Notes under the pieces: model-generated
Told to the model about the DNA's origin: nothing
The model's database searches: none
Seen by the model: the letters and a program-made list of their open reading frames with translations, nothing else
Shown here: one piece after another, positions 1 through 64,000 of the stretch
How positions within the stretch are numbered: the first letter of the stretch is position 1
Layout of the letters: every line of letters begins with the position of its first letter
Made by a program: the position numbers and the translations under genes
Origin: Rebecca billardiae RCC1528
Lineage: Eukaryota > Protista > Haptophyta
NCBI GenBank assembly: GCA_965240325.2
Contig: OZ251245.1
Location: 1,054,001 to 1,118,000 of the forward strand
Direction of reading: 5' to 3'
Length of the DNA: 64,000 bases

Positions 1-81
1 TCCAACCAAAAAAAACGACGCGAGCAGCTTTGTAGCTGGCAACAGCACTAACGCACTTCATCGGGCGTCGGGCGGGCGCGA

Positions 82-2628
82 ATGGCACACGTCGCGCCCA
101 ACCGGTTCGGCGCTGCGCCGGCTGCGCCACCGAGGCATGCCGGGAGAGAGCGCGCGAGCATCATTGACCGGCGTGGCTCCGAGGCGCGTGCCGCGACGAT
201 CAACTCGTTGCGCGGCGGCCCGGCGCCGACCGCTGCGAACAGCGGCTGGGGCGAGGGCAAGCGCGGCCAGTTTGCGCGGAGCGGCTCGCACGGCAGCCTG
301 CTCGCGAGCTACAAAAAGACAAAGATTCGCACGAAGGCGACCGTGCTGCGCGGTGGCACGCAGAAGCGCATTGCCATGCGCCGGCGCACGCTCAACCCCG
401 CCGCGTCGTCGCTGCTCTCCTCGCGCGGCCGGCTGCGCGACTTTGGGTTTGTGGCGGGCGGCGCCAAGGACGCGGACAGCGTCCTCGCCGAGCCGCTGGC
501 GCCGAACGAGGCGCTGATCGACCACCTGGTCGCGGAGTACGAGGAGGAGCAGCGCACGCGCGAGGGCATGCGCCGCTGCTCTCTCTTCGCCGACTCGCCC
601 GTGCGCCGGCTGTGGGAGCGCTCTCTCTTCTACCTGCTGGTGGTTGTGTACCTCGTGCGGCCGATCGACATTGCGTACAACCGCCACCTGGGGCCGGAGG
701 TGGCGTGGACGATCTCGCCGACGTTCGACGTGGTGCTCACGGTGACGTACGTCGTCGACGTCGCGATGCAGCTCCTCACCGTCATCGAGGACGACGGCGA
801 CGGCCGGCTCGTCTACTCGCTCAAAGGGATCGCGTCGCGATACGCGCGGCGCGGCACGCTCGTGACCGACGTGCTGTCGTGCGTGCCGTACGCGCTGGTG
901 GCGACGCTGTCGGACACGACGTTCGGCATCGTCTTCTTCTCGATGCTCTTCAAGGTGCCGCGCTTCATCCGCATGCTGTACGCGCGCGTGCACCTGCTCG
1001 TCGAGCACCAGGCGGAGATGCGGCTGCTGAACGTGATCGTGCTCTTCTTGTTATTCGCGCACTGGATCTCGTGCATCTGGTACGCGGCGGGCTCGGTGCG
1101 GTACCAGGAGGCGTGGGAGGAGGAGGAGACGTGGGTGTACACGCACAACCTGCAGGACCGCCCGCTGTACAGCAGGTACATCCGCTCGCTCTACTACACC
1201 ATCGCCACGATGACTTCGCTACCATTCTCGACCATACAGCCGGTGAGTGCGCCGCGCGCCGAGCGCCGCGTGCCGCGCGGCCGCGCGCCGAGCCGAGCCG
1301 CACGCCCCGCGCGCCCGCGCCTCCCGCCGCAGCGCACCGACCTGGAGCACACGATGACGGTGTGCATGCAGATGATTGGCAACGCGCTCACCGCGTACCT
1401 CTTCGGCTCCGTGATCGCGTACATCAAGAAGCTCGACGAGCGCGCCGACCTGACCGAGCGGCGGATGAGCTCGCTCCGTCTGTACGGCCAGGTGCACAAC
1501 GTGCCCGCGCCCGTGCGGCAGACGCTGTACGACTACAGCCAGGCCATCCTCGACACGGGGCTGAACGAGCGGCACGTGCTCGAGCAGACGCTCGACCTGA
1601 TGCCGCCCGGCGTGCGCGCCGACGTTGTCCTCAAGATGCGCCGCCACCTCGTCGAGGCGGTGCCGATGTTTGCGAGCACCTCGTCCGGCTTTGTGCGCGA
1701 GGTCGTGCAGAAGCTCAAGCCGGTGCTCTGTCTCTCGGGCTCCGCCGTGTACCGCTCCCTCGAGCGCGCGGAGGAGATGTTCTTCATCCAGTGGGGCGCC
1801 GTCGTGCTGCTCTCGAGGAACGAGCGGCGCGTGTACGTCACGCTCGAGTCCGGCTCCTTCTTCGGCGAGCTGGCGATGGTGAGCACGTGCCGCCGGACGA
1901 ACACAGCCAAGGCCATCTCGGACTGCCACCTGTTCGCGCTGCACAACCAGCGCTTCGCGCAGATCATGCGCGCGTACCCGTCCGACTTCGACGCGGTGCT
2001 GCGCGGCGCGCGGCTCGAGCTGGCGAACATCATCTCGTCGCAGTTCGAGACGGACGAGGAGGTGCGCCGGGAGCTCACGCGCGCCGCGGACGCATTCGAG
2101 CAAATGTCGCAGCACGCGTCGCCGCGCGCGCCGAGCCGGTTCGAGACGAGCCCGGCCGCGCCCGCGGCCGCCGCCGGCGCCAAGCCGCCCGCCATCGTCT
2201 GCACGCGCGAGGACTCGGACCAGTCGAGCGCACCCGGCAGCTTCGCCACCGACAGGCGACGCGGCCACGGGCCCGCGCACGAGCCCGCGGCGCACGACGG
2301 CGCGTCGCCGAGCAGCGAGGCAGACACGCACTCGCCGCCGCCCATGCCGCCCGCCGGCCGGCGCCCGTCGGGCGGCAGTGGCGGCACCATACGCTTCAGC
2401 GCCGACACGATGCACCGCGCGGCGGCGGCGCAGCTCGACGACGGCGCGCGCTCGTTCGCGCGCGACCTCGCCTCCGTGCCGGAGCGAAGGCTCTCCGAGC
2501 TGAGGGAGGATGGCGGCGCCGCGGACGACGGCTCGCACATGGGCGGCGACCTGCCCGCGCCGGAAGGTCTCTCGGGCGGCGACGACTTTGCAGACGACTC
2601 GGCGGTCGTCTCCACCATCAGCGGCTGA
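82..2628 (+). CDS. Cyclic nucleotide-binding-domain (KCNH/HCN/CNG-superfamily) 6-TM ion channel; one predicted intron 1243-1332
   Basis: TM segments (FDVVLTVTYVVDV, DVLSCVPY, AHWISCIWY), pore helix YIRSLYYTIATMTS, C-linker, and CNBD with FFGELAM...RRT. A GTGAGT...CCGCAG 90-nt in-frame intron accounts for the Arg/Pro/Ala-rich insert after the pore. Confidence 0.9.
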   Translation: MAHVAPNRFGAAPAAPPRHAGRERASIIDRRGSEARAATINSLRGGPAPTAANSGWGEGKRGQFARSGSHGSLLASYKKTKIRTKATVLRGGTQKRIAMRRRTLNPAASSLLSSRGRLRDFGFVAGGAKDADSVLAEPLAPNEALIDHLVAEYEEEQRTREGMRRCSLFADSPVRRLWERSLFYLLVVVYLVRPIDIAYNRHLGPEVAWTISPTFDVVLTVTYVVDVAMQLLTVIEDDGDGRLVYSLKGIASRYARRGTLVTDVLSCVPYALVATLSDTTFGIVFFSMLFKVPRFIRMLYARVHLLVEHQAEMRLLNVIVLFLLFAHWISCIWYAAGSVRYQEAWEEEETWVYTHNLQDRPLYSRYIRSLYYTIATMTSLPFSTIQPVSAPRAERRVPRGRAPSRAARPARPRLPPQRTDLEHTMTVCMQMIGNALTAYLFGSVIAYIKKLDERADLTERRMSSLRLYGQVHNVPAPVRQTLYDYSQAILDTGLNERHVLEQTLDLMPPGVRADVVLKMRRHLVEAVPMFASTSSGFVREVVQKLKPVLCLSGSAVYRSLERAEEMFFIQWGAVVLLSRNERRVYVTLESGSFFGELAMVSTCRRTNTAKAISDCHLFALHNQRFAQIMRAYPSDFDAVLRGARLELANIISSQFETDEEVRRELTRAADAFEQMSQHASPRAPSRFETSPAAPAAAAGAKPPAIVCTREDSDQSSAPGSFATDRRRGHGPAHEPAAHDGASPSSEADTHSPPPMPPAGRRPSGGSGGTIRFSADTMHRAAAAQLDDGARSFARDLASVPERRLSELREDGGAADDGSHMGGDLPAPEGLSGGDDFADDSAVVSTISG

Positions 2629-3052
2629 GCGGTGCCGGTGGTCAATGGCGCGGCTTTGGACCACGGCGGCACCGGTCCTCAGCCGCTCCTGGCACGGAGG
2701 CTGCCGGCCTGGCTCAAGTGGCAGCGGGCGCGGCCAGGGCCAGGCGGCCGCCGTGCGACCGCGCGGCCCGCGGCCGTGGCCGTGGGTGACTGGCAGATTA
2801 TCAGTGTGAGTCGAACTCGAAGACACTGCTGCTAGTGCTACGGTCATTGACCATACGAGTTCGTCGACAGACGACAGACGTCTCTGATCATCCGCCGTGT
2901 AATAGCGTAGTAGTGATATGCAGGAGGCCCGTGATGCGGCTGTGATCCCTGCCGGCTCCCGAGCGGCCGGCGCCGGCCGTGTGTCGGTGTGACTGTGTCT
3001 GTGTGTGTGAGGCTGTGACTGAAGACGACAGACTACTGGCGGCCGATGAATG

Positions 3053-3054
<2 letters not shown>

Positions 3055-3114
<60 letters not shown>
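3055..3114. repeat. (TA)n microsatellite
   Basis: About 30 uninterrupted TA units between convergent gene ends. Confidence 0.97.
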
Positions 3115-3117
<3 letters not shown>

Positions 3118-3372
3118 ATATCGCGATGCGCCAGATATACGATTACAGGCATACAGCATCATCAGACATATGCGGTACGTGATACGTCCCATGGTCGTCG
3201 TCGAATAATGCTGACTGCAGCACGGGGCGCGGAAGCACCCACCACCCGGCCCGCCGCGAGCTGGCTGCCAACTCTGAATGCGCCCGGCGCCAGTGGCGTC
3301 ACTCGTCAGCAGCAGACAGCCGACCGCAGCGGCGCTGACACGCGCGTGATGACGAGGATGCATCGCCGCACG

Positions 3373-4789
3373 CTACTTGTCCCTATCCTTCTCCTTGACC
3401 GGAGCGGACGGCTTCAACGCCTGTGCGCGTGTTGGCGGCGCGGCGCGGCGGGCGCATGCTCGGCTCAGCGCGCGCGCTCGCACGGCGCGCGCTCCCTCGC
3501 AGCGCGCAGCACGCAGCGCTCGCGCGGGCGCGCGCGCACCTCTAGCAGCTGCTCAAGCATCGCGTTGGAGCGCTCGAGGTCGAGCACGTCCTTCGGCTTC
3601 GCCTCCGAGCGCTTCGCCTCCTCTGCCGCGCGCGCCTCGAGCGTCTCGACGGCTAGGTGGGCGCGCGACACCTGCAGAGCAGCGGGGGGCGCGCGGGCGC
3701 GTGCGCGGCGCGTGAGCCGCCGGCCCTGGCGCGTGGCGAGGCGTGGTGCGCGAGCGCCACGCCGCGCCCTGCTCTCCGCCTCGTGCGCGCGCCGCGCCGC
3801 ACCTCCTCGCGCAGCTCGTCAATCTCCGCCTCGAGATCGTCGATCGTCCCAGACGGCTCGCTGGTGAGCGCGGTCGCGAGCGCGAGCTTGCTCGAACCAA
3901 ACGCGGTGGAGGACTCGAAGAGGGTGCGGTACGCGTCGATCGTCATGATCGCCTCGCCGCGCACGCTGTTCAGCAGCCCGCCGCGCCGCGGCTCGTCCGC
4001 GCGGATCACGTCCACCAGCTCGTCGAACACGCGCTTGTAGATGGCCGCGCGCACGGGGCAGATGCCTTTGAGCCGTGCTTGTCGGTCAGAGATCTCGCGC
4101 GCGAGCTGCTCCATGAGCGCGACGGCGTGCACGCGCGGCGAGGGCGTGAGCGGCGCGGTGTTGAGCGTGCGCGGCACGTACGCGCGCGGCCGCCGCGTCG
4201 TCGCCGCCGCCGCCGCCTCCGCCGCCGCCGCCGCCGCCATCTGCGCGTGCGCGGCCGCCTCCTCGTCGCCGAGCGGCAGACCGTATGCCTGCAGCCTCGG
4301 CGCGACCGACTCGCCGACGCCGGGCTCGAGCACGTAGACGTGCGTGTCGATGGCGGAGGCGTTCCCCGACGTGAAGTCCGACGTCGGCGCGAACGGCGTC
4401 GTCGCCGGCTGCGGCTTGCCGCCCACGGGCGGGCCCACCGGCGCCTCCTTGAAGAAGCGAGGCGCGTTCTGGTCCCAGCGCACGAGCAGCCGCGTGCCGT
4501 CCTCGCCGTCGCGGCCGTTCTCGTAGATGAAGCTGATGCCCGCGATGTCGTCGAACGACAGCTCCATTCGCCTGAGCACGCCCAGGTGTAGCACCTCGAA
4601 GCGCAGCGTGCGCTCGATGCCGCTCACCGCGACCGACATGTGCTCGGGATATTTGGACGCGATGTGCCACTGGCCCACGGCCACGTGCTGCACGGGGATG
4701 CGGATGAGGTCGTTCGCGTAGGAGCGATCGCTCACCGTCGTCGTCGCGCGGCCCACGCCTCGCCGGCGCGCGGCGTCCACCATCGCCAT
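3373..4789 (-). CDS. N-terminal PH-like domain fused to an axonemal inner-arm dynein light chain p28 (DNALI1-type) domain; introns 3672-3802 and 3421-3539
   Basis: RQARLKGICPVRAAIYKRVFDEL...RGGLLNSVRGEAIMTIDAYRTLFESSTAFG matches the p28 signature (RQARETGICPVR...CFDEL...ERGLLLLRVRDE...AYQTLYESS.AFG). GT-AG introns join ORFs 3653..4870 and 3465..3671 to a last exon ending TAG at 3373. Confidence 0.8.
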
Positions 4790-4980
4790 GGCGCCTGGGC
4801 TGCCCTCGCGAGTGATGGCGCCAAGACAAGAGGGCGCCCTGGCAACAGGCTCCCCGGTGGAAACAACCATCCGGACGCCGTGGGAACGCCCGGACCGCTG
4901 TGAACGAGGCTGAGCAAGGGACGCGGCAGTGTGCGGCAGCCCTGCGCCCGCTGTGCTTGACCGTCAACTACATTGACGAC

Positions 4981-6528
4981 TCAGTTCTGCTGCTGTCGCT
5001 TCCGCTTCTCGCGCTGCCGCCGCTTCTGTGCCTTCGACAGAGCGGCGGAGGCAGCCACGCCAGCACCCGCCGTACCACTCCCGGCGGCGTACGTGCTGCC
5101 ATTATCAGGCCGTGCCGCCGTGCGCTCCTGCGCGCGCGCCGTGCCGGCCGGCTGCAGCGGTGTGCCGCGCACGCGCGCCATCGCCTCGGCCGCGACCGCG
5201 ATCGCCTCCGCGTGCACTGCGCCCTCGGCGTCTGCCGCAGCCACGGGGGTCACGAACGTGTCGCCATCAGCTACGATCCGCTCGAGCACCTCGACGAAGC
5301 CCAGCTCCCCATCCAGCGCCGCCTGGCCGCTCACGGTCGCCGCCGCGAGCCGGACGCGCGCGGACGGGTGCCGCGCGGCCGCGGCCGCGTCCTGCAAAGT
5401 CGAGGGCGCGCGCAGCAGCCAGAGGACGTGCAGCGCAGCGCCGGCCTCCCACTCGTCCGCAGCTGGCTCGTCGGCGCACGCGGAGCCAACCACCGATCCC
5501 ATCGCCGCCCCGAGCGTGCTGCCTCCGCCCTGCCGCGCGGGCCCCGCTGCCGGCGGCGCGGGCGCGAGCGCGCTCGGCGCGGCGCGCAGCGCGCTTCGCA
5601 CATCGTCCGCGCGCACGCACGAGCACTCCGCGCGTAGCAGCGCGGCGACGGCGTCGAGAGGCATGCCCGCGGCGAAGCCGGTGCCGAACTCCCCGTTGAT
5701 CCCGTCGAGCACGCCCTCGCTCGCCGCCCCCGCGCTCGCGGCCGGGCCTGCGCCGCCGCCGCCGCCGTCTCCGAGCGCGCGCGCCGCTTCCGCGGAGAGG
5801 GCAAGCAGGCCCCGGTGTGCGTGGAGCCACACGGCGCAGCCCGAGTGCACGCCGCGCAGCTCGACCTCGATGAGCTCGGTGTGCGTCGCGCCGCCCGCTG
5901 CCTCGCGCACCTCCGCCACCGTGTCCGTCGACACCAGCAGCCGCGTGCCGAGCAGCGCGCCGAAAGCCTCGGCGAGGCCGGGCGAGTCGGTGCCGCCGAC
6001 CGCGCTCAGCAGCAGCCGCGGGAGCAGCGCGGACGGGTCCGGGGAGGTCGTCGCGGGCGGGCGTGCGTCCCAGAGCTCCGAGTGGGCCGCGTCACGCGCG
6101 GCCAGCGGGTACGCCGCGCACAGCCGCTCGAGCTCGCGCGCCGTCTCCCGCGTGTCGAGCGCGCCGAGCGGCACCCACGCGCATGGCGGCAGCCCTCCCA
6201 GGTCGCACAGCAGCGCTGTGGGCGCGGACGCGTCGACGTAGTGCACCAGCCGGCCAGGGCCGTGCGCGACGACGACGTGCCGCTCGGAGCCGTCGGCCTC
6301 CGCGCCCGCCTCGCCCGCGTCCGCCTCAGAGAGGCGCATGCGCGCCAGCCGCGAGAGCTCGAGCTCAGCCAGGGCGTCGCTCGTCCGGAAGCGGAGCGGC
6401 GCGAGCTCCGGTCGCGCGGCGAGGGCGGGCAGCCAGGCGCGCACGTCCAGTGCGGCCTCGTCCTCCCCCTCGCTCTCCTCGCCCGGCTCCTCCTCCCCGC
6501 TCTCCGCGTCGGGGAGCTCCGCCTCCAT
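4981..6528 (-). CDS. Hypothetical protein with acidic N-terminus and basic C-terminus
   Basis: Long ORF with coding-like composition from ATG 6528 (MEAELPDAESGEEE) to KAQKRRQREKRKRQQQN (possible NLS). No family recognised. Confidence 0.65.
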   Translation of the reverse strand: MEAELPDAESGEEEPGEESEGEDEAALDVRAWLPALAARPELAPLRFRTSDALAELELSRLARMRLSEADAGEAGAEADGSERHVVVAHGPGRLVHYVDASAPTALLCDLGGLPPCAWVPLGALDTRETARELERLCAAYPLAARDAAHSELWDARPPATTSPDPSALLPRLLLSAVGGTDSPGLAEAFGALLGTRLLVSTDTVAEVREAAGGATHTELIEVELRGVHSGCAVWLHAHRGLLALSAEAARALGDGGGGGAGPAASAGAASEGVLDGINGEFGTGFAAGMPLDAVAALLRAECSCVRADDVRSALRAAPSALAPAPPAAGPARQGGGSTLGAAMGSVVGSACADEPAADEWEAGAALHVLWLLRAPSTLQDAAAAARHPSARVRLAAATVSGQAALDGELGFVEVLERIVADGDTFVTPVAAADAEGAVHAEAIAVAAEAMARVRGTPLQPAGTARAQERTAARPDNGSTYAAGSGTAGAGVAASAALSKAQKRRQREKRKRQQQN

Positions 6529-6668
6529 GGACGCGTGGCTGTGACGGGGATGCAGAAGAATTCCGAATCCGGGCGATGGATGAGTCATGAGAGCTGGCTC
6601 CGGACCCAACCGTCGTCGCGGGCCCGATTGACTGTCGCCTCGGCCAACGGACTTCGACGCGCACGGCG

Positions 6669-7820
6669 ATGTCGCAGGTGCGCGCGTTCGGTCGCAAGGC
6701 GAAGCAGACACTGCTCGAGGAGAGCGACGAGTTCGAGGGGGTGGTGGCCTTCTCGGACGAGTGCTGCGCATCGCTCGGCCTGGACGACATGCTCTGCGCC
6801 TTCGACACCGAGCCCTCGTCGCTCGACGGCGATGCGGCACCCGCGGACCTCGCATGCGAGCCGCCCGCGCGAGCGCTGCCCGTGCCGCCCGCGCGGCGCA
6901 CCGCGAAGGCGCCGCCGTCCCCGTCCGCGTCGCGCGCGCTCTACGAGCACATCGCGCGCCTCGCGTGCCCCGCCGACCGCTCGCCCGGCTGCAAGGGCTC
7001 GAAGCGTGCGGTGCCGCTCGTCTGGCCCGCGGCTGGCGTCGAGATCGCACGGCTGATTGACACGGAGGGCGCCGACCCGAACTATGTCGCGTTCGGGTGC
7101 GAGCCGCTGATCGCGCACGCGCTTGGCATTATCAACTCCGACATCGCCCTCAACGTCGCGCGCATCCTGCTCCAGCGCGGCGCGGACGTGCGCGGCGCGC
7201 GCGCGTCAGACGGGCGCTCGATGGCAGACCTCGCCCTGGACCTGGGCGACGGCGAGCTGCTGCGCGAGCTGCTCGCGGCGGGTGCGCTGCCGACGGAGCG
7301 GTGCCTCACGCCATACGGCACGCCGACCGAGACGGTCCTCGCGCTCGCGCGCGAGCACGGCTTCGAGCACGACGCACGCGCCGTGCTCGACAGCGCACTC
7401 GCGCACGCAGTCGGCGACGCGGACGCGCCGCTCGTCTCGACGCTGCTGCAGCACGGCGCGCGGCCGCACGCGCGCGCGCTCGGCGGGCCGCCGCATCGCA
7501 GCGTGCTCCACGCGGCGCTTACGGCGGCCGCGCCGCTGCCCCTCGTCCGCGCGCTGCTCGACGCGCGCGCGCCGCCCGCCCCGCGCGACGACGCCGGCTG
7601 CGGCGCCATGTGGGCCGTGGTGCTGCGGGACGACGCGCGCACGCTCCGGGCGCTGCTGGACGCGGGCGCGCGCGGCGCGTGCGCGGAGCATGACGAGTCG
7701 CTCGGGGCGAGCGTGCTCGAGCTGTGCCGCCGCGGTGACGCGCCGCAGTGCGCCCGCGTCCTCGCCGCGTACGACGCGGCCGGCGGCGGCCGGAAGGGGA
7801 AGCGCGCGCCTAATAACTAA
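6669..7820 (+). CDS. Ankyrin-repeat protein
   Basis: Repeated ANK-like motifs: RLIDTEGADPN, RILLQRGADV, ELLAAGA, TLLQHGA, SVLHAA...ALLDARA, ALLDAGA. Confidence 0.8.
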   Translation: MSQVRAFGRKAKQTLLEESDEFEGVVAFSDECCASLGLDDMLCAFDTEPSSLDGDAAPADLACEPPARALPVPPARRTAKAPPSPSASRALYEHIARLACPADRSPGCKGSKRAVPLVWPAAGVEIARLIDTEGADPNYVAFGCEPLIAHALGIINSDIALNVARILLQRGADVRGARASDGRSMADLALDLGDGELLRELLAAGALPTERCLTPYGTPTETVLALAREHGFEHDARAVLDSALAHAVGDADAPLVSTLLQHGARPHARALGGPPHRSVLHAALTAAAPLPLVRALLDARAPPAPRDDAGCGAMWAVVLRDDARTLRALLDAGARGACAEHDESLGASVLELCRRGDAPQCARVLAAYDAAGGGRKGKRAPNN

Positions 7821-8157
7821 GTAACCTGGCAGCTTAAGCTTTGGCTGGAGCCTGCGGGGCTGCCGTCTCGTCGACGGCTCACGGTATGGCGGCCTACTCG
7901 GAGACTGAGTACTCAGGATCACTCTGCTGACTGATTGACCGCGGTTACTTTATATAGAACTACTGCTGTAGTCGCCTGCTGACGATCAATGGCCACATCG
8001 CTGCCATGCCGATGCGCTGCCACCGACCGCGGCCCGGCGACCGTGCCCGCGCGGGCGCGAAGTCACCGCGGCGGGCGGAGCATCAGCGACAGCACTCGCA
8101 GCAATAACGGCGGTACGTGAGTCTGAGTGACTACAGACTAGTGGCAGTAGTGCTGAG

Positions 8158-9486
8158 TCAGTGACGATTGATTGAGTCTGCGCGGATGAGCTCGACCTCC
8201 AGGTGCCCATCGAGCACCCCCTCAGCAGGGCCAACCCACTCACCGTCCCGCCACTGACCGATTCGACGACGGTGTGGGTCGTCGTACGCGAAACGCTCCG
8301 CCCGCTGCCCATCGAAGGACATTCCTCGCTCGTGCAGGTGCAGCCTGAGCAGGTGGGTATCGTCGTGGCCGTCGCACGCGCAGAGGTACATGTCCTCCTG
8401 CAGAGGCTCCCCGTCAGAGGTCAAAGAGCGCGAGACCCGCAGCTGCTCGCACGCGTCCGTGCCTGCCATCTCCCATCGGATAGAGTCGTGCATGGGCGCC
8501 CTGTCGCTGTGGGAGAAGTGCACGCCGACGACCACGCCGCACTCGAGGCGCGCGCCACTCGCCTCATCAGACACAGTCAGTGTCCCTCGCACCATCGCCT
8601 CGACGGGAGCTCCGCGGAGGTTGGACCTCGACCTGTAGCCGTGGCAAGCGGAGGGGTGACCCACCAGCGGCGGCGTGTCGCACGGTTCGCGCCCTGCGCC
8701 ACACGCCTCCGTCCCAGCCAGCAGGTCGCACATGTTCCATTGCGGACCGTCGGGCGACGACGACCGGCGCAGCTTGCGGCCGTCGGTCAGAAATGCGTTT
8801 CGGACAAAGCTCACCACCAGGGGCCCGCGGGCCCCCTCGGCGCGAGGCAACGGCGCGAACGACAGCGTATGCGGGGTGCGCACGGCGAGGGTGAAGTGCT
8901 CGAGCGGCGGCGCGGACACCCGGATCACGTCGCTCCGCTCAGTGGGCGTGAAGTGGAGTCCACACTTGCACCGGAGCGCCGGACGCGAGAGCACCTCGTT
9001 CTTGCACTCGCGGGAGGCGAGCCACCAGCCCCCTGCCCTCCGCGCGCCGATGGTCATGTTAGGGCACGCGTACTTCTCCTGGCCCACGATGAAGAGCACG
9101 TTGGCATGCTCGATCAGCACGTCCAGCGCCTGCGGCCCGTCGGACGCGTCCGATGTGTTGCACGAGGCGAGCATGCGCATCTGCCCGCGCGCCAGCTTGA
9201 AGCCGCTTGCGGCGTGGTCCCTGGCGAGCGTGTAGCCCAGGTATTCGGAAGGCCGCTCCCATGCCTGCAGGGAGATGTGCGCGCCCGCTCCAGCTGAGTC
9301 TGCGCTCGACCATGAGACGCCGACGATGCCGTCCGCGAGCTCGTGGCGGATGGCGCGCGCCGTCAAGGAGAGAGACTGCACGCCAAAGAAGCGCAAGGTG
9401 AAGTCGCAAACGCCGTCAGCGCACGCGTTGGTCCCTTCCTTGGCGATGCGCGCGGCGAGCGCGACGAGGAACGGGGCGAGCAGCAT
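8158..9486 (-). CDS. Hypothetical Cys-rich protein, possibly secreted
   Basis: 442-aa ORF with hydrophobic N-terminus (MLLAPFLVALAA) and non-low-complexity composition. No family recognised. Confidence 0.55.
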   Translation of the reverse strand: MLLAPFLVALAARIAKEGTNACADGVCDFTLRFFGVQSLSLTARAIRHELADGIVGVSWSSADSAGAGAHISLQAWERPSEYLGYTLARDHAASGFKLARGQMRMLASCNTSDASDGPQALDVLIEHANVLFIVGQEKYACPNMTIGARRAGGWWLASRECKNEVLSRPALRCKCGLHFTPTERSDVIRVSAPPLEHFTLAVRTPHTLSFAPLPRAEGARGPLVVSFVRNAFLTDGRKLRRSSSPDGPQWNMCDLLAGTEACGAGREPCDTPPLVGHPSACHGYRSRSNLRGAPVEAMVRGTLTVSDEASGARLECGVVVGVHFSHSDRAPMHDSIRWEMAGTDACEQLRVSRSLTSDGEPLQEDMYLCACDGHDDTHLLRLHLHERGMSFDGQRAERFAYDDPHRRRIGQWRDGEWVGPAEGVLDGHLEVELIRADSINRH

Positions 9487-9698
9487 GATGGCGCGTGATG
9501 TGACGATGAGGGTGTTTGCCGTCGGTCCAGGGCTCTCTAGACTGCTCCTGACCAGCGGCCGCCCCGGCGGCCGGGGGCGGTTTCAGCATTGTAAGACACC
9601 ACTAATAGATGATACTGTACAGTCACGTACTACTAATACTTACTAGATGATACGTATGTATGATAGTAGTACGAACGGTCCGTCGATACAGCCGAATC

Positions 9699-10952
9699 AT
9701 GGGGCCGCCCCGATGGTGGCTCCGCCTGTCCGCGTGCGCATTGCTGGCGGGGATGGCGTGCTCGGCGGGGGCGCCCGGCAACGCGTCGGCGCCCGGCGGC
9801 AGCGTGCCGCTCCTCCCCGCCACGGTGCACATCGGCCCGTATAAGACGGGCTCGAGCGCCCTGCAGTTTGCGATGCGCGATGGCGGGCGACTGCGGCGGC
9901 TCGCCGAGGTGGAGGACGGCCTCGACGCTGCGAGGCTGTCCGTTGGGTTGCTTGGCGGGCACTTAGCGCTCGCCGCCGTGCTGTGGCACAGGCACAGCGA
10001 CGAGACCCTCGCCGGGCCGCGCGCGCCGGCCGCCTGGCGCGAGTTTGTGCGCGCCGTCGAGTCGGCGAGCGAGGCGCGGCGCGCGCTTCTCCTCTCCTCC
10101 GAGACCTTCTGCGACGAGCGCACGCAGCCGCGGCCGCTGCTGGCCGCGCTCGCGCCGGCCTTCGACGTGCGCGTGGTCGTCGTGTACCGCCGCGTCTTCG
10201 ACTGGCTCGTGTCCATGCACCAGCAGCTGTACCGCACGGACGGCTGGACGCTCACCAGAGTCATGGACGTGGCCCGCGCCGCGCGCAACCACCGCACGCT
10301 CGGCGCGTGGCTTAACGCCGGGGGCAAGTGGGACAGCGCGCGGGGGGCGTTCAGGCAAGCGTGGGCGCGCACCGGGTACGACGCGTGGAGCCGCGCCGGT
10401 GCGCGCGTCACCGTGCTCAACGTGCACCAGGGCGCCGAGGCGCCGCTGCTGCAGCAGTTTGTGTGCGGCCCAATGCGCGCGCCGGTCGCGTGCGCGTGGC
10501 TGCGCGAGAGCGCTGAGGGCCGGGCGATCGCGCGCCGGCGCGAGAACGCCGGCGAGTCGGTCGAGCGCCGCTACGTGGCGGACATTGCCTTCGCCGCCGT
10601 GCAGGCGGGCCAGGTGCCCTCCGCCGCGCTCGAGCGCAACGTCACCAACACGACGCACTTCATCGACCGGCTGCTCGACGCGCGGCGGCGCGCAGGCGCG
10701 GTGGGCGCAGGCGATCTGCCGCTCGCGTGCGCGTCCGAGGCCGAGCTCGAGTGGGTGTGGCAGCTGAGCGTTCGCGAGGAGGCGCGGCTCGTGCCTGAGT
10801 GGCACGACGCCGCCCGGCTGCGCGGCGCGTACGAGGCGGCGCTCAACTCGACGGCCTTCTGCTGGGCGGACACGGCCGTGGCGCTACGAAAGGGTGGCGC
10901 GTGGCTCGCTGCCCTCCGTGGCCGTGCCGTCGGCGCATCGCCAGAACGATAA
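9699..10952 (+). CDS. Secretory-pathway sulfotransferase-like P-loop protein
   Basis: Signal/anchor peptide followed by VHIGPYKTGSSALQ (PAPS-binding-type motif), LLLSSETF and VVVVYRR..DWLVS. Confidence 0.7.
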   Translation: MGPPRWWLRLSACALLAGMACSAGAPGNASAPGGSVPLLPATVHIGPYKTGSSALQFAMRDGGRLRRLAEVEDGLDAARLSVGLLGGHLALAAVLWHRHSDETLAGPRAPAAWREFVRAVESASEARRALLLSSETFCDERTQPRPLLAALAPAFDVRVVVVYRRVFDWLVSMHQQLYRTDGWTLTRVMDVARAARNHRTLGAWLNAGGKWDSARGAFRQAWARTGYDAWSRAGARVTVLNVHQGAEAPLLQQFVCGPMRAPVACAWLRESAEGRAIARRRENAGESVERRYVADIAFAAVQAGQVPSAALERNVTNTTHFIDRLLDARRRAGAVGAGDLPLACASEAELEWVWQLSVREEARLVPEWHDAARLRGAYEAALNSTAFCWADTAVALRKGGAWLAALRGRAVGASPER

Positions 10953-11221
10953 TAGCCTGACACTGAGTCAGCGCGATGTATGGATCCGCGGTCCGCGGAT
11001 CATAAACGCGTATGGGCACTGCCACCGCGCATGTGCTGACACTGCTGCTGATGCTGGTCCCTTCCTCGGTGACGCGCGTGGCGAGAGCGAGGAGTCCTGC
11101 TTATTGAGTTATGCTCATGAGGGCTGGTGCGTGGTAAAAATATTTTCCTGATTTCGTTCCGGTTCCGAGGCAGCGTTTCTGGCAAGTTTACTAGCGCTCG
11201 CGCCCGCACGATGGCGGCCTG

Positions 11222-12681
11222 ATGAATGCTTGGTGTCGAGCATTGACGACCATCGTGCTCGCGTTCACGGCGCCCGCGCGGTCGATGGAGCTCTGGCTGG
11301 ACTGCCGCCGAGCAGCCCCCGCCCCGACGCCGTCCGCACCCACGGCTCGCCCCCCGAGTGTCGAGCTGCTGCGCACCAGCTCCGCGTTCGATCGGCTCGT
11401 CGTGAACGCGGGCGAGCATGTCGACGAGCGCGAGCTCGGCGGCGCGTCGGTGCTGGAGGTGGCGTCGAGCGCCGACGGCGCGGGTGGCGCGGGTGGGGCG
11501 TGCAGGCTCGTGGACGCCGCGTCGCGCGCGCTCCTCGGCGCCTCCGTGCCCTGCCACTCGCCGGACGACCAGGGCCACGCGCTCGCTCTCGTCGGCTCTG
11601 TCGCGTGGCTGCATGTGGACGCAGGTCGAACGGGCTTCCCGTTCATCTCAAGCGAGAACCTGCTCGGCGCGGCGGAGGGGACGGGGACGCAGGTCGCCGT
11701 CACAGTCTCCTCCGCCGCGGACGTGCCGGGCCTCGCCTTCGCCCTCGAGCGGGGCGTCGACGCGCTCGTGTGCCCGCGCGACGCGAGCGCCGCGCTGCTC
11801 GAGGCGCTGCAGATCGCCAAGGCGCAGCGGCTCGAGCGCGCGGAGGCGGCGGCGGGCGGCGAGCAGCGCGCCGGCGCGGGGGACGGCGCGGGGGCGGGGG
11901 CGCTCGCGCTCGAGCCGGCGCGCGTCACCGCCGTCGTCGACGGCGGCGTCGCCGACCGCGTCGCCGTCGACTTCACGCGACTGCTGGCGGCAGAGGAGGG
12001 CTGCTTGGTGGGCTCGTCCGCCAAGGCGCTGGCGTTCGTGCACGGCGAGACGGTGCAGTCCGGCTTCGTGCCGCCGCGGCCGTTCCGGTGCAACGCCGGG
12101 CCCGTCCATGCGTGTACGCGCGCGCGCGCGCGCCCTGCCCGTGCGCCCCGCGCGCGCGCGCACGCCCGCGCCTGACCGCGCCGCCGCGCCGCGCTGCGAC
12201 GCCGCTGGCGGCGGCCGCAGACGTGCGGATGGCGGACGGCAGCTGCAAGTACCTGAGCGAGCTGTGCGCTGGCGACCGCGTCCTCATCGCGAGCGTGGCG
12301 GGCGGTGCGCCGGCGGAGGCGACCGTTGGGCGGTGCAAGGTCGAGCCCCGGCCCACCCTGCGCGTGGAGTTTGCGGCAGCAGCGGCTGCAGCGGACGCGC
12401 AAGGCGTGGCCGCGGCCGGGGCGGGCGCGGGCGCGGCGGCGGGGGGCGGGGGGCGGCGGGGGCAGCTCTTCCTGCAGCAGGCCGAGACGGTGCGCCTGGG
12501 GACCACGCAGGCTGGCGCTGGCGACGAGAGCCAGCAGCCTTCGACGGCGCCGCGAGCAGAGGCCATCACGGCCGGGCTGCCCGTGACCGCTGCGCGGCCG
12601 GGCGACACGATCCTCGTGCGATGGGCGGACAAGGGAACGCACGTGGGCAAAGACATCGCCGCACGTGTGAGCGAGCGCTGA
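11222..12681 (+). CDS. 3-dehydroquinate synthase II family (archaeal AroB'-type) protein; intron 12114-12220
   Basis: ADRVAVD, EGCLVGS, VHGET...PPRPFRCNAGPVHA|Y, KYLSEL.AGD, VGRCKVEPRP, LQQAETVRL, GTHVG. Splicing restores the conserved NAGPVHAY motif across two frames. Confidence 0.9.
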
Positions 12682-13092
12682 TGTGACGTGTTCAGCATCA
12701 TCGTCATACAGCTGTGCAGCAGAGTGTGCGCTGATCAATGCCGGACGCGCGACAGACACACTGCTAGCAGTCAATTTGGCGGTTTCGGGTTAGTGAATAG
12801 CTAGTGCTCAATAATCAATATATGATTAGCAGATACATCATCATCAGCTCAATAATTAAATGACGATGCACATCATTGCAGTATTGCACTGACACTGATC
12901 GAGGATGGTACGCTGTCAGACACCTCGCGGAACACCTGCCCCGCCATTGTGATTGTCACCGCCGCTGCGCCTGCAGTCCTCGGACTGCGTGGCACCGTGG
13001 CAGTGCATCGCGCGGCGGTGCGTAGTTCTGCCAGGGGAGAGAGGTGAGGAGGTTCTGCGGTGCATTCCGGACTACTGCGACCCAATAAAGAT

Positions 13093-13954
13093 CAGGTGCA
13101 TCTAATCTCCCGTAACGGTCGAGCACCCCTCGCTAGGCGAGGGGTGCGGCGGAAACGACAGTGGAAACCCGGGGACTTTGTCCCCGCGCCCCTATCGCGG
13201 GCTCTGGCGCGCGAACGCTTTGTCACTACTGGATCCCCGAGGTGGAGAGCGGCGCTCCGTGCACCAACAAAGACATCCCCAGCCGCATGTTGCCACTCGA
13301 CACCTCGTCTCGCCTCGCGCGGAGCCAACTTGTGGTGTGCGGGAGCCACCCGTAGCACACTGGGCCGTGTAGCGACGCGCGTGGCGGGTCAACAGTGCAT
13401 CGCGAAGGCGTCGCACGCGCAATCCGTTGAGTACATACTCATGTCTGTCCCATGGCACGTCGTGCGCCGCCGCGTGCGCCGATGCACTCCCGACTCGCGA
13501 CGCGCCGCGTGCAGCACAGCCTGTGCTTCGGGTAGCTCCCGCACACCACAAGTTGGCTCCGCGCGAAGCGAGACGAGGTGTCGACAGGCGGTGCATGACG
13601 TGCCATGGGACAGACATGAGTATGTACTCAACGGATTGCGCGTGCGACGCCTTCGCGATGCACTGTTGACCCGCCACACGCGTCGCTACACGGCCCAGTG
13701 TGCTACGGGTGGCTCCCGCACACCACAAGTTGGCTCCGCGCGAGGCGAGACGAGGTGTCGAGTGGCAACATGCGGCTGGGGATGTCTTTGTTGGTGCACG
13801 GAGCGCCTATCTCCGGCTCGGAATCCAGTAGTGACAAAGCGTTCGCGCGCCAGAGCCCGCGATAGGGGCGCGGGGACAAAGTCCCCGGGTTGCCACTGTC
13901 CTTTCTGTTGGCAGAGCGACCCGCCGGCCGTTACAGGGCCATTAGAAGGCGGTG
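13093..13954. mobile_element. Non-autonomous foldback/MULE-like element with long TIRs and 9-bp TSD AATAAAGAT
   Basis: Near-perfect inverted arms ~13157-13470 and ~13586-13900. Degenerate outer IR (ca....c.tctaat..ccc.gtaacgg) at both termini. AATAAAGAT at 13084-13092 and 13955-13963. Confidence 0.8.
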
Positions 13955-14071
13955 AATAAAGATTGTGGTGATACACGGTAGGTACCGTAGTAGTGTAACG
14001 ACCGAAGAAACTGCTGGCCGGCCGGCCGGCACTGAACAGGCGAAGACGTGGACTGAGCTGCCGCCGGCCTG

Positions 14072-15688
14072 ATGCTGTCCGTCCTCATCCTCGCGCTGCC
14101 GGTGCTCGCCCTCCGCCCCGGCGCGCCGGCGCCGCTCGGCCGCGCGCGCTCGGCCGTGTGCGTGCACGCTGGTGGCACGCTCCAGCCCAGGCCCACGGCG
14201 CCGCGCTCCTTCGACGGGCTTCGCCCGTTGGTCGAGTCGTTGCCCGCGGAGGCGGAGCTGCCCGGCATGATCGTCTTCGACCTGGACAACACGCTGTGGA
14301 CGCCGGAGCTGTACACGCTGCGTCGGCTGAAGGGGTACGCGGACGCCTCGCCCCCCGGCCCGACCGCCTGGCGAGACGTCTGGCTCGTCGACGGCGCGGC
14401 CGACGTGCTGCACGAGCTCGCGACCAGCGAGCGCTGGCAGGCGGCGGGCACGGTCCTGGCGGTCGCGTCGCGCACGACGAAGGGGCCGTGGGCGCGCTCG
14501 CTGCTGGCGCAGTTCGAGGTGCCCGGCGTCCCGCGCACCAACGGCCGCGCGCCCACCCTCGACGCCCTCCTGCCCTTCAAGCAGATCCGCCGCGGCGACA
14601 AGAGCGCGCACGTGCGCGCGCTCTCGGCCGAGTCGGGCGTTCCGTGCGAACGCATGCTTTTCTTCGATGACGCGCGCGGCGGGCGGTACGGCAACTGCGA
14701 GCCGGTGGCGCGGTTGGGCGTGCTCGCCGTGCACACGCCGCAGGGGCTCACGCGCGAGCTCTTCGCGCTCGGGCTCGCCGAGTACGCGCGGCGGCGGCAC
14801 CGCGGCCTGCCGACCGGCGGTGTGCTGCCTCAGCTGGCGGAGGGCGAGGAGACGGAGGCGGCCGGGGCGGGCGCGGGCGGCGTGGCGGGCGAGGCGCACG
14901 TTGCGGAGGCGAGGCTGTGGGGCGCGGACCCGGCGGAGGGCGTCGTGCGCAGCTGGCTCGAGGACCGCGGCTTCGGCTTCGTCCGCCTCGGCCGCGCCGA
15001 CATCTTCTTCCATTCCTCCGCGATCGTGGGCGGCGCCGAGCCGGCGCCGCGGCCGGGCGAGCGCGTGCGCGTGCGCGTGCGCGACGCGGCCGACGGGCGG
15101 CGCGAGTGCGAGCGCGTCGAGCGCGTGGAGCCGGGCGGCGGCGCGCGGCCGACGGGCGTGCCGACGGTGCGGATGCGCTGCTTCTCGATGAACATGCCCT
15201 TCGCCGCGCTCCTTGGCCACGGGTACAAGTCGCTCGAGACGCGCAACGGCACCATGTTTGCGCAGGGCGCGCGGCCGGGCGAGCGGCTGCTGCTGCACGT
15301 CGGCCGCCGGATCTACCCGGACGGCGGCGCGCACAAGGAGCTGATGCGCGCGCACGGCGCGAGCGAGGCGGAGATCCGCGAGCTCACCTCGCTGCCGCAC
15401 GGCTTTGGCCGCGGCCAGATCGTCGCCGTGCTCGAGCTCGGCGAGACGCAGCTCATGTCGGACGAGCGCGCGCGCTGCGCCCCCGAGGTCGAGCGCAGGG
15501 TCGTGGCGACCGGCCAGGCGATGGGCCGGTACCTGACGGAGGTGGTGCGCGCCGAGTGGCTGGAAGAGCCCGTGCCGATGCGCGGGCAGCCGGGGATCTT
15601 CGACGTCGAGATCCCGGCCGCGGCACTGCCCGATGGCTGGCGCGCCGCCGCCGCCGACACTGGCGGCGGCAGCAGAGCTAGCAGATGA
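14072..15688 (+). CDS. MDP1-type HAD phosphatase + cold-shock domain + ASCH (EOLA1-like) fusion with N-terminal targeting peptide
   Basis: IVFDLDNTLW, LAVASRT and MLFFDD (HAD IIIC/MDP1); GVVRSWLEDRGFGFV...DIFFHSS (RNP1/RNP2 of CSD); CFSMNMPFAALLGHGYKSLETR...P.PMRGQPGIF (ASCH). Confidence 0.85.
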   Translation: MLSVLILALPVLALRPGAPAPLGRARSAVCVHAGGTLQPRPTAPRSFDGLRPLVESLPAEAELPGMIVFDLDNTLWTPELYTLRRLKGYADASPPGPTAWRDVWLVDGAADVLHELATSERWQAAGTVLAVASRTTKGPWARSLLAQFEVPGVPRTNGRAPTLDALLPFKQIRRGDKSAHVRALSAESGVPCERMLFFDDARGGRYGNCEPVARLGVLAVHTPQGLTRELFALGLAEYARRRHRGLPTGGVLPQLAEGEETEAAGAGAGGVAGEAHVAEARLWGADPAEGVVRSWLEDRGFGFVRLGRADIFFHSSAIVGGAEPAPRPGERVRVRVRDAADGRRECERVERVEPGGGARPTGVPTVRMRCFSMNMPFAALLGHGYKSLETRNGTMFAQGARPGERLLLHVGRRIYPDGGAHKELMRAHGASEAEIRELTSLPHGFGRGQIVAVLELGETQLMSDERARCAPEVERRVVATGQAMGRYLTEVVRAEWLEEPVPMRGQPGIFDVEIPAAALPDGWRAAAADTGGGSRASR

Positions 15689-17660
15689 CGCGCCACCGCG
15701 CCCCACCACGATGATCGGTGCACGATGACGGGCCGTCCGGCCCAGATGGCGGCAACGCCGGTGACGGCGGTGTTGAGGATGCCGTGCCCCGCCGGTGGCC
15801 GTGGCGGTGGCGTGGCGCGATCGGGCCGTCCGCCGCGGTGGGAAACACGGTACGGTGGCCGCGATGCGCGCCCGCGTCCGTGTCACTTGTTGCGGGTCTC
15901 GAGCCAGCGCCGTTGTGGCTTTGTGCAACCACTGCTGTGACTAGCACAGTACGTGCCACTGGGCGCAGGAATTTCGGGTGGGGGGTTTCTTTTCCGAATA
16001 TGTCGGTGATGCCGTCAGAGCACCACCAACCTCTGCCGCTGGCGGCTGCGCTGACAGCGCCGGCGCTGGGCGGCAGCCGGAGCCGGCGATACGGGCGCCG
16101 ACTCGGCGCGCACTCCTGCGGTAGCTGCGTGACCGCGAAGGCGGGTGCGCGTGGTTGAGCGCGGCTGAAGAGCAGCCATTTGCGTCGTTCCGCTGCGCGC
16201 CGTTCGGAGTCACTGCATCCGTCGCGCCTCAGGCAATCGCGTGCGCCGCAACAACAAGCAGGAAGTCGTGCGCATTACATCCGGGCCTCACAGCCGTGCT
16301 CCGGGACACACTCTGCCACTGCACGCGAGTGCCGCAAGCCGAGCGGCGCCTCGGCGTCCGGCACTAAGTTATGGTTATTGCACTACTGGGCATGCAATGA
16401 TGCCCAGGTATTACAGTTTATGCACGCGTCATCGCTCGTCACAGTACGACGCTGCCTGGCATGCGCATGCGGTGCACGGGTCACACAGCCGTCAAATTAA
16501 TTAAAGGCACGATCGAGCATCCGAGTGCCATCCGACGGCCGCAGCTGTCGCCGTCGGCCATCGTCACATCGTCGGCGCCACGGCTACTCGACGGCGCGGC
16601 TCCGGGACTGGCTTGAGTCCGTGTGAGCCACTTGGCGCGGAAAGTAACTGACTAGCTGAATGCGCCCTTCTGGATAGTCGGATGTAGCAGTGAGCACGTG
16701 CCCGCGTGAAAGGAGCGCGCGCCATTCCGGCACCGGACGCGGCGTCGGGGCTGGATGCTCACGTCTTGGGCAGGCTGACGATGCTGCCTTCCGTCTGTCA
16801 CACGATTCCGCGCGATGCCAGTCGGGCCACCGCGAGCCTCCTGCCGGCCCCGCGTCAGGGGGCCGTCCGCCACGGCGCCAGTGGCCAGTTCAGGCCGCCA
16901 CCGTACTAGGCCCGGAGTCAGACCGTTGTCAGCACCTTGTCCTTAGTGACCCGTACCGAGTACCGTACTCCGTAGAGTCAGACAATCAGTCAGTCGGACC
17001 GTACTCCGTAGTCGTACAGGCCGGTACAGGCAATCGCGGGCAATAAGAAGTCAGAGATCTCACGGCTAGTCTCGGTTTCTTAGCCGTTCGGTAGCCCGAG
17101 CGCCTACGGAGTCTCAGTTTCTTAGCTAGGTCCGCCCGCCGCGCAGGCGCGGCCGGGGGCGCCGCAGGGGGGCAGAGCCCCCCGCTGAGGGCTTTAGGCC
17201 CGGCCGGCGAGGCCGAAGAAAAATTTGGGCCATCATTTTGGAGCAAATCTGACATGATGTTGCATGGAGGCTGCGGTGCACTGGCCAGGAGTCAGTCATC
17301 AGGAGAAGTCTGGACTTGGCCTGTCGTACTCGTACGGTCGCGGGGCCGCGCGCCGCGTCCCACGGGCCGACTGCGCCTCGGCGGACCACTCGTCAGCCGC
17401 GACGACGTAGTCCCGGTTTCTTAGTGTGACTATATGCGTATAGCGAACCAGCCAATCGCTAGTCTCAGTTTCTAGGCCAGATCCGCAGATAGCAAGCCCC
17501 AGTTTCTTAACGTGACAGCTCCTTATTGCCCGCGATTGCCTGTAGTCCAGTAGTACGCGTAGTACGCCATTGACACGGGTACGGCAGCAGGCGCCATCAC
17601 TGCGCCAGTACTGCGCGCACGGCCTGCGCCAGAGCCCTGCGCTGCTGGCTCGAGATCCAT

Positions 17661-18971
17661 TCAAAACTTGACCCGGTACACGGCAATCGGCTCGCCGTAG
17701 TCCGTGTGCCCCAATACGCGCACCCGCTCGATCACGCCCCGGGAGACGAGCTGCTCGGCGACGCCGGGCCACTTGACCATCAAGTCGAGCGAGAGGATGA
17801 ACTCCTCCCGCTTGAGGCCCGACTTGGAGTAGCCCCTGTCCGGTGTGGAGATGGGTGTCCAGCCCTGGTTGGCGTAGTCACCTGGCCCTGCGCCGAGCGC
17901 TATGCACCGCTCGCGCAGAACGGCGGCGCCGAGGTGGTCGCTGTACAGCGCCCAGACCGCCAGCTCGCCCTGGCTGTGGTTGTTGACCTGCTTGTTCAGC
18001 CGCACGGGCAGAGCCACCCGCCGCACGTCCACCTCCAGCGCCACCTGGTTGCGCATCCAGCTCGCGCCGGGCATGAACACGACGCCGGGGCCGAAGGCGC
18101 CGGGGGCCACCGCCAGGCGCTGCGCCGCGCCCGCATCCAGCCCGCGCAGCTCGGCGAGCTGCGCGCGGAACGCGCTCACCAGGCTGGTGACGGCCTGGCG
18201 CGAGGCCGCGTCCGCGAGCGCGGGCACGTCCACGCCCGGCTGTGAGAGCTTGTGCAGCGTGTCCACGTCCTCCTCGGCGAGCTCGAGCGGCTTGAGCAAG
18301 CACGCGTGGAAGCTGGGGTCCTTGGCTGCGTGCGCGAGCGTCTGCCCGTTGCTCCTGACAATGGCCCCGAGCTCGCGCACGCGCGAGCGCACGAGGCACG
18401 ACGCCGCGAGCGCGCGCCGGTACAAGCTCCGCACCAGCTCGGCGCCGCCGATCATCGCCGCGCCTCGGAACGCGTCGCCCGCGTCGTCCAGCGCGCGCAC
18501 GTACCACGGCTCGGCCGCACTCCCGGTCAGAGTCGACGCGTGGCCGAGCGCGCACGCTGCGAGGTTGAGGAAGAATGTGGTGCTGGTGCCCAACGTGTGG
18601 CCCGACCGAACGAGGTGCCGCTGCGCATCACATGCCTTGTGCGCGGCTTCGTACTTGCCCGCGGCGTGGAGCCGCGCGGCGCTGTCCAGAGCGGACGCGA
18701 GCTCGGGGATGCTCTCGAAGCCCACGGCAAGCGGCAGCTCGGCCCACTCGCGGTCGACAAGCTCGGAAGCCGCAGGAACAGGGGCACCGCCCGCCGCGCT
18801 CGAAGCGCCTGCCGGTGGCGCCGCGCTCTCGGCGCGCCGTGGCGACGGCGTGTGCCCGAGGCACTCCATACAGCGTCGCTCAGCCACCCGCTTCTTCATC
18901 TGCTTGTTCGTGAACGCCTCCGCGGGCAGTGTGCGCGCGCACGCCGCGCAAACCACGCCGGCCATCGACAT
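17661..18971 (-). CDS. Hypothetical protein: N-terminal C4 zinc finger, TPR-like helical region, globular C-terminal domain
   Basis: CAAC...AFTNKQMKK...CMEC; helical repeats (AGKYEAA, FLNLAAC, SLYRRALA). Confidence 0.65.
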   Translation of the reverse strand: MSMAGVVCAACARTLPAEAFTNKQMKKRVAERRCMECLGHTPSPRRAESAAPPAGASSAAGGAPVPAASELVDREWAELPLAVGFESIPELASALDSAARLHAAGKYEAAHKACDAQRHLVRSGHTLGTSTTFFLNLAACALGHASTLTGSAAEPWYVRALDDAGDAFRGAAMIGGAELVRSLYRRALAASCLVRSRVRELGAIVRSNGQTLAHAAKDPSFHACLLKPLELAEEDVDTLHKLSQPGVDVPALADAASRQAVTSLVSAFRAQLAELRGLDAGAAQRLAVAPGAFGPGVVFMPGASWMRNQVALEVDVRRVALPVRLNKQVNNHSQGELAVWALYSDHLGAAVLRERCIALGAGPGDYANQGWTPISTPDRGYSKSGLKREEFILSLDLMVKWPGVAEQLVSRGVIERVRVLGHTDYGEPIAVYRVKF

Positions 18972-19188
18972 CCTTCCCGACGGCGACGAGGTTATTACTT
19001 ACTTGCGCGCTGTATTCGAAGAACTCTACGCGTTCTCATTGTCAGGATCATCATCAGAAGTGAGCAGTGTGACATGGCTTAGTCAACTCACACTCGCAAC
19101 ACTGAACACACGCGACGACGATACTCAGTCTGCTGACGCTATGCGTGCGCACACACGACGATGGCACGGGCCACGGCGTGGCGGTACG

Positions 19189-20240
19189 TCATCCCTTTTG
19201 CTTCTTCTTCTGCGCCTGCACGAACTCGTCGATCGCCGAGCGCAGCGCCACGTTGGGCACGAGCACCTGGTCCTTTTTGGGGATGCTCACGTTTGAGAGT
19301 GGGTCGGTGCTGTGCGTGCGCAGCCACGTGGCGATCGCCTCGCGCTCGTACGTGTTGCCCGAGCCGACGAGCACCACCGGATCCCGCATGATCTCGCCCG
19401 TGATCGAGCACACGTACGCCGCGGGGATGTCCGCCTCGTCGAGGCTCAGGTCCCGGAGCGCGGCGTCGAGCGCCGAGCCCCCGAGCCCGCTCACGACGGT
19501 CGGGCCCGCGCTCGGCGCGGGCGCCGGCCCGACCGGCCGCGCGACGGCGGTGGGCGGCGCGCCGGCGGACGAGCGCGACGGGTCGATCGCGACACCGTGC
19601 ACCACGGGCCGCGAGCCCACGCTGTGCGCGCTCTGCCGCAGCTGCTCGCGCGGATCATCCCAGGTGGTCCGCCTGGAGGTGGCGGGCGCGCGGCGGCGGG
19701 CGGGGCGGCGCGGCGCGAGGCGGTCGGGCGGCGGTTGGGCACGGCTCGGGGGCTGCGCGCGGCGCGCGTGGGCGGCGCGCCGCGCCTCGGCTCGCGCCGG
19801 CTGGTAGGTACGCTCGCGCCGCGCACCTGGTCGAGTGGTCCACAAAGTACTTGCGGCCCTGCGCGGTCGTCGCCTCCTCCCAGCCGTAAGGCAGCGGCTG
19901 TCCCACGCATCGCGGCGCGCGCGCAGAGGGCCAGGGACGGGCGCGGGCGCGTGAGCGGCGGCGGCGGGCGCAGGGACGTGGGCATCGGGTAGGACGGCAG
20001 CGTGCACGTCGCCTCGACCACGCGCCCGCGCCGCGCACGCACCGGCTCCCAGTGTGTGGAGCGCGTGTTGTGATCGAGGTAGTACGGACGGCCGTCTGCC
20101 GTGTACGCGAGCTCCCATCCGCTGGGCAGCTGGTAGCTCGCGCCGACGGCGGGGGTCTGCGTGGTCGATGCGGGTGGCGCCAGGGGCTGCGGCGCCCGTG
20201 GCGCCGGGTTGCTCGAGCCCGAGCGCCCCCACCAAGGCAT
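19189..20240 (-). CDS. WW-WW-U-box E3 ubiquitin ligase; introns 19898-20042 and 19673-19826
   Basis: LPSGWELAYTADGRPYYLDHNTRSTHWEP and LPYGWEEATTAQGRKYFVDHSTR|RTTWDDP (WW x2); YVCSITGEIMRDPVVLVGSGNTYEREAIATWL...DPLSN...LVPNVALRSAI (U-box). Confidence 0.9.
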
Positions 20241-20478
20241 CTGCCGCGTGGAGCGGTGCGTGCGGACCACCAAAAGTGGGGCGCCTGACGGCGGATGGCG
20301 GACTTTCCTGGCAATTGCACATTGGCCAACCGAAAGGTCCGGCCGCCGCGCCGGACCGTGCCGGTCCGGCTGGGCGCCAATGATCCGGACCGCGCATCCT
20401 CTTGAACCTGCGCCCTCGACTCGAAAAAACGCTCGCGGCCTCGCGCGTCCGACGCCCGGTCTTGTCCACTCCGCCCAG

Positions 20479-22548
20479 ATGGACGAGCCCGCGCGCAAGC
20501 TCATGCGCGAGCCCGTCGAGGACGTGGCGCTCCGGATCCTCCGCGCGTGCGCCTGGCGCGAGCGCACCCACCTGCTCTGCCTCAACCGCGCGTGGGCCGC
20601 CCTGCAGCGCAGCGCGGTGCGCGACTGGTGCCTCGAGCTCGAGGAGCGTTCGATGCTGTACGTGCCGGGGCCGCCGCCGGGGCGCCAGCGCACGCCGGCG
20701 GAGTGGCGCGAGCTGCTGCGCCAGCTGCGCGCGAGCGAGCATGTCTGGAACCCCCAGCCGCCCGCCGCCGGCGAGGCCGCGCCCGCGCGCAAGGTTCGGA
20801 TGCGCGTGTGCGCGCGCTTCCGCCCGCGCAAGCGCGGCGACGCCGCCGCCGCCGCTGATCAGAAGGCGGCGGAGGAGGCGTCGGCGGAGGCGCCGGGCAG
20901 CACGCAGCGCGTGGTGCTCCCGCTGCACCAGCGCCTCCAGCTCATCCGCGCCTCGAACAAGTGCTCCGCCTCCGAGGCGCAGCGGCTGCTCTGGGCGGGC
21001 GGCGCGGCGGGCAACGACCCGTTCTCGGCTCCAAAGGGAATGGCGGAGCTGGCGCTGTCCGACGTGACCAACGTGGAGCCCGCGGGCGCGCACGGCCCGG
21101 CCGGCCCCGCGCACAAGAAGCCCGCGCCCGCGCCCGCCGCCGACGGCTGCGCCGACGCGGCGGCCGCGCACGCCGCCGCGGCCAGCAGCACGAGCGCAGG
21201 CGTCGTGGCGCTCACCGACTCGTCCGTCGTGTTCTGCGCGCCCACGATCGGGCTGCGCGAGTTCTGCTACACGGCGGCGCTGGGCCCCGCGGCGCCGCAG
21301 CCCGCCGTGTACGAGGCCACCGTGCGCCAGCTCGTCGTCGACCTGCTCAACGGCAGCTCGGGCTGCCTGCTCGCGTTCGGGCAGACAGGCTCGGGCAAGA
21401 CCTTCTCAGTGTCGGGCGCGGACGAGGCGGCGGCGACGAGCGTCAGGTGCGGCGGCGCGGGGCTTGGGGAGCGCGCCGGGCTGGTGCCGCGCGCGCTGCG
21501 CGAGCTGCTCTCCGCGCTCTCCGCGCGCCGCGCGTCCCTCGGCATCCACTCCACCCTCCGCCTCTCGGCGGTGGAGGTCTTCGGGGACAACGTGCTCGAC
21601 CTTCTCAAGGAGGGCGAGGCGCTGGGCGCGTGGAGGGGCGTCGCGGCGCGCGCGCTCGCGAGCGGGCACGCGGACATGCCGGTGGGCTCTGCGGAGGAGG
21701 CGAGCGCGCTGCTGCTCCGCGCCGAGCGCACCAAGCGCCGCGCCGCCACGGCAATGAACGAGCACTCGTCGCGCGCGCACACGGTGCTCACGCTCACGCT
21801 CGCGCAGACGTCGGCTGACGGGCTCGAGCTCACGTCGACCCTCTGCCTCGCCGACCTCGGCGGCTCGGAGCAGCTCAAGCGCTCGGGCGCGACGGGCGAG
21901 CGGCTGCGCGAGGCGGTCAATATTAACCTCGGCCTGCTCGCGCTCAAGAGCTGCGTCACCGCGCTCACGGAGGGCCGCAGGTGCGAGCGCGCGCGCGCGC
22001 GTGCGCGCTGCGCGCGCACTCGCATGCGCGCAGGGCGCAGGCGCGCGCCGCGCGCCGCACCCCTCACTGAGACGCGCGGCGCCGCCCCGCCCGCCACGCC
22101 GTGCGCCCGCAGCCACGTGCCCTTCCACAACTCGGCGCTGACGCAGCTGCTGCGCCCGGCGCTCTCAGGCGCCGCGCAGGCGGTCGTCCTCGTGTGCGCG
22201 TCGCCCGACCCGGTCGACGCGAGCGAGACGCTCGAGGCGCTGCGCTTCGGCGAGCTGGCCGCGGTGGTGGAGGGCGAGGCGCGGCGGCACAGCCCTGCCG
22301 CGCTAATGGCGGAGACGCTGCGCGCGCTCGACGCGCGGATCGACGCGGTGCAGGCGGCGGTCGTGGCGAAGGAGCGCTGGGAGCAGCGCGTCGAGACCGT
22401 GCGCGACGAGCGCGCCGAGGGCCTCGTCGACACGGGCGTGGAGCAGAAGAAGACCTTTCGGCTGGTCGGCGCGGAGGCGGAGCGCGCCGAGCTCGAGGAG
22501 CTGCTCGCGCGCCGGCGCGAGCTCGTCGGGGATGCGGGCGAGCCGTGA
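20479..22548 (+). CDS. Kinesin motor protein with N-terminal F-box-like motif; intron 21981-22112
   Basis: MRVCARFRP, AFGQTGSGKTFS (P-loop), NEHSSRAH (switch I), DLGGSE (switch II), HVPF.NSALTQLL, ETLEALRFG, and a C-terminal coiled coil. Confidence 0.92.
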   Translation: MDEPARKLMREPVEDVALRILRACAWRERTHLLCLNRAWAALQRSAVRDWCLELEERSMLYVPGPPPGRQRTPAEWRELLRQLRASEHVWNPQPPAAGEAAPARKVRMRVCARFRPRKRGDAAAAADQKAAEEASAEAPGSTQRVVLPLHQRLQLIRASNKCSASEAQRLLWAGGAAGNDPFSAPKGMAELALSDVTNVEPAGAHGPAGPAHKKPAPAPAADGCADAAAAHAAAASSTSAGVVALTDSSVVFCAPTIGLREFCYTAALGPAAPQPAVYEATVRQLVVDLLNGSSGCLLAFGQTGSGKTFSVSGADEAAATSVRCGGAGLGERAGLVPRALRELLSALSARRASLGIHSTLRLSAVEVFGDNVLDLLKEGEALGAWRGVAARALASGHADMPVGSAEEASALLLRAERTKRRAATAMNEHSSRAHTVLTLTLAQTSADGLELTSTLCLADLGGSEQLKRSGATGERLREAVNINLGLLALKSCVTALTEGRRCERARARARCARTRMRAGRRRAPRAAPLTETRGAAPPATPCARSHVPFHNSALTQLLRPALSGAAQAVVLVCASPDPVDASETLEALRFGELAAVVEGEARRHSPAALMAETLRALDARIDAVQAAVVAKERWEQRVETVRDERAEGLVDTGVEQKKTFRLVGAEAERAELEELLARRRELVGDAGEP

Positions 22549-23015
22549 GCGGTGAGGCGGCCGCCCTCGCCCTCCGAGGGGCCGAGGGGCTTCTGCACGG
22601 CGCCTGCGCGGGCTGACGTGGGGTGGGGGGATGGCGGGCGGGCGGGGCGCGGCGCACGGGGCATGGGCCACCATGGGGTCGGTTGAGGTGCGCAACCGCA
22701 AAGTATCACGGTGCTGAATCAGACTTGAGTCGGTACAGTTATTACTTGCACTCATGCACTGTACAGCAAAATACCGCAAGGGGTACCGTTGACGGAGCTT
22801 GATACAGAAACAAGTCGTAGAATGTCGTGCAGATTGAACGAGAAGCGGAAGAAAGTCCGCAGCTGTGATTCCCTCTGTGCGCGCATCTATCAACCGCAAC
22901 CCGAAGACCTCCACTTCATCTCGCGGTGGAGAGGACGTCGTCTGGGACGTGATCTTGTCGCGAATCACCCAGCAAGAGTTCACGGCCGTCGCTGGCGCGT
23001 CACTGGCGGCGGGGC

Positions 23016-26000
23016 ATGATGGCCCGCATGCCCGCGCTGCGGGTGGCGAAGCGCTCGGTGCACCCCCAGCCGACGCCCGTACGCCCCTCGCGCTTCTCCT
23101 CCGTCGGCACCACCGCGGACGTGCGCTGGTACGGCGAGTTTGCGCGCGCCGACCTCGAGGAGCGGTACATCCGCGAGGAGGTGGCGCCAATCCTACCCAG
23201 GCGGTGCACGGCGATGGCGCTGGTGTTCTGCATCCTCATGATCGTGTACATCCCGATCGAGCTGGCCACCTCGGTGCACGCCAACATCGAGAGCCGCGTC
23301 TTCATGTCGGTCGCGTGCGTCTTCTGGGCGGTGCTGCTGCTGGCCGCGCGCGCCGCCGCGCGCGGGCGCTTGGCGATCTGGAAGCTCGAGTGGCTCTTCG
23401 CCGTGCTGTATGGGTGCATCTCGAGTGGCACGCTCCTCGGCTACGGCGGCCTGCTCGGCTGGCTCGACGCCGAGCGGGGCACGCTCGCCACGGTGCTGAT
23501 CGGCGACTTTTGGAACAACTTCCTGCAGCAGCAGTGCGTGCTCATGCTGATCGTGATCGTCACGCCGCTGCGCGCGCGCGTGTTCGCGCTGATGCTCGGC
23601 CCGTTCGTGTGCGCGGTGCTCGTCACGCGCGTCCACGCCGCGCTCAGCTGCGAGGCGCGCGCCGACTGCCCCGAGGGCGAGTCCCACTGGATCGGCACGG
23701 CCATCACCTCGCTCGAGGTGGTCCTCTTCTCCGCGCTCACGCTCACCGTCTGCGGCACGCTCAACGCGACGAGGCGGCACGCGCACGACTTCTACCGGAG
23801 CGTCGAGGCGGCGGCGGCGGAGCGCGCCGCGCGGGTCGAGCAGAGCACCGAGGTCGAGCGCGAGAGGGCGCTCGCCGCCGCCGAGCGCGAGAAGGCGGAC
23901 GCCGCCTCGCAGGCGCGCTCGCGGCTCATCCGCGTCGTCATGCACGACCTGCGCAGCCCGCTGCTCTCGGTGGTGAGCTCGGTGGACAAGCTGAAGCGCT
24001 CGGCGCCTCGCGCCGTCGGGGCGGAGTCGGAGGGCGTGCAGCAGGCCTTGACGACGCTCACGACGTGCTCCCGGATGATGGAGGACATCGTGCGCGCGCG
24101 CGCCCCTGCGGCGCCCCGCCTGCTGCTGCCGCGCTCTGTCCCGCGCTGTCGTGCGCGCGCGCGCGTCGGGCTGACCTCCGCGCGTGCTCCCGCGGGCACG
24201 CGCGCGCACGCCCCGCCCGCGCACCTTCCAACCCCCCCACGCCGCGTGCGCGCACAGATCCAGGACATGCTCGACTTCGAGCGGATCTCGAGCGGCCGTC
24301 TCAAGATTGTGCGCGAGTCGTTCATGCTCGCGCAGCTCGTCGACCGAGCGCGCGAGGCGTTCAGCGCGCTGGCGGAGGCGAAGGGCGTGCGGCTGAGCTC
24401 GCACGTGGAGCTGCCGCTGCTCGAGCGCGTGCTCGTGGGCGACGCGCGCCGGCTGCAGCAGTGCGTCAACAAGCTCTGCTCCAACGCGCTCAAGTTCACA
24501 GAGCGCGGCGGCACAGTGAAGATTCTCGCGTCCGCCCAAGCGGGCGGCGGGGACGGTGCGTCTAACGCGGACTCGTGCGCGAGCAACGGCAGTGGGCACT
24601 CCTCGCTGGGCTGCGCCGTGCAAGGGCCCCCGTCCGGCAACGGCCGCTACTCCGCGTCGTCCCACCCGCACTACGCCCCTTCCACCGCGTTGCCCACCGC
24701 CTCGTCCTCGCTGGTGCGCGTGAGCCTGCGCGTCGTGGACAGCGGCGTCGGGCTGAGCGCCGAGCAGATTGCTGCGCTGCACGGCGCGGAGCTCTTCACG
24801 CAGGTGGGGCAGGGGCAGCTGCAGGTGCGCGCAGCGGCGGCGTGCGCCTTGCCAGCGCGCTCCCTGCCGCGCGCCCCACTGGCGGGTGCGGGCCCTGGGG
24901 GTCGAGCGGCGCGCATGGCCACGCCGGCGCAGCCCGACCACGCGCGAGCGCGCCGCCGCCGCGCGCCCGTCGCGACCGCTCACCCGCCCGCCGCCGCCCG
25001 CCCGCTGCGTCCGCCCTGCGCCTCAGGGCTCCGGCGGCTCGGGTCTGGGGCTGATCATCACGCGGCAGCTGCTGCAGCTGCACGACGGCTCCGAGCTGCG
25101 GCTGCACTCCGACGGGCCCAACCGCGGCACCACCGCGGAGCTCGCGCTCAACCTGCGCCAGCCCGAAGCGTCCAGCTCGCCGCTGCGCCGCCGCCGCTTC
25201 CTCGAGGACGCGTCCGCTCGGAGGCGGCAGCTGTCCGGGGTGCTCACGCAGCTGCCGCCGGACTTTGCGCTGGTGCTGGTGGACGACGACGAGTCGCTGC
25301 GCCAGAGCCTGCCGCCGCGCCTCTTCGGCCCGCTCCCCTTCGAGACGTGCGCAGGCGGCGACGAGCTGCTGGCGCGCCTCGTCGACAGGCAGCGCGCCGC
25401 GCCCGCGCTGATCGTGATCGATTCGTACATGCCGCGGCTCTCGGGCGCGCAGAGCGTGCGGCTGCTGAGGGAGGCGGGGTTCACGGGGAAGGTGATCGGC
25501 CTCTCGACCGACCCGCCCGAGAGCCCCGAGCGGCTCGAGCTCGAGGCCGCGGGGTGCAACGCCGTGATGACCAAGGACGCGCGCGGGCTCGAGGCCGTCG
25601 CCGCGCTCGTGCACGCGTTCACTCTCGACCTGGTGTACGCCAACTGGGGCGTGCTGGGCCCGGACGGCGCGGGCGCGGTGGGCGAGATGTGCGTGCAGTC
25701 GCTCCGCACGTCCGTCGACTCGCTCTACCTCGGCACCAAGCCCGCGGCCCGGGCGCCCGAGGCTCAGCGCCAGCACACGCCGCCGCCCCGGCCGCCACGC
25801 GCGTCGCTGCCGCCGCCGGCCGCGGGCGCGCCCGCCGCCTCCGCGGGCGCTGCCACGCACGGCTCGGCCGCCGAGCACTCCGTGCCAGCGCCCGCGGCAC
25901 CCGTCGGCGCCGCCGCCGCGGCGGAGGCCGAGGGCGCGCGCTGCCTGTACGCGGAGGATGACCCGTTCCTGCAGCTGGCGATGGCGGACCAGCTGTTCGG

Positions 26001-26580
26001 CGCGATCGGCGCGCCGTACGACCTGGCGGAGAACGGCGCGGAGGCGCTCGAGCGCGTGCGGAGCGCGGCCGCGCCGTACGACGTGATCGTGCTGGACAAC
26101 CAGATGCCCAAGCTCACGGGGCAGCAGGTGGTCGAGCAGCTGCGCGCGGCGGGCTGCCAGGCGGCCATCATCGGGCTGACCGGCGACCCCAAGGGCTCGG
26201 ACGACCGCGAGGCGTTCGAGGCGGCGGGTCTCGACCTGTGCGCGGACAAGTCGAGCGCTGGCGTCGCGCAGATCACCAGCTTCATCCGCACCGTGCTCGC
26301 CGCACGCGCCGCTCCGCGCGCCGGCCCTTTGGTATGCGCGGCGCGCGCGGCTGCCGACAAGCCACCGGCCGCGTCGCCACAGTCGAGCTCGAGCGAGACG
26401 CGGATCTATGTCGGCGACGAGCACGAGGAAGATGACGCCGATGAGGAGGCTGCTGGTCGTGGGCCCGATGCCGTGCGGCGTCTGAAGCCTGCCGGCTCGA
26501 CAACGCGTGTGCCCACGACACCGACGCACGCACGAGTCGTCGGCGCGCGCCTCGACTGGGGCCCGGTTGACGATGTCTGA
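23016..26580 (+). CDS. Membrane-bound hybrid histidine kinase with two receiver domains; introns 24090-24257 and 24825-25026
   Basis: Multi-TM N-terminus; H-box MHDLRSPL; N-box SNALKFT; G1 DSGVG; G2 GSGLGL; REC1 VDDD...IDSYMP; REC2 AEDD...LDNQMP. Confidence 0.92.
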
Positions 26581-26728
26581 CTAGACTGTCTGAGCGAGCC
26601 TGACGCGGCGTCTGCGTGACAGTAGAGCCGCCACCGGTGATGAGTGACATTCCAATAGAGCTCGTCAATTCGACTACAATTTCAGCGACGAAAATCGTCA
26701 TTGCTTCGGCCATCGGGGACGCACCAGG

Positions 26729-29044
26729 ATGGCGGCCGCCTCGGCCGGCCGTGAAGAAGAGGACACATTGACATTTGTCCTCTTCTGCTCGGGCGCGCTC
26801 GACGCGAAGACGCTTCGACCGGAGCTCGACAGCACGCAGTGGTGGGGCCGACGCGACGCCCTCGTCCGCTGCACCAGCGTCCTGTGGGAGGCCCCCGTAG
26901 TCCGGGAGGTCGTGCTGCTGCATGCAGACGACAACGCGCTGCTGCGCACGTGCGCGGCCGCGGCGGGCGCGATCCCCGCGCCGACGGAGCGGCGGCTCAT
27001 CAGCGCCTGGCGGGATGTGGCGGAGGGCACCAGCGTGCCCGGCGTGAGCTGCGAGCGCGGCGCGTGGCGAGCAGCTCGCCTCGCGGCGCCGGTCGACGCC
27101 AGCGGCGGCGCTGCTGCCAACGGCGGCGGTGACGGCGCCGAACCTTCGGGCGCCTCCGAGCTCGAGCAGCTGGACAAGCGCGAGATCCTGGCCTTCTTGC
27201 ACGCCAACTGCGACGCCGCCTTCCTCCGCGCGCACGCGCTCAACAGCCCGGCACCCGTCGTGCTGAGGCGGTGCAACAAGGCCGCGCTGTTGAGGGCACA
27301 CGCCGCGTGGCGCGCGGCGCAGGCGCCGAGTCGTGCGAGCGCGCGCGCCGAGCCGCGCGGCGCGGAGGGCAGCGCGCCGAGCGAGCTGCAGCTCACGCTC
27401 GAGCACGTGCTGCGCGCCGCCCGCCCGCCGCCCGGCGCGGAGCCCGGGCGCGCGTGCGTGCAGCGCTGCGCCGCCCTGCTGTTGCACGAGGACTACGAGT
27501 GTGAGCTGCCGTGCTTTGGGCGCACGGAGGCCCCGGAGCGACCGGCTGAGCAGCTGCGGGGCGGCGGTGGCGGCGGCGGCGGTTCAGGCGTGCCTGGTCG
27601 CGCGGGGCGCGCGGGGCATACGGGCCGGAAGCGAGTGCGAGACGCCGACGGCGGCGCAGCGGCGGCCCCTGCGCAGCCGCACGCCGATGATGGCGCCGGC
27701 CGCGCGCGCGCGCAGGGCGGGCTGCATCTGTTGGTGTGCCTCGGCGCCGTGCGAGACATGAGCGCCGCAGAGGAGGCGGCGGTCGCGCGCGCGTGCGCGC
27801 GCGTCGCCGTGCCGTGCGCCGCGGCCAACCTCGGCCGCACGGCCGAGTTCACGAGTAAGATCATGGCGGCGATGGCGGCGCACGCGACGGCGGGCGTGCT
27901 GGGCCCGGCGGTGCGCGCGCTGCTCAGGAGCGCGGCCGGCGGCGGGCTCGGCGCGCGCCCACCCAACAAGCTGCCGCCCAGGCCGCCGCTGCCGCCGCCG
28001 GCCACCGCGGCGCCCGCGCCGCAGCCGCCGCAGCCGCCCGCGCGAATCCATCTGCTCGCTGGCGTCCGCTTCGGCAGCGCCGAGCTCAGCGAGGACCCGG
28101 GCGCCCGAGAGCGGATGCTGCCGCTGCTTCGCCTGGTCGTGAACGCGCTGTGGCGCTCACGGCTCGGCGCCGCCGCCGAGCCGGAGCCGTGCGCGGCCGG
28201 CGCTGAGGCGGAGGGCGTGGCCGCGGCGCGGGCTCAGCAGGGGCCTGCCGCGCGGGCGCCCACAGGCACGGGCTCGCCCTGCCTGCCCGAGATGGCGCTC
28301 ACGCTCTGCTTCGCCGACGGTGCCGTTCTCTCCCTCCGTCAGGCTGAGCTCGTGCGCGCGCTTGCGCACGCACACCAGGCCGCGCCGTCGGAGTGGCAGC
28401 TGCTGCGCGCGCTGTGCGCGCAGCGCGACGAGGCGGCCGCGTCCGGCGGCGGCGGCGGCGGCGCGGCGCAGGGGAAGGGGAAGCGCGCGCGCGCGCTGGC
28501 GGGCGCGCTCGCGGCGGCGCGGCTGCACGCGAGCAGCGCGCCGCTGGTGCTCGAGCTCAGCGCCGACGCCGACGCGCCCGCGCTCGCGCCGCGCGCGTAC
28601 CAGCAGCCGTGCGCGTGCGAGCGGCGCGGCGCGTCCGCACACCACGGCGCGGCCACCGTGTCGTCCGGACGTGCACAGCAGGCGCACGCCGACGTGGCGA
28701 CCGCGTTCGAGCTCATCGTGCGCTGCCCGGAGGTGGGGCAGGCCCCCTCGGCCGGCGCGCCCGCGCGGCAGGCGCTCTCAGACCGCAGGTGGGAGGATGC
28801 CTTGCGCGTCGCACTGCCTGCCGCTGTGCCGCGCGCACGAGCCTGCCTCTGGCGGCGCGGCCCCGCGCAGCACTCTCGGCAGCAGCAGCACACGCCGCCG
28901 CCCCCCTCGCCCTCCGCCGCCCTGTGCGCGGCTGTGCTGCAGCACTTCCAGTACCACGGCAGGCTCGAGGCGCCAGTGCGGGCGCTCTGCCGGCGAGCCA
29001 CACGGGCCGCTGCGGCGGTGGCAGACGGCGGCAGGACTTCGTGA
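26729..29044 (+). CDS. Putative SPOUT methyltransferase, TrmY-like, with a duplicated domain
   Basis: GRRDALVRC, PTERRL, PGVS, LLHED, VCLGAVRDMSAAEE and ANLG occur in the same order as the TrmY motifs (GRLD.LCRC, PDER, PGV, LHEDG, FVLGDH.G...EE, ISLG). The second half repeats LRLVVNALW.S...LTLCFADG...APSE. Confidence 0.6.
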   Translation: MAAASAGREEEDTLTFVLFCSGALDAKTLRPELDSTQWWGRRDALVRCTSVLWEAPVVREVVLLHADDNALLRTCAAAAGAIPAPTERRLISAWRDVAEGTSVPGVSCERGAWRAARLAAPVDASGGAAANGGGDGAEPSGASELEQLDKREILAFLHANCDAAFLRAHALNSPAPVVLRRCNKAALLRAHAAWRAAQAPSRASARAEPRGAEGSAPSELQLTLEHVLRAARPPPGAEPGRACVQRCAALLLHEDYECELPCFGRTEAPERPAEQLRGGGGGGGGSGVPGRAGRAGHTGRKRVRDADGGAAAAPAQPHADDGAGRARAQGGLHLLVCLGAVRDMSAAEEAAVARACARVAVPCAAANLGRTAEFTSKIMAAMAAHATAGVLGPAVRALLRSAAGGGLGARPPNKLPPRPPLPPPATAAPAPQPPQPPARIHLLAGVRFGSAELSEDPGARERMLPLLRLVVNALWRSRLGAAAEPEPCAAGAEAEGVAAARAQQGPAARAPTGTGSPCLPEMALTLCFADGAVLSLRQAELVRALAHAHQAAPSEWQLLRALCAQRDEAAASGGGGGGAAQGKGKRARALAGALAAARLHASSAPLVLELSADADAPALAPRAYQQPCACERRGASAHHGAATVSSGRAQQAHADVATAFELIVRCPEVGQAPSAGAPARQALSDRRWEDALRVALPAAVPRARACLWRRGPAQHSRQQQHTPPPPSPSAALCAAVLQHFQYHGRLEAPVRALCRRATRAAAAVADGGRTS

Positions 29045-29157
29045 TTGATGGGCGTGCCGCACTACCATGCTCCGCGTCAGGCGCGCGCATACCGTTGGCG
29101 TTCGGTCTGCGCGGTCGAGCGCGTAGTTGTCAGCGGCGCGCGGCCCGACGCCACTAA

Positions 29158-31565
29158 TGGCCCGCGGTGCAGGGCGGAGCGCGTAGCGTGGAGCCCCGCC
29201 GGGGGCCCTCACTACGTTGTCAAAAAGATCTTATTTGATCAAAGAAAAGGGGATGGGGAACGATTTTGAGGGCTGTTGGAGGGCCGGCGGTGAGTTTTCG
29301 ATTTTTCGAGGGGTACGTTGGCCCATAGTGCTCTGCATTAGCAACTACGCGCTTGACGAAATAAGCGCGCCCACGCCATTCCGCATAAGTCGATGGACGG
29401 ACGTGGGATCAGATACCCCGGGGGTGAAACAAGTGAGTATTTTTGTCCTTCTTGTATGCTGGAGTACGAGTTTGCCGAGCGACGTTTGATTGTTTTGGGT
29501 CGAAAACAGCTATGAGGCCAGATTCTTTTGAATAGCGCTTGCGAAAAGAAGTTACCCGCCTGTCTCGATGGATGAACCGCCTCATGGTATTGAAGAGATT
29601 CTTTTGAATAGCGCTTTTAAACCAAGTTACCCACCTGTCTCGTTGGATGAACCTCCTCATCATATTGAAGAGATTCTTTTGAATAGCGCTATTTAAAGCC
29701 AGTTACCCGCTTGCCTCGATGGATGAACCGCCTTGATAATATTGAAAGATATTCTTTTGAATAGCGCTTGTCACAACCAAGTTACCCGCCTGTCAGCTGT
29801 CTCGTGCTCGCGAGCGGCGCGACGACATCGGCCCGAGCGAGGATGCCGCCGCTTCAAAGGCGCGCACCGAGTGCGTGCGCGACGGGTGCCGGCCGGCCGC
29901 TGGTCTCGACCTATCGCCCTCGGCCCTCCCCGAGCGCGCCTGCAGGTACCTCCGGACGCGCATTCGGCTTGCTCACTACTCGATCAGCTCACTACTCACA
30001 GCTGCCGGTCACGCAGCCGCGCGGCGGCCCCGCGACCACTCGGACCAGGTCCGCGGCCCAAAGTGACAAGTGTGTGTGCGCGCCGCGCCGGTGCCCTCGC
30101 GCCGGTGGCGTGGGCTGGCTGGCCGCTGGTCTCGCCCACGCGCCCCACTCGCCCCAAGCGCGCAACGCCTGCGGGAAGCGCCGGCACCATACCTACCTAA
30201 CTAACCTGCGCGTCGACGCCCGTCCCGCCGCGGCCCGCGCCTCGATCGATCGTCGATCGGACCGCGTGCGTGCGACTCCGTCCGCGCCCGCGCGCAGGGT
30301 GGGAGGGGCTGATGCAGGAGCAGATGCAGGACTACCTCGAAATTGCACGCGACGAGGAGGTGCCCAGCGCGCACTTTACGCTGCGCGCATCACTCGAGTG
30401 GTCGCCCAGCGAGCGCGGCAGCTGGCCACCGGGCCGGCTGACGGCGGGCGCAGCTGCCAGCTGCGGACGCGCAGCGGGCGCGGAGTGGAAGCCGGCGCAG
30501 CGGCCGGGCAGCGGCGGCCGGCGCGGCAGCACGCTCGTATACATCGCGGCAGCTACCGGCCGCCGTCGTGCGGGGAAAGCACACGCTCTCCGCGGCGGCT
30601 TCCAAGATGCCGACGGGCCACGGCGTGCACTCCCGACTCCGTGCAGGCTGCGTGCGCGCTGCAGTGGCTGTGTCGAGCTGCTGCGGCGTGTGCTCGAGGC
30701 GCGGCGCTCGCACGGGCTACGCGGGCGCAGCGGGTGCGCGCAGCTGGCGCACGCAGCATGCCACGTCCTGCGGCGCCAGTTTGACGGCCGTCCGCCCCCC
30801 CGAGCTCGAGTTCTGCGCGCTTTGCGACGGCGCGGCCGGCAGCGCCCATCTGCCTGCTTGCTTGGGCACGCCAGCATGTCCGCCGCCGGGCCTGCTGCGC
30901 GCGCCGAAGCTGGAGGGCGGAGGAGGGCGCTGGGCTGCTCCTACGGCGTGCTGCAGCCCGGGCAGGCTCTACCGCGGCGCGGCGAGGCCGTCGCGCCTGC
31001 TCGCCGCCGTCGAGTCGCCCGTGCTGCGTGACCCTCGGCCACACGTGCTCGCTCGGCGGCACCGCAGCAGGCGTCCCATACCAGTATACTCGAGCCGCTG
31101 TGCGCACCCAAGGCGCGAGCTGCTCGAGCGGGCCAGGTGGGCCCAGGGGGTGCGTGCAGCTGGCACACGCAGCCCCGGCCCGTGTCATGGGGTGTCGGTT
31201 TGACGGTCGCCAGCCCCTGTGGGCTCGAGCGCTGTGCGCTTCACCACGGAGGTGCTGGCAGCGCCCCGCGGCGCGCAACGGCGGGGCAGCATGGCCGCCG
31301 CCGGCGCCGCCGCACATGCCGCCGCTTACGGGCAGTCGAGAGCTTGGGGCAGCACCTACGGCGCATGCTGCAGCTCGGGGCGGGCTCTGCCAGCCTGCTG
31401 TGGCGTGATCGCGCATTTTCCAGACCGTCGACTCGCCCGCGCTGCATAATATTCCATTATTCGTTTGCCGCGCGTGCTCGACGGCGCTCCGCGCTGCTGC
31501 TGCCGCTACGGCCGCGCGTTGGACGGACAGCATATGCCGACGGAGTCAGGTGCACCGCGGGCCCC
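29158..31565. mobile_element. Possible non-autonomous TIR element (PIF/Harbinger-like signature)
   Basis: 13-bp perfect IR GGCCCGCGGTGCA (29159-29171 / 31551-31563), TAA just outside both ends, gene-free interior with a minisatellite and a diverged internal duplication. Confidence 0.35.
29521..29795. repeat. AT-rich minisatellite, ~76-bp unit, ~3.6 copies
   Basis: ATTCTTTTGAATAGCGCT...AGTTACCCGCCTGTCTCGATGGATGAACC... recurs at 29521, 29597, 29672 and ~29750. Confidence 0.92.
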
Positions 31566-32654
31566 TAACTACGTTGGTTCTACGGAAGGACCGCGGAACG
31601 CGGTCATATATATATATATATATATATATTTATTATGTATGTCCTTGACCTTGGGCCTCCTTGCGTACGCAACCAACAGCCTGGATGCGGCAGGCGCATA
31701 CTTACTTACATTATTAATAATAATGCAGACACTGCTCCTTGACGAGCACGTCGGGCACGAGGTGCAGCTTGAGAGCTGCGCCATCCGCCAGGCAGCTAGC
31801 CACACAGCTGATCGAACGGCCGCCAGCAGCTGGAGATTGGGTACCTCGCCACTTGAGGCAGCGGGTGCGCGAAAGGTCGCCGCTAGATCGAATCCGACCG
31901 CGGTCGGATGACTTTGACAAGCCTTCATTCGTTATTCGCCGGCTTCACCGTCTAATAGCAGGAAGATGCGAAGAAGTCGGCCAGCCATTTGTACTCAAAA
32001 TCCGAGGGCCCCGCCAATGTATGATCAACGACTGGCTGCAGCAGGAGAGTAGATGAAACTGATGAAAGCCAAGCAATCGATGAGCTGGAATATTGCTGGC
32101 GGAAGACCGCAGCAAGTTTGTAGTCATTGATGCATCGTAACAGCTTGTATGATGCTTGGTGGCGGCGGAGATGGAGAGCGCTCAGGGTGATTGCGCCGCC
32201 AGAGAGATGAATGATTTGTATCCGCCATGAAGCTGTACGCGAACAGGTAGTATGGCGCTTCAACCAGCAGAGGGCCAGCTCGGCTGGAGGCGCGGGGAAC
32301 CGCGAGGCAAGCGGCTGCAGCACGCGCGTCCGATGGTGCGTTGGCGTCGAAAACCGCCAACTGTTTCGCCCTGTACGACGCTAGCGGACAAAGTCGATAG
32401 GCTGGTAGTATATGGCCACGTACTTCTCGCCTGAGCGGACACAATCGATTATTGTGCCAAAAACACCACGATATATGTAACTGCAAGTGCGCGCTGCTAT
32501 GTTATATATATGTTATACGCACCACCAGAAAAGCGCAGACGAAATATGATGAACTTACACGCGCTGCGTGCGCCATCAGACGGCAGGCAGTACTGGTCGC
32601 GGCAGAGTATTCGTCGTACTGCTGGGTAAAGGACTTAGTAGATCATCTTCGTCG

Positions 32655-33722
32655 TCACTCGGCGGCGGCGCCTGCCGCGCAGCTGCTGCCGTGCGCCTGC
32701 TGAGACTTGTCACACGCCTTGGGCTTGCCACCGCTGACGCCATGCTCGTCGTGTCCGCGCCCCGCTGGCTCGTAGTGGTACGCGCGCCGGTCGGCGAGCC
32801 ACCAGCCCGCGGCGAGGCGCGGCGGCGCAAAGACCTTGGCGACGTACGCGAGGGCGCCGATGGTGGCCGCTTGGAAGACCAGCTCGGGCACGGCATACGC
32901 CATCCCACGCTCGAGCACCGCGGCTGCGGCGGCTGCGGCCAGCCACGTTGCGTGCTTGGGAGCGCCGCGGCGCACGCGCAGCTGGTGGGCGACGGCGGCG
33001 CAGACGAGCGTGTGTGCGGATGCGCGCGCGCCGCTGACGCTCGCGGCGGAGGAGAGCATCATTCCGATCGCGGGCATCAGCAGTGCGCACGCGTACACGA
33101 AGTGGTACGTCGCGGCGCGCGCCTTGCCCTTCCGGACGAGTGTCATCATCAGCGGCGCCAGCTGGATGGCGAGCAGAGGCGAAAACGCATGGTCGGGCGC
33201 GGCCGAGATGGCCATGGCGGTGGCGAGCAGCTGCGCGTACGCGTACGAGCGCTTGACGCACGCAATCTCGCCCGGTCGGCAGTGCGCGGGGTACGGCATC
33301 GCGTTCGTCGTGCGCTGCTCACGGTCGCCCCAGCGCGCGCTCACGGCTGAGGCCGCGAGCATGGCCGTGTGCACGGCGACGTGCTGAAGCGGACGGGCGA
33401 GCGCGGGCGGCAGGGCGACGGCGAGGGCGGCGGTGAGCACGTGGCGGAGCGAGAAGACGAGCGAGTGCAGCCGGAACTCGGGCCAGATCATCGGCGCGGT
33501 GTGGTTGCGCTTGCGCGGCAGCGGCAGCGGCAGCGAGAGCAGCGGCAGCGCCGCATGCACGCCAAGCGCCACGAGCTTGGACGGGAGCGGCTCGGACGAG
33601 AGGCGCCAGGCGGAGCCGAGGTAGAAGAGAAGCGCCCAGCGGAGCGCAAAGTTGGCGAGCGCCAGCGCGCCCAGCAGCGCGTGCGCGTGGAAGCGGTCGT
33701 GCTCGGAGAAAAGGCGCGCCAT
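32655..33722 (-). CDS. Multi-pass membrane protein of unknown function with His-containing motifs
   Basis: Several hydrophobic segments with motif-like islands HALLG, MIWPEFRLHS, MPYP, QLAPLMMTLVRKG and YHFVY. Confidence 0.75.
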   Translation of the reverse strand: MARLFSEHDRFHAHALLGALALANFALRWALLFYLGSAWRLSSEPLPSKLVALGVHAALPLLSLPLPLPRKRNHTAPMIWPEFRLHSLVFSLRHVLTAALAVALPPALARPLQHVAVHTAMLAASAVSARWGDREQRTTNAMPYPAHCRPGEIACVKRSYAYAQLLATAMAISAAPDHAFSPLLAIQLAPLMMTLVRKGKARAATYHFVYACALLMPAIGMMLSSAASVSGARASAHTLVCAAVAHQLRVRRGAPKHATWLAAAAAAAVLERGMAYAVPELVFQAATIGALAYVAKVFAPPRLAAGWWLADRRAYHYEPAGRGHDEHGVSGGKPKACDKSQQAHGSSCAAGAAAE

Positions 33723-34015
33723 CGTCGGGACGGCCGGGGCGTGTGGTCAGTGGACGGCCTCGTCCGCGCGGAATGGTACCCGCGCACCGCTGGAGGCAAC
33801 CGGTCCACTGGGGAAGGGCCCTTGCCACCAGCTTGAAGCTGCTCACCACTGGAGGGAAGTTTGCGCCGGAGCGCGCCCACCGCGGCACCGCAGTATTTTC
33901 TCGCGCGCACAATTCGTAGTCGCATGTTATTGCTGAATTCAAATAAGCGCATATCATTTTCCCGCGCAATTTCGTCGCGTCTCGAGCTCGTCATCAGTGA
34001 TTCTGATTCAGACTG

Positions 34016-37000
34016 CTAGCTTGGCTGTGGCGCGGCCGCGCCCGCCGCGCCAACCGCTGACGGAGCGCCCTCGCCCCCGCCGATCCCCAGCCGCTTCTCG
34101 ATGCGCCTGCGCAGGTCGATGGCGGGCTGCCTCACGCGCGAGCGCTGCGCCGTGAGCGGCAGCAGCGCGTCGTGCAGCCGAGCAAACTCGGCGTGGCAAG
34201 CGTCGCACCGCCGCAGCCTGCGCATGCGCGCGCGCGGGCGCGTTCGCATCAGCGGCAGGCCCGGCGTCGGGCGGGGTGGGCATCCGCGTGGTCGGCGTGG
34301 GCGCGGCGCTCGGCAAGGCGCCGCGGGCGTCACTCGGCCCGCGCCTCCGTGCGCACCACCGCGCGCACACCGCTCCTCTGCGCTCAGATCGACGCCGCCC
34401 GCCGCGGCCGCGTGGCCGCCGCCTGCCGCGGCCGCGCGCGTCTCAGCGATCAGCGGCCCAAAGTCCGCAAGCAGCTTGGTGCCTGCGGTGGTCGCCGCCT
34501 CCAGGTGCTCCTCGAAGGGCGACTGCGCGAGCACCGAGCGCAGCAGCGGCAGCACCGACGCCGCGTGCTCGAGCGACGCGCAGCTGCGCGCGCACCGCCG
34601 GCCGCGCGTCAAAAGGGCGGCGGCGCGTGGGCGGTGGCGTCAGGCGCGGGCCGCGCAGTGACGCGGGTTGTGTGTGTGGGCGTGTGGTGCGCGCGGCGGT
34701 GCGGCGGGCGTGTGCGCAGCCCGTCGGGGCCGCGGTGCCGTCTCCACCCCTCCGCATCCACACGTGCGCGCGCCCATCGCGCCACACGCGTCACGGCCGC
34801 AGCCGTCTCCGCCGGCTGCGGCCGCACACGCGCCGCCGAGCGGCGGCGTGCGCAAAGCGGCGGCGCACGCGCGCACACACCTGCGCAGGGCGCCTGAGCG
34901 AACGAAGTCAGCTGTCACCGCCGTGTCGCCGAGCTTGGCGAGGTGGGCGAGCGCGCCGCGCACGTCGCCTGCCGCCCAGAACGCGAGCACGGCTCGCACT
35001 GCGGTCAGCCGAGCGGAGAGCACGGCGAGCTGCACGCTCGAGGGCTCGACCATCTCCGAGATTGCAATCTCCTCCGCAGCGGCGTCGAGCTCGGCGCCGG
35101 CCGCGCCGCCGAGCGCGGCCGCGCCGCCGCCCGCCGCGTGCGGCAGGAACTGGGCGGGGTCCAGGCCGAGCGGGGCGGAGCGCTCAGCCGGGATGATGGC
35201 AGGGGCGGCCGCGTGCCCTTGGGGCGCGCCCGCGCCCGCGCCCGCGCCCACGCCCGCGCCCACGCCCGCGCCCGCGAGCCGAGCCACGCCGCCGTTCAGG
35301 TCCCGACCGCTGCCGCCGCCGCCGCCGCCGCTCGCGCCGCCCGCGCGCGGCTCGGTGTTCCGACCCCGGCGCGCGCGCTCGTCCGCGGCGCGGCGGGCCT
35401 CCGCGCCGCGCTTCTCGAGGGCGAGGGCCTTTGCGATGGCGGCGGCGTCCATGGCCGCGTCTCCGCGCAGGCTCTCGCCCGTCGACGTGCCGATCTCGCG
35501 GTGCTGGCCGGACTCTGAGAGGTCGACGCTGCCGCGCCCGCCGCCGCCGCCGCCATTGCCGCCGCCGCCATCGCCGCCACCGCCGCCGTCGCGACTGGCC
35601 CGGCGGCCAACAGACGGGCGGCGCGCGCCGCCTGCTGCCGCCGCCGGGGTGCCGTTCGCCCCGCGCGCGCCGCTCGCGCGCGCCGCGCCCCTGGCGCCGG
35701 CCCTGCCCGCGGCCGCGGCGTCGCCAGCGCCGTGCGCAGCTGCGCCCTCCTCCTCCTCCTCCTCCGCCGCGCCCTCCTCCTCCTCCGCCGACGCGACGGC
35801 GCTGAGCTCGAGCGCCGGGGAGGGCACACCCCACCCCGCGCGCATGCTCTGTGTCGGCAGCTGGCCGGCCGCGTCCGCCGCCGCCGCCGCCGCGAGCATC
35901 GCGGCGCCGGGCGAGGGCTCGCTCGTGCGGCGCGCGGCCGCGCCGCCGGGGCCGCCGCCGCTCGGCTGCCCGCGCCCTGCGATGACGAGGGCGCCGCCCC
36001 CCTTGGCGGCGGCGGTGGCGGCGGCGGCGCTGATGCCGCCACTTGCGCCGCCAGGCGACTGCGTGACGACAGCCGGCGGGCGCGCTGCCGCATTCGACAG
36101 TCGCCGAGGCTGCGCCGCCGGCGGCTGCCTCGGTGGCGCCGCCTCGGCCGCCGCGCCGCCGGCCGGCGTGCCCGCGCCGCCCGCCGCCGCGTCGCGCGCC
36201 GCCGCGCTCGCGCGCAGGTCGGTGGCGAACGGTGGCTTGACCGCGGCGGCGGGCGTGGCGCCCGCCGCCGCGCCGCGCGCGCGCCCGCCCGCCGCCGCAG
36301 CGTGCAGCTCGCGCGACGGCATGCCCGCCGCGGGCGTGAGCTCGTCAGCGGCGGCGGCGAGCGCGGCCGCCGCGCGCTCGCGCGTGGGCGTGCGCGCGCG
36401 GCTGCTGCCCGCGGAGCGCCGCCCGGCGGCGGGGTGCTGTGCGGACGGGCTGTGCAGCGGCGAGCGCGTGGGCGGCGAGGGCAGCGGCTGCGCGTGCGGC
36501 GGGCTGTGGAGCGGGCTGTGCAGCCCCCCGCCCGCCGGCTCGGCCGTCGCGCCCCCGTGCTGCACGCCAGCCACGCCGCCGCACCCGCCCCCGCCGCCGC
36601 TCAGCACCGCACCCGACGAGTGCGTCCGCCGCACCTCGCGCGCCCACGGCCGCACCATCGCCAGGTCGACGCCCCACACCGAGACGGCCGCGTCGCGCGC
36701 GGAGACGGCGAGGAGCTGCGACTGCTCCGGCAGCTCGCACACGTCCGCCAGCGCGCCGAACGCGCCGCGCGCCTCGACGTGGTCGAGCAGCCGCGCGGGC
36801 TCCCACCCGTGCACGCGCATCCCGTCGTCTGTCGCTGCGTACAGCGCACTGCCGTCCGCGCTGAAGGCGACCGCGCGCGGCGGGAACATGTCGGGCGGCG
36901 CGCTGTCGACGAGCTCGAAGGTCTCGAGGTCGTAGAAGCGGACGGAGCGGTCCCCGCCCACCGCCGCCATCAGGAACTCGCTCGGGTGGAACGCCAGGCT

Positions 37001-37935
37001 GCTGCACGGCCCGCCCGGCGCCGAGGGCGGCTGCAGCTCCGCCAGCATCTTGCCCATAGTCAGGTCCCACAGGCGCACCGAGCCGTCGTCGCCGCCCGAC
37101 ACGACCCAGCGGCCGTCGGGGGAGAAGCGGAGGCACGAGACGCCGCGCGCGTGGCCCTTGTACGTCTGGATGCACGCCTTCCGACGGATGTCCCACACCT
37201 GCGCGGCGCGCGGCGCGGCGCGCGGGCGGCGCGGCGCGGTGTGGGGCGGCGGCGCGCGCGCGCGGCGGCGGCGCGCGCGCGCGGCGGCGGAAAGAGGCAC
37301 AGCGCGCCGAGCACGCCGCGCGCGCAGCCCGCCCGCCCCCGCGCACCCCGCGCGCGCGCCGACGCACCTTGAGGTTCGTGTCGATCGAGCCGGACGCGAA
37401 GAACTCGCCGTAAGGGTGCCAGCCGACGCACTGGCAGTTGGAGCGGTGACCGGTGAGCGTGCGCGCGACCTTGCCGCGCTCGAGGTCCCAGAGCTTGAGC
37501 GTGCCGCCGGAGGAGCCGGCGACCACCTTGTCCTCCGCGTGCTCGAACGCGAGGCACTCCACCGGGCTCGTGTGCCCGGAGAGCGACTGCTCCCGCGCGC
37601 GCACGCGAGCGCGAGCGAGCGCGCCAGCGCCGGGCGCGGGAGCGCGCGCGCTCTCAGCGCAGCCCGTACGGCGGCACGCCGCGCGGGGCGCGCGACGCGG
37701 TGTCGACCGGTGCGCAGCGCGCGCGCGCGCGCGCGCGCACCAGCAGGTTGGCCCCCGTGCTGATACGCCACACGTTCACCTTGCGGTCGTCGGCGCCCGT
37801 CGCCATCAGATCGCCCGACTTCCGGCCGACGTGGACGGCGAGCACGTCGGCCGTGTGCGCGAGCAGGTCGGTGACCTTGTACACGGACACGTGCGTGCGC
37901 AGCCCGCTGGGCCGCGCGCGCGGCCCATCCGTCAT
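34016..37935 (-). CDS. KATNB1: Katanin p80 WD40 regulatory subunit (multi-exon)
   Basis: WD40 repeats SLSGHTSPVEC, HPYGEFFASGSIDTNLK|VWDIRRKACIQTYKGH, FSPDGRWVVSGG, FHPSEFLMA; low-complexity linker; C-terminal con80-like VLSARL...FWAAGD...DTAVTADF, LPLLRSVL..SPFEEH. Introns include 37587-37740 and 37199-37367. Confidence 0.92.
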
Positions 37936-38259
37936 GGCCTGCCGCGCCGCGGAGCAAGACGGGCCCCGGCGCTGCCTCCGCGCGCGGACGCTTGACCGGT
38001 AGCGATGGCTGCCTGTCCTTGACGCTCGCGCATTTTCATCGTGCGCGTTTTTCGTTATATTCCGGCCCGTGCTTTTTTTAAAAATAGGTTTTCCGGCCTG
38101 GAATCCGGCCGGACGGTGGACGACTCCCCGTCGTCGACCACGACGTTGACCCCTGCAGCTATTCGAAAGTCGCGCGTGCGCGGCGCCCGCGCGCCGCCGC
38201 ACGCTTGACCGGTGTGGCCAGGCGGAGGAGCGCTTGACCGGGCGGCCGCCGCGCGCACG

Positions 38260-40270
38260 ATGGGGCAGGCGGCGACAAAGGAGCTGACGATGGCGCAGGA
38301 CCAGGTGCGCGTGCTCACGCTGCACCTGCGCCAGTCCGCCAACCAGCTCGCCGCGACCAAGGCGGAGCTCGAGGCCGCGAAGGCCGCCAAGGCGGGCAGC
38401 CAGAAGGCGTACGGCGAGCTGCAGGCGGCGCGCGAGAAGCTCGAGCTGATGAGCGGCGAGCTCAAGCTGGCCGAGGCGGAGAAGCGCGCGATGCAGCGGC
38501 TCAAGGGCGAGCTGCAGGGCGCGCACGCCGAGGTCGAGGCCGAGCGCCGCGCCAAGGAGCTGCTGAACGCGCAGGTGATCGCGCAGGCGAACGCTCGGCT
38601 CAAGCCAGAGGAGCACCCCGTGTTCGGCGCGCTGCTGTACGACCACGGGTACAAGCGCGTGTACCGCGCGAGCCCCGTGACGGTGTGGGCCGCCACGCCC
38701 ATCTGGGAGAAGCAGCGCGCCTTCCGCGAGGCGCGCGCCAAGACCATCGCAAAGGCGAAACAGAAGCTCGGCACCGCGGGCTGGCCCGGCACCATCACGG
38801 TGTGCGAGCTGCTCGAGGCGGAGGGCGGCGACGGGCACGCGCACGCGAGCTCGCTGGCGCAGGTGGTGGAGGGCACGCCCGCGGGCGACGCGCTCAGCGC
38901 GCTCAACGCCGCCGCCTCCGCCGAGGGCGAGCGGCTCGGCGGCGGCGGCGCGGCGGGCGATGCGGACGGCTCGGCCGCGGCGCCGCCCAGCGCCTCGCCG
39001 CCCCGACACGTCGTGATCGACGGGCAGCACAGGCTGGGCGCGGCGCAGGTGCTCGCGTCGGAGGCGCAGCTGGGCGACTCGCTCAACACCATCCTCGTCG
39101 AGGTGTACCCCAAGGTGCGCGCCACCCGCACCCGCAGAGCCAGAGAGCGCCGCGGAGTCGCGGAATCTCGCCGAGCCGCGCGGAGTCTGAGAGAGAGAGA
39201 GAGACCCGCGCCGCTTGTTGGCCCTCGAGTGAGGGCGGCGTGCGCGCGCGCGCGCGCATGCCTCGCAGCCCGCCGCGTGCGCTGCCCGCGGCGGCGCGCG
39301 TGCGCACGCCGCGGCGTGCCCCGCGTGCCGGCCCCACCGCGCCCCACCGCGCCCCACCGCGCCCCACCGCGCCCCACCGCGCCCCTCCGACCCGCTCCCC
39401 CGCTCGCTCGTGCGACCGCGCGCCTCATCACTCAGATGTCCACCGCAGCCGCGCAGGCGCTGTTCACGGAGATCAACAAGGTGCAGCCTGTGAAGCTGGT
39501 GGACCTGCCCCTGGGGGGCGCGACGCCGAGCGACAACGTGATCATCTCCGGCGCGGTGGAGGAGCTGAAGAGGTGGGCGGCGCTCGCGGAGGGCGCGCCG
39601 CGCGGCGCGGCGCCGAGGCGGGGCGGCTCCGCAGCTCGCGCGCCGCAGCTCGCGGCTCAACTGCACGCCGCCCTCGCGCGCGCGCGTTGTGCACCCCTCT
39701 CGGCCCACGCGCGCGCGCGCAGCCGCTATGCCGCCATGTTCAAGCCCTCGCCCCGCTGCCGCCCGCCGCACGTGCACGAGGACACGCTGCGCGACGAGCT
39801 GCACCGCGCGCGCGTGATCGAGCGGCTTGGCCTCAAGAGTCCGGCCGAGCTCTTCCAGTGGCTGCAGAAGGTGCGCACGCAGGAAGGGGGCTGCGCGCAG
39901 GGGGCCGCGCGCACGCGCACAGCTGGCTGCGCGCACGCGCGCCGCCGTGCGAGCGCACGCGCCCCCCGAGCGTGGCTGCGCGCAGCCGAGAGCGGACGGG
40001 TCCGAGCCCCGTGCGGCTGCGAGGGCGGGGGGCGCCCGCTGCGCCCCCGAGCCTCGCGCGTTCCTTCCGCGCCCGCCTCCCCGCCCGCTGCGCCCGCAGG
40101 TGAACGCGGAGCGGCTGGCCAAGCGGGACGAGCTCTTCGGCGCCGCGAAGAGCCCGAAGGCGCTCGAGAAGGCGGTGGCGCACCAGTTCGTGCTCGGCAT
40201 GGACAACGGCTGGATCCGCGACCACGCGGCGGAGGCGGACGAGGCCGCGCGCGACGAGGACGAGGAATGA
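38260..40270 (+). CDS. Coiled-coil + DGQHR (ParB/Srx-like) domain protein; introns 39115-39435, 39573-39722, 39871-40099
   Basis: WEKQR...RAKTIA, PGTIT, VIDGQHRLGA, LFTEINKVQPV, MFKPSPRCRPPH. GT-AG introns remove the low-complexity inserts. Confidence 0.8.
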
Positions 40271-40746
40271 TGCACCGGCGCCACGGCGCCACCGTGTGCG
40301 CCGGTCCGCTCGCGCGGCGCGGTGGACACTCGCGCTGGGTTTCATGGCGGGAATTCTTGAGAACGTACTCATCGGGGCCTCGTCGTCCTTGGTGGACAAC
40401 AGCGCCGTGTGGCACGCCCGCCAGCGGTTGCTCGCTCGACTGAGCGGACACTCGACACTGACAGTCGACGGCGAGGCGCGTGCGGCACGCGGTGCGCCTT
40501 GGCGGCCGCATTACCTGCGGACTCGGCCCGTGCCGAGTTGCCGACCTCGGCGGCGAGTAGGCGTGGTATGTTTTGGCCCTGCGGCGACGGACGACATGCA
40601 TTTGCCGCACCTGACCAAGGGCCGCACCTGAAAACGGGGGCAGTCGGCATCCTCAATTACCCGTTTGCTGCAGCCTGCAGCGCTGCTGCTGTCCGGGCCA
40701 CCGTGCGCAGAAAGCTGCCGCCATCGTCGCGGCGGGGAGGCCACCG

Positions 40747-41535
40747 ATGATGGAGCAGGAGATGACGTTCAGCGTGCGGGGCGGCGGTCGGTGCGCCGGG
40801 CTGCTGGCCGAGCGAGGCACGCGGCTGGCCGTCGTCGCCTGCCACCCGTGGGGCCCGCTCGGCGGCTCGATGTGGGACATTGTCGTCGACGAGGTCGTGG
40901 AGCTGTTCGGCTCCAAGGGCGGGCTGACGACGCTCCGATTCAACTTCCGCTCGGGGCTCGGACGAGGGCGCGGCTCGGTGGACGACGTGCGTGGCGCGTG
41001 CGCGCACCTGCTCACGCAGCTCGAGCGCCCGCCCGAGCGCATCCTCCTCGTCGGCTACTCGTATGGGTCCCTCGTCGTCGCGGCGGCGGCGGACGACATC
41101 CCCGAGGTGGTCGCCTTTGCGTGCGTCTCGCCGCCGCTGTACTGGGCGTGGGCGCTGTTCATGTGCAACCACGGGACGATGCTGCGCGATGCGCGGCGCG
41201 CGACTGCGGCCAAGCTGCTGCTCGTCGGCGAGCACGACAACTTCTGCTCGGTGCGCGCGTTCAACGACTTTGCAGAGTCGCTGCCGACGCCCAAGCATGC
41301 CGTGGTGCTGCGAGGGTACGTGGACCACTTCAACGTGTACAGGTACGCGCCCGAGCAGCTGGAGCGATGGGCGTGCGCCATCTTTGGCGTCTCGCGCGTG
41401 AGCAACCTCGCCGCGAGCTCCGGGGAGGTCGTCCGCACCGTGTCGGCTGCGGAGGCCCCAGCCGCACCGTCGGCGGCGTCTCCGACCCTGGGCCAGGGCG
41501 CAGCCGTCACGACCGACGCGTTGCTCCGCCGATGA
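40747..41535 (+). CDS. Alpha/beta hydrolase (small serine hydrolase type)
   Basis: HPWGPLGGSM, LRFNFR, nucleophile elbow GYSYG, GEHDNF, DHF. Confidence 0.88.
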   Translation: MMEQEMTFSVRGGGRCAGLLAERGTRLAVVACHPWGPLGGSMWDIVVDEVVELFGSKGGLTTLRFNFRSGLGRGRGSVDDVRGACAHLLTQLERPPERILLVGYSYGSLVVAAAADDIPEVVAFACVSPPLYWAWALFMCNHGTMLRDARRATAAKLLLVGEHDNFCSVRAFNDFAESLPTPKHAVVLRGYVDHFNVYRYAPEQLERWACAIFGVSRVSNLAASSGEVVRTVSAAEAPAAPSAASPTLGQGAAVTTDALLRR

Positions 41536-42880
41536 GTGGCTCGCACCGGCCCACGCGAGACTCGGATCTCCGCCGCTGCCCCAGGTGCCGCGGCCGGCGA
41601 GCAACGGCGCTCGCGTGGCTGGGGCGACGGTAGGCGTACACAGGCTTTGCGGTGCGGCGAGGAGCTAGTCTCGCCACCGCAAAGCTTGCTGACTGGCTGA
41701 CTAGTGACTGGCACGGTCCGGACCGCGGCGCGGCCGAAGTCCGCCGGGCCCGGCGGACCGTCGTCGCCAGGCCCGCGCGGCGGCCGCCGCGCACAGCGCG
41801 GCATTCTCAGTTCAGTATACTAGTGTAGTGGCACTCACTATATTACTTGGCGCCAAAGACGGTACTCCGCGAGGGCGCGGACTCACTAGACTGGTCCGCC
41901 GGAATGGCAATCAGGTTATCAGCGGACCGCCGTCGGACTGATTGCCGCCCGTACGACGCCGTACGGCTGCGTACCGCGGCCTACTCGCGCGTACCGTAAC
42001 CGTACTACGTTTAATATTAATTAAGACAGTCTCATCTATCATATATTTAAGTGAGTCTCTGAGTCTGACGAGTGACGTCGGATCGATTCCACCGTCTAAT
42101 AATTTCCGCCGGCGGTTATAACTCTCATATATCAATCTACGACCGTGACTGACACTGAGTCTGAGTCTGTTCAATAAGACATTTTACAGAGACATTCGGC
42201 ATATATTATAAGTGCACTCATATTTAGCTAAGCACGCCACTAGTCTGAGCAGTACTTATTGGCGCGGTAGACTTTATATAGTAGTTATCACTATATATAT
42301 GCTGGCGGCCTCGTCGCGGAGCCATTTCTCAATTATCGGTTGCAGTCGCCAGTCGGGTCTGACGATGCCACTCACCCCGCTGAGCTATACCGGGACTGCC
42401 CGTAACGGACTAAGTCGCTGCCCGGCGCCGGGGGCCCGGGCCGGCGGCCCGCGAGCCCGCGCGGGCTCACCGGCGGCCGCGGGGCGCCGCGGCTGCCGCG
42501 CCGCGGCCTGCGCGCCGCTGCAGGGCCTCGCGGGAGTCACTCAGACAGCCGGGAGTCGGGCTCGGGCTCGGGCGTGTCCTGACGCTAAATCTGTCGAGTT
42601 TCGCTCCGTGGGCGACGGCCGATCCAAAGGAGCTGCCGTTCTGCTTGAGCTTCTCCCGACAGGGAGCCGCACCGCCAAACGCGGTCAGGCTGACAGCCGG
42701 CGGCGCTCGGTAAGCCCCAAAGCCGGTGGTGGTGGCGTGGGTCCTCGAGGACCCTTACGGGTTCGCTAGAGCTCCATCGAGCCGTCAGCAGCCGCCGCTC
42801 TTCGACGCGATGCGCCGTCAAGCCGTCAAGGCGAAGGCCAGGGCGCAATTGGCGGCGCGCAAGGCGTCAGACCGCTGCTA

Positions 42881-44815
42881 CCAGGTCGTTCCCCCTGCAC
42901 TGGGAATCCGCGGTTTCGCACTATTCAGAGCGCGAGGCCGCGGCATAGCAACGCAGATTTAGTCTTCCGCTTGCTCTATCAGACCACTTGAACGATCTAA
43001 TCGAGCTTTCCAATTGAAAATGACGAAACTACATCCATCCATTGGAGAAGCCAAATCCCGAGCGCGGCAAAGCCGTGGAACGCAGTAATCAGCCTCGTCA
43101 GCGATAGTCCGCTCACGAAATCGATGCGCTGGAAATGAGTTCTTCGCGTGCAACCGGAGCGGCGGGAGCCCTCCCGCGGGTGCGGAGCACCGATTCTGAC
43201 CCGCCCCCTGCGGCTGGGCGGCGAGTGCGATGCAGCTGGCCCGGCGCTGGGGGGCGCGCCCGGGCCATGGCGCTGCGGGCGCGGATGTGCTTGCGGAGCC
43301 GGCGTGCGTGGACGGGCTGTTGCGGGAGAGTATCTGCCGCCCTCCTGCGCCGCGCGACTTGCGCCACGCCTCTTTCGCCTCGGCTCAGGGCAGCGCGCAC
43401 GCGCGCGCCGCCTCCGAGGCCAGCCTTGCCTGCGCCGCAGCCGACCGCGCGCGCGCCGTGCGCGGCGTGGTCGGGAAGGAACGGGCGCGGCTGCCGGGCG
43501 AGATGGCGATATCATGTGCGCACGCCATGCCGCCCCGCCACGCCTTGCCGAGCGTGTCGCTTGTCCGTTTGCACGCCTCTTCGAGTTGTCACAAATGGTG
43601 TGCACGGCCTCGCGGTCGTGACTCGCTGGGGGGCGCGCCCGGGCCAGGGCGCTGCGGGCGCGGATGTGCTTGCGGAGCCGGCGTGCGTGGACGGGCTGTT
43701 GCGGGAGAGTGTCTGCCGCCCTCCTGCACCGCGCGACTTGCGCCACGCCTCTTTCGCCTCGGCTCAGGGCAGCGCGCACGCGCGCGCCGCCTCCGAGGCC
43801 AGCCTTGCCTGCGCCGCCAGCCGACCGCGCGCGCGCCGTGCGCGGCGTGGTCGGGAAGGAACGGGCGCGGCTGCCGGGCGAGATGGCGATATCATGTGCG
43901 CACGCCATGCCGCCCCACCACACCTTGCCGAGCGTGTCGCTGGTCCGTTTGCACGCCTCTTCGAGTTGTCACACTATGAATGGTGTGCACGGCCTCGCGG
44001 TCGTGGCCCTTGTCGGGACGATCATTGAGACACAGAACAGTGCCAAGCGGGCACGCGGGATACTCTTACATGAATGTCCATCACCGCGTGGTCGTGTAGA
44101 AGTGCTGGGTGCGACGCTTTCCTCGCGCGGATGCACTTTCATCATCTTCTTCGAGCCGTCCGAGGTCTGGCTTCAGGCACGACAAGAAATCAGCACTCGT
44201 CAACAGCTGTGCGGATCCGTTATCGTGCCCGTTCGCGGCGCCGCGGGGCGGCATGGCGTGCGCACATGATGTCGTCATATCGCCCGGCAGCACCCCCCGT
44301 TCCTTCCAGACCACGCCGCGCACGGCGCGCGCGCGGTTGCGGCTGCGGCGCGGCACGGTGGCCTGGCCTCCGAGGCGGCGCGCGCGTGCGCGCTGCCCTG
44401 AGCCGCGGCGAAAAGAGGCGTGGCGCGAGACGCGCGGCGCAGGAGGGCGCCATATACTCTCCCGCAACAGCCTGTCCACGCAAGCCGGCTCCGCGAGCAC
44501 ATCCGCGCCCGCAGCGCCGTGCCCCGGGCGCGCCCCGCCAACGGCGCTCGGCCGGCCTTCGCCGCTGCCCCTGCCGCCGAGGGCAAATGTCAAGATTTGG
44601 TCGGCCCTCGCCTGCCGAGCCGCCACCGGGGGCTCCCTGCACCCTCTATCTCGTTGCGGCTCAATTTTGGGATTGCGAGACCAGCTCATCGATTGACGCA
44701 CATCCGCACCCGCGAGACGTGAAAATCTTATTCGCGGGTAGCGACGGGTGCGTCCTGCGGCTGTTTTTCTCGTATGTCCAAACCGCGGATTCCCAGTGCA
44801 GGGGGAACGACCTGG
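42881..44815. mobile_element. Non-autonomous Tc1/mariner-like element with 36-bp perfect TIRs and TA TSD
   Basis: TA|CCAGGTCGTTCCCCCTGCACTGGGAATCCGCGGTTT at 42879-42916 and its exact reverse complement at 44780-44817. No transposase ORF recognised. Confidence 0.85.
43245..44005. repeat. Tandem duplication (~379-bp period, 2 near-identical copies), with a diverged inverted third copy at ~44243-44536
   Basis: 43245-43620 matches 43624-44005. The reverse complement of the unit (gcggcatggcgtgcgcacatgat...cccgggcgcgcccc) occurs at ~44243-44536. Confidence 0.92.
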
Positions 44816-46727
44816 TAACTTGCACCAGACACCAGTCCTTTGCTGCCAAAGATGCTGCCGCCCACCAAGACCGAATCTAGTAGTGGAGTTTTAGGAGACC
44901 TTGCGCGCCGATCGGCCCGATAATACACAATCAAGGGCCCTTGACACAATGATGATACAGTCGTACTTGTTTGCCGAGGGACTGTCAATACAGGCACATC
45001 TACAAGTCTACCCAGAGCAACAGAGCTTACCCGCAAAGTTTAGAAAAATGGTTCACCCTGGAGTTGGGTACCAGGGGAGTACGGGTAGGTGCACCGCGTT
45101 TATAGCGAATATTCGATACGGAAGAACTTGTACTACCTCAGTGACCGTGTGATCAGCATCGGTTACGACGACTCCCTCACCCGCGGCCAACGCGCTCCGA
45201 CATCCTCCATTAACTCCATTCAGTACTTCGACAGACGAATCAGGAGAGCTGCGCCCTCGTGCCTGTGTCTTTAAATCATAGAATTGGTCAAGGGGCTTAC
45301 AAAATATTCTGGAAACCCACGAGAACAAAGGCACGACTTCACGCTGGGGACCAGCCCGTCGCGGGCCTTTATTTGACGCCCCACTCACCGGCCCACCGGG
45401 TCACATAAGCGCAATTCGTGTACCCACTTACGCGCTCGATAGGACAAAAGCCGCTCGTCGTTCGGCGCTTTGCGTACTCACATTCGCGCGAATCGCATCG
45501 GCGCATTCGTCGTGTCGCGAGTTCACACTTCACATCGTCACTTTCTCGCTAGACAATTCACGAGCGAAAGGGCGCGCTGATAGCGGCACGCGGGTATCAT
45601 CTTGCATTGGACTACGAGCATCGGAGCAACCTCGCGCGGCCTCGCGTCGACGACGTCTCGTGAAGGACGACAAGGCGGAGAGCCCACGCCATTCCAAGGG
45701 TCGCCCTTGCGTTGACGTCTCGTTCGGTCGCGCGACGAGCGGCTCGCGTGCGGCGCCAAGCGAGAGACGCGGGGCGCGCGGCGGGCGCACGCGCGAGGCT
45801 GCCCACCACGCGCACGCGCGCGACCCCGCCGGCTCGGGCGACACGCCGCCGCCTCAGCTCGAGCACGAGCGCGAGGCGTGGCGCCGGCTCGGTGGGCGGC
45901 GGACGGCTCGACCTGCACTGCGGTGCCAGCGGATGAAGCGGCAAGCCCGGCGGGCGCATACGCGCAGGTCCGCCCTCCACGCGCGACCGCGCGACTGCGT
46001 GTTCCACGAGCTGCAGCAGGCGGCCGCGGGCTGGTCGGCGGCCGGCGAGGTCGGCGGAGTGCCGCCCGGCCCGCGCGTTCTCGCTTGGGCGCGGGCCACA
46101 CTCTCACTCACAGCGCGGGGCGTGGTGCTGCGGACGGGCCAGTCATTGCAGTGCGCACTCCGTGGTCAGACGTGCACACGCGCGCGCGTCGTCAGCCCCG
46201 CCGCTGCGCCCCTGTGGCGCCGTTGGCAGCGTCGGAATTCCGAGCTCGAGCTACCGGCCCGGCGTGCCATCATGCGTTTCAGAAACAGGTTTCCAGCCCA
46301 AGTTGACGCGCAGCGCCAACCCATATTTTGTAAGCCCCTTGCGGTGGGTAGCCTAAACTTTACGGTAGCTGTTGATGACTTGATGATGATATCAGTGGAA
46401 TGTGGGTGCTGACGTGCGTCCTGGTCCACTTCGTCCCTGACTTCGTCAATATCAGTCTTTTCATCTCCTCTTTCTCGTCATTACAATCGGTTCATACGTA
46501 TACGGTATTGCCATTTTGACGACTCTCATTACTGATTCACGCCCCTGCTCAATGACTGATGCTGATTAGCTGTCGTCCGTCCAACGCGCGTCGTCCGCGG
46601 GCAAGCGTTGGGTGGGTCCTCGAGCCCAGGCCTGCGTACCCCGGCCCGCGCCCCCCGCATCTTTGCTGCTTCGCTCACCTGCGAAGGTGGACCCTGCGCG
46701 ACGCGCGTGTCGGCGCGAGACGCGAAG

Positions 46728-48886
46728 ATGGCAGCGCGCGACGAGCGCGCGTCTCCTTCGCTCGCGCGGCTTCTGCGCGCGCGCGAGCTCGGCATGCGCC
46801 CCGGCCTCCGCGCCACCCTCGCCACGTGGGCGGAGGTCGAGGTGATGGCGCGCGCGCAGCTGCAGTCAACCTACTGCGCGCTCCCACCGATGACGCGCTC
46901 CGCGATCGCGATGGCGATGAGCCCCGACGCGACGCGGCTCGCGAGCACGCACGGCGACCACACCGTCAAGGTGATCTCGTGCGCCGACGGCGCGTGCATC
47001 CGCACCCTCGAGGGCCACATGCGCACGCCGTGGACGGTCAAGTTCCATCCGCGCTCAAACAACATTGTCGTCTCGGGCGCGCTCGACTCGGAGGTGCGCG
47101 TGTGGGACGTGGACGCGGGCAAGTGCCTGATCTCGAGGCGGCTCGGGGGCAGCGCCATCTCCGCCGTCTCCTTCCACTCCTCCTGCCGCGTCCTCGTCCT
47201 CTCCTCCGCGCAGCACGTGTACCTCTGGGGCCACCAGAAGAAGGGACGGCGGCGCCGCCCGCCGAGCGGCGGCGCGAGCGCGCCCGGCCGCGAGGAGCCG
47301 GAGGAGGCGGAGGCGGCGGTGGTTGCGGCAGAGGAGCTCCACGTCGACGGCGTCGACCTGAGCGGCTTCGTCCGCTCCACGCCCGAGCGGTACGCCTCGC
47401 TCGACCACGCGGTGCGCTGCGCGTCGTTCCGGCAGACGGCGATCGGCGAGCTTCTGTTCGTAGGCGAGTCCAACCCGTCGCTGGCGGAGCTGGCGCAGGC
47501 GCAGCAGCAGATGATGCTGCAGCAGATCCAGCAGCAGCAGTTCGCGCACCTCTCGCTCGCGGGGCCCTCGCCGCCCGCCGCCGCCCCCGCGCCGCCGGGC
47601 GCGCACGTCTCGCAGCTGCCAGAGATTCGAGGCGCCGGCGCGGCGCCGCCGTCCGCCACGCCGCCGCCCGCCGCTCTGGCCCCGCTCAACGGCGGCGGCG
47701 GCGGTGGCGTGCACGCAGCGAACACGCCGGGCGGGGCGCCAGCCCCCGCTGGCGCGCCCGCGCCGAGCCCACTGCGCGCGCTGCACATTGCCGCCTCCGG
47801 CATCGCCGCGCTCGGGCAGCGCGCGCGCTCGCACGGCGGCACAGAGCGCGCGTCGCCGTCGCCGCCGCCGCCGCCGCTGCTGCCACTGAGCGGGCGGATC
47901 AGCAGCCTGCTGCGCAACACGTCGGCACCGCAGGCGCTCTCCCCGGGCCAGCATCAGCTGCCGCAGACGCAGGTGATGCAGCAGGCGACCTTCTCGCCCT
48001 CGATGCCGCCCGCCACGACGAGTGATCCGCCGCTCGAGCCACCGAGCGCGCCTGCCGCGCCGCGCATGGCGCCGAGCAGCCTGCGCTCGCACGCGCTGCC
48101 GGCGCCGATGGTGCCGGCCGGCTCGTCGATCGCGCCGCGTCCGCACATGCAGACCGTCCAGCTCCTCGCGTGGCGCGTCGGCTCGGCGCTCGGCGGCGGC
48201 TCCGCGCCCGACGCCACGACCCCGCCCCCGTCCCCAGTCGACCGTTGGAATGTGCAGCCGGGGCCGACCAAGCTGCAGCGCACCGGACCGGGCTCCTTCT
48301 CCGACCGGCTGCTGCTGCAGGGCGGGCGGCCGTTCAACTTCATCGAGCAGCAGCCGCCGGTGCTCACGCTCGCCCACGCCGTCCTCTTCTCCGACGTCGG
48401 CTTCGACGTCAGCTCGTGCGGTGAGCTGATCGTGTGCTGTGAGGCCTACGGCATCGGCCCTCCCACCACAGCGACTGTGCGCTCGCTTCGGGCTAGGGAC
48501 CTGGGCACCGTGCTCTTCCAGGTGCACATCCCGAACACGGCGATCCTCACCTCGCTGCAGTTCACGCCGTCGTCGCGGTGCGCGCGCCGCGCGTACCGCC
48601 CACACGGCCGCGCGCCCGCGCGCGCGCGCGCCAAGCCGCACGCGCCCGCTGCGGTCCACCGGTCGGCAACCTCAGCGCCGCCCGGCACACCGCCGCGCGC
48701 CGCCGCCTCGCCTCGCAGGCACATGGTGCTCGGGTACGGCCGCACGACCAACCCACCGGTGCAGCCGCAGTGGCCGGGGGCCGCGCCGCCGCCCGCGCCG
48801 GGCGCGGGCTCGGACCTCCCCCGCGCGCGCGCCGGCGGCGCGCAGCCGCTCGCCGCGACGCCGTCCGCGCTGCTGCGCTTTGGCGC

Positions 48887-48928
<42 letters not shown>

Positions 48929-49445
48929 GGCTGTGCTGCGCGTGCTGCGCATGCCGGAGCGGAGCGTGCTGCGCCGGCGCGAGGGCGCGGTGCCGCACGG
49001 CGCGATCACCTTCGGCGCGGGCAAGCTCACCCAGAGCGGTATCTCCTCCTCGCCCTGGCCCCCCGAGGGCCAGTCCGAGCTCGCCGGCTGCATCGCCACC
49101 ATGGACGCGGCGCTCGTTCTCACCGTGCGCTCCGACACGGATGAGTCGAACACCGCGGTGGTGCACCCCCTGGCCGCGGCGGGCGCGCCGCTCACCTTCG
49201 CGTACGCGACGAAGCAGGGGCGCGTGCGCCTGCTCGAGGCGGTGAGCATGCGCGACGCCGCCACCGAGCCGCCCGCCTCGTCCGTCATCGCCGAGGCGGA
49301 CACGCTGAGCAGTCGCTCCGCCAGTACTGACTCGCCGCGGGACGATGAGGAGCACGGCGCGCTGCAGCGCGCGCCGCCCGGGGCGCGCCCGCCCGCTTGG
49401 GTCGCCAACCCGGCGGCGTCGGGCGGCTTGGGAGGCTGGCGTTGA
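46728..49445 (+). CDS. AMBRA1-like (DCAF-type) split WD40 protein; intron 48578-48718
   Basis: LASTHGDHTVKVI..C.RTLEGHMRTPWTVKFHP...SGALDSEVRVWD is the AMBRA1-family N-terminal signature. It is followed by a disordered insert, C-terminal blades (LTSLQFTPSSR|HMVLGYG, YATKQGRV) and a polyQ tract near 48888-48926. Confidence 0.85.
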
Positions 49446-50880
49446 TGCGCGTTATGTCCGCACGCGCGGTTGCGTCGGTGCGCAGCGGCTGCCGCGTGGC
49501 ACGCGGCCGGCGGACCCGCTGGACGGGCACGGCGCCGGCTCCCGGACCGTCGGGCCGAGCCGCTCGGCGAGGCGCGCTGCCTGCGAATCGTACTGCCGTC
49601 GGCTGCAGCACCGATGGGCCGGGGCGCCTGTAAGTTTTCTATGATGCGCGCGCTGCTGCTGCTGCAGAACGACAGCGCACAGCAATATTAATAATGACGA
49701 TGACGATGATGACGCGATGATTAGTCAGAACAGTAGTACTAGTAGGCAGCGGACACGGGACAGAGCTCGCGCGGCCACCGCAAAGTGCAACTGAGTGGGG
49801 CCATTGCAGGCGTCGCTAAATGCCATTATTGCCAATTGACGCGCGGGCCTTACTAATTTAAAATACAATATATATATATACTAATAATATTATAGTATAT
49901 ATATTATAATAGTATATATATTATATAATACGCAATTAATATAATCATCAAATAATAAGGTCGTCGTAGTAGTTGCGGCAGCAGTCGGGCCCGGGCAAAG
50001 CGTACCCTGCACGCCGCAGCAGCGCCAGCCGCCGCCGCAGCAAGCCAGCTGAGCAGAGCCGGGCACTCTAGCCCGTAGCGCGCACGCGGCCGCGCAGGGC
50101 ACACGGCGGGCGGCACGACTGTGGACTACTCATCACCGCCGGATCACCCGCCACGACTGGGGCCCAGCCGGGCCAGCGGCTGAGACGGCCGTCTGACATT
50201 CGGACCTGCACCCTCGCCCTCGCTCGGGGCACAGCAGGTCCATTCAGCGAGCCGCGCAGCGTGAGCGCAGGTGGATCGCGCTCCAGCAGCTCAAGGCCAC
50301 CGGCTCATCAAGCCATTCAGCATCGATATATATCGCGGTTCAGGCTAGTTGTGCTCGATCTGCCACCAGCGCCGACGTCGTGTCCACGATCGGGCACTGC
50401 CGACGACGACCGACTGATATCATAGTATCAGCCTAGGAGACTGCTGACGATGCGCCGTCCTACCACTCCAATACCTGATGTGTCGAATTAAATCATCATA
50501 GATACATATATATATATATATAGCCAATGCACACTGCACAGTGAACAGATGGACCTCAAAATGTCGATCTACTTTAGAAGCTCCCCTCGAGCGGCCACGA
50601 AGGGCACGATGGCTGTCGATGGCGGACCATGGCGGCGGCCCGCGCGCCGCCATCCCTCAGTGCCCCGGCCCATCAGGTGCTGATCGGTCCCGATGGCGCC
50701 GATGTGACCCGGTGACGACATATATATATATATATATATATAGCCAATGAGTACGTGACATGCATGATGTATATATATATATATATAAGTAATTAAATAA
50801 ATAAACCGCCGATGATTACATATATATATACATCCGCGGCGCGGCGGAGCAGCTGCTGACGACTATATCACGCGGCCTCG

Positions 50881-52097
50881 TCAGGCCGCCGGTGCTGGGC
50901 ACTTGGCGTACGCGACGCTCTCGATGCCGCCCACGTCGGCGGCGGGCACGAGCGCAGGCGCGCCGTCGGCCCAGGCGCACGTGGTGCCGTCGGCGCCCGA
51001 GCTGAGCTCGCAGCACCACGCGCCGCGCGCCGCGCTCGGGTGGCGCGCCTCGCACCACTCGGCGCACATCTGCTGCGTGGTGAACTCCTCGGTGGACGCC
51101 TCCATCACCTCCCGCGAGCTGTACCCGGCGCACGCGAGCACCGCCGGTTCGGGGCCCTTCGCGTGGCCCGTGGGCGGCGCGTCGGGCCACGAGCCGCACG
51201 GCGGCTCGGCCGCGACGGGCGGTGCCGCGCCGCGCGCCGCGCACGTGTAGAGGTTGTACGCCACGCCGTCCATCGCGGTCGCGTACGCGAACCGGCCGCA
51301 GCCGCGCTCGGCGCATCGGCCGCGCTCGACTCCGTGGTCCTGGGCTGCGTGCCAGAGGCCGTGCGGCAGGCAGATCTGCGAGCAGGTGCCCGGCCCATCC
51401 CCGTCGAGCTTGAGCGCGTCGTGCATGTTCCATGAAGGGCACTCGTACCTGGGCAGGGCCGCGCACGCGAGGGCACCCGCGGCGGCCGAGCGCGCGCGCT
51501 GTGAGGGTTAGCTGTGAGGGTTAGCGCTGTGAGCGGCGGCCGAGCGCGGGCGCTGTGAGAGCTGGCTGGGCGCCGCACGGATCGGTCCGGCAACGTCGCC
51601 GCACGCGCGTACGGGGTGCTGGCCTTGGGGACCGAAGGAGCGCCCGGGCTCGGGCACGATGAGAACGCGAGCGTCGGCACGTCCACCGACGCGAGCACCG
51701 CCAGCCCGTCCGTCCAACGACACCGTGCCGAATCCGAGCCATCGTCAGCCAGCGTGAGCTCGCAGCACCACTGCGATGTGCCCGCGCCCTTGGCCGCGCA
51801 CCAGGCCGCGCATGCGTCTGCGGATGTCTCGCCGGGCTGCGTCTCGCTTGCACTGAACACGGAGCACTGCAGGGCAAAGTCGTCGCGCGCGTCCACGTTC
51901 GTCGGCAGCGCCTCGGAGAGATCGACAGACGGCCAGTCACCGCAGCCGAGCCCGCGCACAGACCACCACCTGAGCGTGGCGCCGAGCCGCGTGCCGCCAC
52001 CTTGGCGTGCGAGCGTGTCCACCAGGACGATCGTCGCCGCGGACACGAGGCAGGCAGCCACTACGGCCGTCGCGACACGACCGCGCAGGAGCTCCAT
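50881..52097 (-). CDS. Type II membrane-anchored Cys-rich protein, paralog A; intron 51449-51612
   Basis: N-terminal TM; two CAxWC...WCCEL...CxWxDG modules flank a DGDxPGTCSQICLPH module. Splicing joins ORFs 51105..52217 and 50881..51426 in frame. Confidence 0.8.
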
Positions 52098-52416
52098 TGT
52101 GCCGCCGCGATGTTTGCGCCGGCCGGCTCGCAGTTGTTCGCCGCTCGGCGCTCGCCCAAAGCCCACCCACCCGGACCGGGCGGCCCCGGCGCCCCCCCGG
52201 CCGAAAACACCGGGCAAAAAAATTCTACTGATGGATTCTCAGCCTCCCGGCCCGAAAAGTGGCTGGGCGAAAAAGCCAAAAACGCTGTGCTGCTAATTCT
52301 GCATGTTTGATTCTCAGCTGTCCGTCTCGACACCGTCGCTCAGGCACAGCTGGGCGAGTCAGCACGCACTCGCAGCATGCCGCATGCCGCTGCGTCGTCG
52401 CTGCCAGTGGCACTCG

Positions 52417-53227
52417 TCAGCACGCGTAGACATTGTAAGGCACGCCGTGGTCGTAGTTCACGTACTCAAAGCGCGAGCAGCCCCTGTCTGCGCAATGGCC
52501 GTGGGTGACGCCGTGGCCCTCCGCGGCGTGCCAGAGCCAGTGCGGCAGGCAGATCTGGCTGCACGTGCCAGGCGCGTCGCCGTCCATTTTCATCGCATCC
52601 TGCATCTTTTTGGCTGCACCGCACGCGCCCACGGCGCGCGTGAGAAGAGGGAGGGCGGGGGAGGTCAGCCGCACGCGCCGCCATCCGCCGTTGGGCCGCG
52701 CACCGGGCCTCACGGCCAATACCCAAGGGCCACAGCGTACCTGGGCAGGCGTACTCGCTGTACGTTCGCCGGGCCGAGAGGCCCTCGGCCTCGCCGAGCC
52801 GCTCCGAGCATGGGCTGTACGCGCGGCTCCGCACCCCCGCTCCCGTCTCTGCCAGTTCGGGATAGCCCTCCGCCCACGCGCACGCAGGCGACTCGCCGCC
52901 TGCCGTCAGCTGGCAGCACCACGCGTGGCCCGAGCCCGCGTCGGCGGCTGTCGTCTCGCAGAATGCCGCGCATGCAGCGGGGCTGATGCGCTCACTCGCA
53001 CTGGTGGGCTCCGCCATAGTCAAGTTGGTGCCGACCGACCTGCAGCGCAGGCTGTAGCCGTCTGCGCGCGCGCTCGCACCCCAGCCGCCGCACGAGAGGG
53101 GCTCGAGCCAGGCGAGGGTGCCGAGTGGGGGCGGCGGATGCCTTGCATGGATGAGCACATTGGTCAGGGCGATGATGCCCGCGGCCACCAGCGTTGATGC
53201 GAGCACGGCTACCACCACGCGCTGCAT
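52417..53227 (-). CDS. Type II membrane-anchored Cys-rich protein, paralog B; intron 52614-52740
   Basis: Same modules as paralog A: CAAFC...WCCQL...CAWAEG and MQDAMKMDGDAPGTCSQICLPHWLWHAA. Confidence 0.8.
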
Positions 53228-53620
53228 GCGAAATCCTGATGCGCGCGACCGCTGATTGTCGTCGTCGGGCGTCGGCTCGTCGCGGCCATACCGAGTAATC
53301 TCGCCTGCCTGGAGCTGTGTGCGTCTCTTATTCTCTACTCGGGCCGGGGGTTTGGCGGTAGCGAAGTTTGTAACTTTAACAAACTGTTTCAGCTTCGTCG
53401 GCGTGCGCTATTTTGAGCGCGCGCCTATGAAGGCAGCTGCTATTCAAAGGCGAGTCGCCTATGAAGCCGGCTCCTATGTGTCCATACCTTACGGGTACTT
53501 GGGAGCGGGCGCTCATATGGCTCACCAGGCCGCGAGGCTGCGCCATGCCGCCCATCTGCACGTCGCCGAATCGGCCGCAAATCGGATGCGAGAGGCGAGG
53601 GAGGACGGCAGACATTCGCC

Positions 53621-54426
53621 ATGAGCGTGGTGTCGATCCTTGTTGCGTGCGCCACCGTCGTGCTTGCTCCCGCCGCCGGGAAGCAGGCGCGCAAGCTGCC
53701 GTCCACGCAGGAGGACAATTCCTATCGTTCAACGCATGCGCCGAGCTCTCAATCCAAGTACATGGCGGTTGGGCGACCCTCTCGCCGTTCGTGGACGCTG
53801 CCATACCGTACTGCGCGAACTCTTGCTGCTACCTGCTCCGCCCAGCTGGCACGAAGGTGGGGCGCGAGGTGTTCTACTGGCAGACGTCTGGCCGGTAGAC
53901 ACCCTGACCTCGCAGCTGATGCTTCCCTCAGTGTGCTGTCCCAGTTGACAGACATGTCGTGGCTTGCGTCTCGGGGGCAGGTATTCATCTACCGTAGCGC
54001 TTCGCCGAGCTACGCCCTGCGCAAGCCGCCTCAGTGAGCGCCGCTCTGAAAGCCTCACCGACCTCTGCGTTCTATCGCGTGCCGCCTCATGTGTGATGCG
54101 GTTGAGCTGCCGTTGCACGCGGCGTGTGGCTCGAGCTCGCGCGGGGCTTGGCGACGCACACGTACGTGCGGAAAGCCGCATTGCCCTCGGCCTACGCCGC
54201 GTTCGACCGCGCGATGGGCGCGGGCACGCTCACCGGTCAGCGTGCGAATGAGCTGCGCGCGCTGATCGCCGGTGAGCTCAGAGCTGCGCGCGCTGCCGGC
54301 AGTCATCCCTGCGAGTGCTGCGGGGCGAAGCGGCGGGCGAGGCGCCAGCAGGAAAGCTCGCAATCGTCGACTCAGCGTTCGTCATGCTGCCCCCGCTGCC
54401 ACCTGACGCGATTGGCCTGCAGTTGA
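53621..54426 (+). CDS. Possible small multi-exon hypothetical gene
   Basis: Signal-peptide-like start MSVVSILVACATVVLA, plus coding-like fragments in different frames bounded by GT/AG sites. Structure unresolved. Confidence 0.3.
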
Positions 54427-55516
54427 GGGCGCCAAGGCGACGCTGCGCCCGCTCCTAGGGGCAACCGGCGGCTGAGGACGAGTCGAGCGATGCAGTTTGA
54501 CTATGAGCTGACCGTTGACGATGATGCTACACGTACTACTACTGATGACGATTTTGACGCGCTGCTGGTCTCGGCGGTCATCAGCTGAGCCTGCGAGTGA
54601 GACTTGTTTCTCTCAATGCTGCCATCCGCCGCCGGATATGTGACTGCATGTGATGAGCCCACGATTATCACTTGAGCTCGGCGCCAGCCCGATCGAAAGC
54701 AGCCTGAGCCTGAGGCCCCGGGCCCGCACGGGCGGACAGTCTGACAAGCTGCAGACGACTCTCAGACGATCAGCTGCTGACAGATGATCACGGCGACATG
54801 ATGACGATGGGCGCAGTCGCGGAAGGCCCACCTGCCACGGCCTACTTCAGGATGCGCAAAGGGGTGGTCAACATTAGATATCTGCTAAGGTGACAGGAGC
54901 TGTAGCCGCGGGCCGCAGCAGCGGCGCGCAGCGCGCATGCATGCACGCGCGCCTGACAGATGCTCCGGGCACGAATGATTGCCCTCAGCTCGACCCAGAC
55001 GAGTTGAAGCATGGCAGAGTGGTGCCGTGCACACGTTCACATCGATGGCCTTGCGACCATACAGTCTTGCCTTGTACGCCCGCGAGGTCAAACCACAGCT
55101 GTGGCTTTGGATCCGAGGTCCGCCGAGCACCACCGCGGTACAGGCCCAAGCCTTGGCAGTGCGAGCAGTCCTCTTGAGTTCGGCGATCTGGAAAGCCTGC
55201 ATCACCTGGCCCACAGCGCGCAGCATCGCGAAGCTGTGGGCCAGATCGATCCCCGTGCGAACAAGACCAAGGGCAATGCTCGCTACGTGTGAGCAGGTGC
55301 TGATTCTCCTACTGTACGGCACCCGCTCGGGAACTTGTGCCCCGGTCTCGACATCCGGGTATCGCCCGGATCATGGGCCGGGGTATTGGCCGCCGCGCCG
55401 CCCGTCCCATCAACGCAACAATCGCAGCTGCGGCCTGCTGCACCTCCGGTCCCGCGTCCTCCCCCGGCGCGGCCATCACCGTCGTGCGGCATGGATCGCG
55501 TCCGCCACAGTCCCGC

Positions 55517-55555
55517 GATTTTCCGAAAAACCGGCGGCCGATTTTTCGGAAAATC
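55517..55555. promoter_or_regulatory. Palindrome ~60 bp upstream of the aldo-keto reductase start
   Basis: GATTTTCCGAAAAA-N11-TTTTTCGGAAAATC, a perfect 14-bp inverted repeat. The regulatory role is inferred from position only. Confidence 0.4.
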
Positions 55556-55614
55556 CTTACCACCAAACCCCCGGCCCGAGTAGAGTAAACTGTACAAGTC
55601 TTTTACAAAGAACG

Positions 55615-56499
55615 ATGGCGCCCGCGGCGGCCGGCGAGCTCAAGACGACACTGCTGCGCAACGGGCTGCTGTGGCCGCTCGTCGGCCTGGGCACGTACCG
55701 CCTGACGCCCGACGAAGTGGAGCGCGTCGTGCCCGCCGCGGTCGCCGCGGGCTGCGAGCTGGTCGACACGGCCGTCGCGTACCGCCACAGCCACGGGGCG
55801 ATTTCGCGCGCGCTGAGCGGCGCGAGCACGCGCCCGGCGTGGATCCAGACGAAGATCCCGCCGGGCGAGCAGGGCTACGACGCCGCGCGCGCGTGCGCGC
55901 TGCGCTGCATCGACGAGCTCAGGGGATGCAGCAGCCGCCTCGCAATCCTCACGCACTGGCCGGGCGGCAAGGGGCTGCCACCCGACTCGTCCGAGCACGC
56001 TGAGCTGCGCGCGGGCACGTGGCGCGCGCTGCAGGAGCTCTACCTCGAAGGTCGGGTCGACGCGATCGGCGTGTCCAACTTTGATCCGCGTCACCTCGCC
56101 GAGCTCGAGCGCGCCCCCGGCATCACCGAGCTCCCGCACGTGCACCAGCTCGAGCTGCACCCACTTCTCCCACAGCGGGCGATGCGAGAGCTGTGCGCGG
56201 CGCGCGGCATCCACGTGCAGGCGTACGCGTCCCTGGGGCAGGCGTCGGCCCGGCTCCTGGAGGCCGAGGCGGTCGTCGCCGCGGCGCGCGCGCGCACGAT
56301 GCCTCCGGCGCACGTCCTGCTCCGCTGGGCCCTCCAGCGCGGCGTGTCGTGCATCCCCCGCACGCGCGATCCGGCGCGCGCTGCGGAGAACGCGCGCGCG
56401 GCTCTGGACACGGCCGCGCTGACCGATGCCGAGCTGGCGGCGATCGACGCGCTCGAGGATGGCACGCACTTTTGCTGGGACGGGGGCACCATACGGTGA
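55615..56499 (+). CDS. Aldo-keto reductase
   Basis: GLGTY, DTAVAY, TK, HWP (D-Y-K-H tetrad), IGVSNF, QLELHP, LRWALQRG...IPR. Confidence 0.95.
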   Translation: MAPAAAGELKTTLLRNGLLWPLVGLGTYRLTPDEVERVVPAAVAAGCELVDTAVAYRHSHGAISRALSGASTRPAWIQTKIPPGEQGYDAARACALRCIDELRGCSSRLAILTHWPGGKGLPPDSSEHAELRAGTWRALQELYLEGRVDAIGVSNFDPRHLAELERAPGITELPHVHQLELHPLLPQRAMRELCAARGIHVQAYASLGQASARLLEAEAVVAAARARTMPPAHVLLRWALQRGVSCIPRTRDPARAAENARAALDTAALTDAELAAIDALEDGTHFCWDGGTIR

Positions 56500-57144
56500 T
56501 CCTCTGCAGGAGTCGTCGTGGGTAGTGACTCTCAGACGGCCCCCCGGAAGCCCAGCAGCCATCCAGTGAGCAGCCACAGAAGCGCATCCGGGACTCGTAA
56601 CGCTGTCTCGTACGTCACTCGTCAGGACGGCGTTCATCATCATCATATCATCACGACCATGTCCCCAGATCACGCGGATCGCGATATCGTATTACGTTGA
56701 ACGGCATCGATGCATGGCCAGTCAGTCGTCGTCATCATCACGGCATTCTGTATATAATTATCGGTACCGTAGAATGTCAGACTCGACGGGCTGCGTCCAC
56801 TCGTCCAGGACTCCAGGAGTCGCCGTCCGCACTCGCGTCGGCGGCGTCTCGCCGGGCCCGCCGCGCCCGACAGCGCCCGTGACGCGGCCGCCGGGGCCCG
56901 GGCCCGCGGCCAGTCGTCGCGCCGGGGCGCCGGGCCGCCCTCGGCGCCGGCCTGCTGCCTTCTGTGCCGCTCGCGATCTGTGAAGGCGGCTGCCACACAT
57001 TCGGCCCGGCCGCGCTGGTCGGGTGACCAACCGCCAACCGGGCAACCGGCACCGCACCGCACTGTTCGTTGTGACCTTTTTGTACGTGGGTTTGTGGCCC
57101 CGGACCGACTCGTCGGCCGGACGGGCCGGCTTGTCACGGGCGCC

Positions 57145-58140
57145 ATGTCGACCTCGTCGGACCGCGAGCACCTCCAGCACGCGCCCTTCCTCTTCGTCCT
57201 AGCCTTCTTCGTGGTGCCGGTGTGGTCGATCTTCTGGGCTGGCGCGGCTGTGTGGCTCAGCCTCCTCCCGTTCGCGCTGGTGGGCTGGCTCGTGCGCCGG
57301 GTCCAGCGCCGCGCGCCGCCGCCGCCGGTGTCGATTGCGCTGGCCGTGCATGAGCCGGAGCCGCGCCAGCGCGTGCGGGACACGCTGCTGCTCGTGCACG
57401 GGTTTCCCGACAGCCCCGCGCTGTGGCAGTCAACCGTCACGCACCTCACCGCCGCGGGCTACCGCTGTCTCGTCGCGGCGCTGCCGGGCGCGCACGGCGA
57501 GCCCGTGCCGTCCGCGCCGTCGGCCGATGCGATCGTGCGCGCGCTGCACGAGGCGCTGATGCGGCAGACGACGGAGGCCGTGACGCTCGTGGTGCACGAC
57601 TGGGGCAGCTTCTACGGCTTCCTGCTCGCCACCGCGCACCCGCACTGGGTGCGCCGCATCGTCTCGCTCGACATCGGCGGCCACCTCTCGCTGCCAGACG
57701 CGCCGCTCAGCGCGACGCTCGGCATCGTGTCCTACCAGAGCGTGCTCGCCTCGGCCTACCTGATGGGCGGGCTGGGCGGGCGGCTGATCACCGGCGCGAT
57801 GTGCGCGCTCTGGCGGTACCCCGCGCGCCCGCTCGCCGAGCTCACCCCGGACATGTGCTGGCCGTACTGGGCCGTGCTCTGCCACCTGGGCGCGGGGCTG
57901 CTCCGGGGCCGCGGGCTGCAGCTGCTCGACTACACGCCGCAGCGGCCGACGCTCTTCGCGTACGCGGCGGACAAGCCGTTCATGTTCCACTCGGCCGAGT
58001 GGCTCTCGCGCGTGCGCGCGGCGCCGAGCGGCGAGGTCGTGCGCTTCGAGTGCGGCCACTGGATGATGGTCGACCGGCCAGCCGAGCTGCACGCGCTGCT
58101 GGCGGGCTGGCTCGAGCGCTCGGCGCAGCGTGGGAAGTGA
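57145..58140 (+). CDS. Epoxide-hydrolase-like alpha/beta hydrolase with N-terminal membrane anchor
   Basis: HGFPD oxyanion motif, HDWG Asp nucleophile, GHW catalytic His, hydrophobic N-terminus. Confidence 0.9.
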   Translation: MSTSSDREHLQHAPFLFVLAFFVVPVWSIFWAGAAVWLSLLPFALVGWLVRRVQRRAPPPPVSIALAVHEPEPRQRVRDTLLLVHGFPDSPALWQSTVTHLTAAGYRCLVAALPGAHGEPVPSAPSADAIVRALHEALMRQTTEAVTLVVHDWGSFYGFLLATAHPHWVRRIVSLDIGGHLSLPDAPLSATLGIVSYQSVLASAYLMGGLGGRLITGAMCALWRYPARPLAELTPDMCWPYWAVLCHLGAGLLRGRGLQLLDYTPQRPTLFAYAADKPFMFHSAEWLSRVRAAPSGEVVRFECGHWMMVDRPAELHALLAGWLERSAQRGK

Positions 58141-58666
58141 CGGGACAGTTGTTCAGCGGCTGAGAGAAGTGAGAGCCGAGCAGGAGAGCCGAGCGGCGCC
58201 GGAGAGTCCGGGTGGGCTGGCTGAGCCGGAGCGGAGTGCGCGATCTGAATATATAAGGTAGATCTTGGCTGGGTAGATACGGTATTCAAGCGTGGTGAAC
58301 CAGAAATGTGATTAATAGATGAACTCCCAAGCAGGCTGACCATGGGCATGCGTGAGGGACATCTCGAAGATGTCTCAAATGCTCAATTACCCAAGTTCGA
58401 TTTAACCACATTGCACGTGACGAAAGGCGCGTGGGGACGATGGACGCCGAACTGCCAATCAGATGTCGTCGACCTACTTTGAGCGGTTGAGGTGATTGTA
58501 CGCGGCCTGAAACAGGTCGGGCTCGTCAATTGCCTTAAGAATCGCTTTTTGAGTCGGCCTCTGATCAGCGTTTACAGGTGCGTCTTGTACACCCCTTTGC
58601 TCAGTATTCATCGTCGTTGAGGCACACATACAGGCTCGTGTCAGGCTGTACCCTCTGAATCGACTA

Positions 58667-60800
58667 ATGACATCGATTGGCGCCCCGTCCGACGACTGGA
58701 AACCCGTTGCACTCAAGATCAAAGCTCTCCATCAGCTCGAACGCAGAAAGGGGCGCGCGCCAACGCTGGCCTCGAGCTGCGCGCAGGAAAGCCCTGTCCA
58801 GCGTGTGGCGGCCTCCGCGCGCCCCGCCCCTGCACACCACGTGGGCCACTGCTAGCCGCATGAACCGTGGCGGCGACTGGTCGGGCCGCTCGTCGGCACA
58901 GTCGTCGGCGAACACGCTCGGCTCTCGTGCGACCAGCGAGAGCGACGCCCCGACCCTGCTCTCCCTGCAGGACTCGGTCTGCAACCCGCTCGTGCGCGCG
59001 GCTTCGCTCGTCGACGTCGTCAGGCGCTCGGCGGCGGATGGGGTCGAGGGGCCCTGCACCGCGGCGCTGGCGGACACGATGGCGCAGGTCTCGTTTGAGC
59101 TGAGCAGCGCCATCGAGGTGCTGCACAGCGCCTTCTCCAGGACCGCCATCCTGCAGCGCGACTACGAGCCGCAGGCGTTGACCGTCACCATCGGCGAGCT
59201 CGTCGACTCGGTGCACGCGCCGGCGTCCGGCGTGAGCGTCGGCCGCGCGCGCGGGACGTCGCGCGAGGACACGCTCGAGCTCGACCCCACGCCCCTCCGC
59301 ATGGCGATCTCCGAGCTCCGCCACATCGCGGACGCGCTCGCAGACCGGCCGATGCTCGCGCTGAGCGTGCAGCTGGAGGACGACCTGCTCAGCATCACGG
59401 CGCACGCGCTGCCGTGCGCGCTCTCGGCGGTGGAGGGCGCGGCGCCGGCGTGCGAGTCCGCGCTGGAGCAGCGGCTGCTCGTGGACGCGTGCGCGCACGC
59501 GCTCGGCGGCCACGTCCGGTGGGACGCGTGCGACTGCGCACCCGTCGCGGCGCCGATCACCGAGGGCACAGCGGGGTCGCGCGACGTCGCGGCGCCGCTG
59601 CCGCCGTTCGCGGAGCTGCTGCTGCCGGTGAAGCGCGAGGCGCACATCGGCGCGACGATCGACTCGTTCCGCCTCCCCGCCGAGGCGACCGTGATCATCG
59701 TCGACGACTCGCGCCTCACGCGCACCATCATCCGCGCGCGCGTGGTCGCGCACCTGTGCCAGCCGGGCATGGTGCCAGTCGTGATCCCGCCGTGCGACAT
59801 GCGCGACGACGATCCCGAGGCGGCGCGGATGCTGGGCGAGTACGCGGAGACGCTCGGCGCGTACGTGCGCGCCGGGCCCGTCGTGCTCTTCTCCGACCAC
59901 GACCTCGGCGTCGGCGTGCCGACCGGCGCTCAAGTGATCCAGCACGTGCGAGCGACGGTGCCCGAGGCGGAGGCCAACCTGGTCGCGTGCGTGGTCTCCG
60001 CCAACGGCTCGACGCCCGACCGGCGCGCGTACGCCGAGATGGGCGCGGACGCGTTCGTGGGCAAGACGCGCGACGGCGTGCGCCACGCGCGGCAGACTAT
60101 CGCGCGCGCGTGCGAGCGCCGCTTCGCCACCAGGCTCGACGCGCGGCCGAGCCCGCCGGGCGCGCGCGCGGCGAGCTCGGAGGTGCTCGAGGAGCTCGGG
60201 CGGGCGGCAGGGCGGCCGCGGCCGCCGCGCCCGCCGCTCGGCGCGTCGACCGTGCCCACGCGCACGCGCTTCCCGCAGAACCCCATCCGCCAGAGGTCCG
60301 CCACCGGAGCCGTCGTCGCGGGGCCCGCCGCCGCCGCCGTGGCCAGCATGGCCGCCGCGTCACCGGCCAGTGCGCGGAGGCTCTCGACGCGCACCACCTT
60401 TGGCCGCCCTGTGCGCCCGCCTGCGCGGCCTGATGACGAGGAGGAGGCGGGCTCGGGCTCGAGCTCACGTGCGTCGCCCTCGGCCTCGGCGCGGCCGTGT
60501 GACGGCGCGGCGCCGGCTGAGCGCCCGCTGATGCGCTGCGCCGTGTGCGGGCGCGACAGGCTGGGCGCGGGCGCGAGCTCGCGCTCGTGCGGGCGCGGCG
60601 CGACGCTCCCCGGGCCGCACCCGAGCTGCCTGCCGGAGGCGGAGGCGGAGGGCGAGTCTCGCGACGAGTCGCCGTCGGAGCGGCCGCAGTTCACGATGCC
60701 GTCGCTTCGGCGCGCGCACCTCAGCGCGGACGAGGCACAGGGCATGCTCGACGAGGAGGCGGGCGCGGGAGGCGGGCGCCGCCGCCTGGCTACTGACTGA
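58667..60800 (+). CDS. Receiver-domain protein with degenerate histidine-kinase-like N-terminal region; start uncertain (58667 via a putative GC-AG intron ~58752-58856, or 58860)
   Basis: REC motifs VIIVDDS, FSDHDLG, VVSAN and DAFVGK. Upstream DYEP..., LDPTPLRMAI and CAHALGGHV follow HATPase spacing but lack the N/G boxes. Confidence 0.7.
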
Positions 60801-60956
60801 CGACTGATGACTGCGTGCTGACACTCACACTAGTGACAGTGACCGGTCTACTAGGCAGTGACTGCTGCCCGCGACCAGCCGAGGCCGATGCCGCCCGGCG
60901 GCGCATCGACCAGTGACCGATTCATCCGCAGTGCCGGACCGTACTCACTATATCGA

Positions 60957-60975
60957 TAAATAAATAAATATAATA

Positions 60976-61031
<56 letters not shown>
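60957..61031. repeat. (TAAA)n followed by (TA)n microsatellite
   Basis: Seen directly between convergent gene ends. Confidence 0.95.
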
Positions 61032-61034
<3 letters not shown>

Positions 61035-61117
61035 CAGTATATAGCTGCGCTCGTCCGACTTACGTGGCCCGGCCGGGTCGTCATCCTATATATGATGCTT
61101 GAGAAGTCATCGCGTCG

Positions 61118-64000
61118 TCACAGCTCCTCCTCCTCCTCCGGCTGCGTCGGCTCGCGCATCGACGCCTCGCGCACCGAGGCGACGATCTGCTCGTACTGCG
61201 CGATCGCGGCCTCGTCGAGCAGCCCGGGCTCCTCCGCGCCCACCGCGACCTTGGGCGGCGGCTCCGCCGATGCGCCGAGGCCGATGCCGCCCGGCCCGTG
61301 CTCGTGCTCCAGCCTGCGCACGGTCGCGGCGAGCCGCCTGTACAGCCCCCACGCCTCGGTGAGCAGCTGCTGCGGCGGCGGCTGCGGCCCGTCCGCCACC
61401 TCGTTGGCGAGCTTGGCCATCGCCGCGCCGAGCTGCTGCAGGTGGCGCTTCCCCTCCGCCTTCTGCGGCCAGCTGCGGATCTTGGCCTGCGTGAGCTCCC
61501 ACTCCTCGAGCAGCACGTTGGCCACCTCCTCCGAGCCCGCGAGCAGCTCCTCCACCGAGGGCGCGCGCGAGAGCGACGCCGCGTCGGCGCGCAGCAGTAG
61601 CAGCCCGTGGCCGTGCATCACGCTGGCAAACGCTGACGGCTCGATGCCCGGCGCGGCGGCGGGCTGGCCGGCGCGCTCGCCCGCCGAGAGCGCGTGCGCC
61701 TCGGCGTACATCTGCAGCAGCTCGCGCATCGACACGCGCGAGGAGAGGCGGCGCACCACGTCCGAGAACTCGTCGAAGGCGAGCAGGCCGTCGCCGTCCA
61801 CGTCGGCCGCGCTGAACAGCGCCGCGAGCAGCCGAGACGATGCGTCGCGCTCCGCCTGCGCGGCCGCGGCGGCGAGCGCGAGGAGCGAGTCCAGGTCGAC
61901 GGCGAGGCCGTCGAGCGAGGCCGCCGCGCCCGCGGGGCCGGTGCCGGTGCCGGGCGGCGCGCGCGGGCGCGACGGCGCGCGGCCGTGCAGCACGCCGGCG
62001 CGCGCCGCGGCGGCGGCGGCGGCGGCGGCGGGCGCGGCCGCGGCCGCCTCTGCCGGCGGCGGCGTGACACACGCCTCAGCTAGCCGGCGGCGCAGCTCGG
62101 CAAACTCTGTGCCGGGCGCGTGCGCGAAGGCCTGCGCGCCGCCGGGCGCGCGTGGGTCGAGCGTGGGTCGCGCGGTCGCGCGCGTGAGTGAGCCCGCGGG
62201 GTCACGCACGCACGGCGGCCGGCGCGCCTCGAAAGTCCGGAGGCCCTCGGCGCTCGGCGCTCGGCGAGCGCGGCGGCGCGGGCGCGGCGCGCCGTGCTCG
62301 CGCGCGCGCTCACCTGCGCGAGCGCTCGCATCGCCGTCTCGGCATCGATGAGGCAGGGCGTGCCCTTGGCGCCGGTCCACTCTGAGACGCGCGGCGCGCG
62401 GCCGAGCAGGCCCTGCAGCGCGCCCAGCGTCGCGAACGCCGCGTCCGCCGCCTCCTGTGAGAGCGGCGACCACAGCCCCAGGAGCCGGCCGCACAGATGC
62501 GCTTTGGAGTTGTGCCCTCTGCACGCGCCCAGACTGCGCGAGAGGGCGAAGAGCGCCGCGCGCGCGCGGCGGTGCGTGCCGTGCTGCAGCACGAGGTGCT
62601 GCTCGGCGAACGCGGCGAAGGGCTGCGGGCGGTGCGGGCGGCGCGGCGGCGCGGCGGGGTGTGTCAGTGGCGCGCCACCACGGCCGAGGCGCGCGGCGCG
62701 GCGCAAGCGCGCGGCCGCGGCGCGGCGTGGGCGACGAGCGCGGTGGGGGCGACGAGCGCGGTGGGGTCGAAGGCCATGCGACGGGCGGCGGCGCGCGCGC
62801 AGCACCTGCTCGACCGCGGCGAGCTTGGCGCGCGCGCGCGAGGCTGCTTCGATCCCGAGGTCGATGCCCGACGCCGCCGGCGGCGGCGGCGGCTGCTGCT
62901 GCTGCGCGCCCCCGCCCCCGGCAGCGGCGTCCGCCGCCGCGCCCTCCGCGCCCGCCGCCTCCGCCTCCGCCTCCGCGCGCGCGTCGAGCCGCGCGGCGTA
63001 CAGCTGCGAGACGAGACGCGCCATCTCGCGCTCGGTGAGCGGCGCGTGCTCGGGCTCGGTGTCGCCCACGGTGGGCGGCAGCCCGACCGTGCCGTCCACG
63101 CGCTCCGCCTCCGCCTCCGCCGCGGCCGCGGCCAGGTCCGTCACGGCGATCGAGCCAACGCCATCGCCACCTCTCAGCAGCACATCGGCGGCGCCGACGA
63201 CCGCCGCGCCGCTCCCGCCGAATGCGGACTGGACGGCCATGTCCTTGCGCGAGGCGAAGCGCTCCTCCCACGGGGCGAGCCGGAGCGCCGCGTCCGCGAG
63301 GCTGTCGTCCAGCTCCGCCGCGCGGCCCGCCGCCTCCGCCGCCGCCTTCTCCGCGGCCGCGCGCGCGGCCGCGTCGACCGCGGCCGAGCGCTGAGCTCGC
63401 TCGGCCGTGGCGGCGGCGGCATCCAGGCTGCTGTCCGCGTCGGCGAGCGTGTCGCCGAGCGCGCGCTCGGTGGCGTGCGCGGCGGCGAGCTCGAGCCGGA
63501 GCGCCTCGGCGCGCGCCGCCTCCGCCGCCACCGCGCCGTGCGCCGCCCGCTCCTTCTCCGCCGCCACCGCCGCCTGCGCCTTGTGCTCCTGCAGCGCGCC
63601 GCGTGAGGCGGCAAGCTCGGCGCGCGCCGCGTCCGCCGCGCGCCTCGCGTCCTCCGCCGCCTCGCGCTCGGCGGACGCGCGCGCCTCGGCCTTCTCGACC
63701 TCGACGGCGGCGCGCGCGTCCGCCTCCGCCTGCGCGTTGAGCATCGCCGCGCGCGCCGCCTCCGCGCGCGCGATCGCCGCGCCCATCTCATCGCGCGCGC
63801 CGGCCGCGTCCGCGGCCGCGCCCGCCGCGCGCGACTCCGCCTCGGCCACCGCCGCGCGCGCCGCCGCCTCCTGCTCGACGAGCACCTTGCGCGCGGCGTC
63901 GTGCTCGGCGGCCTGCTCGGCGGCGGCGCGCTTGGCCTCCTGCAGCGCCGCCTGCGACTCGAGCGCGTCCTGCACCGCGCGCGCCGCGCGCTCCAGCGCC
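61118..64000 (-). CDS. Partial (5' end beyond window) long coiled-coil + EF-hand protein, possibly flagellar; multi-exon
   Basis: Ala/Glu-rich heptads at 63250-64000; EF-hand FSAADVDGDGLLAFDEF; helical domain FAEQHLVLQHG...LCGRLLGL. GT-AG introns link ORFs 62080..63975 and 61118..63271. Confidence 0.75.

What the first reader, a model, noticed from the sequence alone, without database searches (positions are those of the whole stretch)
14072..15688. Organelle-targeted MDP1 phosphatase-cold shock-ASCH three-domain fusion
Seen: a single exon encodes a signal peptide and an Arg/Pro/Ala-rich transit-like stretch, then a HAD IIIC phosphatase with intact DxD and FFDD, a CSD, and an ASCH domain with GxKxxExR. 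Known: CSD and ASCH bind nucleic acids, the E. coli ASCH protein YqfB hydrolyses N4-acetylcytidine, and MDP1 is normally a stand-alone phosphatase. Inference: a possible plastid RNA end-healing/turnover or modified-nucleotide salvage enzyme. I do not recognise this architecture as characterised.
Basis: partly seen in the sequence, partly recalled or inferred. Interest (0 to 1): 0.7.

Follow-up and report, generated by a model that had tools for sequence, protein, structure and literature searches.

The report
Algal phosphatase, cold-shock, ASCH fusion enzyme
This is a real, unbroken algal gene that joins an MDP-1-type phosphatase, an RNA-binding cold-shock domain and an EOLA1-type ASCH domain behind a plastid-style targeting signal. 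The fusion is conserved in haptophytes, diatoms and their relatives, has been noted in one preprint but never studied, and probably recycles or detoxifies acetylated cytidine nucleotides released by RNA breakdown.

Summary
Window 14072-15688 (+) is one 538-aa open frame with 95.5% GC at third codon positions.

- **Domains.** It has an Acid_PPase/MDP-1-type HAD phosphatase (Pfam E 3.7e-29) with all four catalytic motifs. It has a cold-shock domain: weak by Pfam, clear by motifs and fold. It has a C-terminal ASCH domain that Pfam misses but that matches solved EOLA1/CXorf40 (E 6e-18, TM 0.85). EOLA1's Ser, Lys, Glu and Arg pocket residues are invariant.
- **Distribution.** Over 300 relatives turned up. 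The named ones come from haptophytes, pelagophytes, a raphidophyte, diatoms and Chromera. Two complete MMETSP transcripts carry motifs of all three domains. Eight of 120 lack the cold-shock domain, so phosphatase plus ASCH is the core.
- **Targeting.** Many relatives begin with a signal peptide followed by Phe, the diatom plastid motif. This protein's N-terminus resembles the PsbO and PRK presequences of its own genome.
- **Prior work.** A 2026 preprint (Relier et al.) shows that EOLA1 deacetylates free N4-acetylcytidine and mentions ASCH fusions to an S1-like domain and a HAD phosphatase. The architecture is therefore noted but uncharacterised.

Best reading (about 45%): a plastid two-step enzyme that dephosphorylates and deacetylates acetylated cytidine nucleotides. 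The genome shows no plastid acetyltransferase, and no RNA run was listed.

The parts
14072..15688 (+). Whole coding sequence, 538 aa plus stop, with no interruption
   Evidence: GC3 95.5%, in-frame stop 6 codons upstream. Searches show a public 2056-bp contig identical to and collinear with window 13927-15982.
14072..14176 (+). Presequence, aa 1-35. It has a hydrophobic signal-peptide-like core (aa 1-14, MLSVLILALPVLA|L) followed by an Arg/Ala/Pro-rich transit-like stretch.
   Evidence: Hydropathy is 3.08. pLDDT is below 50 for aa 1-3 and 14-35. The sequence resembles the PsbO (MLRTFTLVALAASAGA|LKSGPARSAF) and PRK (…ACQASA|YSAVSRSALRR) presequences of the same genome. Among homologues, 33 of 64 with a hydrophobic N-terminus have small-x-small|Phe, against 6.3 expected.
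14177..14257 (+). Conserved N-terminal extension of the mature protein, aa 36-62, beginning just after the GGTLQPRP motif. It is modelled with high confidence, so it probably belongs to the folded protein.
   Evidence: The GGxLQPRP motif is shared by haptophyte-type homologues and Chromera. pLDDT is 91-96 for aa 41-60.
14258..14791 (+). HAD phosphatase domain of the Acid_PPase/MDP-1/HAD-IIIC type, aa 63-240. Motif I is D70-L-D72-N-T74, motif II is S133/T135, motif III is K177 and motif IV is D199-D200.
   Evidence: Pfam, NCBIfam. (human and mouse MDP-1, 2wm8 and 1u7o, E 3e-10). (TM 0.77-0.80). (invariant residues).
14792..14935 (+). Low-complexity Ala/Gly/Glu-rich linker, aa 241-288
   Evidence: pLDDT is below 50 for aa 256-282. 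This stretch varies in length among homologues.
14936..15124 (+). Cold-shock (OB-fold) domain, aa 289-351, with RNP1-like RGFGFV and RNP2-like IFFH
   Evidence: PF00313, below cut-off. (Csp structures, TM 0.8-0.88). G302, F303, F312 and F313 are at least 90% conserved. The domain is absent in 8 of 120 homologues.
15164..15646 (+). EOLA1-type ASCH domain, aa 365-525. The pocket residues are S372, K386, E389 and R391, equivalent to EOLA1 S7, K21, E24 and R26.
   Evidence: EOLA1/CXorf40, E 6e-18, with alignment. (TM 0.85). (K386, E389, R391 invariant; S372 at least 90%).

Best explanation
The gene encodes a nucleus-encoded bifunctional enzyme that is probably imported into the plastid. It would dispose of or recycle N4-acetylcytidine (or a closely related N4-acylated cytidine) released when RNA is degraded.

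Proposed mechanism:
1. The presequence (aa 1-35) takes the protein through the ER-derived outer membranes into the plastid and is then removed.
2. The EOLA1-type ASCH domain takes the modified base into its Ser/Lys/Glu/Arg pocket and hydrolyses the N4-acetyl group. This yields a normal cytidine moiety plus acetate.
3. The MDP-1-type HAD domain removes the phosphate from the same mononucleotide or short fragment. The modified nucleotide therefore cannot be re-phosphorylated and re-incorporated, and the product can enter pyrimidine salvage.
4. The cold-shock domain is an accessory single-stranded-RNA handle that keeps the enzyme on decay intermediates. It is optional, since several lineages have lost it.

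Shown here: the domain identities, the intact catalytic residues, conservation of the fusion, and presequence features.

Inferred: the substrate, the order of the two reactions and the compartment.
For: ASCH domain. It is an EOLA1 relative by sequence (E 6e-18) and by fold (TM 0.85). S372, K386, E389 and R391 align with EOLA1 S7, K21, E24 and R26; three are invariant and S372 is at least 90% conserved in 95 homologues. Relier et al. 2026 report that human EOLA1 deacetylates free ac4C/ac4CTP and unstructured ac4C RNA, and that R26A abolishes activity. Statkeviciute et al. 2026 show that Lys and Glu are essential.

Phosphatase. All four HAD motifs are invariant or nearly so, so the phosphatase is under selection as a catalyst.

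Fusion. More than 300 homologues were found. The named ones span haptophytes, pelagophytes, a raphidophyte, diatoms and Chromera. Two complete MMETSP transcripts carry motifs of all three domains. The cold-shock domain is missing in 8 of 120, in at least three separate clades. HAD and ASCH are never separated in this set. This is the pattern expected for two steps of one pathway. [quoted passage not shown]

This is the only EOLA1-like domain detected in the 72-Mb genome.

Targeting. See the presequence evidence.

From my own knowledge, not tested here: mammalian MDP-1 prefers furanose 5- or 6-phosphates N-linked to a bulky group (protein fructosamine-6-phosphate, ribulosamine-5-phosphate, ribose-5-phosphate). 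That is chemically close to a nucleoside 5'-monophosphate.
Against: - No enzyme assay exists for any member of this fusion family.
- The genome shows one NAT10-type acetyltransferase and no TmcAL, so no dedicated plastid ac4C writer is evident.
- A review of chloroplast tRNAs reports unmodified C34 in plastid tRNA-Met and only an indirect report of ac4C in rice chloroplast lysate.
- The function of EOLA1 itself is contested. One study found murine EOLA1 inactive on free ac4C (reported). Another preprint makes it a mitochondrial translation factor that binds 12S rRNA and TUFM.
- The phosphatase fails the MDP-1 equivalog cut-off, and its substrate is unknown.
- AlphaFold gives no confident arrangement of the domains (pTM 0.54 for this protein and 0.60 for a natural two-domain relative). 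There is therefore no structural sign of substrate channelling.
- The residue after the predicted signal-peptide cleavage is Leu, not Phe.
- No targeting predictor and no RNA evidence were available.
Confidence: 0.45

Rival explanations
1. It works on RNA rather than on nucleotides. The cold-shock and ASCH domains bind plastid tRNA or rRNA (or their fragments). The ASCH domain erases ac4C in the polymer. The HAD domain removes a terminal phosphate, for example a 3'-phosphate left by endonucleases, as the HAD domain of polynucleotide kinase-phosphatase does.
For: Statkeviciute et al. 2026 report that 19 ASCH proteins, EOLA1 included, lower ac4C in tRNA. EOLA1 deacetylates unstructured ac4C RNA in vitro. 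The cold-shock domain keeps its RNP1- and RNP2-like aromatic residues and is present in 112 of 120 homologues. Relier et al. mention 'RNA termini' as a possible HAD substrate.
Against: The cold-shock domain has been lost repeatedly without loss of the rest. Relier et al. found that cellular rRNA and tRNA ac4C is refractory to EOLA1. The HAD domain is of the MDP-1 type, not the PNKP type. No plastid ac4C writer was detected.
Confidence: 0.2
2. It is a factor of organellar translation rather than a salvage enzyme. Like mammalian EOLA1 in mitochondria, it would bind the small-subunit rRNA and EF-Tu of the plastid's bacterial-type ribosome. The phosphatase would have a regulatory role.
For: Shi et al. 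[quoted passage not shown] The algal protein is likewise aimed at an organelle with bacterial-type translation and carries an added RNA-binding domain.
Against: Strict conservation of the catalytic residues of both enzyme domains is not explained by a purely binding role. The mitochondrial claim is a single preprint and disagrees with the cytosolic, ribosome-proximal picture of Relier et al..
Confidence: 0.1
3. The compartment is wrong. The hydrophobic N-terminus is only an ER signal or a membrane anchor, and the enzyme works in the secretory or vacuolar system, or outside the cell. There it would dephosphorylate and deacetylate nucleotides produced by RNase T2-type RNA breakdown, for nutrient scavenging.
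For: This protein has Leu, not Phe, after the predicted cleavage site. Several haptophyte-type homologues pass from the hydrophobic segment almost directly into the conserved GGxLQPRP motif, with little room for a transit peptide. The Pfam family name is 'acid phosphatase'.
Against: Ochrophyte homologues carry the canonical ASA|F-type motif far above chance (33 observed against 6.3 expected). PsbO of this same genome also has Leu at the +1 position and a similar short R/A/S/P-rich stretch.
Confidence: 0.15
4. It repairs damage to something other than ac4C. The MDP-1-type domain would keep MDP-1's known role, removing phosphate from sugar-phosphate adducts on amines (glycation by Calvin-cycle sugar phosphates). 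The ASCH domain would hydrolyse or recognise another N4 adduct on cytosine. Alternatively, the HAD domain dephosphorylates the conserved pocket serine of its own ASCH domain as an in-cis switch.
For: From my own knowledge, MDP-1's best-documented substrates are protein-bound fructosamine-6-phosphate and ribulosamine-5-phosphate. Plastids are rich in reactive sugar phosphates and acetyl-CoA. Relier et al. found about 44% phosphorylation of EOLA1 S7 inside the pocket, and the equivalent S372 is conserved here.
Against: There is no direct evidence. EOLA1 was specific for ac4C over m5C and m6A. Neither variant of this idea explains the usual presence of a nucleic-acid-binding cold-shock domain.
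Confidence: 0.08

Closest known systems
Human and mouse EOLA1 (CXorf40A), PDB 5y7d, 6kir, 9kyi
   Same: It has the same ASCH beta-barrel (TM 0.85, about 30% identity). It has the same GxKxxExR motif with Glu, and the same pocket Ser. EOLA1 is reported as an ac4C deacetylase.
   Different: EOLA1 is a stand-alone protein of about 160 aa. Here the domain is the C-terminal third of a 538-aa protein with a phosphatase, a cold-shock domain and an organelle presequence. D417 and H421 are invariant in the fusion family but do not appear conserved in the EOLA1 alignment.
E. coli YqfB (ASCH, ac4C amidohydrolase)
   Same: It shares the fold class and the reaction type, as reported.
   Different: YqfB has Thr where this protein has Glu (GKTR against GKER type). 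It belongs to a different ASCH clade according to Relier et al.. It was not recovered by sequence search here.
Mammalian magnesium-dependent phosphatase 1 (MDP-1), PDB 2wm8, 1u7o, 1u7p
   Same: It is the same HAD subfamily (PF12689, TIGR01681) with all four catalytic motifs. E is 3e-10 and TM 0.77-0.80.
   Different: This protein is below the MDP-1 equivalog cut-off. It carries invariants absent from the aligned MDP-1 sequences (W76-T-P-E-L-Y after motif I, and G204..G207-N208-C209 after motif IV). It also has a conserved N-terminal extension and is fused to nucleic-acid-related domains.
TRIP4/ASC-1 ASCH domain, PDB 8yfj, 9kyl, 8alz
   Same: It belongs to the same Glu-type ASCH clade and is a multidomain protein with nucleic-acid contacts.
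   Different: The structural match is much weaker (TM 0.6-0.67, 15-17% identity). TRIP4 carries zinc-finger and PWI-like modules and acts in ribosome quality control. It has no phosphatase.
Polynucleotide kinase-phosphatase (PNKP and T4 Pnkp), recalled from knowledge
   Same: It has a HAD-type DxDxT phosphatase linked to nucleic-acid end processing. It is the model for the 'end-healing' reading.
   Different: It is a different HAD subfamily. PNKP is joined to a kinase, not to an ASCH domain. It did not appear among the structural matches.
Bacterial CspA/CspB cold-shock proteins
   Same: It has the same five-stranded OB fold and RNP1/RNP2-like motifs (TM 0.8-0.88).
   Different: Here it is an internal domain that scores below the Pfam cut-off and is dispensable in some orthologues.

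Membership tests
HAD superfamily, Acid_PPase / HAD-IIIC (PF12689, TIGR01681) | Score above the curated cut-offs | tested here: met
   PF12689 scores 102.2 bits against a cut-off of 27. TIGR01681 scores 36.4 against 35.75, which is marginal.
HAD superfamily, Acid_PPase / HAD-IIIC (PF12689, TIGR01681) | Four catalytic motifs: DxDxT, S/T, K and DD | tested here: met
   D70, D72, T74, K177, D199 and D200 are invariant. S133 and T135 are at least 90% conserved in 95 sequences.
MDP-1 proper (TIGR01685 equivalog) | Score above the equivalog cut-off | tested here: not met
   It scores 34.6 bits against 53.75. It is therefore a divergent relative of MDP-1, not an orthologue. A better MDP-1-like gene lies elsewhere in the genome (C3, 126 bits to PF12689).
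MDP-1 proper (TIGR01685 equivalog) | Mg-dependent phosphatase activity on sugar-phosphate or protein-bound substrates | not testable with these tools
   This needs an enzyme assay.
Cold-shock domain (PF00313) | Score above the gathering cut-off | tested here: not met
   It scores 20.4 bits in the whole protein and 23.8 on the isolated piece, against a cut-off of 27. Most homologues do carry the precomputed PF00313 hit.
Cold-shock domain (PF00313) | OB fold with RNP1 and RNP2 aromatic motifs | tested here: met
   GFGFV and IFFH are present. The Foldseek TM to Csp structures is 0.8-0.88. pLDDT is about 90.
ASCH domain (PF04266) | Match to the Pfam model | tested here: not met
   There is no hit even at E 10 on the isolated C-terminal piece.
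EOLA1-like (Glu-type, TRIP4-like clade) ASCH proteins | Sequence and fold similarity to EOLA1 | tested here: met
   E is 5.6e-18 to 6kir. TM is 0.85 and rmsd 2.2-2.3 over 156-159 columns.
EOLA1-like (Glu-type, TRIP4-like clade) ASCH proteins | GxKxxExR motif with Lys, Glu and Arg, plus the upstream pocket Ser/Thr | tested here: met
   K386, E389 and R391 are invariant and S372 is at least 90% conserved. The equivalence to K21, E24, R26 and S7 comes from the alignment.
EOLA1-like (Glu-type, TRIP4-like clade) ASCH proteins | N4-acetylcytidine amidohydrolase activity | not testable with these tools
   This needs an enzyme assay.
Bipartite plastid-targeting presequence of algae with red complex plastids | N-terminal signal peptide with a hydrophobic core | tested here: met
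   The mean hydropathy of an 11-residue window at aa 4-14 is 3.08. Of 78 full-length homologues, 64 have such a segment. This is a simple measure, not SignalP.
Bipartite plastid-targeting presequence of algae with red complex plastids | Phe, Trp, Tyr or Leu at the first residue after signal-peptide cleavage (ASAFAP-type motif) | tested here: inconclusive
   This protein reads VLA|L (Leu). The same genome's PsbO has AGA|L and its PRK has ASA|Y. Thirty-three homologues have small-x-small|F against 6.3 expected by shuffling. The cleavage site here is guessed.
Bipartite plastid-targeting presequence of algae with red complex plastids | Import into the plastid | not testable with these tools
   This needs localisation experiments. 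ASAFind, HECTAR and SignalP were not available.

The most novel reading that the evidence does not exclude
Algae with red-derived complex plastids run a dedicated plastid pathway for N4-modified cytidine. This obligate phosphatase-ASCH fusion would be its enzyme. If so, acetylated (or otherwise N4-modified) cytidine arises in plastid RNA or plastid nucleotide pools even though no plastid acetyltransferase is recognisable. The source could be an unknown writer, import of modified nucleotides, or non-enzymatic acylation in an acetyl-CoA-rich compartment. The natural fusion would also give MDP-1-type phosphatases their first nucleotide-linked physiological role. It would help settle which of the three competing 2026 claims about EOLA1 function is ancestral.
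Probability: 0.25. Interest if true: 0.7.

Novelty: new variant of a known kind. Interest (0 to 1): 0.5.

Why it matters
EOLA1-type ASCH proteins only acquired proposed functions in 2026, and three preprints disagree. One makes EOLA1 a free-ac4C salvage enzyme, one a tRNA ac4C eraser and one a mitochondrial translation factor. MDP-1-type phosphatases still lack a settled physiological role.

A fusion of the two is conserved in several major groups of marine phytoplankton, with intact active sites in both halves and an organelle presequence. It is natural 'guilt by fusion' evidence that the two activities belong to one pathway acting on phosphorylated cytidine derivatives.

The idea can be tested directly in transformable diatoms. 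If confirmed, it would add a step to the poorly known handling of modified nucleotides in plastids. If the protein proves ordinary, the result is still a clean annotation for over 300 database entries. Those that carry a name are currently called 'hypothetical', 'CSD domain-containing' or 'magnesium-dependent phosphatase 1'.

Tried and rejected
1. RNA evidence. The look-up of sequencing runs listed no RNA run for 13700-16300. Transcript structure in this organism is untested. The public contig L001 may be DNA or RNA.
2. Pfam ASCH. No hit. The domain was identified through solved structures instead.
3. Stand-alone relatives of the ASCH piece. Only 19 hits, on short contigs and probably mostly fragments. 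No animal EOLA1 was reached by the word search, so this says nothing about stand-alone algal forms.
4. A second, organellar ac4C writer. One NAT10-type locus and no TmcAL were found. This counts against a plastid ac4C source, but the six-frame search of a nuclear assembly cannot exclude one.
5. Fixed HAD-ASCH docking. pTM is 0.54 for this protein and 0.60 for the natural two-domain relative P0025, despite pLDDT of 86-89. There is no support for a rigid composite site. I therefore did not send a complex-prediction job and make no binding claim.
6. Alveolate relatives of the Chromera protein. Its nearest hits are haptophyte-type sequences. No other named alveolate appeared in the 120 listed.
7. 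The IQ-TREE run did not finish. The tree used is FastTree with local supports only. One row (P0054) was mislabelled 'noCSD' by my distance rule and is not counted.
8. Literature on MDP-1 substrates was not retrievable from the held library. Statements about MDP-1 activity rest on my own knowledge.
9. Earlier notes of this scan near the window or by keyword held nothing relevant.
10. The 665-aa ORF on the minus strand (13931-15928) was rejected as a high-GC artefact.
Full report
**1. What is there**

Window 14072-15688 (+) is a single 538-aa open reading frame. GC content by codon position is 0.77, 0.56 and 0.955. This is the signature of a true coding frame in a genome of about 70% GC. The longer ORF on the opposite strand (13931-15928) has its GC peak at codon position 1, so it is an artefact of the same gene. 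An in-frame stop lies six codons upstream of the ATG. Unless an upstream exon is spliced on, 14072 is therefore the start.

A 2056-bp public contig (Logan, ERR14847148) is 100% identical to and collinear with window 13927-15982. No RNA run was listed for the region. The exon structure in this organism thus rests on the unbroken frame and on comparison with relatives. I did not use read laying, and I searched no spliced or joined model.

**2. The three domains**

*Phosphatase.* Pfam places aa 63-240 in Acid_PPase (PF12689, E 3.7e-29). NCBIfam places them in HAD-SF-IIIC, just above its cut-off, and below the cut-off of the MDP-1 equivalog. The nearest solved structures are human and mouse MDP-1, at E 3e-10 by sequence and TM 0.77-0.80 by fold. 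In an alignment of 95 homologues, the HAD motifs are invariant or nearly so: D70-x-D72-x-T74, S133/T135, K177 and D199-D200. The family also has invariants of its own, W76-T-P-E-L-Y and G204..G207-N208-C209, which are absent from the aligned MDP-1 sequences.

*Cold-shock domain.* Residues 289-351 form a cold-shock domain. The Pfam score is below the cut-off. The RNP1-like GFGFV and RNP2-like IFFH motifs are present, and the model superposes on bacterial Csp structures at TM 0.8-0.88.

*ASCH domain.* Pfam sees nothing in the C-terminal third. Even so, it matches the solved EOLA1/CXorf40 proteins at E 6e-18, with TM 0.85 and rmsd 2.2-2.3. TRIP4 ASCH domains follow at a distance.

*Model.* The AlphaFold model built on 95 sequences has mean pLDDT 85.8. 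All three domains are above 90. Residues 1-3, 14-35 and 256-282 are disordered, and pTM is 0.54.

**3. Relatives**

The word-based protein search found 333 proteins. Those with names come from:
- Prymnesium (a haptophyte);
- Aureococcus and Pelagophyceae sp. CCMP2097 (pelagophytes);
- Heterosigma (a raphidophyte);
- several diatoms (Nitzschia, Cylindrotheca, Attheya, Cyclotella and others);
- Chromera velia.

Two ESM Atlas clusters with the same domains are labelled Haptophyta and Bacillariophyta. Two hits are MMETSP transcripts flagged complete (P0041, P0050), and both carry the sequence motifs of all three domains. In relatives, therefore, the fusion appears in single transcripts.

Eight of 120 homologues have only a short linker between the phosphatase and the ASCH domain and lack the cold-shock motifs. 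On a FastTree they fall in at least three separate clades (local supports only, midpoint root). Phosphatase plus ASCH is therefore the constant core, and the cold-shock domain is an accessory.

In the window's own 72-Mb genome, this is the only EOLA1-like domain detected. It is one of four Acid_PPase loci.

**4. Targeting**

The N-terminus has a very hydrophobic segment at aa 4-14 (mean hydropathy 3.08), followed by an Arg/Ala/Pro-rich stretch.

Of 78 homologues that start with Met and have at least 35 residues ahead of the phosphatase core, 64 have such a hydrophobic segment. Of those, 33 follow it with small-x-small|Phe, against 6.3 expected when the downstream residues are shuffled. Examples are VSA|FSP, ASA|FMT, AHA|FVP and VSG|FSP. 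From established knowledge of diatom protein import (the ASAFAP motif), this marks plastid proteins of algae with red complex plastids.

I also fetched two certain plastid proteins of this same genome as internal comparators. PsbO begins MLRTFTLVALAASAGA|LKSGPARSAF. Phosphoribulokinase has …ACQASA|YSAVSRSALRR. The finding's protein, MLSVLILALPVLA|LRPGAPAPLGRARSAV, is of the same style, including Leu at the position after the presumed cleavage site.

The mature protein probably begins near the conserved GGTLQPRP motif. That motif is shared with Chromera and other haptophyte-type homologues, and the residues just after it are modelled with high confidence (pLDDT 91-96 for aa 41-60).

I rate plastid targeting as likely: about two in three for this protein and higher for the diatom orthologues. 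It is not shown. No dedicated predictor was available, and several haptophyte-type homologues leave very little room for a transit peptide.

**5. What is known**

- Relier et al. 2026 (bioRxiv 10.64898/2026.08.01.741249) show that human EOLA1 deacetylates free ac4C/ac4CTP and ac4C in unstructured RNA, but not in cellular rRNA or tRNA. They name K21, E24 and R26 as the pocket and S7 as a conserved, phosphorylated pocket residue. In the alignment these correspond to K386, E389, R391 and S372. The first three are invariant and S372 is nearly so.
[quoted passage not shown] The architecture has therefore been noticed, but only in passing and without experiments.
- Statkeviciute et al. 2026 report that ASCH proteins, EOLA1 included, remove ac4C from tRNA, and that Lys and Glu are essential.
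- Shi et al. [quoted passage not shown]

The function of EOLA1 is thus currently contested.

**6. Most likely mechanism**

Both enzyme domains keep their catalytic residues across lineages that diverged long ago. They are never found apart in this set, while the RNA-binding domain between them can be lost. This is the pattern of two consecutive steps of one pathway.

The best-supported activity for the ASCH half is hydrolysis of the N4-acetyl group of cytidine. The natural substrates of RNA decay are phosphorylated (5'-NMPs, NDPs, 3'-NMPs and short oligonucleotides). I therefore propose a two-step clean-up in which the phosphate is removed by the HAD domain and the acetyl group by the ASCH domain. 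The modified nucleotide cannot then be re-activated and mis-incorporated, and the cytidine can be salvaged. The cold-shock domain would hold the enzyme on single-stranded decay intermediates. I give this about 45%.

The weak points are these:
- There is no assay for any member of the fusion family.
- I could recognise no plastid ac4C writer. The genome has one NAT10-type gene and no TmcAL.
- A review of chloroplast tRNAs reports unmodified C34 in plastid tRNA-Met.
- AlphaFold gives no confident arrangement of the domains (pTM 0.54 and 0.60).

The rivals are:
- action on RNA polymers and their ends (about 20%);
- a secretory or vacuolar location (about 15%; this mainly concerns the compartment and could be combined with the same chemistry);
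- a role in plastid translation by analogy with the mitochondrial claim (about 10%);
- other damage-repair or self-regulatory roles of the phosphatase (about 8%).

**7. Novelty and verdict**

The claim that the architecture is unrecognised does not hold. It is widespread in databases under uninformative names, and it is mentioned in a 2026 preprint. What appears new here:
- the evidence for a plastid-type presequence across the family;
- the finding that the cold-shock domain is dispensable;
- the restriction of the named members to haptophytes, ochrophytes and Chromera;
- the absence of a recognisable plastid acetyltransferase.

I class it as a new, uncharacterised variant of known enzyme kinds and score interest at 0.5.

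Noticed in passing
window 13152-13905: A 754-bp near-perfect palindrome lies about 170 bp upstream of the start codon. Its arms are 235 and 86 nt long, 97% complementary. It is a dispersed foldback-type repeat with at least 23 full-length copies at 92-99% identity on many contigs of the genome, plus many half-length copies. It looks like a recently active non-autonomous transposon. The public contig L001 ends about 20 bp past its edge, at 13927.
   Followed up: partly
G000:C14:2516934-2517458 (L004) and G000:C14:2519646-2520236 (L006): Two tandem stand-alone Acid_PPase genes share the fusion's subfamily marks (W-T/Q-P-E-M-F/Y after motif I, and a Cys-containing insert after motif IV; 33-38% identity). 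Both begin with hydrophobic, signal-peptide-like N-termini. The fused phosphatase therefore has unfused, probably co-targeted paralogues.
   Followed up: partly
G000:C3:3161192-3161650 (L003): This is the locus with the strongest Pfam Acid_PPase match in the genome (126 bits to PF12689). It is separate from the fusion.
   Followed up: no
homologue P0038 (Chromera velia) in the tree: The only named alveolate member sits inside the haptophyte-type clade and shares its GGxLQPRP motif. Its nearest hits are haptophyte-type sequences rather than other alveolates. This could reflect gene transfer between lineages with red plastids. It is a FastTree result only, unrooted and not tested further.
   Followed up: partly
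window 11195-12172 (+): The neighbouring open frame matches 3-dehydroquinate synthase II (PF01959, E 1e-26). This is the archaeal-type enzyme, an unusual family for a eukaryotic alga.
   Followed up: no
window 20137-22545 (+): A kinesin motor protein (PF00225, E 7e-63). The open frames at 9651-10949 (+) and 17664-18998 (-) have coding-type GC3 but no Pfam match.
   Followed up: no
G000:C21:672881-673836 (L008/L009): PsbO is split by an intron of about 230 bp, so the genome does have introns. The intron-free state of the 1.6-kb fusion gene is therefore a feature of this gene rather than of the genome.
   Followed up: no
homologues P0005, P0013, P0026, P0034, P0056: In several haptophyte-type homologues, a Met directly precedes the conserved GGG(I/V)(K/L)QPRP motif (MGGGIKQPRP), and the Chromera protein starts there. 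An internal start could produce a second form without the presequence. The window's protein has Ala at that position, so this does not apply to it.
   Followed up: no

Follow-up and report, generated by a model that had tools for sequence, protein, structure and literature searches.

A eukaryotic protein with two TrmY-like SPOUT folds in one chain: a candidate pseudo-dimeric RNA methyltransferase

We analysed a 64,000-nt window of contig OZ251245.1 from the haptophyte Rebecca billardiae RCC1528, and characterized a complete single-exon coding sequence that, according to the ORF list, runs from ATG to TGA and encodes 771 aa plus stop (Table 1). Its G+C content is 74%, and a public contig yields the identical 771-aa product. 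Homologues of the protein form 511 clusters at E ≤ 1e-3, of which 229 remain at E ≤ 1e-30, and the ORF is a real, conserved gene. A 54-nt in-frame indel is absent in the contig from run ERR14847151 and present in the contig from ERR14847148; a 9-nt direct repeat flanks it, and GT-AG ends are lacking. An intron, considered as the cause of the 18-aa difference from P0001, was rejected because the 54-nt deletion is repeat-bounded and lacks such ends.

The same data bear on whether the frame encodes a protein at all. At 74% G+C, long ORFs are present in all six frames of the region and no RNA-seq run is listed, as would be expected of a chance ORF in G+C-rich DNA or of a misread, intron-containing region. 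This reading, to which we assign a virtually nil probability, is already refuted at the sequence level by the conservation data: hundreds of homologues carry invariant motifs over the full length, while the AF2 folds are confident and the sole length variant is the repeat-bounded in-frame indel rather than an intron.

Table 1. Features of the 771-aa gene; nucleotide positions are those of the window
Feature	Nucleotides	Strand	Residues	Basis or context
Complete single-exon CDS	26729..29044	+		ORF list; homologue clusters; identical product on public contig
N-terminal SPOUT, first part (beta1, helix A with R-R-D loop, beta2-3, helix B from P-T-E)	26747..27085	+	7-119	VIA-align; pLDDT
GRRDALVRC			40-48	
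R41-R42-D43, candidate catalytic loop, start of helix A	26849..26857	+		96-97% conserved; position as Nep1 R88-P89-D90
PTERR			85-89	
P85-T86-E87, N-terminus of helix B	26981..26989	+		P 94%, E 100%; hhalign pairs it with C-half A-P-S-E
PGV			104-106	
BTHB (basic tilted helix bundle) domain inside N-terminal SPOUT	27086..27334	+	~120-202 (ordered helices 141-198)	Profile and structure
N-terminal SPOUT, second (knot) part	27371..27937	+	215-403	Conserved columns; covered by TrmY superpositions
54-nt in-frame indel polymorphism (18 aa), loop before L-H-E strand	27423..27476	+		Two contigs compared
L-H-E	27482-27490	+		Knot part of N-terminal SPOUT
LHED			252-255	
Gly/Arg-rich disordered loop, species-specific, between L-H-E and G-A-V-R-D strands	27533..27703	+	269-325	pLDDT <50
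L-G-A-V-R-D	27740-27757	+		Knot part of N-terminal SPOUT
LGAVRD...EE			338-348	
L-G-R-T-A-E-F-T-S-K-I	27830-27862	+		Knot part of N-terminal SPOUT
NLG			367-369	
Pro-rich interdomain linker	27938..28039	+	404-437	Low to middling pLDDT; no regular secondary structure
C-terminal second TrmY-like SPOUT-fold domain, degenerate	28040..29023	+	438-765	AF2, VIA-align, hhalign, conservation
LRLVVNALWRS			467-477	
W-R-S-R	28151-28162	+		Conserved motif of C-half
LTLCFADG			524-531	
A-P-S-E	28382-28393	+	552-555	Conserved motif of C-half
CAAVLQH			733-739	
Q-H-x-x-Y	28940-28954	+		Conserved motif of C-half

An earlier reading of the sequence alone had listed TrmY-like motifs along the chain, and we found every one of them in the order given; in the N-terminal half (N-half) their order is the one that the sequence-only reading gave for TrmY. 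We calculated conservation over 108-125 homologues. Arg41, Arg42, Asp43 and Arg47 are 96-97% conserved, and E87, H253, E254, G339, V341, D343, F374, S376, K377, W475, S477, P553 and E555 are 100% conserved. The quoted motifs coincide with the most conserved columns of the family and are not chance strings of a 74% G+C ORF.

The full-length AF2 model has a pLDDT of 77.5 and a pTM of 0.82, with about 250 residues disordered; the first part of the N-terminal SPOUT domain (aa 7-119) is mostly above a pLDDT of 90. We superposed the N-half of the model (aa 7-390) on known structures with VIA-align and found that it best matches TrmY/DUF358 proteins, with about 178 of 195 residues aligned (Z = 16.6 for 2qmm of A. 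fulgidus, 16.1 and 16.0 for 3ai9 and 3aia of Mj1640, and 14.4 for 2qwv, V. cholerae VCA1059), ahead of Nep1/Emg1 (Z = 12-13.2), RsmE (7-9), Sfm1 (7.5) and TrmD (6-7). With this ranking the N-half does not group with Nep1, Trm10 or Sfm1, and the proposal that it is TrmY-like is borne out by the predicted structures on which our assignment of the protein to the TrmY type is based.

The C-terminal half (C-half) was folded separately (AF2; pLDDT 81, pTM 0.81) and compared with 48,161 PDB chains. Its best matches are again TrmY structures (Z = 12.1 for 2qmm_B with 177 of 195 residues aligned, and 11.8 for 2qwv_B), followed by Nep1 (9.6 and 8.8), with all remaining matches at or below 5.9. The models thus contain the second SPOUT domain that had been postulated, and both halves have the best matches that were anticipated from structure prediction, TrmY and then Nep1. 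Those clear scores came from VIA-align; Foldseek gave weak E-values (0.01-0.4), since the domains are interrupted by inserts, and an ESM Atlas shape search with the C-half returned weak RsmE and SpoU rows alone (TM 0.3-0.5). Both halves overlie knotted TrmY chains almost from end to end (177-178 of 195 residues), which suggests that the predicted folds share the trefoil topology.

We then compared the two halves by profile-profile alignment. With hhalign, the N-half matches the C-half at E = 1.4e-5, and colinear sub-segments pair with P-values of 3e-6 and 7.4e-4, while crossed controls fail (0.5 and 0.033). The segment VVLLHADD..PAPTERR pairs with LTLCFADG..AAPSEW (P = 3e-6), and the segment ...NLGRTAEFTSKI..H..G.L pairs with ...LQH..Y..RL (E = 1.4e-5 and 7e-4). 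The repetition of the N-terminal motifs in the second half, claimed from the letters, is therefore recovered by alignment; the two halves are homologous, and the protein consists of tandem fold copies of common origin.

The two copies are conserved very differently. In the N-half, the columns of the knot-loop motifs (L-H-E, L-G-A-V-R-D and L-G-R-T-A-E-F-T-S-K-I) are 80-100% conserved. Across the three corresponding regions of the C-half, which are rich in indels, no column reaches 80%, in line with the earlier impression that its knot motifs are eroded; in an extended alignment of low confidence, gaps fall opposite the R-R-D stretch and the C-half shows no conserved equivalent of it. The C-half has invariant positions of its own (R460, L-W-R-S-R, H-x-A-A-P-S-E-x-Q, Y624 and Q-H-x-x-Y). 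The C-half thus keeps the fold without the R-R-D loop or the cofactor motifs, and this asymmetry fits the proposed division into one active and one structural domain. Since the N-half keeps the R-R-D loop together with three knot loops, it is the likely catalytic half.

The inserts noticed earlier in the first half are a species-specific loop and a folded domain. The Gly/Arg-rich loop is missing from homologues outside the species (alignment A1), and the Pro-rich linker between the halves is variable across the family. The folded insert, whose identity the sequence-only reading did not name, is a BTHB domain. PF18410 matches 94 of 108 family members (best E = 6e-12), with the window protein itself below the gathering score (0.011-0.025). 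The family profile matches BTHB structures with E-values from 9.7e-8 (HECTD1, 2lc3) through 1.4e-6 (FKBP3/FKBP25) to 2.3e-6, and BTHB structures superpose on the insert with Z = 7.1-7.8 (FKBP25 N-domain: Z = 7.8, 62 residues at 2.0 Å). The bundle is the same by profile and by structure, but it lies within a SPOUT domain here, whereas the prolyl isomerase FKBP25 and the E3 ligase HECTD1 carry it as an N-terminal or internal module. Double-stranded RNA is bound by the FKBP25 copy, which has also been linked to ribosome biogenesis (PMC5714180); by analogy, the insert may bind RNA.

We investigated how the family is distributed and annotated. All members that could be named are eukaryotic and include oomycetes, the chromerid Chromera, a chrysophyte, a dinoflagellate and a chytrid fungus, so the earlier description of an algal enzyme was too narrow. 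Throughout, they are annotated as 'hypothetical' or 'uncharacterized'. The patterns LGx[VT][AP]EFTSK and [QM]WWxRRDA[LI] retrieved no members from 185,579 prokaryotic species genomes, and we found no published description of the family. Many orthologues have Lys-rich C-terminal tails, with a weak match to the RPA34 tail.

Sequence searches provide little connection to known families. With the single 771-aa protein, searches of Pfam, NCBIfam and the PDB gave the sub-threshold BTHB match alone and no sequence-profile link to TrmY or Nep1; hmmsearch of the PDB with family profiles built from the full chain and from each half likewise matched BTHB alone. In Pfam, PF04013 does not match the window protein at E ≤ 10; it weakly matches two of 108 N-halves, below the Pfam threshold (best E = 0.0034), and none of 114 C-halves, while PF03587 (Nep1/Emg1) matches neither the window protein nor any N-half or C-half. 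ESM features point to PF04013 with a score of 0.85 for both the full chain and the isolated C-half, which is a weak lead. A word-index search with the N-half profile, swamped by low-complexity words, found 19 members that were already known and nothing with a functional name.

TrmY (COG1901/DUF358/PF04013) is the archaeal tRNA pseudouridine-54 N1-methyltransferase, a single domain of about 200 aa that acts as a homodimer and, with SAM as the methyl donor, follows Pus10 in modifying tRNA. Both halves superpose best on TrmY, with alignments covering about 175-184 of some 200 residues, and the N-terminal Arg/Asp loop and the knot loops are conserved in the N-half. Unlike TrmY, the tandem protein is a 771-aa chain with two copies of the fold, a BTHB insert and long loops; its second copy lacks catalytic and cofactor motifs, and its family is eukaryotic, while TrmY has been assigned to archaea alone (PMC5372735) and a few bacterial members are on record as well.

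Nep1/Emg1 (COG1756/PF03587), an assembly factor that methylates N1 of pseudouridine in 18S rRNA, is the second-best match of both halves, with structures 3-4 Z units below those of TrmY. Near-universal in eukaryotes, it differs from the tandem family, whose distribution looks patchy. Nep1 is also a one-domain homodimer without a BTHB, in contrast to the two copies and BTHB found here. In Nep1, helix alphaA opens with an invariant R88-P89-D90 (R-P-D-I) 'catalytic loop', the active site is placed between the monomers, and the enzyme recognizes a hairpin loop (PMC3064781). In the tandem protein a site would likewise form between two SPOUT units, for hairpin-loop recognition, and a candidate R-x-D loop opens helix A: R41-R42-D43-A44-L45 stands at the start of helix 39-49, a position matched to the Nep1 loop by secondary structure.

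Duplicated SPOUT fusions (Nep1-Nep1 and SpoU-SpoU, PF00588-PF00588) have been predicted to form dimer-like single chains (PMC11187310), and these predicted doubly knotted proteins likewise carry a duplicated SPOUT domain in one chain. The published fusions were found through Pfam annotation of both domains, whereas here Pfam sees neither SPOUT domain. Five architectures are listed in that survey, and a TrmY-like tandem is not among them. In addition, the copies in the present protein are strongly diverged, one being degenerate and the other carrying an inserted, putatively RNA-binding domain.

Taken together, we consider the best explanation, with a probability of roughly 60%, to be an RNA methyltransferase from the TrmY/Nep1 lineage of SPOUT enzymes that forms a pseudo-dimer within one chain, with an active N-half and m1-pseudouridine as its most likely product. 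An ancestral TrmY-like domain would have undergone tandem duplication. The three knot loops of SPOUT enzymes bind S-adenosylmethionine (SAM), and the N-terminal copy, with these loops and the Arg-Arg-Asp loop kept, would be the catalytic half. The C-terminal copy would most likely stand in for the second monomer of a SPOUT homodimer, so that the RNA cleft between subunits is completed for a single active site; from the whole-chain pTM of 0.82 alone, we infer that the halves may pack in this dimer-like manner. The BTHB bundle would probably grip the double-stranded stem of an RNA hairpin, while the target base in the loop would be flipped into the cofactor site of the N-half. Since TrmY and Nep1, the closest characterized families, both methylate N1 of a pseudouridine in a hairpin loop, the enzyme would most likely use SAM to make 1-methylpseudouridine in a structured RNA encoded in the nucleus, either at position 54 of the tRNA T-loop or at an rRNA site. 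Cofactor binding, chemistry and substrate are put forward here by comparison with these relatives.

Several other mechanisms would be compatible with the same architecture. The protein could chiefly bind RNA or assist ribosome assembly without catalysis, with its SPOUT fold and BTHB domain serving as chaperone or scaffold for RNA and methylation absent or dispensable. Nep1/Emg1, the second-closest structural relative, has an essential assembly role apart from methylation (PMC3045603), and an essential role that is partly non-catalytic means that a SPOUT fold of this kind is no guarantee of methylation as the main function; the Lys-rich tails with their weak RPA34 match and the ribosome-biogenesis link of the FKBP25 BTHB point in the same direction. 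However, no columns of the family are better conserved than those of the N-half knot-loop motifs, with G339, D343, F374, S376, K377, H253 and E254 invariant, which is the expectation if cofactor binding is under selection, and we regard a mainly non-catalytic role as unlikely. An active SPOUT methyltransferase with another chemistry has about the same low standing; it could, for example, methylate N3 of a uridine or pseudouridine, like RsmE and RlmH, or the ribose 2'-O. RsmE is the next SPOUT group after Nep1 (Z = 7-9), and HHsearch tied COG1901 to both COG1756 (Nep1) and COG1385 (RsmE) (Tkaczuk et al. 2007), but TrmY and Nep1, both N1-pseudouridine enzymes, score 4-8 Z units above RsmE, and a helix A that opens with an R-x-D loop is arranged as in Nep1.

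Alternatively, each half could pair with the same half of a second chain, giving a true homodimer in which every chain has two domains, as in TrmD-Tm1570, whose dimers require two chains (PMC11187310). We consider this improbable, more so than either of the functional alternatives. The whole-chain pTM is 0.82 despite about 250 disordered residues, which suggests that the interdomain arrangement is confidently placed, and published duplicated fusions of like domains are predicted to be dimer-like single chains (PMC11187310). Moreover, a degenerate C-half paired with itself would form a site without cofactor motifs.

The preferred reading, a single-chain methyltransferase with one active half, allows a more specific proposal, which we hold to be possible though doubtful. 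Haptophytes, stramenopiles, alveolates and chytrids would possess a dedicated, stand-alone writer of m1-pseudouridine that is distinct from Nep1. The modification that it installs would be of archaeal type, for example at position 54 in the T-loop of tRNA or at an rRNA site particular to the lineage. The writer would be obligately heterodimeric within its single chain, where an active SPOUT domain is joined to one that presents the RNA and a BTHB module clamps the RNA stem. The reviews consulted treat m1-pseudouridine in eukaryotes solely as the product of Nep1 in 18S rRNA and report it nowhere beyond 18S rRNA, which counts against the chemistry proposed here. A widespread eukaryotic family with both halves nearest to TrmY would point to RNA methylation that has gone unnoticed in several major protist and fungal lineages.

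The protein would also exemplify how a symmetric SPOUT homodimer can become an asymmetric single chain through sub-functionalisation, one half being catalytic and the other a degenerate partner, and it is a candidate for a sixth architecture of doubly knotted proteins, one that is invisible to Pfam-based surveys. TrmY has been used as a tool for labelling pseudouridine (PMC13171889), and, given that use, a mesophilic eukaryotic relative could be useful.

We found that all ten motifs on which the sequence-only reading had based a TrmY-like SPOUT pseudo-dimer are present, in the order it gave, in the ORF encoding the 771-aa window protein, and that they coincide with the most conserved columns of family alignments of 108–125 members. 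The very high G+C content (0.63–0.81 per 2 kb across the window, 0.74 over the ORF) produces long ORFs in all frames. A word-index search returned 9 relatives of the protein, and an exhaustive HMMER search with the profile of these nine recovered 511 homologue cluster representatives at E ≤ 1e-3; tightening the threshold to 1e-10 left 357, and to 1e-30 left 229. Contigs from two public runs encode the same 771-aa product and a shorter one of 753 aa; missing from the gene of the latter are 54 nt, flanked by a 9-nt direct repeat, in a low-confidence loop ahead of the L-H-E strand. An intron at this position was rejected, as the segment has no GT-AG ends and carries the direct repeat at its borders, leaving an in-frame indel polymorphism. 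Despite its G+C-rich surroundings, the ORF is a real gene.

Coordinates of the gene, its variable segments and its neighbours
Feature	Position	Strand	Description
CDS	26729-29044	+	ATG to TGA, 771 aa
In-frame indel polymorphism, 54 nt	27423-27476	+	ERR14847148 contig with, ERR14847151 contig without
Gly/Arg-rich insertion, 57 aa	27533-27703		species-specific, disordered; loop between the L-H-E and G-A-V-R-D strands, first SPOUT half
A+T-richer stretch	29200-29700		directly 3' of the gene; short ORFs on both strands
Hybrid histidine kinase	23016-26580	+	5' neighbour, spread over two frames
HisKA and HATPase_c	in frame of 23016-24770		histidine kinase neighbour
Two response-regulator receiver stretches	in frame of 24769-26580		histidine kinase neighbour

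At the sequence level, the window protein matched nothing in Pfam, NCBIfam or PDB beyond a sub-threshold basic tilted helix bundle (BTHB) at aa 145-190. Family profiles matched the BTHB of HECTD1 (2lc3, E = 9.7e-8) and FKBP3/FKBP25 (1.4e-6 and 2.3e-6), its Pfam model PF18410 was matched by 94 of 108 members, and these profile searches recognised no further domain. The TrmY model PF04013 was matched weakly by 2 of 108 first (N) halves (best 0.0034), and the second (C) halves matched no family consistently. By language-model features, PF04013 clusters ranked first for both the whole protein and the C-half alone, with a score of 0.85 that the tool itself rates as a lead only.

We modelled the whole chain with AlphaFold2 from a 125-sequence alignment (mean pLDDT 77.5, pTM 0.82; disordered loops at 269-325 and 483-514). 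Foldseek placed TrmY/DUF358 and Nep1 entries first for the N-half, with E-values that are weak because inserts split the domain. Re-aligned with VIA-align, model residues 7-390 were closest to TrmY-family structures (2qmm_A, Z = 16.6, 178 of 195 residues aligned at 2.6 A; Mj1640 TrmY 3ai9 and 3aia, 16.1 and 16.0; 2qwv, 14.4), followed by Nep1/Emg1 entries (12.0–13.2), RsmE (7.2–8.8), Sfm1 (7.5) and TrmD (6–7). With the same program, residues 116-198 matched the FKBP25 BTHB (Z = 7.8, 62 aligned, 2.0 A), and the model matched that of HECTD1 (7.1). The C-half (aa 430-771), modelled alone from 114 sequences (pLDDT 81.2, pTM 0.81), was aligned against all 48,161 PDB representatives without the Foldseek prefilter. 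TrmY again came first (2qmm_B, Z = 12.1, 177 of 195 aligned; 2qwv_B, 11.8) and Nep1 second (human EMG1, 9.6; P. horikoshii Nep1, 8.8), ahead of RsmE-like 4l69 (5.9) and the best non-SPOUT entry (5.1). Therefore, both halves are predicted to be TrmY/Nep1-type SPOUT folds, each closest to TrmY, as had been proposed.

Comparison of the two half profiles with hhalign supports an internal repeat. Their last strand and helices align (N 350-398 with full-length 690-753, E = 1.4e-5). When each alignment was divided into two sub-domains, pairs in colinear order matched (8-120 with 436-580, P = 3e-6, probability 88%; 215-400 with 598-771, P = 7.4e-4), while the crossed pairs used as a control did not (P = 0.5 and 0.033). 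In the first colinear match, the '..LLFD.D..PTE..I..WK' block is aligned with '..L.F.DG..AAPSE.QIL', which is exactly the motif repetition that the sequence-only reading had seen.

The halves differ in what they conserve. Conserved N-half columns occupy the loop starting helix A (W38, W39, R41, R42, D43, A44, L45, R47; also P85 and E87) and the three loops after the last three strands (L252, H253, E254, E259, L260, P261; L338, G339, A340, V341, R342, D343, E348; L368, G369, E373, F374, T375, S376, K377, I378, H385); in SPOUT enzymes, the latter three loops make up the knot and bind the cofactor. The Gly/Arg-rich insertion is missing from other-species homologues in the family alignment (A1). 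Only 20 C-half columns reach at least 80% conservation (R460, V471, L474, W475, R476, S477, L524, F528, A546, H549, A551, A552, P553, E555, Q557, L559, Y624, Q738, H739, Y742), and the regions behind its last three strands show many indels and no conservation, bearing out the suspected erosion of its knot motifs. In an extended, low-confidence hhalign alignment, the N-half R-R-D stretch falls in a C-half gap and the following L-V-R is retained; whatever the register, the conserved Arg is not followed by a conserved Asp. The C-half thus keeps a conserved fold and has a conserved surface of its own, but lacks the catalytic and cofactor signatures.

Known enzymes offer an analogy for the mechanism. 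Nep1 has an invariant R88-P89-D90 'catalytic loop' at the start of alphaA, and its flipped target base lies between two monomers beside the cofactor, with the partner monomer giving most RNA contacts (PMC3064781). TrmY is also a dimer, acting on a hairpin, the T-arm, and the tandem duplications SpoU-SpoU and Nep1-Nep1 are predicted to resemble fused dimers (PMC11187310). By analogy, each chain would have a single active site: the N-half knot would hold the cofactor, R41/R42/D43 would activate the target base, and the C-half would provide the partner face (W-R-S-R, H..AAPSE.Q, QH..Y). The BTHB insert, a double-stranded-RNA-binding module in FKBP25 (PMC5714180), could grip the RNA stem. The whole-chain pTM of 0.82, reached although ~250 residues are disordered, implies that the placement of the two domains relative to each other is predicted with confidence; the knots, the cofactor pocket and the dimer-like geometry are putative. 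The putative chemistry is at N1 of pseudouridine, because both nearest families, TrmY and Nep1, have it.

In reviews, TrmY is described as archaea-only (PMC5372735), and a small number of bacterial members is reported (PMC1829167). An ESM Atlas cluster of 57 proteins (~301 aa, 88% with PF04013, mostly eukaryotic, haptophytes commonest) shows that single-domain TrmY homologues exist in some eukaryotes, and suggests that haptophytes have one as a separate protein. Consequently, the novelty is not merely a TrmY-like fold in a eukaryote, but an unannotated, tandem, asymmetric, BTHB-bearing family. Since the window protein is eukaryotic, does not match the PF04013 model and differs from a single-domain homodimer, it does not belong to the TrmY family in the strict sense; the models are best described by a separate eukaryotic family in the TrmY/Nep1 branch of SPOUT, with each chain probably forming a pseudo-dimer. 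Of the architectures in a survey of doubly knotted proteins (PMC11187310), three are SPOUT and none of these is TrmY-like. Full-text searches returned no paper that links TrmY or PF04013 to the eukaryotic groups of the tandem family. The earlier observation is confirmed and its interpretation supported, with corrections.

One correction is that the family is not specific to algae. Named members occur in Aphanomyces astaci (XP_009827337 / W4GW49), Chromera velia (A0A0G4FGG9), Chlorochromonas danica, Gymnodinium catenatum and Chytriomyces sp. MP71 (KAI8621710), all annotated as 'hypothetical' or 'uncharacterized'; all other members derive from metagenomes and from unlabelled runs. When 185,579 prokaryotic species genomes were searched with two conserved-motif patterns, no tandem-family member was detected. 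Many orthologues, including homologues P0005 and P0008, have long Lys-rich C-terminal tails that, in the family profile (A4), weakly matched the tail of the RNA polymerase I subunit RPA34, a hint that these proteins may reside in the nucleus or nucleolus; in the window protein the tail is Ala/Arg-rich instead. A tRNA search of window positions 20000-36000 found none. In the neighbouring histidine kinase, the frame switch near 24770-24800 suggests an intron or frameshift.
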